From a virus: a stretch of DNA of 13,160 nucleotides. The position numbers were made by a program, and so were the translations under genes. Within the stretch, counting starts at the first letter, position 1. Each line of letters opens with the position of its first letter. Below the pieces are notes generated by a model. The model did no database searches and had not been told where the DNA came from. It worked only from the letters and a program-made list of their open reading frames with translations. Positions 1-13,160 of the stretch are shown here, one piece after another. Where the stretch lies: UHGV virus genome UHGV-0093041. One strand, written 5' to 3'.

Positions 1-499
1 CTCCATATCCCTCAACCGGAAAATAATAATACAAAAATGCTTAGCCCAACTAATAATCACCTAATCCAAACGCCTCATTCATGTTCTGGTACTGTCGCTC
101 AAATGTACTCCGGATACGCGGTTCGCTGATTTCCAGGACATTGTCGTCATTCAGCGACTTGTCCCGTGTATCACGGGCCTGCGAATTCATCAAGGAACGC
201 ATTGCAGAGTGAAGTATCGAGTCACGCCATATTTCGCTATCAGGATTCTGTATGATGGTTACATCGCCCGGCCCAGGACTGTTTAGTCATCAGCGCTTTC
301 TGACAGTGCTGAGATTTCAACCTGTTGCAGTAAAAATGAGTAGATATAGGGCAAGTGTGCTGCCAAACCCATCTTTTACGGGGTGAAGGTAGATATTGTT
401 AGAAGGGTATCTGGTGTCCCCTGCAGACATCTACTTGAAGCGGCAGGGGATTGATTGGAATGGTGTTTTCTAGATGTGAAAAATATTTTACCCGCTATT

Positions 500-700
500 T
501 TACCCATTGGCGCGGCTTAAGAGCTTATTTTTGAATTCACAATGGTCACGATATAACCATCTTGCTCGCCCGTGGATAACTTTGGCTTTAGGCAGGTCCC
601 CGGACTTAATCCGGTCATAGATGAAGGTTTTACCAAAGCCAGTATCAGCCATGATGAATTTCAAATCAACCAGTGAATCAGGCTGTAGTTCGTGTTGCAT
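500..700 (-). CDS. AlpA/Xis-like helix-turn-helix protein (excisionase or small regulator), 66 aa from ATG at 700; the tabulated ORF starts at a TTG at 715
   Basis: Minus-strand ORF with core LVDLKFIMADTGFGKTFIYDRIKSGDLPKAKVIHGRARW, which fits the AlpA/excisionase HTH pattern. GGAGA Shine-Dalgarno 8 nt before ATG 700. Sits at the leftmost end of the leftward operon where lambdoid phages place xis. Confidence 0.6.
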   Translation of the reverse strand: MQHELQPDSLVDLKFIMADTGFGKTFIYDRIKSGDLPKAKVIHGRARWLYRDHCEFKNKLLSRANG

Positions 701-742
701 GAGTGCTATCTCCAAATAGGGAATCGAACCTGCAAATCAGGC

Positions 743-766
743 AATAAAAAACCGCCATCAGGCGGC
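743..766 (-). terminator. Rho-independent terminator (minus strand): CCGCC/GGCGG stem 752-765 followed by U6 on the minus-strand RNA
   Basis: Plus strand reads aaaaaaccgccatcaggcggc; the minus-strand RNA forms a GC-rich hairpin followed by UUUUUUAU. The stop codon of the upstream small ORF lies in the loop. Confidence 0.5.
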
Positions 767-925
767 TTGGTGTTCTTTCAGTTCTTCAATTCGAATATTG
801 GTTACGTCTGCATGTGCTATCTGCGCCCATATCATCCAGTGGTCATAGCAGTCATTGATGTTCTCTGCTTCGATAACTCTGTTGAATGGTTCTCCATTCC
901 ATTCACCTGTGACTCGGAAGTGCAT
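758..925 (-). CDS. Hypothetical small protein, 55 aa (MHFRVTGEWNGEPFNRVIEAENINDCYDHWMIWAQIAHADVTNIRIEELKEHQAA)
   Basis: Not in the supplied ORF track (under 60 aa). GGAGA Shine-Dalgarno 6 nt before ATG at 925; ends in the intrinsic terminator hairpin. Confidence 0.5.
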   Translation of the reverse strand: MHFRVTGEWNGEPFNRVIEAENINDCYDHWMIWAQIAHADVTNIRIEELKEHQAA

Positions 926-997
926 TTATCATCTCCATAAAACAAAACCCGCCGTAGCGAGTTCAGATAAAAGAAATCCCCGCGAATGCGAGGATTG

Positions 998-1282
998 TTA
1001 TTCATTGCTGATATTCACCTTTATCGCGAACACCTTTACCGGTTTATCGCCGAAGTGCGGATGTGTGATTGTCTTGATTTCATACCCTTCATACGGGACG
1101 TCTATTCTGCGACTGGAATCGTCACGCTTCGGATATCCCTTTGTGATAATCAGGCGGTCATACTCGCGGAACATAATTCGCTTATTCCAGTAGTCATTAC
1201 ACAGGCGATACTCTTCCGTTTTCTCTCCGCGAATCATGGCATCGAAGTATTCACCTTTAACGGCAAGTTGCAGGTTAGCCAC
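998..1282 (-). CDS. ASCH-domain-like protein, 94 aa from GTG at 1282
   Basis: Contains IRGEKTEEYR, which fits the ASCH GxKxxExR signature. GGAGG Shine-Dalgarno 6 nt upstream of the GTG; the GTG overlaps the upstream gene stop (GTGGCTAA). The tabulated ORF start at 1354 would overlap the upstream gene by about 80 nt. Confidence 0.55.
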   Translation of the reverse strand: MANLQLAVKGEYFDAMIRGEKTEEYRLCNDYWNKRIMFREYDRLIITKGYPKRDDSSRRIDVPYEGYEIKTITHPHFGDKPVKVFAIKVNISNE

Positions 1283-1967
1283 GGTTAACCTCCAGTTGTG
1301 GTGCTGCCTCAAGAGCAGCCCTGTAACCAGCAGCATGACCGCGAAAGTTAGCAATCTCTGATAGCCACGCTTTAATCATGGCCTGAGTTGGTTCCTTCGG
1401 CACCATAACCCAACCATCCGGAGTTACCGGAGAGTTGCCCGACAGCTTGTTCAACTTGTAAGTCTGGCTTACAGGTTTGGCACCATGAAGCATGGCGGCA
1501 CGACAGGCGTTCCAGCCTCTCACCTCTGCAATAGCTGCAACCGCATCAACCGCATACATGCTAAGAGGGTTCGGCATTGGTTTTTCTTCCGGTACTACTG
1601 GCGATGGCTGTTTAGCTTCTAAATCAGCAATTCTGTCAACTACGGCATCTACTGCATCTGAAAAACTGAAACAGTTACTCCATTCCGGCCTGTTCCCGGT
1701 TGCTGCAAAATACATATCAGCTAAAGCATACTCAGCATGGTCACGCTCGTTGATGAGTTGCTCTTCGCTTTTCTCCAGTTCAGCAATACGCTTACTCCCA
1801 TCCGAGATAACGCCCTCGTAATACTCACGCTGCTCGTTGAGTTTTGATTCAAGTTCACCGAACTTACGGACAAGATATTCAGCGTTTGTTTCGTTAACCT
1901 TTAAATCTCGTGGGATGCATTTACCTTTCAGAAATCCATCCATCTCAATTAGTGTCATTTGTTTCAT
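1275..1967 (-). CDS. Hypothetical protein, 230 aa from first ATG at 1967 (tabulated ORF uses GTG at 1985); N-terminal region looks coiled-coil
   Basis: Long minus-strand ORF; ATG at 1967 overlaps the upstream gene stop as ATGA. No family recognised by eye. Confidence 0.65.
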
Positions 1968-2128
1968 TTCTTCCCACTCCGCCACATCGCATTCAGATAT
2001 TTGTTTTGATTCACTGATGGAAAAGAATTTCTCTTAAGCAATTCCTCTCTCGATGGCATTGGCTTTACGCGTTGGCGAATAATCATTTCTGCCGGAAGAA
2101 TGCCGGGATTGTATGCAAGTCCTCTCAT
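1964..2128 (-). CDS. Hypothetical small protein, 54 aa ([54 protein letters not shown])
   Basis: GAGGAA Shine-Dalgarno 7 nt before ATG at 2128. An alternative ATG at 2146 overlaps the upstream stop. Stop overlaps the start of the next gene (ATGA). Confidence 0.45.
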
Positions 2129-2138
2129 GGTAAATTCC

Positions 2139-2432
2139 TCAGTCATTACTGATAGCGCCATAGCGTGAGCGGTAATTACGCAGGCGTGGGTCAATTTCAG
2201 GGAAGTGGGTATATGTGGCTTTACGGAATGGTCGGATTGATGTCTGGTAAATTCGCTCGCGCTCTTCTTTCTCTGCAAGCCATATGCAGTGGCGAAATTC
2301 CTTTTCCTCTTTTGTTTCCTGCGGTAGCGACATTATCCGGTCGTAGTTTTTTCTGAATTTATCCAGCACCTCCGATACGGAATTGCCGGAACAGCGGCGT
2401 GGGTCATCCGCACCATACAGAGGCGCTGGCAT
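2139..2432 (-). CDS. Hypothetical protein, 97 aa
   Basis: ATG at 2432 preceded by AAGGA Shine-Dalgarno. Occupies the position distal to erf where P22-type phages carry abc (anti-RecBCD) genes; no similarity could be verified by eye. Confidence 0.55.
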
Positions 2433-2455
2433 AATGGAATCCTTATGTTGCTACT

Positions 2456-2839
2456 TTAGAAGGGAATTGAATCGTCGTATTCAGGATGATTTTGATGATT
2501 GCTACTTTGCTGCTGTTGGCTGTTTCCTGAAGTTGCAAATCCAATCTTTGCATTCAGTAATTCAAGAGTGATTGATTGACCATTTTGCCCCTGATAAACA
2601 TCAACCCTGATGTTTTCTCCGGTAATTTCTACAATGCCACCTTCAACAAGAACACTACGGTAGTAATCCGCTTGCGCTCCCGGCTTGGCAAATACAACGG
2701 CACTGTAGTTTGTCCATTCTTTCTTTTTTGTCTGGCGATCGTAATACTGAACGCCAGCACGGATGTTGAATCCGATATTTTCCCCGGCCTGAAACTCTCT
2801 TGCGGGCTTGTTTAGTCTTACAGTAATCGAATGTGCCAT
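2456..2839 (-). CDS. SSB-like single-stranded-DNA-binding protein, 127 aa from ATG at 2839
   Basis: C-terminus ...HPEYDDSIPF resembles the conserved acidic SSB tail (E. coli ...DFDDDIPF), preceded by a Gln-rich linker (SGNSQQQQSSNHQNH). Start overlaps the erf stop (TAATG). The tabulated ORF start at 2929 lies inside erf. Confidence 0.55.
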   Translation of the reverse strand: MAHSITVRLNKPAREFQAGENIGFNIRAGVQYYDRQTKKKEWTNYSAVVFAKPGAQADYYRSVLVEGGIVEITGENIRVDVYQGQNGQSITLELLNAKIGFATSGNSQQQQSSNHQNHPEYDDSIPF

Positions 2840-3444
2840 TAAGCAGCCGCTCCTTCTAATTCGTCTCGTCTGATGTTGTAAACGTCCTGCGCTTTGTGCT
2901 GCTCCGGTGTGCCTTCGAGCATCTTCCACGCTTTGGCGAACGCCTGTTTAAGCTCTTCTACGGTGTTTTTCTGCATTGCTGCGTCAGTGAATGCTTTTAG
3001 AACCTGTTCAGGTGTAGGTGATGGTTTTGATTGCTTTGCTGCTGCGTTCTGCTGATGTTTATGCTCGTCTGTATCTGCATCTTTCGCATCATCAATGCCG
3101 AACAAACCATTGAGGCAATACTTGCGTGCATAAGAGCTTGTAGCTCCCGTAACTTGTGCAGAATCCATTCCTTTCTTGATTTCTTCCTCTCGTGCAAGAG
3201 CGGTTGCCGTATGACTGTTTTCGCCATCGGTAATAGTTGCCGTGGCTTTCACGTAATACCGATCACCAATCAACACAACTTCATCGCTGATTGATAAAAA
3301 CAGACCATTCAGTAACGGCTTAACGCCTTCAAGAATATCTTCGCAGCTTCTGTATTTATATTTACCGAATGAGTTGTACTGATTTTTTGGCGCGTTCAGA
3401 TTCTCCTGAATAGCTGCCAGTCTTGCGTAAAATTCTTTGCTCAT
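2839..3444 (-). CDS. erf: Erf-family single-strand annealing recombinase (P22 Erf-like), 201 aa from ATG at 3444
   Basis: N-terminus MSKEFYARLAAIQENLNAPKNQYNSFGKYKYRSCEDILEGVKPLL... and internal ...TGATSSYARKYCLNGLFGIDD match the P22 Erf family as I recall it. The tabulated ORF start at 3474 is a TTG. Confidence 0.85.
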   Translation of the reverse strand: MSKEFYARLAAIQENLNAPKNQYNSFGKYKYRSCEDILEGVKPLLNGLFLSISDEVVLIGDRYYVKATATITDGENSHTATALAREEEIKKGMDSAQVTGATSSYARKYCLNGLFGIDDAKDADTDEHKHQQNAAAKQSKPSPTPEQVLKAFTDAAMQKNTVEELKQAFAKAWKMLEGTPEQHKAQDVYNIRRDELEGAAA

Positions 3445-3545
3445 ATGTTTGTTCTCAGAATGGACATGGCCCAAGGAAATAACGCTGATTTAATACTTCG
3501 ACTCGGGACAAATTAAGACATACCCGCATTCCTTCGCGGTCGCCA

Positions 3546-3704
3546 TTATGGCGATACCAGAGAGCTTTCTGCGTGTACATGCGTCTCTGTAACTTGCTCT
3601 CCTTCACTGTGGTTGCAAGTGACATGCATATCTCCTTCGTTACCGATTAATTCTTTCATCTGACGAATGAATTCTTCGTCTGACCAGTTATCTGTAAAAC
3701 TCAT
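3546..3704 (-). CDS. Small hypothetical protein, 52 aa, in the position of P22 arf
   Basis: Not in the ORF track. ATG at 3704 overlaps the Kil-like stop (ATGA). Protein MSFTDNWSDEEFIRQMKELIGNEGDMHVTCNHSEGEQVTETHVHAESSLVSP. Confidence 0.4.
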   Translation of the reverse strand: MSFTDNWSDEEFIRQMKELIGNEGDMHVTCNHSEGEQVTETHVHAESSLVSP

Positions 3705-3853
3705 TTCCTGCGATACCACGGAAGGTTGATAGCTGATTTCATCGCTTTATTTGCTTCAAGCCACATTTTGGAATCACCAATAAATCTGGCTATTACTGCT
3801 TTGTTTTGTGCTGCTCGAAGCATCTGGTGATTGATGGCTATTTCATTGCGCAT
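3701..3853 (-). CDS. kil: Kil-like small protein, 50 aa (MRNEIAINHQMLRAAQNKAVIARFIGDSKMWLEANKAMKSAINLPWYRRK)
   Basis: Not in the ORF track. GGAGG Shine-Dalgarno before ATG 3853. Lies between the cIII-like gene and the recombination genes as in lambda and P22. The FIGD-KM motif resembles Kil proteins from memory only. Confidence 0.45.
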   Translation of the reverse strand: MRNEIAINHQMLRAAQNKAVIARFIGDSKMWLEANKAMKSAINLPWYRRK

Positions 3854-3972
3854 AACGCCTCCAGTTGTTTCTTTGCTGCTCTGATTAATTGTTTAACTCG
3901 GCGTGATAATTCAGATTCGTGCGGGTAGAAAGCGGACATGACGCCGCTACCCGCGAGCTGAAAGTGCATCAT
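3838..3972 (-). CDS. cIII: cIII-like protein (FtsH inhibitor family), 44 aa (MMHFQLAGSGVMSAFYPHESELSRRVKQLIRAAKKQLEALCAMK)
   Basis: Not in the ORF track. AGGAG Shine-Dalgarno 6 nt before ATG. The segment PHESELSRRVKQLIRAAKKQL parallels lambda cIII PSESLLERITRKLRDGWKRL (amphipathic helix), and the position is between ea10 and kil. Confidence 0.6.
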   Translation of the reverse strand: MMHFQLAGSGVMSAFYPHESELSRRVKQLIRAAKKQLEALCAMK

Positions 3973-4047
3973 GGGTAACTCCTTATATTTGATTGCATAA
4001 CGAAAACGCCTCGAGTGAAGCGTTATTGGTATGCGGTAAAGCCGCGC

Positions 4048-4416
4048 TCAGGCGGCTTTGATAGTCATATCATCTGAATCAAATATTCCTGATGTATCGA
4101 TATCGGTAATTCTTATTCCTTCACTACCATCCATTGGAGGCCATCCTTCCTGACCATTTCCATCATCCCAGTCGAACTCACAAACAACACCATATGCATT
4201 TAAGTCTTTCGAAATTGCTATAAGCAGAGCATGTTGCGCCAGCATGATTAATACAGCATTTAATACAGCGCCGTGTTTATTGAGTCGGTATTCAGAGTCT
4301 GACCAGAAATTATTAATCTGGTGAAGTTTTTCCTCTGTCATTACGTCATGGTCGATTTCAATTTCTATTGATGCTTTCCAGTCGTAATCAATGATGTATT
4401 TTTTGATGTTTGACAT
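4048..4416 (-). CDS. ea10: Ea10-like protein, 122 aa
   Basis: Tabulated ORF; the sequence MSNIKKYIIDYDWKASIEIEIDHDVMTEEKLHQINNFWSDSEY... matches lambda Ea10 from memory, in the lambda-like position between cIII and the N-proximal accessory region. Confidence 0.8.
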   Translation of the reverse strand: MSNIKKYIIDYDWKASIEIEIDHDVMTEEKLHQINNFWSDSEYRLNKHGAVLNAVLIMLAQHALLIAISKDLNAYGVVCEFDWDDGNGQEGWPPMDGSEGIRITDIDTSGIFDSDDMTIKAA

Positions 4417-4433
4417 CTATTCATATCCTCATA

Positions 4434-4462
4434 GATAAAAAATCGCCCTCACATTGGAGGGC
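4434..4462 (-). terminator. Rho-independent terminator (minus strand) immediately upstream of ea10; may correspond to a lambda tL2-type terminator
   Basis: Stem GCCCTC (4445-4450) / GAGGGC (4457-4462) with a 6-nt loop; the minus-strand RNA continues GAUUUUUUAUCUAU. Confidence 0.45.
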
Positions 4463-4580
4463 AAAGAAGATTTCCAATAATCAGAACAAGTCGGCTCCTG
4501 TTTAGTTACGAGCGACATTGCTCCGTGTATTCACTCGTTGGAATGAATACACAGTGCAGTGTTTATTCTCTTGTTTATGC

Positions 4581-4605
4581 CAAAAATAAAGGCCGAATAT
4601 TCGGC
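4581..4605 (-). terminator. Rho-independent terminator (minus strand) downstream of the PAPS-reductase-like cassette
   Basis: Perfect palindrome GCCGAATATTCGGC (4592-4605); the minus-strand RNA continues UUUAUUUUU (plus-strand A-run 4582-4590). Confidence 0.45.
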
Positions 4606-4742
4606 TTCATTCCTCAAACTTAATCTCTGCTATTTCCCGGTCACCATCGCAAAACAGGTAAGATTCAGGGAACTGGTTTATAAATGAAATTATTCTTTCA
4701 ATTTTAATTAGCGAATATTTCTGCTCTAATGGGTTATGCGGC

Positions 4743-5600
4743 TTAAACGAAGCACAGTCCAGAATCGCAGAATTGTATAAGATCCATTTGTGCATTTTTA
4801 CCACCACTAGGTGTTAGTGGTGCCTCAGATAGTGGAACACCATATTTAGTAAGCCACAAATGAGGCCACTTCATTTGTATCTCTTTTTCATGCTGACATG
4901 CTCTTTCAAAATCAGATGGGACGTTATTTTTCATATAAAGCCACAGATCATCATCTCTGTTAGGGCACATCCAGCAAAGCGAGGCAGGTGGTGTAGGAAG
5001 ACCATAATCCTCGACACATTGAATTGCCATCTGTTTAGTCATTAGCATTTCAATAAGTGGATAGCGCCTCTGCCACTTGCCAGTTGGGTATTTCGCTCTT
5101 CGTTTAGCCTCTTCAATGCTTATCCCCATCCAACTATCCACTCCTCTTGCTGTAAGATACTTCTCTCCATATCTTTCATTTAAAAATCTCTGAATAACTT
5201 CAGTTTTCCACTTTATAGAACAAAATGCTGGTTGCTTTCCAGCGCACATTCCTTTTGAATCCCTTCCCTCGTATTCTGTGAAATATCCAGGTAGAGGAAC
5301 GTCTGGATCAGGCCCATCAATGTCGTAGGTAGCAAATCTACTTTTAGGAACAATCAGGTAATCAACACCCATATCTTCACAAATAGGAGCTATATATTTT
5401 TTCTGATATTCAAATACATTACTTGCCTCACGTTCTGTATCTGACATAACGATAATGTCAGGCTTTGGAAGAACGCCAGCATGTACTAAGCAGATTATTG
5501 CGTTACTTTGAGTACCACCACCGGAAGAAATAACATTTAGTCTTTCTGGATTATGCTTGAATTCTCTTCTTGGTATGAATTTACTTGTAAATCCTGGCAT
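4743..5600 (-). CDS. PAPS-reductase-family (PP-loop ATP pyrophosphatase) protein, 285 aa
   Basis: N-terminal region VISSGGGTQSNAIICLVHAGVLPKPDIIVMSDTEREASNVFEYQKKYI aligns by eye with the CysH PP-loop region [42 protein letters not shown]. C-terminal cysteines (CWMCPNRDD, CQHE, FCDSGLC) could bind a metal or Fe-S cluster. AGGAGA Shine-Dalgarno before ATG 5600. Confidence 0.75.
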   Translation of the reverse strand: MPGFTSKFIPRREFKHNPERLNVISSGGGTQSNAIICLVHAGVLPKPDIIVMSDTEREASNVFEYQKKYIAPICEDMGVDYLIVPKSRFATYDIDGPDPDVPLPGYFTEYEGRDSKGMCAGKQPAFCSIKWKTEVIQRFLNERYGEKYLTARGVDSWMGISIEEAKRRAKYPTGKWQRRYPLIEMLMTKQMAIQCVEDYGLPTPPASLCWMCPNRDDDLWLYMKNNVPSDFERACQHEKEIQMKWPHLWLTKYGVPLSEAPLTPSGGKNAQMDLIQFCDSGLCFV

Positions 5601-5601
5601 G

Positions 5602-5733
5602 TTATCTCCTTGTCTTTACAATTTGATAATCCTGACCTGTTTGTTTAGCGTATTGCTCAGCCTGTTCTTTTGTTTTGAAAGAGTTTCCGCAAACCCATCT
5701 ACCGCAACTTCTGTATTGAATTTGGTAGCTCAT
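5602..5733 (-). CDS. Small hypothetical protein, 43 aa (MSYQIQYRSCGRWVCGNSFKTKEQAEQYAKQTGQDYQIVKTRR)
   Basis: Not in the ORF track. GAGGGG Shine-Dalgarno before ATG 5733, 3 nt after the N stop; its stop is 1 nt before the PAPS-reductase-like start. This makes a tightly packed N - orf43 - PAPS-reductase-like operon. Confidence 0.45.
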   Translation of the reverse strand: MSYQIQYRSCGRWVCGNSFKTKEQAEQYAKQTGQDYQIVKTRR

Positions 5734-5736
5734 ATC

Positions 5737-6069
5737 TCACCCCTCATACAGTGGTTTGCTGCCTAATTTCATTTTCTGGCGACCAACACAAGTCACACCC
5801 ATTTCACTGCGTGGCTTGCTGTACCATGTGCGCTGATTCTTGCGCTCAATACGTTGCAGGTTGCTTTCAATCTGTTCGTGGTATTCAGCCAGCACCGTAA
5901 GGTCTATCGGATTCAGTGCGCTTTCTACTCGTGATTTCGGTTTGCGATTCAGCGAGAGAATAGGGCGGTTAACTGGTTTTGCGCTTACCCCAACCAACAG
6001 GGGATTTGCTGCTTTCCATTGAGCCTGTTTCTCTGCGCGACGTTCGCGGCGGCGTGTTTGTGCATCCAT
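5737..6069 (-). CDS. N: Antitermination protein N (lambda N-like), 110 aa from ATG at 6069
   Basis: MDAQTRRRERRAEKQAQWKAANPLLVGVSAKPVNRPILSLNRKPKSRVESALNPIDLTVLAEYH... matches lambda N, including the Arg-rich boxB-binding motif. The tabulated ORF has a spurious 26-aa N-terminal extension. Confidence 0.9.
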   Translation of the reverse strand: MDAQTRRRERRAEKQAQWKAANPLLVGVSAKPVNRPILSLNRKPKSRVESALNPIDLTVLAEYHEQIESNLQRIERKNQRTWYSKPRSEMGVTCVGRQKMKLGSKPLYEG

Positions 6070-6227
6070 CTGGATTCTCCTGTCAGTTAGCTTTGGTGGT
6101 GTGTGGGAGTCGTAGTCCTGAACGAAAACACCCCGCGATTGGCGCATTGGCAGCTAATCCGGATTCGCACTTCCGGCCAATGCTTCGTTTCGTATCACAC
6201 ACCCCAAAGCCTTCTGCTTTGAATGCT

Positions 6228-6258
6228 GCCCTTCTTCAGGGCTTAATTTTTAAGAGCG
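6228..6258 (-). promoter_or_regulatory. nutL: nutL site: boxA (6250-6258) and boxB hairpin (6228-6242)
   Basis: Minus strand reads CGCTCTTAAAAATTAAGCCCTGAAGAAGGGCAGC, which is the lambda nutL boxA plus the GCCCTGAAGAAGGGC boxB stem-loop. Confidence 0.8.
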
Positions 6259-6302
6259 TCACCTTCATGGTGGTCAGTGCGTCCTGCTGATGGCTTAAAA
6301 TT

Positions 6303-6370
6303 ACAAGAAAGATTGTATGCTGTAAACAAGAAATATTGTAAAAATGGGCGTGAAAAACAAACTCCATTGT
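6303..6370 (-). promoter_or_regulatory. OL operator cluster and PL promoter region: three 14-bp 434-type operators at 6303-6316, 6326-6339 and 6357-6370
   Basis: ACAAGAAAGATTGT, ACAAGAAATATTGT and ACAAACTCCATTGT all fit the 434 operator pattern ACAA-N6-TTGT. TACAAT-like -10 elements are interleaved on the minus strand. The exact PL -35/-10 assignment is uncertain. Confidence 0.7.
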
Positions 6371-6420
6371 TTTTAAACGGAAAATAGTTTGTTTTTTGGT
6401 TGTCGAAATCGAGGTGAGGA

Positions 6421-7773
<1,353 letters not shown>

Positions 7774-7781
7774 GACATTCC

Positions 7782-7813
7782 CGCTCTTACACATCCCAGC
7801 CCTGAAAAAGGGC
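7782..7813 (+). promoter_or_regulatory. nutR: nutR site: boxA CGCTCTTAC (7782-7790) and boxB GCCCTGAAAAAGGGC (7799-7813); a rho-dependent tR1 is expected just downstream
   Basis: Sequence matches lambda nutR boxA/boxB. The following leader up to the cII ATG also looks lambda-like, so tR1 is inferred by position only. Confidence 0.8.
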
Positions 7814-7892
7814 ATCAAATTAAACCACACCTATGGTGTATGCATTTATTTGCATACATTCAATCAATTGTTATCTAAGGAAATACTTACAT

Positions 7893-8171
7893 ATGCAACT
7901 TACAAGTACTCGCAAGAAAGCGAATGCAATTACAAGCAACATCCTGAATCGAATTGCTGTACGTGGTCAGCGAAAGGTTGCTGACGCGTTAGGAATTAAT
8001 GAATCGCAAATTTCGCGATGGAAAGACAGCTTCATCCCAAAAATGGGAATGCTTCTGGCTGTTCTTGAATGGGGTGTTGAAGACGAGGAGTTGGCGGAAC
8101 TGGCTAAGAAAGTAGCCAGAATGCTGACAAAAGAAAAAGCCCCGAAGAACGGCGAATTCTTCGAGGCCTGA
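7893..8171 (+). CDS. cII: cII-like transcriptional activator, 92 aa from ATG at 7893
   Basis: ...ALGINESQISRWKDSFIPKMGMLLAVLEWGVEDEELAELAKKVA parallels lambda cII ...AVGVDKSQISRWKRDWIPKFSMLLAVLEWGVVDDDMARLARQVA. AAGGA Shine-Dalgarno before the ATG. The N-terminus differs from lambda cII, so a mosaic junction sits at the start codon. Confidence 0.8.
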   Translation: MQLTSTRKKANAITSNILNRIAVRGQRKVADALGINESQISRWKDSFIPKMGMLLAVLEWGVEDEELAELAKKVARMLTKEKAPKNGEFFEA

Positions 8172-8205
8172 TGTAGAAAGACTGGATCAATCCACAGGAG
8201 TAATT

Positions 8206-8367
8206 ATGACAAAACGTCGTAAGAAATACCAGGAAAAAGAAGAGATTCGACACCCTGATTCACCTGAGGGATTAGTGGTAGCCGCAGCAAATAACAGGGC
8301 GTTCGCAGAGCGCCTTGTTGGTGTTTACAGACTAGCCAAAGCAGGAGTGAAACATGGGCGTCGTTAA
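8206..8367 (+). CDS. Small basic hypothetical protein, 53 aa (MTKRRKKYQEKEEIRHPDSPEGLVVAAANNRAFAERLVGVYRLAKAGVKHGRR)
   Basis: Not in the ORF track. AGGAG Shine-Dalgarno 5 nt before ATG 8206. Lies between cII and the replication initiator gene. Confidence 0.35.
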   Translation: MTKRRKKYQEKEEIRHPDSPEGLVVAAANNRAFAERLVGVYRLAKAGVKHGRR

Positions 8368-8416
8368 GTTAGCTGATTACAGGCATAACCCTGTACAACA
8401 TCAGGAGGCATCCAGT

Positions 8417-9244
8417 ATGGGGTATGTCTCTATACACCGCCAGTTTATGGACAGCAGGCTCTATAAGGACTCTCAGGCAGTACATCTTTGGCTTCACTTA
8501 ATCCTCAAGGCTAATCACGAATCTACTGTCGTCAATACGGATATCGGTCCGATAACTGTTGATCGCGGTCAGATGATAACTGGACGCCCGTCGCTGGTCA
8601 GAGAAACATTCATCCCCGACAACAAAGTTCGGAGCTTATTACGGACTTTTGAGTCGAAAGGGATGCTTAATATTTGCTCGATGGGGAAGAAATTTAGCCT
8701 GTTTACAATCGTTAAATATGATGATTTTCAGGCAAAAAATTGTCCAACGGTTGTCCAACGGTTGTCCAACGCAAACACCAGTAATGGCGCGGCTCTCAGC
8801 GGAGATTGTCCAACGGTTGTCCAACGGTTGTCCATAAACAATAATATAAATAATATCTCTAATACTGACGTATTAGAGAGTGCCACAGCAGACAAAAAGT
8901 CTGACAAGAAAAAACCTTCCGTTAGCTGTCAGGATGTTGTCGATGCTTACCACGAAATCCTTCCTGAAGCGCCAAGAATCCGCGCACTGAATGACAAGCG
9001 TAAAAACCAGATCCGAACGTTCTGGCGCAAAGCCGGAGTGATAACCCGCCAGCTTGACGGGCATGGGTTCACGATGCAGGACTGGAGAAATTATTTGAGC
9101 TACGTAGGCGAAAATTGCCGATGGATGTTCGAAGAGCGCCCAAACCATCAACGCGGAACCGTCTGGCACAAAAAGGGATTTGATTTCCTGCTTAACGATA
9201 ATACCTACCTGAAAGTTCGTGAGGGTGAACACGATGACCGATAA
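8417..9244 (+). CDS. Replication initiator (O-like origin-binding protein), 275 aa from ATG at 8417 (tabulated ORF starts at 8354)
   Basis: Contains the origin iterons within its coding sequence (encoded as repeated CPTVVQRLS peptide), as lambda O does. AGGAGG Shine-Dalgarno 8 nt before ATG 8417. Lies directly upstream of, and overlapping, the DnaB-like helicase gene. Confidence 0.7.
   Translation: MGYVSIHRQFMDSRLYKDSQAVHLWLHLILKANHESTVVNTDIGPITVDRGQMITGRPSLVRETFIPDNKVRSLLRTFESKGMLNICSMGKKFSLFTIVKYDDFQAKNCPTVVQRLSNANTSNGAALSGDCPTVVQRLSINNNINNISNTDVLESATADKKSDKKKPSVSCQDVVDAYHEILPEAPRIRALNDKRKNQIRTFWRKAGVITRQLDGHGFTMQDWRNYLSYVGENCRWMFEERPNHQRGTVWHKKGFDFLLNDNTYLKVREGEHDDR
8740..8838. repeat. 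Replication-origin iterons: two clusters of three tandem 11-bp direct repeats (TTGTCCAACGG) at 8740-8772 and 8806-8838, followed by an AT-rich tract (about 8839-8880)
   Basis: Directly visible: ttgtccaacggttgtccaacggttgtccaacgc ... ttgtccaacggttgtccaacggttgtccat, then aaacaataatataaataatatctctaatact. Confidence 0.75.
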
Positions 9245-10670
9245 TTTTTATGCGCCGCCCCATAGCATCGAGGCAGAGCAGGCGGTGATTGGTGGATTGC
9301 TTCTGGATGATGACAGCAGTGAGCGCGTCCAGAAAGTTCTGGCGATGCTGAAGCCTGATTCATTTTACAGCCGGCCACACAAAATCCTTTTCGAAGAAAT
9401 AACCAGAATGCACCGGGAGCAAAAGCCAGTAGATGGCCTGACGCTTTTCGATGAACTGGAGCGTAAATCGTTAACTGTGTCTGTTGGCGGTTTTGCTTAT
9501 ATCGCTGAGATCGCAAAGAACACGCCAAGCGCCGCAAACATCGTTGCCTATGCAATGCAGGTTCGTGAAACCGCAATGGAACGCTACGCCATCAACCGCA
9601 TGACTGAAGCGACGGAATTGCTCTATTCCCGCAATGGAATGACTGCAACGCAGAAGTACGAAGCTATTCAGGCGATTTTCACGCAACTGACAGACCATGC
9701 AAAAACCGGATCGCGTCGCGGCCTTCGCTCATTTGGTGAGGTCATGGAAGGCTGGGTTAGCGACCTTGAGAAGCGATTTGACCCATCAGGCGAACAACGG
9801 GGAATGAGCACAGGGATCCCATCGCTGGACAGGATGCTGTCACCGAAAGGTCTGGTGAAAGGCTCTCTGTTTGTCATTGGCGCTCGCCCTAAGATGGGGA
9901 AAACGACGCTATACAGCCAGATGGCAATCAACTGCGCAGTGCATGAGAAAAAGCCCGCTCTGATGTTCAGCCTTGAAATGCCAGGTGACCAGATACTGGA
10001 AAAACTGGTAGGACAGAAGTCAGGTGTTAACCCGAATATTTTTTACCTTCCGGCGACAAATGACGCTGATGACGGCTATCAGGGTGATTACGATGGTGAC
10101 TTCAACAGGGCGATCGAAACAGCAAATCGCTTGAGTGAAATCGACCTGCTTTACATCGACGACACGCCGGGATTATCTCTGGCTCAAATCGTCAGTGAAA
10201 GCCGTCGAATCAAGCGAGAAAAAGGATGTGTTGGCATGATTCTGGTCGATTACCTGACACTAATGACCGCTGAGAAGGCCGATCGCAACGACCTTGCTTA
10301 CGGCATGATCACCAAAGGACTGAAGAACCTTGCCAAAGAGCTTGATTGCGTTGTTGTGCTTCTGACACAGCTTAACCGCGCATTGGAAAGCCGAACCAAT
10401 AAACGCCCATTACCAAGTGACTCGCGCGATACAGGGCAGATTGAACAGGATTGCGATTATTGGGTGGGGATCCATCGTGAAGGTGCTTTTGATGACAGTG
10501 TTCCACCTGGTGAAACCGAACTAATCCTTCGTCTCAATCGTCATGGCAATACCGGCACGGTGTATTGCATTCAGGCAAATGGCGCTATTTATGACACAGA
10601 CCAACAGTCCGCTGAAATGCGCCGCCGTGAACGCGAGGAACCGCAATCCAAGAAGAAAGGAGGATTCTGA
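9234..10670 (+). CDS. Replicative DNA helicase, DnaB family, 478 aa from ATG at 9234 (tabulated ORF uses GTG at 9219)
   Basis: N-terminus PPHSIEAEQAVIGGLLLDD matches E. coli DnaB (PPHSIEAEQSVLGGLMLDN). Walker A GARPKMGKTT; helicase motifs ILVDYLTLM and LTQLNRALESR; SVGGFAYIAEIAKNTPSAANIVAYA parallels DnaB SVGGFAYLAELSKNTPSAANISAYA. Confidence 0.9.
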   Translation: MTDNFYAPPHSIEAEQAVIGGLLLDDDSSERVQKVLAMLKPDSFYSRPHKILFEEITRMHREQKPVDGLTLFDELERKSLTVSVGGFAYIAEIAKNTPSAANIVAYAMQVRETAMERYAINRMTEATELLYSRNGMTATQKYEAIQAIFTQLTDHAKTGSRRGLRSFGEVMEGWVSDLEKRFDPSGEQRGMSTGIPSLDRMLSPKGLVKGSLFVIGARPKMGKTTLYSQMAINCAVHEKKPALMFSLEMPGDQILEKLVGQKSGVNPNIFYLPATNDADDGYQGDYDGDFNRAIETANRLSEIDLLYIDDTPGLSLAQIVSESRRIKREKGCVGMILVDYLTLMTAEKADRNDLAYGMITKGLKNLAKELDCVVVLLTQLNRALESRTNKRPLPSDSRDTGQIEQDCDYWVGIHREGAFDDSVPPGETELILRLNRHGNTGTVYCIQANGAIYDTDQQSAEMRRREREEPQSKKKGGF

Positions 10671-10698
10671 TGACCATCTACATCACTGAGCTAATAAC

Positions 10699-10730
10699 AG
10701 GGGCTATTTACACAGTAGCCCTTTTTTATT
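10699..10730 (+). terminator. Rho-independent terminator (plus strand) just downstream of the helicase gene; tR2-like by position
   Basis: Stem GGGCTA (10701-10706) / TAGCCC (10716-10721) with a 9-nt loop, followed by TTTTTTATT (10722-10730). Confidence 0.6.
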
Positions 10731-10756
10731 GGATTAAGAGCGAGGGGTAAGTACCG

Positions 10757-10939
10757 ATGGTAAATGCATTTATTTGTAGTTTATTTCTTGTCGCGATTTT
10801 TCATGGATTCCTTCTGATGATGAGTTTTGTTCTCTGGAATAATGGATATCGCATATTGGGAGTAGGTTTTGTTTTACGGTTTTCAGTTGTCTGCGCGTTG
10901 CTACCGATAATTATGGCGACTATCAAATATTATTGGTAA
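10757..10939 (+). CDS. Small hydrophobic membrane protein, 60 aa
   Basis: Tabulated ORF with GAGGGG Shine-Dalgarno before the ATG. The sequence is almost entirely hydrophobic (two to three predicted transmembrane segments). Confidence 0.4.
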   Translation: MVNAFICSLFLVAIFHGFLLMMSFVLWNNGYRILGVGFVLRFSVVCALLPIIMATIKYYW

Positions 10940-10966
10940 CCCAAAAAATCATCGATGGAGAGTGAT

Positions 10967-11281
10967 ATGGACGAATCAAGAAAGCAGTTTGAGGAATACG
11001 TTGCCAAAAAATTGAGATTACCATTCGAGATGATAACCGAGGCAAGAAATGGTGATAGGTACTTCGCATTTTCAAGCATGGATATTCGTCACTCCTTAAA
11101 TGAGTGGTGGACTTTATGGCAGGCATCGCGATCAGCTATTGAAATAACCGCGCCAAAGTTTATCGACAGCAGAGAAGCATTAGCCAAAGGGTTTACTGTT
11201 GATTATTCCAATGGCTTCGGTGATGCAATGGATGCTTATGAGGAAAACATCCGCGCTGCTGGAGTCAAAGTGAAGGAGTGA
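10967..11281 (+). CDS. Hypothetical protein, 104 aa from ATG at 10967 (tabulated ORF starts at 10955)
   Basis: GGAGAG Shine-Dalgarno 5 nt before ATG 10967. No recognisable family. Confidence 0.55.
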   Translation: MDESRKQFEEYVAKKLRLPFEMITEARNGDRYFAFSSMDIRHSLNEWWTLWQASRSAIEITAPKFIDSREALAKGFTVDYSNGFGDAMDAYEENIRAAGVKVKE

Positions 11282-11283
11282 GC

Positions 11284-11469
11284 ATGAGTCGACGAAGTAG
11301 CTTTTTGGGGTTTGTAATATTCCTGTCCTGCACTGGTTACATCGTAATCTGGTCAATTTCGAACATTGACCGTGGCGGGGAATATCTCATTGTAATGTTC
11401 TTTCCTTTGTTTCTTGGGTGGTACGCCGCAAGGTTGCTGGAAGAATGGGGTTACAGGCATAAAAAATAA
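11284..11469 (+). CDS. Small membrane protein, 61 aa, two predicted transmembrane helices
   Basis: AAGGAG Shine-Dalgarno before ATG 11284. Hydrophobic stretches SFLGFVIFLSCTGYIVIWSI and YLIVMFFPLFLGWYAARLL. Confidence 0.5.
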   Translation: MSRRSSFLGFVIFLSCTGYIVIWSISNIDRGGEYLIVMFFPLFLGWYAARLLEEWGYRHKK

Positions 11470-11480
11470 AGGAGTGTTCA

Positions 11481-11891
11481 GTGAAGCAAACAATATTCCT
11501 CCGAACTAAGCAACAACAGCAAGCTGCAATAAATGCCATCCTCGCAACACCACTCGATAAAGACAAGCCAGTCACCATCCGCATTACTGACTACAAGCGC
11601 AACCTTGACCAGAACGCAAAATTTCACGCGATGGTCGCAGATATCGCTAGGCAAGTTCAGTGGCGCGACAAATGGTTAAAACCGGAACAATGGAAGGTTT
11701 TGTTGATCAGCGGTCATGCAGTGGCTACAAAGCAGGAAGCTGATGTTTTGCCCGGGCTTGAAGGCGAATACGTCAACATTCGCGAAAGTAGCGCGCAGAT
11801 GAGCGTGAAGCGTATGGCAAGTCTGATTGAGTACACGACAGCATGGGCTATTGGTCAGGGTGTCAGATTTACCGACAGGAGGTACGAATGA
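11481..11891 (+). CDS. ninB: NinB (Orf-family recombination protein), 136 aa, GTG start
   Basis: AAGGAG Shine-Dalgarno before GTG 11481. [33 protein letters not shown] parallels lambda NinB RSLDQNRKLWACLGDVSRQVEWHGRWLDAESWK. Confidence 0.85.
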
Positions 11892-12070
11892 GACGACAGC
11901 GACGAAGTATCACCGACATCATCTGCGAAAACTGCAAATACCTTCCAACGAAGCGCTCCAGAAATAAACGCAAGCCAATCCCAAAAGAATCTGACGTAAA
12001 AACCTTCAACTACACGGCTCACCTGTGGGATATCCGGTGGCTTAGAGAACGTGCGAGGAAAACAAGGTGA
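11888..12070 (+). CDS. ninE: NinE-like protein, 60 aa
   Basis: ATG overlaps the ninB stop (ATGA) with AGGAGG upstream. [40 protein letters not shown]... matches lambda NinE from memory. Confidence 0.75.
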
Positions 12071-12237
12071 TTGACCCAAATCGAAGTTACGAACAAGAAA
12101 GCGTCGAGCGGGCTTTAACGTGCGCTAACTGCGGTCAGAAGCTGCATGTGCTGGAAGTTCACGTGTGTGAGCACTGCTGCGCAGAGCTGATGAGCGATCC
12201 GAATAGCTCAATGTACGAGGAAGAAGACGATGAGTGA
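12067..12237 (+). CDS. ninF: NinF-like protein, 56 aa, GTG start overlapping the ninE stop
   Basis: Not in the ORF track. ...[43 protein letters not shown]... matches lambda NinF (Cys-rich, zinc-ribbon-like) from memory. Confidence 0.75.
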
Positions 12238-12499
12238 TTTCTCTGAGCTTATTTCCTTCAAAAAAGACAGAGAAGAAATGCGGACTGAATCTGTCTATTA
12301 CGTTCAACACCGGAATAAACGCTCTGTGCTTGATCAGGAGCTGGTTATTACCGGAGACCTGGCATTCAGAACATATAAGGCCAGCATGGAAATGAAGGAT
12401 TTCCCTAAATGTGGTTCTGAAAGAGAAGCCGCGTTAAAGCTGGCAGAGTGGATGCAGAGAATGGCTGCTGCAATTGAGAATTACTGGAGCGAACCATAA
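12230..12499 (+). CDS. Hypothetical protein, 89 aa, inserted between ninF and ninG
   Basis: Tabulated ORF; the ATG overlaps the ninF 3' end by 8 nt and the stop overlaps the ninG start (TAATG). Confidence 0.6.
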
Positions 12500-13110
12500 T
12501 GGCTAAACCAGCGCGAAGACGATGTAAAAACGATGAATGTCGGGAATGGTTTCACCCTGCATTCGCTAATCAGTGGTGGTGCTCTCCAGAGTGTGGAACA
12601 AAGATAGCACTCGAACGACGAAGCAAAGAACGCGAAAAAGCGGAAAAAGCAGCAGAGAAGAAACGACGACGAGAGGAGCAGAAACAGAAAGATAAACTGA
12701 AGATTCGAAAACTCGCCTTAAAGCCCCGCAGTTACTGGATTAAACAAGCCCAGCAAGCCGTAAACGCCTTCATCAGAGAAAGAGACCGCGACTTACCATG
12801 TATCTCGTGCGGAACGCTCACGTCTGCTCAGTGGGATGCCGGACATTACCGGACAACTGCTGCGGCACCTCAACTCCGATTTGATGAACGCAATATTCAC
12901 AAGCAATGCGTGGTGTGCAACCAGCATAAAAGCGGAAATCTCGTTCCGTATCGCGTCGAACTGATTAATCGCATAGGGCAGGAAGCAGTAGACGAAATCG
13001 AATCAAACCATAGCCGCCATCGCTGGACTATCGAAGAGTGCAAGGCGATCAAGGCAGAGTACCAACAGAAACTCAAAGACCTGCGAAATAGCAGAAGTGA
13101 GGCCGCATGA
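12499..13110 (+). CDS. ninG: NinG / Rap (recombination-associated structure-specific endonuclease), 203 aa
   Basis: Tabulated ORF; Cys-rich N-terminus ([27 protein letters not shown]), basic linker and conserved CISCG...[11 protein letters not shown] motifs are typical of the lambda NinG/Rap family. Confidence 0.85.
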
Positions 13111-13160
13111 CGTTCTCAGTAAAAACCATTCCAGACATGCTCGTTGAAGCATACGGAAAC
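13107..13160 (+). CDS. ninH: NinH-like protein, 5' end only (truncated by the window edge)
   Basis: ATG at 13107 overlaps the ninG stop (ATGA); [18 protein letters not shown] matches the lambda NinH N-terminus from memory. Confidence 0.7.

Follow-up and report, generated by a model that had tools for sequence, protein, structure and literature searches.

The span 998-2432 of the window (the window being the whole stretch of DNA analysed, 13,160 nt of the virus genome UHGV-0093041) is an ordinary stretch of an Escherichia coli lambda-like prophage that has been annotated before, and its 97-aa gene, which an earlier note on this DNA had listed among accessory genes of unknown function, is recognizable by sequence as abc2, encoding the RecC-binding hijacker of host RecBCD. 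The span very probably forms the distal part of the early-left operon, transcribed from PL under N antitermination, in an E. coli lambdoid prophage equipped with a P22/HK022-type recombination module, and the region is the local, normal form of the lambdoid "exo-xis" accessory region. In the order of transcription, the genes encode Erf, an SSB-like protein, Abc2, DUF2737 (the equivalent of P22 orf56), a mosaic Ead/Ea22-like protein and an ASCH-fold protein, followed by terminator-like hairpins, lambda orf55 and a TorI-type excisionase, and a single transcript would carry all the genes.

The four minus-strand ORFs proposed earlier (97, 54, 230 and 94 aa) are confirmed at these lengths. In the prophage of E. 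coli UMNK88 (NC_017641), which matches 100% of positions 700-2600 at 97.5% identity, displays an identical eight-gene layout and differs only in the wider prophage backbone, the NCBI PGAP gene models are identical for all four, and matching gene calls are also found on other E. coli genomes and on gut metagenome contigs. The description of the block as uncharacterized stands in part: each of the four ORFs can already be placed in a named family or PHROG and has annotated copies in public genomes, but only Abc2 is well characterized. The placement in the early-left operon, inferred from synteny, agrees with the earlier proposal, as the genes are co-oriented and tightly packed, with N (5737-6147; PF11438), cIII, kil and erf located upstream on the same strand, and cI also upstream. 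A scan for sigma-70-like promoters over positions 400-3600 returned 0 sites for 5.3 expected, and PL itself was not picked up by the promoter scan. Rfam and tRNA scans of the window gave no matches, and PADLOC and NCBIfam returned nothing meaningful for any gene.

At the downstream end, a consensus scan reported two intrinsic-terminator-like hairpins on the minus strand (945..996; sites 996-975 and 964-945), which are pattern matches only; lying directly after the stop codon of the ASCH-like gene, they would mark the end of the chained block. The next gene downstream, outside 998-2432, is orf55 (758..925, minus strand, 55 aa), called by PGAP, matched by phrog_676 and 100% identical to lambda NP_597778, and the consensus scan placed a further terminator-like hairpin after it (768-749). 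A 57-aa ORF at 832-1005, overlapping the ASCH-like stop as ATGAATAA, was considered as a fifth chained gene and rejected: it looks spurious, with a dN/dS of 0.5-1.8 and no annotation calls, and it overlaps orf55 and spans two terminator-like hairpins.

The 97-aa protein (2139..2432, minus strand; anti-RecBCD protein 2) matches Pfam PF11043 over its full length (coverage 1-97/97, E=6.1e-64, 212.7 bits for a cut-off of 25), phrog_656 "abc2 anti-RecBCD" (E=2.6e-55) and the Abc2 sequences of PDB 8B1T/8B1U (E=2e-58). Direct comparison with RefSeq P22 Abc2 gives 91 identical residues out of 97 (94%), the differences being located at positions 32, 65, 76, 78, 86 and 97. Position 32 is the sole difference from P22 within the RecC-contacting residues 6-52, and Pro68 (the PpiB site) is retained. 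The structural roles of these residues (RecC-contacting helices 6-52, Pro68) and the Abc2 mechanism have been described (PMC9836394), and the structure of P22 Abc2 has been solved on RecBCD (PDB 8B1T). The earlier note was correct that this gene sits where P22-type phages carry abc genes, but its position between xis and the recombination module has to be revised, since Abc2 is part of that module.

Because the mechanism is established for P22 Abc2, and given the 94% identity, the same mechanism is assumed here: Abc2 would bind the Chi-recognition domains of host RecC, and RecBCD would thereby be turned from a phage-destroying nuclease into a supplier of ssDNA for the phage Erf annealing protein. 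Abc2 in this prophage would thus bind RecC and abolish the Chi response of RecBCD. As the supposedly unknown 97-aa protein is a RecBCD hijacker, it is therefore to be read together with Erf (2839-3444, minus strand, 201 aa; Pfam ERF PF04404, E=4.7e-44), encoded two genes upstream of abc2, and with the SSB-like protein (2456-2839, minus strand, 127 aa; phrog_44 SSB, E=1.2e-29), as a complete P22/HK022-type recombination module without Abc1. A homologue of P22 Abc1 was sought in the window and not found, and a non-exhaustive scan of PL-operon ORFs detected no exonuclease families.

The same organization can be followed in several known phages. The early-left map of P22 (NC_002371) reads erf-abc1-abc2-orf56-ea genes-xis, and P22 shares with the window the order erf, abc2, orf56/DUF2737, ea-type genes and xis; it differs in having Abc1 where the window has the SSB-like 127-aa gene, and in having eight ea ORFs (eaE to eaC) where the window has a single 230-aa mosaic and an ASCH-like gene, the latter being absent from P22. 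Coliphage HK022 (NC_002166) has counterparts, 94-100% identical at the protein level, of erf, the SSB-like gene, abc2, DUF2737, the ASCH-like gene and orf55, but the stretch between its DUF2737 and ASCH-like genes contains another, longer series of Ea22-like genes, and its int/xis is of the lambda type. In lambda (exo-orf60a/63/61-ea22-ea8.5-orf55-xis), the exo-xis region, known to modulate the lysis/lysogeny decision, likewise follows the recombination genes and precedes xis on the PL transcript, and carries the identical orf55; in contrast to the window, lambda encodes Exo/Bet/Gam instead of Erf/Abc2, and its exo-xis region has neither DUF2737 nor an ASCH-like gene, while the C-terminal domain of lambda Ea22 (NMR structure) has no counterpart in the window. 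The P22 and lambda maps thus agree with the correspondence to the lambda b/ea accessory region suggested earlier, that is, to the lambdoid exo-xis/ea region.

The gene following abc2 (1964..2128, minus strand) encodes a DUF2737 small protein of 54 aa, homologous to P22 orf56 (75% identical over 53 aa), which matches Pfam PF10930 (E=3.8e-31, 107.2 bits for a cut-off of 25) and phrog_1117, and bears the PGAP label "DUF2737 family protein"; nothing was found on DUF2737 in the literature. The earlier note had linked the two genes by an ATGA overlap at 2139-2146, which does not hold, since a start at ATG 2146 would yield 60 aa and not 54. This longer form was rejected: ATG 2146 is absent in P22 and in other contexts, and both the Pfam and the PHROG profiles begin at residue 7 of the 60-aa form. 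The junction consists instead of a 10-nt spacer (2129..2138, minus strand), read from the sequence between the abc2 stop TGA (2141-2139) and the DUF2737 start ATG (2128-2126), with a Shine-Dalgarno-like GAGGAA at 2140-2135 ahead of the start. An identical 10-nt gap, with the same Shine-Dalgarno site, separates abc2 and orf56 in P22, and the gap recurs in 34 of the 39 loci bearing both genes, although the loci used for the junction counts are mostly closely related E. coli prophages and are not independent; the Shine-Dalgarno site and the ATGAGA start of DUF2737 are conserved in every context. DUF2737, which keeps this 10-nt distance from abc2 in P22 as in E. coli prophages, might be an unrecognized accessory of phage recombination modules.

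The 230-aa gene (1275..1967, minus strand, ATG start) encodes a protein 100% identical to the E. coli protein P0121, an "ead/Ea22-like family protein" with more than 8000 mosaic relatives. Its layout comprises a junction module (residues 1-40), a conserved helical core (about 41-160) and a variable tail (186-230) ending in EVNRG. In alignment A2, alternative N- and C-termini flank the common core, and the EVNRG tail is kept on proteins encoded upstream of the ASCH-like gene despite unrelated C-terminal modules. Judged from these alignments, the protein is a recombinational mosaic of the Ead/Ea22/DUF551 group. Against Pfam PF13935 the whole protein scores 21.4 bits and its N-terminal 84 aa score 23.7 bits, below the cut-off of 27, and only the last 27 or so profile positions are covered; NCBI still gives the identical protein its Ead/Ea22-like name. 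The similarity to lambda Ea22 is limited to a 28-aa patch, 89% identical to the Ea22 coiled coil (residues 77-104); neither the Ea22 C-terminal domain nor any PDB chain gave a match, and the C-terminal half matches no Pfam domain even at E<=10. The AF2 model is poor (pLDDT 48), with a long N-terminal helix (26-90) at low confidence. Of the earlier description as a protein with a coiled-coil N-terminal half and a distinct C-terminal domain, the first part is consistent with this low-confidence helix, while the C-terminal half corresponds to no curated family. The protein would most likely form a coiled-coil oligomer bearing a swappable C-terminal module and, by analogy with the Ea22 proteins of lambda and Stx phages (function and architecture: PMC7093339, PMC10834534), might bias the lysis/lysogeny decision. 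This pro-lysogenic role is only an analogy, because the Ea22 similarity extends over 28 residues, the C-terminal half has no curated family and the model is unreliable.

Could the 230-aa ORF be a mere by-product of recombination, a fusion left by the collapse of several Ea22/DUF551-type genes that only keeps the frame and the coupling signals for the ASCH-like gene? Its pieces would fit such an origin: the N-terminus matches the first ea gene of other prophages, the core matches Ead/Ea22 genes, the EVNRG end matches the last ea gene before the ASCH-like gene, and the abc2-to-ASCH spacing in the window is nearly the shortest seen. In addition, dN/dS is not estimable for the full gene, as a single near-identical full-length ungapped copy was available. 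This origin is nevertheless unlikely: at least 24 contigs, from 44 collection blocks, carry the ORF intact and with identical sequence, relatives that differ at their ends retain at least 90% conservation in core residues 41-160, and the Ead/Ea22 group normally evolves by shuffling intact modules.

The last gene of the block (998..1282, minus strand, GTG start; phrog_625) encodes a small protein of 94 aa that is predicted, from its fold and motif, to be ASCH-like (PUA-like fold). The GxKxxExR motif pointed out earlier is present near the N-terminus, within IRGEKTEEYR (residues 17-26), as G19-E-K21-T-E-E24-Y-R26. None of these four signature residues varies in 39 close homologues, and among 70 diverse family members K21 is the only fully invariant residue, G19, E24 and R26 being at least 90% conserved. 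The predicted fold, a small PUA-like beta-barrel closest to solved ASCH structures, agrees with the motif; this barrel is shared by the ASCH proteins PDB 3IUW, PH0355 (2Z0T), E. coli YqfB (9KYF) and Zymomonas ZmASCH (5GUQ), in which the octapeptide is placed as in the 94-aa protein. At the level of profiles, in contrast, the score against Pfam ASCH PF04266 is under threshold (14.2 bits for a cut-off of 21.2, with only residues 6-28 aligned), while Pfam scans of the 70 diverse members gave 8 weak ASCH matches at E<=0.01 and 3 matches to the related DUF3850, and phmmer and family-profile searches against PDB sequences yielded no ASCH match (the best being a designed protein and a xylosidase, at E>0.09). 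The ASCH link proposed earlier is therefore marginal at the sequence level, the assignment resting on the predicted fold, and is supported at the level of fold and motif.

As to its activity, the 94-aa protein would most likely bind nucleic acid or modified nucleotides, as a small protein of the ASCH/PUA-like type. One could also imagine an N4-acetylcytidine amidohydrolase of the YqfB type, acting on free modified nucleosides, as the octapeptide aligns position by position with YqfB (G19, K21 and R26 matching) and as the one residue fully invariant in the diverse members is K21. The catalytic triad of YqfB consists of Lys21, Thr24 and Glu74, with Thr24 as nucleophile (PMC9599836). However, the 94-aa protein has a Glu in place of the nucleophile Thr24, and this Glu24 is invariant in the close family and conserved in the wider one as given above; no equivalent of YqfB Glu74 could be aligned, and the hhalign match between the wider family and YqfB spans 16 residues only (E=0.22, with an approximate YqfB query sequence). 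Such an enzyme is quite unlikely, and the 94-aa protein is most likely not a YqfB-type amidohydrolase.

The ASCH-like family comprises 1216 clusters at 50% identity and 332 phage records, is largely found in phages and prophages, and occurs in temperate lambdoid and P1-like phages, in virulent Jerseyvirus, and in Klebsiella and Ralstonia phages. No partner domain was recognized in ten longer relatives scanned for fusions of the ASCH-like module, and nothing was found in the literature on the phage ASCH-like gene of phrog_625. That the ASCH-like protein recognizes or removes a modified base in the nucleic acid of host or phage, as a reader or eraser maybe serving counter-defence or host takeover, has a low probability, as has the related idea of DUF2737 as a recombination accessory.

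Of the three stop/start overlaps described in the earlier note, two stand: the DUF2737 stop overlaps the start of the 230-aa gene as ATGA (1967-1964), and the 230-aa stop overlaps the ASCH-like start by 8 nt as GTGGCTAA (1282-1275), with GGAGG 7-11 nt upstream of the GTG; the third is the abc2/DUF2737 spacer with its ribosome-binding site. Among 95 related loci, again mostly close E. coli prophages, an upstream stop overlaps the ASCH-like start in 91 (by 8 nt in 66 and by 1 nt in 25), and in nearly every locus the stop of DUF2737 is fused with the following start codon in an ATGA or GTGA. Neighbouring genes of this operon overlap slightly as a rule (1 nt between erf and the SSB-like gene, 16 nt between kil and cIII), and the overlaps of the block are typical rather than unusual, yet conserved. 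We infer translational coupling from these junction sequences: DUF2737 would be translated from its own ribosome-binding site 10 nt past abc2, the 230-aa and 94-aa genes would be translated by termination-reinitiation at ATGA and GTGGCTAA, and the ribosome-binding site of each next gene would sit in the 3' end of the upstream gene. The conserved overlaps would double as module boundaries: recombination exchanges whatever genes lie between DUF2737 and the ASCH-like gene but leaves the junction sequences unchanged.

Do the four genes then form one dedicated cassette, for example for anti-defence or recombination control, in which DUF2737, the 230-aa protein and the ASCH-like protein act with Abc2 on RecBCD? 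They are tightly linked and co-oriented with two overlapping junctions, the abc2-DUF2737 spacing is unchanged from P22 to the window, as in most loci bearing both genes, and many E. coli genomes carry the entire block unaltered. The wider distribution of the genes makes this very unlikely: DUF2737 is also found behind RecT-type modules without abc2, the ASCH-like gene occurs in other contexts in virulent Salmonella and Klebsiella phages and in Ralstonia phages, 13 non-E. coli genomes with the ASCH-like gene have no abc2 within 6 kb, and P22 has abc2 and orf56 without the ASCH-like gene. Even where abc2 and the ASCH-like gene occur together, the distance between them ranges from about 0.9 to 5 kb, with varying genes in between. 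DUF2737 and the ASCH-like gene are thus also found without abc2, and the gene chain is not one fixed unit.

Coding conservation was estimated by pairwise dN/dS, with values of 0.05-0.2 for abc2, 0.10-0.19 for the 94-aa gene and mostly 0.14-0.5 for the 54-aa gene (0.8 in one pair), the 230-aa gene falling outside the estimate; three of the four genes (abc2, DUF2737 and the ASCH-like gene) are under purifying selection. That some of the four ORFs are chance open frames, as might be suspected from the shortness of two of them (54 and 94 aa) and from three having no tested function, is hardly credible, and this reading is refuted by the substitution pattern (dN/dS far under 1 for abc2 and the ASCH-like gene, and in most pairs for DUF2737) and by the breadth of the families, such as the 1216 ASCH-like clusters, together with strong profile matches and the agreement of independent gene callers on the models.

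Taken together, the window adds a further instance of a gene block for which public E. coli genomes already have annotations, and its direct significance is small. The value of the result lies in a correction, as the "97-aa unknown" is the RecBCD hijacker Abc2, whose structure has already been solved on its target. Beyond this, both the DUF2737 and the ASCH-fold family occur very widely in phages, and it would be reasonable to include them in screens for anti-defence or host-modulating genes. The junctions of the block, a Shine-Dalgarno site with GTGGCTAA at the ASCH-like gene and ATGA/GTGA at DUF2737, may offer an example of coupling signals acting as fixed recombination boundaries around a hypervariable "ea" segment.

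Four genes lie on the minus strand between positions 998 and 2432, namely abc2 (2139-2432, 97 aa), a DUF2737 gene (1964-2128, 54 aa) and an Ead/Ea22-like mosaic gene (1275-1967, 230 aa), all three with an ATG start, and an ASCH-like gene (998-1282, 94 aa) that starts with GTG. They have the sizes that the earlier note gave, and identical models are found in the NCBI annotation of the E. coli prophage UMNK88, which aligns with all of window positions 700-2600 at 97.5% identity. Independent gene calls in other E. coli genomes and in gut metagenome contigs agree with these models; the 230-aa protein there is identical to the window's, and its neighbours are unchanged. The region is very common prophage material, with partial matches in 516 phage records and in 3765 of 5426 complete E. 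coli genomes. Nei-Gojobori comparisons with diverged copies give dN/dS values of 0.05-0.2 for abc2, 0.10-0.19 for the ASCH-like gene (dS up to ~2) and mostly 0.14-0.5 for DUF2737; for the 230-aa gene the compared loci include a single near-identical ungapped copy, so that the estimates cover the other three genes.

The minus-strand gene order matches that of the lambdoid early-left operon: cI (6822-7454), a 134-aa gene, N (5737-6147, PF11438), a 285-aa gene, DUF2528, cIII, kil, erf and an SSB-like gene precede the four genes, and orf55, then a TorI-type excisionase, follow them. A scan for sigma-70-like promoters on both strands of 400-3600 found 0 sites (5.3 expected from shuffles) and the PL promoter itself was not picked out by scanning, so that operon membership is deduced from synteny with lambda and P22. 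Terminator-like hairpins are located directly after the ASCH-like stop (996-975 and 964-945, minus strand) and after orf55 (768-749, minus strand; AAGCCGCC-TGAT-GGCGGTTT followed by a T run), and all three may be tL-type terminators read through by N-modified polymerase. In lambda, this region corresponds to exo-xis and not to the b region, so that the "b/ea" label first applied to it was only loosely right.

The orf55 product (758-925, minus strand, 55 aa) is 100% identical to lambda NP_597778, encoded between xis and ea8.5, a perfect conservation that is unusual for a protein of no known function amid a mosaic region. A 57-aa ORF (832-1005, minus strand) resembles a fifth chained gene, its start overlapping the ASCH-like stop as ATGAATAA; it is probably not a gene, as its dN/dS is 0.5-1.8, it has no family match, it is uncalled in every annotation, related genomes included, and it overlaps orf55 in a different frame and spans two of the terminator-like hairpins. 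The excisionase (500-700, minus strand) is of the TorI (KplE1/CPS-53) type, and in related genomes (loci L003 and L098-L103) it is directly followed by the host genes dsdC-dsdX-dsdA or by csc sucrose genes, and not by an integrase. This arrangement suggests that int and xis are split across the prophage ends, and the attachment site may lie in positions 1-500, at the window's left end. Two other genes attract attention further upstream. The 285-aa gene (4743-5600, minus strand), which comes right behind N in the PL operon, carries the name "phosphoadenosine phosphosulfate reductase family protein" in E. coli genomes and has no Pfam match at E<=0.01; it is enzyme-like, unusual at this position, and a possible candidate for DNA modification or counter-defence. 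The 134-aa ORF (6421-6825, minus strand) directly follows cI, where lambda has rex; it lacks a Pfam match, its N-terminus resembles a signal peptide or that of a lipoprotein, and it is likely a moron expressed in the lysogen.

The 97-aa protein had been listed among genes of unknown function, with a hint that it occupies the place of the P22 abc genes; the hint was right and understated, and the listing was wrong. By its sequence it is Abc2: it matches PF11043 (Anti-RecBCD_p2) from end to end (212.7 bits for a cut-off of 25, E=6e-64), as well as phrog_656 and the PDB chains 8B1T/8B1U (E=2e-58), and 91 of its 97 residues are identical to RefSeq P22 Abc2. L32R is the sole difference in the segment that was modelled on RecC (residues 6-52), and Pro68, which in P22 Abc2 is placed in the active site of host PpiB, is retained. 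P22 Abc2 leaves the helicase-nuclease activity of RecBCD largely intact, makes the enzyme unresponsive to Chi, and has been proposed to redirect it into feeding ssDNA to the phage recombinase Erf (PMC9836394, citing Murphy). Directly upstream of abc2 are Erf (PF04404) and the 127-aa SSB-like protein (2456-2839, minus strand; phrog_44, E=1e-29; no Pfam match), which lies between erf and abc2, and abc2 therefore belongs to the recombination module rather than being an unknown beyond it. P22 carries abc1 where the SSB-like gene stands here, and a search across the window found no Abc1 homologue.

The 54-aa protein scores 107 bits against PF10930 and shares 75% identity with P22 orf56. Its gene marks the border at which the recombination module gives way to the variable "ea" segment. 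In three loci where a RecT-type module replaces Erf/Abc2 (L019, L051 and L063), DUF2737 is still found at this border, with its Shine-Dalgarno site and ATGAGA start, ahead of an ea segment of four to six genes, among them canonical Ead/Ea22, DUF551 and a Lar-like zinc-ribbon ORF; as it occurs behind RecT-type modules without abc2, DUF2737 cannot strictly be called a partner of Abc2. A literature search on DUF2737 function found nothing.

Three stop/start overlaps had been proposed to chain the four genes, two of which hold: the start of the 230-aa gene overlaps the DUF2737 stop (ATGA, 1967-1964), and the ASCH-like start, closely preceded by GGAGG, overlaps the 230-aa gene stop by 8 nt (GTGGCTAA, 1282-1275). 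The third is instead a 10-nt spacer between the abc2 stop (TGA, 2141-2139) and the DUF2737 ATG (2128-2126), and GAGGAA (2140-2135) provides a ribosome-binding site; P22 shares both the spacing and the site, as do 34 of the 39 loci bearing both genes. The proposed overlap (ATGA at 2139-2146) implied a 60-aa DUF2737 starting from the ATG at 2146, a form that was rejected: this ATG is missing in P22 (AATAAC) and wherever DUF2737 does not follow abc2, and the Pfam and PHROG profiles begin only at residue 7 of the longer form. Overlap is the norm among the genes of this operon (erf/SSB-like, 1 nt; kil/cIII, 16 nt), ordinary yet maintained. The ASCH-like start is overlapped by the upstream stop in 91 of the 95 loci that have the gene (by 8 nt in 66 and 1 nt in 25), and in nearly all loci the next start shares an ATGA or GTGA with the DUF2737 stop, these loci being mostly related E. 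coli prophages and the counts thus non-independent events; the ASCH-like overlap is also seen in Brenneria, Citrobacter, Enterobacter and Kluyvera genomes. Nearly all upstream proteins end in EVNRG or EVNHG (loci L001-L096), even though their C-terminal modules (DUF551, Cys-rich, or the window's own) are unrelated. Most variants keep EVNRG because the ASCH-like gene has its ribosome-binding site and its start within those codons (GGAGGTTAACCGTGGCTAA; window 1275-1292, minus strand), and the coupling signal therefore doubles as a fixed recombination boundary.

The 230-aa protein has a 100% identical E. coli counterpart called "ead/Ea22-like family protein" and more than 8000 partial relatives. 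An alignment of relatives (A2) and individual sequences delimit a conserved core (about residues 41-160), flanked by alternative N-termini (the window's own or the canonical MSKIDYQALRE...) and alternative C-termini (DUF551, a Cys-rich module or the window's own). Its likeness to lambda Ea22 is confined to a single stretch of 28 residues in the Ea22 coiled coil, where identity is 89%, and the Ea22 C-terminal domain has no counterpart; the PF13935 score is below threshold (21-24 bits, cut-off 27), and the PDB contains no matching chain. With a pLDDT of 48 the AlphaFold model is unreliable, but it predicts a long helix at residues 26-90. The segment from DUF2737 to the ASCH-like gene measures ~0.9 to 5 kb in related prophages, the window's being among the shortest, and the 230-aa gene looks like a fusion in which the Ea22 core sits between the front of the first ea gene and the end of the last one. 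Ea22 of lambda and Stx phages is a tetrameric coiled-coil protein that favours lysogeny (PMC7093339, PMC10834534); a similar role here would be an analogy, not a finding.

An ASCH assignment had also been predicted for the 94-aa protein. It stands at the level of the fold, although the Pfam ASCH score is 14.2 bits, under the cut-off of 21.2, over residues 6-28 only, and sequence searches of the PDB returned nothing relevant. In a model built with 39 homologues (AlphaFold, pLDDT 84, pTM 0.71), the predicted fold is ASCH-like, the fold evidence being better than the weak sequence evidence: ASCH structures fill the Foldseek top ten (best E=0.011), and the nearest viral models outside the family include "activating signal cointegrator", ASCH and DUF3850 names. 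The motif that had been singled out is real and constrained, with G19, K21, E24 and R26 invariant among close homologues; across 70 diverse members K21 is the sole invariant residue, and the other three are at least 90% conserved. Every position of the octapeptide pairs with its equivalent in YqfB (a weak match). The YqfB nucleophile is Thr24 (PMC9599836); Glu takes its place here, which makes a YqfB-type amidohydrolase activity unlikely. The family is large and widespread, with 1216 clusters at 50% identity and 332 phage records, among which are virulent Salmonella Jerseyviruses, P1-like plasmids, and phages of Klebsiella, Erwinia and Ralstonia. Literature searches turned up no experiments on it, and longer relatives showed no informative domain fusion.

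Taken together, the earlier observation is largely correct and its interpretation half right. The region does not depart from known lambdoid architecture, near-identical copies are already annotated, and the ASCH-like and DUF2737 families are the sole leads that merit follow-up.

Follow-up and report, generated by a model that had tools for sequence, protein, structure and literature searches.

A mobile cassette with a predicted NinC-class PAPS-reductase-fold enzyme directly behind gene N of a lambda-like prophage

What is a PAPS-reductase-like gene doing directly behind the antiterminator gene N, in the interval where lambda carries ral and sieB, and what could its product contribute at the start of infection? 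The questions are raised by a 13,160-nucleotide stretch of viral DNA (UHGV-0093041; hereafter the window), in which N is followed on the minus strand by a 43-aa ORF and a 285-aa ORF, with gaps of 3 nt and 1 nt (Table 1). The tight packing noted in the first-pass annotation is plain in the sequence: the stop codon of N (TGA, 5739–5737) is followed by the spacer GAT, the 43-aa ORF runs from ATG at 5733 to TAA at 5604–5602, and the single base 5601 precedes the 285-aa ORF, which runs from ATG at 5600 to TAA at 4745–4743. Both ORFs are preceded by Shine-Dalgarno-like sequences (GAGGGG before 5733, AAGGAGA before 5600) that lie inside the preceding gene. The two genes are best explained as an accessory cassette, mobile as a unit, that fills the variable N–ea10 slot of a lambda-like prophage with 434 immunity, a product of ordinary lambdoid mosaicism. 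A 66-aa ORF (4607–4807) that overlaps the 3' spacer had no family match in Pfam or PHROG searches, Rfam returned zero matches at E ≤ 1 for positions 3900–6500, and an antisense 69-aa ORF (5557–5766) was rejected because a stop interrupts its reading frame in L018, a related locus.

Table 1. Features of the cassette, its flanks and the nin region (window coordinates)
Feature	Position	Strand	Basis
ea10 (DUF2528), lambda-type gene flanking the cassette downstream	4048..4416	-	PF10800, 4.1e-46; 97% identity to lambda
Mobile unit	4435..5823	-	99–99.6% shared with two P22-like E. coli prophages (blastn)
Second, stronger intrinsic terminator ahead of ea10	4443..4464	-	kept in lambda and P22-like prophages
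Intrinsic terminator closing the cassette	4582..4605	-	hairpin GCCGAATATTCGGC (4605–4592), then T-run CTTTATTTTT (4582–4591)
AT-rich 3' untranslated spacer of the cassette	4606..4742	-	without RNA family or supported ORF
285-aa NinC-class PAPS-reductase-fold enzyme (predicted)	4743..5600	-	SSGGGTQS, DTERE, invariant cysteines
43-aa early protein	5602..5733	-	codon changes relative to L018, tblastn homologues, PHROG 15891
Antiterminator N, lambda type	5737..6066	-	PF11438 (N36), 1.6e-26; PHROG 271
nutL boxB, N-utilisation site upstream of N	6228..6242	-	GCCCTGAAGAAGGGC; inverted repeat
nin region, NinB directly into NinE, ninC slot empty	11481..12070	+	PF05772 (NinB); PF05322 (NinE)

Comparison with lambda by blastn demonstrates both boundaries of the cassette and agrees with the first-pass annotation, which put it in the ral/sieB interval. 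Lambda homology stops 5 nt from the ral stop, at window position 4594 (lambda 34082); it restarts within the 3' end of N, at position 5768 (lambda 35062). The cassette stands in place of lambda 34083–35061, a stretch with ral, orf28 and sieB plus the final codons of N. The restart opens a 95% lambda-homologous block (5768–6292) that includes the nutL boxB and covers lambda's annotated Nutl. The mobile module also takes in the last ~29 codons of N (5737–5823), of which the final ~10 are unlike lambda N, and its left recombination boundary is a conserved linker of ~160 nt (4435–4594) containing the second terminator. The cassette would have entered by recombination within conserved DNA on either side, namely the 3' end of N and the terminator-containing linker downstream of ral. 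Among 5,426 complete E. coli genomes the cassette was found in two, both times in a P22-like prophage and each time directly behind a different N-like gene; in L018 it follows a third N allele. Of the displaced lambda genes, ral codes for a 66-aa protein of restriction alleviation and sieB for an exclusion protein; they occupied the same slot and likewise are non-essential early accessory genes in conflict with the host or with rival phages, but bear no sequence or fold relationship to the cassette genes.

Co-transcription from PL with N, as originally proposed, is the natural reading of an arrangement in which the genes are tightly packed and no strong terminator stands between N and the cassette genes. 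Since a search from PL/nutL to position 4605 found no strong terminator, both genes most likely share the first transcript with N and would be expressed earlier than ral or NinC are in lambda; Rho-dependent termination within the cassette may render their expression N-dependent. The claim that the cassette ends at an intrinsic terminator of its own needs qualification. The hairpin and T-run are present, and the 176-nt stretch that holds them (4570–4745) has a fold z-score of −2.4, but alignment with lambda and the two E. coli prophages shows that the terminator bridges the junction of cassette-specific and lambda-shared sequence: the 3' arm and T-run are common to lambda, which leaves the 5' arm as the sole cassette-specific part. 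A terminator-bounded unit in the sieB/ral slot would also suit a moron expressed from the prophage, which would act in lysogenic conversion or exclusion and guard the lysogen against other phages as the replaced sieB does, and the superfamily relatives SspD, DndC and BrxP do act in host defence (PMC12839542). We nevertheless consider such a moron highly unlikely, because a promoter scan upstream of both ORFs yielded three weak matches against 5.2 expected by chance, none of them suitably placed, because the 3-nt and 1-nt spacings tie both genes to N, which is repressed in the lysogen, and because members of the enzyme family are also found in nin and replication operons, which are silent in lysogens.

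The 43-aa ORF is a real coding gene, as it differs from its counterpart in L018 by 16 synonymous and only 2 non-synonymous codons, with 17 of the 19 substitutions at third positions. Its product matches PHROG 15891 (4.7e-5) and has homologues with 44–60% identity (tblastn) in Pantoea phage Nufs112, Klebsiella phage 6939, Pectobacterium phages CX5/CB5, Erwinia phage VL73 and Edwardsiella phages. A Pfam match to NDUS4 (E 4e-4, below threshold) looks like chance, and a role as metal-binding partner was rejected, as Cys10 and Cys15 are not conserved. The pairing of the two genes had suggested a dedicated partnership, and the genes have stayed together in both L018 (93% and 95% identity) and L023 (80% and 56%), lineages that have diverged; in L023 the pair sits behind a terminator, not behind N. 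That the two proteins form an obligate two-component system is nonetheless very unlikely: about 70 of 80 related viral loci lack the small gene beside the enzyme, even some in which the enzyme is 84% identical, and Autographiviridae (T7-like) phages have the small gene in their early regions without the enzyme.

The assignment of the 285-aa protein to the PAPS-reductase family turned out to rest on different evidence from that expected. A match to PF01507 had been anticipated, but zero matches were found in Pfam at E ≤ 1, and NCBIfam likewise returned none. In the family around the protein, 5 of 49 members match PF01507 (best E 0.002), and among ten distant representatives a single one passes the gathering threshold of 22.5 bits. 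The assignment instead follows from PHROG 424, which the protein matches over residues 11–284 (E 4.7e-35; 1.2e-89 for lambda NinC), from profile alignment to NinC and from comparison of folds, which identifies a Rossmann fold of the adenine-nucleotide alpha-hydrolase (PP-loop) type; the PP-loop/PAPS-reductase-like fold first recognized by motif is thereby borne out. Searches of PDB sequences with the protein, the family profile and NinC found no solved relative; the best profile match, 21fy_C ('PptA'; E 0.099), has a common GxxxEExR...CxxC stretch and was dropped as non-significant. The gene itself is under evident constraint, with 113 synonymous and 20 non-synonymous codon changes relative to L018. 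The family comprises ~1,700 clusters at E ≤ 1e-30, and of the 6,917 cluster representatives that match, the best-scoring 150 nearly all consist of one domain and measure 240–290 aa; no extra domains were detected in the 285-aa protein.

The first-pass annotation knew of no characterised role for such a gene in a lambdoid PL operon. Lambda has a PAPS-reductase-family protein of its own, NinC, encoded in the nin region, and the 285-aa protein is a distant homologue of it. Alignment of the family profile with NinC by hhalign gave a probability of 96.7% (E 4e-10, 201 columns), a family member in L089 matches NinC directly (tblastn E 1e-5), and the cysteine pattern FC[ST], CxxC, D[ST]GxC is common to NinC and the family. 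NinC (lambdap64, 290 aa; PF01507, PHROG 424) resembles the 285-aa protein in length and single-domain organization, both have a P-loop without the PP-loop aspartate and a DT motif, and both are non-essential early genes of lambdoid phages. The differences are also substantial: identity is ~21%, without BLAST-level similarity; NinC passes the PF01507 threshold at 36 bits and the 285-aa protein fails; and NinC belongs to the PR nin region but the 285-aa gene to the PL operon. This phage lacks ninC, as tblastn with lambda NinC found no match in the window. Elsewhere, family members are located between NinB and NinG (L055, L056, L072), which shows that the clade and NinC can take each other's position. 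These comparisons demonstrate the homology, the fold and the conserved residues of a NinC-class enzyme, and the class appears to be a phage-specific, Pfam-invisible branch of the PAPS-reductase/PP-loop superfamily. To our knowledge, ninC has stood unexplained in the lambda genome for four decades; the literature on NinC function holds nothing past listings as non-essential and no experimental datum for NinC or the 285-aa family, so likeness to NinC conveys no mechanism.

Some indications of the chemistry come from the residues. The canonical PP-loop motif of ATP pyrophosphatases is SGGxDS; in the 285-aa protein it is modified to SSGGGTQS, with an invariant Gln31 at the position of the aspartate, which is replaced by Thr in NinC and by Gln in CysH. 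Because this aspartate is replaced, the enzyme probably does not adenylate its substrate with ATP in the manner of DndC, SspD or TtuA. The proposed alignment of the N-terminal motif with CysH stands (SSGGGTQS...DTERE against SSSFGIQA...DTGY). Invariant cysteines are C127, C209, C212, C278 and C283. Of the C-terminal cysteines that had suggested a metal or Fe-S site, the conserved ones do fit an Fe-S site, but that of 'CQHE' is not conserved; judging from the conserved residues, a probable Fe-S site would consist of Cys127, Cys209, Cys212 and one of Cys278/Cys283. The C-terminal tail, which reads FCDSGLCFV, is modelled with low confidence and is probably flexible. It is more likely that a cysteine in this tail attacks a pre-activated adenylyl or sulfo compound in a CysH-like manner.

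Such resemblances invite the reading that the protein is a true sulfonucleotide (PAPS or APS) reductase, an auxiliary metabolic gene product that raises the supply of sulfite and cysteine or alters PAPS/pAp pools during infection. The fold and several motifs resemble those of CysH/APS reductases; for instance, the P-loop Gln is found in CysH, the CxxC in Fe-S APS reductases, and the flexible C-terminal tail carries a cysteine. We still regard this reading as unlikely. PF01507 and NCBIfam, where a CysH/APS-reductase match would show, gave none, the profile match to E. coli CysH covers 44 columns only (E 2e-3), and identity to CysH and APS reductase (PDB 2goy, 6vpu, 7rge) is 12–14%, with a ~40-residue insertion (about residues 86–125) and an extra helical C-terminal region in the 285-aa protein. 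The Arg-loop sequence and the ECG[LI]H motif with its catalytic cysteine (ECGLH) are absent; the tail, CDSGLCFV, has two invariant cysteines and a glycine instead. E. coli strains generally carry cysH, confirmed here in MG1655, and it is hard to see what lambda would gain from a sulfur-assimilation enzyme within the first minute of infection. Virome papers widely treat phage PHROG 424 genes as cysH-type metabolic genes, a claim that the authors of one such study call untested (PMC13369170).

The protein might instead modify RNA, perhaps as a tRNA thiolase like TtuA, NcsA or TtcA, and so retune host translation or shield tRNAs from defence nucleases. TM-scores are only ~0.4 at 12–14% identity, the SGGxDS adenylation loop is changed to SSGGGTQS with the invariant Gln31, and no zinc-finger or tRNA-binding domain was detected. 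The relatives at the sequence level are NinC, SspD and CysH, not thiolases, and we judge this alternative quite unlikely.

Does the NinC-class enzyme belong to a larger system? The partner search combined crude ORF calls with protein clustering over 87 loci. No neighbour gene was conserved across the 80 viral loci or the window; in particular, no desulfurase, DndD/SspC ATPase, DndE/SspB or nickase partner was conserved there. The locus shows that such enzymes form a large, Pfam-invisible clade, passed around as single-gene cassettes between the early operons of temperate phages. The comparison with DndC-type enzymes, drawn in the first-pass annotation from the cysteines, is weak: the PADLOC models of DndC and BrxP gave no match even at E ≤ 10, the SGGxDS aspartate is replaced, and the match to SspD is partial and weak (E 3e-7, 28 bits; residues 120–252 only, about half of the protein, with a profile of 277 positions). 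In the SspABCD phosphorothioation system SspD acts as a PAPS-reductase-like ATP pyrophosphatase; it is similar in length and the sole defence-system model to match, but the 285-aa gene has no SspA, SspB or SspC neighbours, its PP-loop is altered, and it is phage-borne and stands alone. The absence of such partners counts against a role tied to Dnd or Ssp, and so does the rarity of these systems in E. coli hosts.

An indirect functional precedent is a vibriophage gene in which a PAPS domain is fused to Dam and which, with a neighbouring gene, gave escape from host Dnd (bioRxiv 10.1101/2021.05.05.442762). As in the present case, a domain of the superfamily lies in a variable early region that is swapped between related phages, there tied to defence escape (Piel et al. 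2022); that protein, however, is a Dam fusion of 479 aa, unlike the stand-alone 285-aa protein, and the phenotype was assigned to a two-gene block. The vibriophage is absent among the 31 records that pass tblastn at E ≤ 1e-3 with the window protein. PAPS reductases also occur in Aca-regulated candidate anti-defence operons (PMC13551039). The biological role of the 285-aa protein may be that of NinC: protection of the incoming or replicating phage genome by an early accessory gene that is not essential, most likely through interference with, or mimicry of, a host defence built on sulfur (phosphorothioate, Dnd/Ssp-type) or otherwise on nucleotides. Counter-defence by such sulfur or nucleotide chemistry is plausible, at low confidence. 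That a cassette swap placed an enzyme of NinC class at the very start of infection is, from the arrangement of genes, most likely; to the full explanation, which joins a mobile cassette, a NinC-class enzyme, expression from the first transcript and a genome-protecting role, we give about an even chance. A bolder version, rather unlikely in our estimate, would have the NinC class consist of phage-specific Fe-S, cysteine-tail counter-defence enzymes that disarm or mimic phosphorothioate self-marking, or else break down an immune intermediate that is adenylylated or sulfated, with the cassette moved to the first transcript for speed.

PAPS-reductase-like genes are among the most often reported 'auxiliary metabolic genes' in viromes. 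The existence of a Pfam-invisible single-gene clade, its positional interchange with NinC and the displacement of ral and sieB argue, short of proof, that the NinC class serves phage-host conflict, not sulfur metabolism. In one lineage a NinC-class enzyme has displaced the anti-restriction gene ral and the exclusion gene sieB directly behind N, and the locus offers a convenient system in a lambda background for testing a role in conflict. If the counter-defence reading is true, the cassette, as a natural gain-of-position variant, allows a direct test of what lambda NinC does, and many virome 'cysH auxiliary metabolic genes' will need reinterpreting.

As to candidate partner genes, ParB-like and Dam genes recur in subsets of the 87 loci only, and no neighbour is universal. 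In L043 the family member is translationally coupled to a Dam methylase, and in lambdoid nin regions Dam and NinC-type genes alternate or adjoin.

The window covers the early region of a lambda-like prophage, with its PL operon on the minus strand. Read directly from the sequence, the positions and spacings of N, the 43-aa ORF and the 285-aa ORF agree exactly with those of the first-pass annotation. The Shine-Dalgarno-like sequences of the two ORFs each lie within the end of the preceding gene, and the cassette is AT-rich, with 37–43% G+C as against 48–53% in N. A terminator scan found no strong intrinsic terminator between nutL and position 4605; the two weak matches, at 6145–6128 and 5243–5227, have five-pair stems, and the second lies within coding sequence. 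The cassette also has no suitably placed promoter-like site (3 matches versus 5.2 expected by chance). On the most economical reading, N, the 43-aa gene and the enzyme gene share the first PL transcript. N would then have to overcome the terminators at 4605–4582 and 4464–4443 before transcription could extend into ea10, cIII, kil and the recombination genes. In lambda, tL1 lies between N and ral, which would make the cassette arrangement earlier than that of ral.

Features of the cassette, its left boundary and the nin region
Feature	Position	Strand	Remarks
nutL boxB	6242–6228	−	from sequence
N, lambda-type	stop TGA 5739–5737	−	PF11438, 1.6e-26
43-codon ORF	ATG 5733, TAA 5604–5602	−	starts 3 bases past N stop
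285-codon ORF	ATG 5600, stop 4745–4743	−	starts 1 base past 43-codon ORF
Cassette terminator	hairpin 4605–4592	−	GCCGAATATTCGGC, then CTTTATTTTT; terminator scan and predicted fold of 4570–4745
Left-boundary linker	4435–4594		~160 nt, non-coding, two terminators; 97–100% conserved in lambda, this phage and P22-like prophages
Strong terminator in linker	4464–4443	−	within conserved linker
nin region	11481–13110	+	NinB, NinE, NinF-like ORF, 89-aa ORF, NinG
NinB	11481–11891	+	overlaps NinE by 49 nt as ORFs listed
NinE	11843–12070	+	directly after NinB

In blastn comparisons, lambda and the window are 97% identical from ea10 to window position 4594 (lambda 34082, 5 bases short of the ral stop) and 95% identical again from position 5768 (lambda 35062, in the last N codons). 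Since identity breaks at these points, the block occupies exactly the place of ral, orf28, sieB and the very 3′ end of N in the lambda annotation, which bears out the earlier assignment to the ral/sieB interval. Of 5,426 complete E. coli genomes, two contain the block at 4435–5823 with 99.0–99.6% identity, both times in a P22-like prophage, beside torI and directly behind a different N-like gene (101 aa), and the IMG/VR locus L018 carries a 93% identical cassette behind yet another N allele. The left-boundary linker is kept although the genes on its two sides differ, and behaves as a recombination boundary; the cassette arrangement is a textbook example of lambdoid modules being exchanged at conserved boundaries. 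The cassette was previously credited with its own terminator. A hairpin does close the block, but its 3′ arm and T-run fall within the linker shared with lambda and only the 5′ arm is cassette-specific.

The 285-aa protein has no match in Pfam or NCBIfam, not even the PF01507 match that had been expected, and matches phrog_424, ‘phosphoadenosine phosphosulfate reductase’, in PHROGs (4.7e-35). About 100 close homologues from Enterobacterales, Vibrio and Orbaceae, retrieved by database search, all lack both a name and a Pfam domain. An exhaustive profile search recovered 6,917 cluster representatives at E≤1e-3 (1,677 at E≤1e-30), of which the best-scoring 150 are almost all single-domain proteins of 240–290 aa, and nine of ten sampled representatives had no Pfam match; the protein belongs to a large clade invisible to Pfam. 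The enzyme occurs stand-alone, and its gene differs from that of L018 by 113 synonymous and 20 non-synonymous changes, indicating strong purifying selection.

An AlphaFold2 model built with a 49-sequence alignment (pLDDT 91, pTM 0.88) is of low confidence only in the last ~25 residues. Foldseek matched it to PDB structures of the same PP-loop superfamily, at TM of about 0.4, and to a vibriophage ‘PAPS reductase’ in BFVD (E 3e-11). The model and these matches establish the predicted PP-loop/adenine-nucleotide alpha-hydrolase fold, as first proposed, in a version that is distant from every solved structure. Sequence searches of the PDB found no relative; the best match of the family profile, PDB 21fy chain C ‘PptA’ (270 aa), is non-significant (E 0.099) and has a GxxxEExR...CxxC stretch in common with it.

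The 49-sequence alignment has invariant G27, G29 and Q31 in the loop SSGGGTQS; D48, T55 and E58 around DTERE; C127, K132, W157, G159, R168, P181, L182, P204, P205 and S207; and C209, C212, P213, C278, G281 and C283. Motifs of the window protein and of lambda NinC match one for one: SSGGGTQS with SFSGGRTS, DTERE with DTGCE, FCSIKWK with FCTDRLK, WMGISIEEAKRR with WIGIRADEPKRL, CWMC with CIFC, and DSGLC with DTGSC. Lambda ninC is listed as a ‘phosphoadenosine phosphosulfate reductase family protein’ in a gene-essentiality study (PMC10695390), and its product passes PF01507 (36 bits) and matches phrog_424 (1.2e-89). Against the 285-aa family profile, hhalign aligned NinC over 201 columns (probability 96.7%, E 4e-10), whereas E. 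coli CysH aligned over 44 columns only (E 2e-3); one family member, in viral locus L089, gave a direct tblastn match to NinC. The view that lambdoid phages hold nothing comparable must therefore be dropped, as lambda NinC is already an enzyme of this kind. By its motifs and profile, the 285-aa enzyme is a divergent new member of the NinC-type phage PAPS-reductase-like enzymes, a functionally uncharacterised kind. Its position behind N, the earliest possible, is unusual for this type. The cassette offers a handle on the long-unknown function of NinC.

Two of the five invariant cysteines lie in the low-confidence C-terminal tail. Because C127, C209 and C212 correspond in alignment both to the CC...CxxC Fe–S ligands of APS reductases and to NinC cysteines, an Fe–S cluster, completed by C278 or C283, is likely, in keeping with the first-pass suggestion. 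The canonical PP-loop, SGGxDS, has an aspartate where the 285-aa family has an invariant Gln; CysH also has Gln there, and NinC has Thr. This replacement argues against ATP-dependent adenylation of the substrate, as in DndC, SspD and TtuA, and favours attack by a tail cysteine, as in CysH, on an adenylyl or sulfo compound activated beforehand. The proposed likeness to DndC is weak, and among defence-system models SspD alone matched, partially (3e-7). Together with its neighbour gene, a vibriophage PAPS-domain::Dam fusion enabled evasion of host Dnd (preprint 10.1101/2021.05.05.442762; referenced by PMC13551039 as Piel 2022), and PAPS reductases have been found in Aca-regulated candidate anti-defence operons (PMC13551039). 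Together with the partial SspD match and the displacement of ral and sieB, these cases make counter-defence the most plausible candidate role. A metabolic ‘cysH’ role, common in virome papers (e.g. PMC13369170), received no support from the motif and model tests, and the cassette calls the label ‘auxiliary metabolic gene’ into question.

The 43-aa ORF differs from its L018 counterpart by 16 synonymous and 2 non-synonymous codons, 17 of 19 substitutions being at third positions, and an antisense ORF overlapping it is interrupted by a stop in L018; by these signs it is a genuine gene. Homologues with 44–60% identity occur in early regions of Autographiviridae phages infecting Pantoea, Klebsiella, Pectobacterium, Erwinia and Edwardsiella. 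None of these phages is among the records with an enzyme relative. Neither cysteine of the 43-aa protein is conserved. The pair is kept in L018 and also in L023, a diverged lineage (80% and 56% identity) in which a terminator, rather than N, precedes it. In the other ~70 loci the 43-aa gene is absent beside the enzyme, even where enzymes are 84% identical. The idea of an obligate subunit does not hold, and we read the ORF as a small early gene in its own right, which at times travels with the enzyme.

The nin region of the window has neither ninC nor ninD, and in both cassette-bearing E. coli prophages a Dam methylase gene fills the ninC slot. Among 80 related viral loci surveyed, the enzyme lies between NinB and NinG (L055, L056, L072), just after DnaB (L040, L046), in translational coupling with a Dam methylase gene through an ATGA overlap (L043, 770–2175), or elsewhere in the early-left operon, near the integrase. 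The enzyme thus moves about among early operons as a single-gene accessory and is able to take the NinC position. In Serratia-type prophages (L008/L009, L031, L032, L035, L037, L039) it lies 200–850 nt downstream of ParB-like (PF17762 HTH_ParB) and ParE-like genes, an arrangement that recalls IbrB/IbrA, a pairing of ParB with a PAPS reductase. The D3-like Pseudomonas phage BUCT566 (L006) encodes a 40% identical homologue, ~4.4 kb from an annotated AcrF2 anti-CRISPR (10117–10410) that lies beyond the integrase.

Elsewhere in the window, lambda homology ends at 6292, at the PL start. Within 6822–7773, the repressor (6822–7454), which has an HTH and an S24 peptidase domain, and a Cro-like ORF together make up what we take to be phage 434 immunity. 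An ORF at 6421–6897 (−; 134–158 aa) immediately follows the repressor gene, in the lambda rexAB slot; it has an N-terminal hydrophobic, signal-like segment and no Pfam match, and may be a lysogen-expressed moron. The ORF in the replication-initiator position (8354–9244, +; 296 aa), also without a Pfam match, contains two copies of the peptide DCPTVVQRLS in a stretch of ~25 residues, suggesting that origin iterons lie within the coding sequence, as they do in lambda O.
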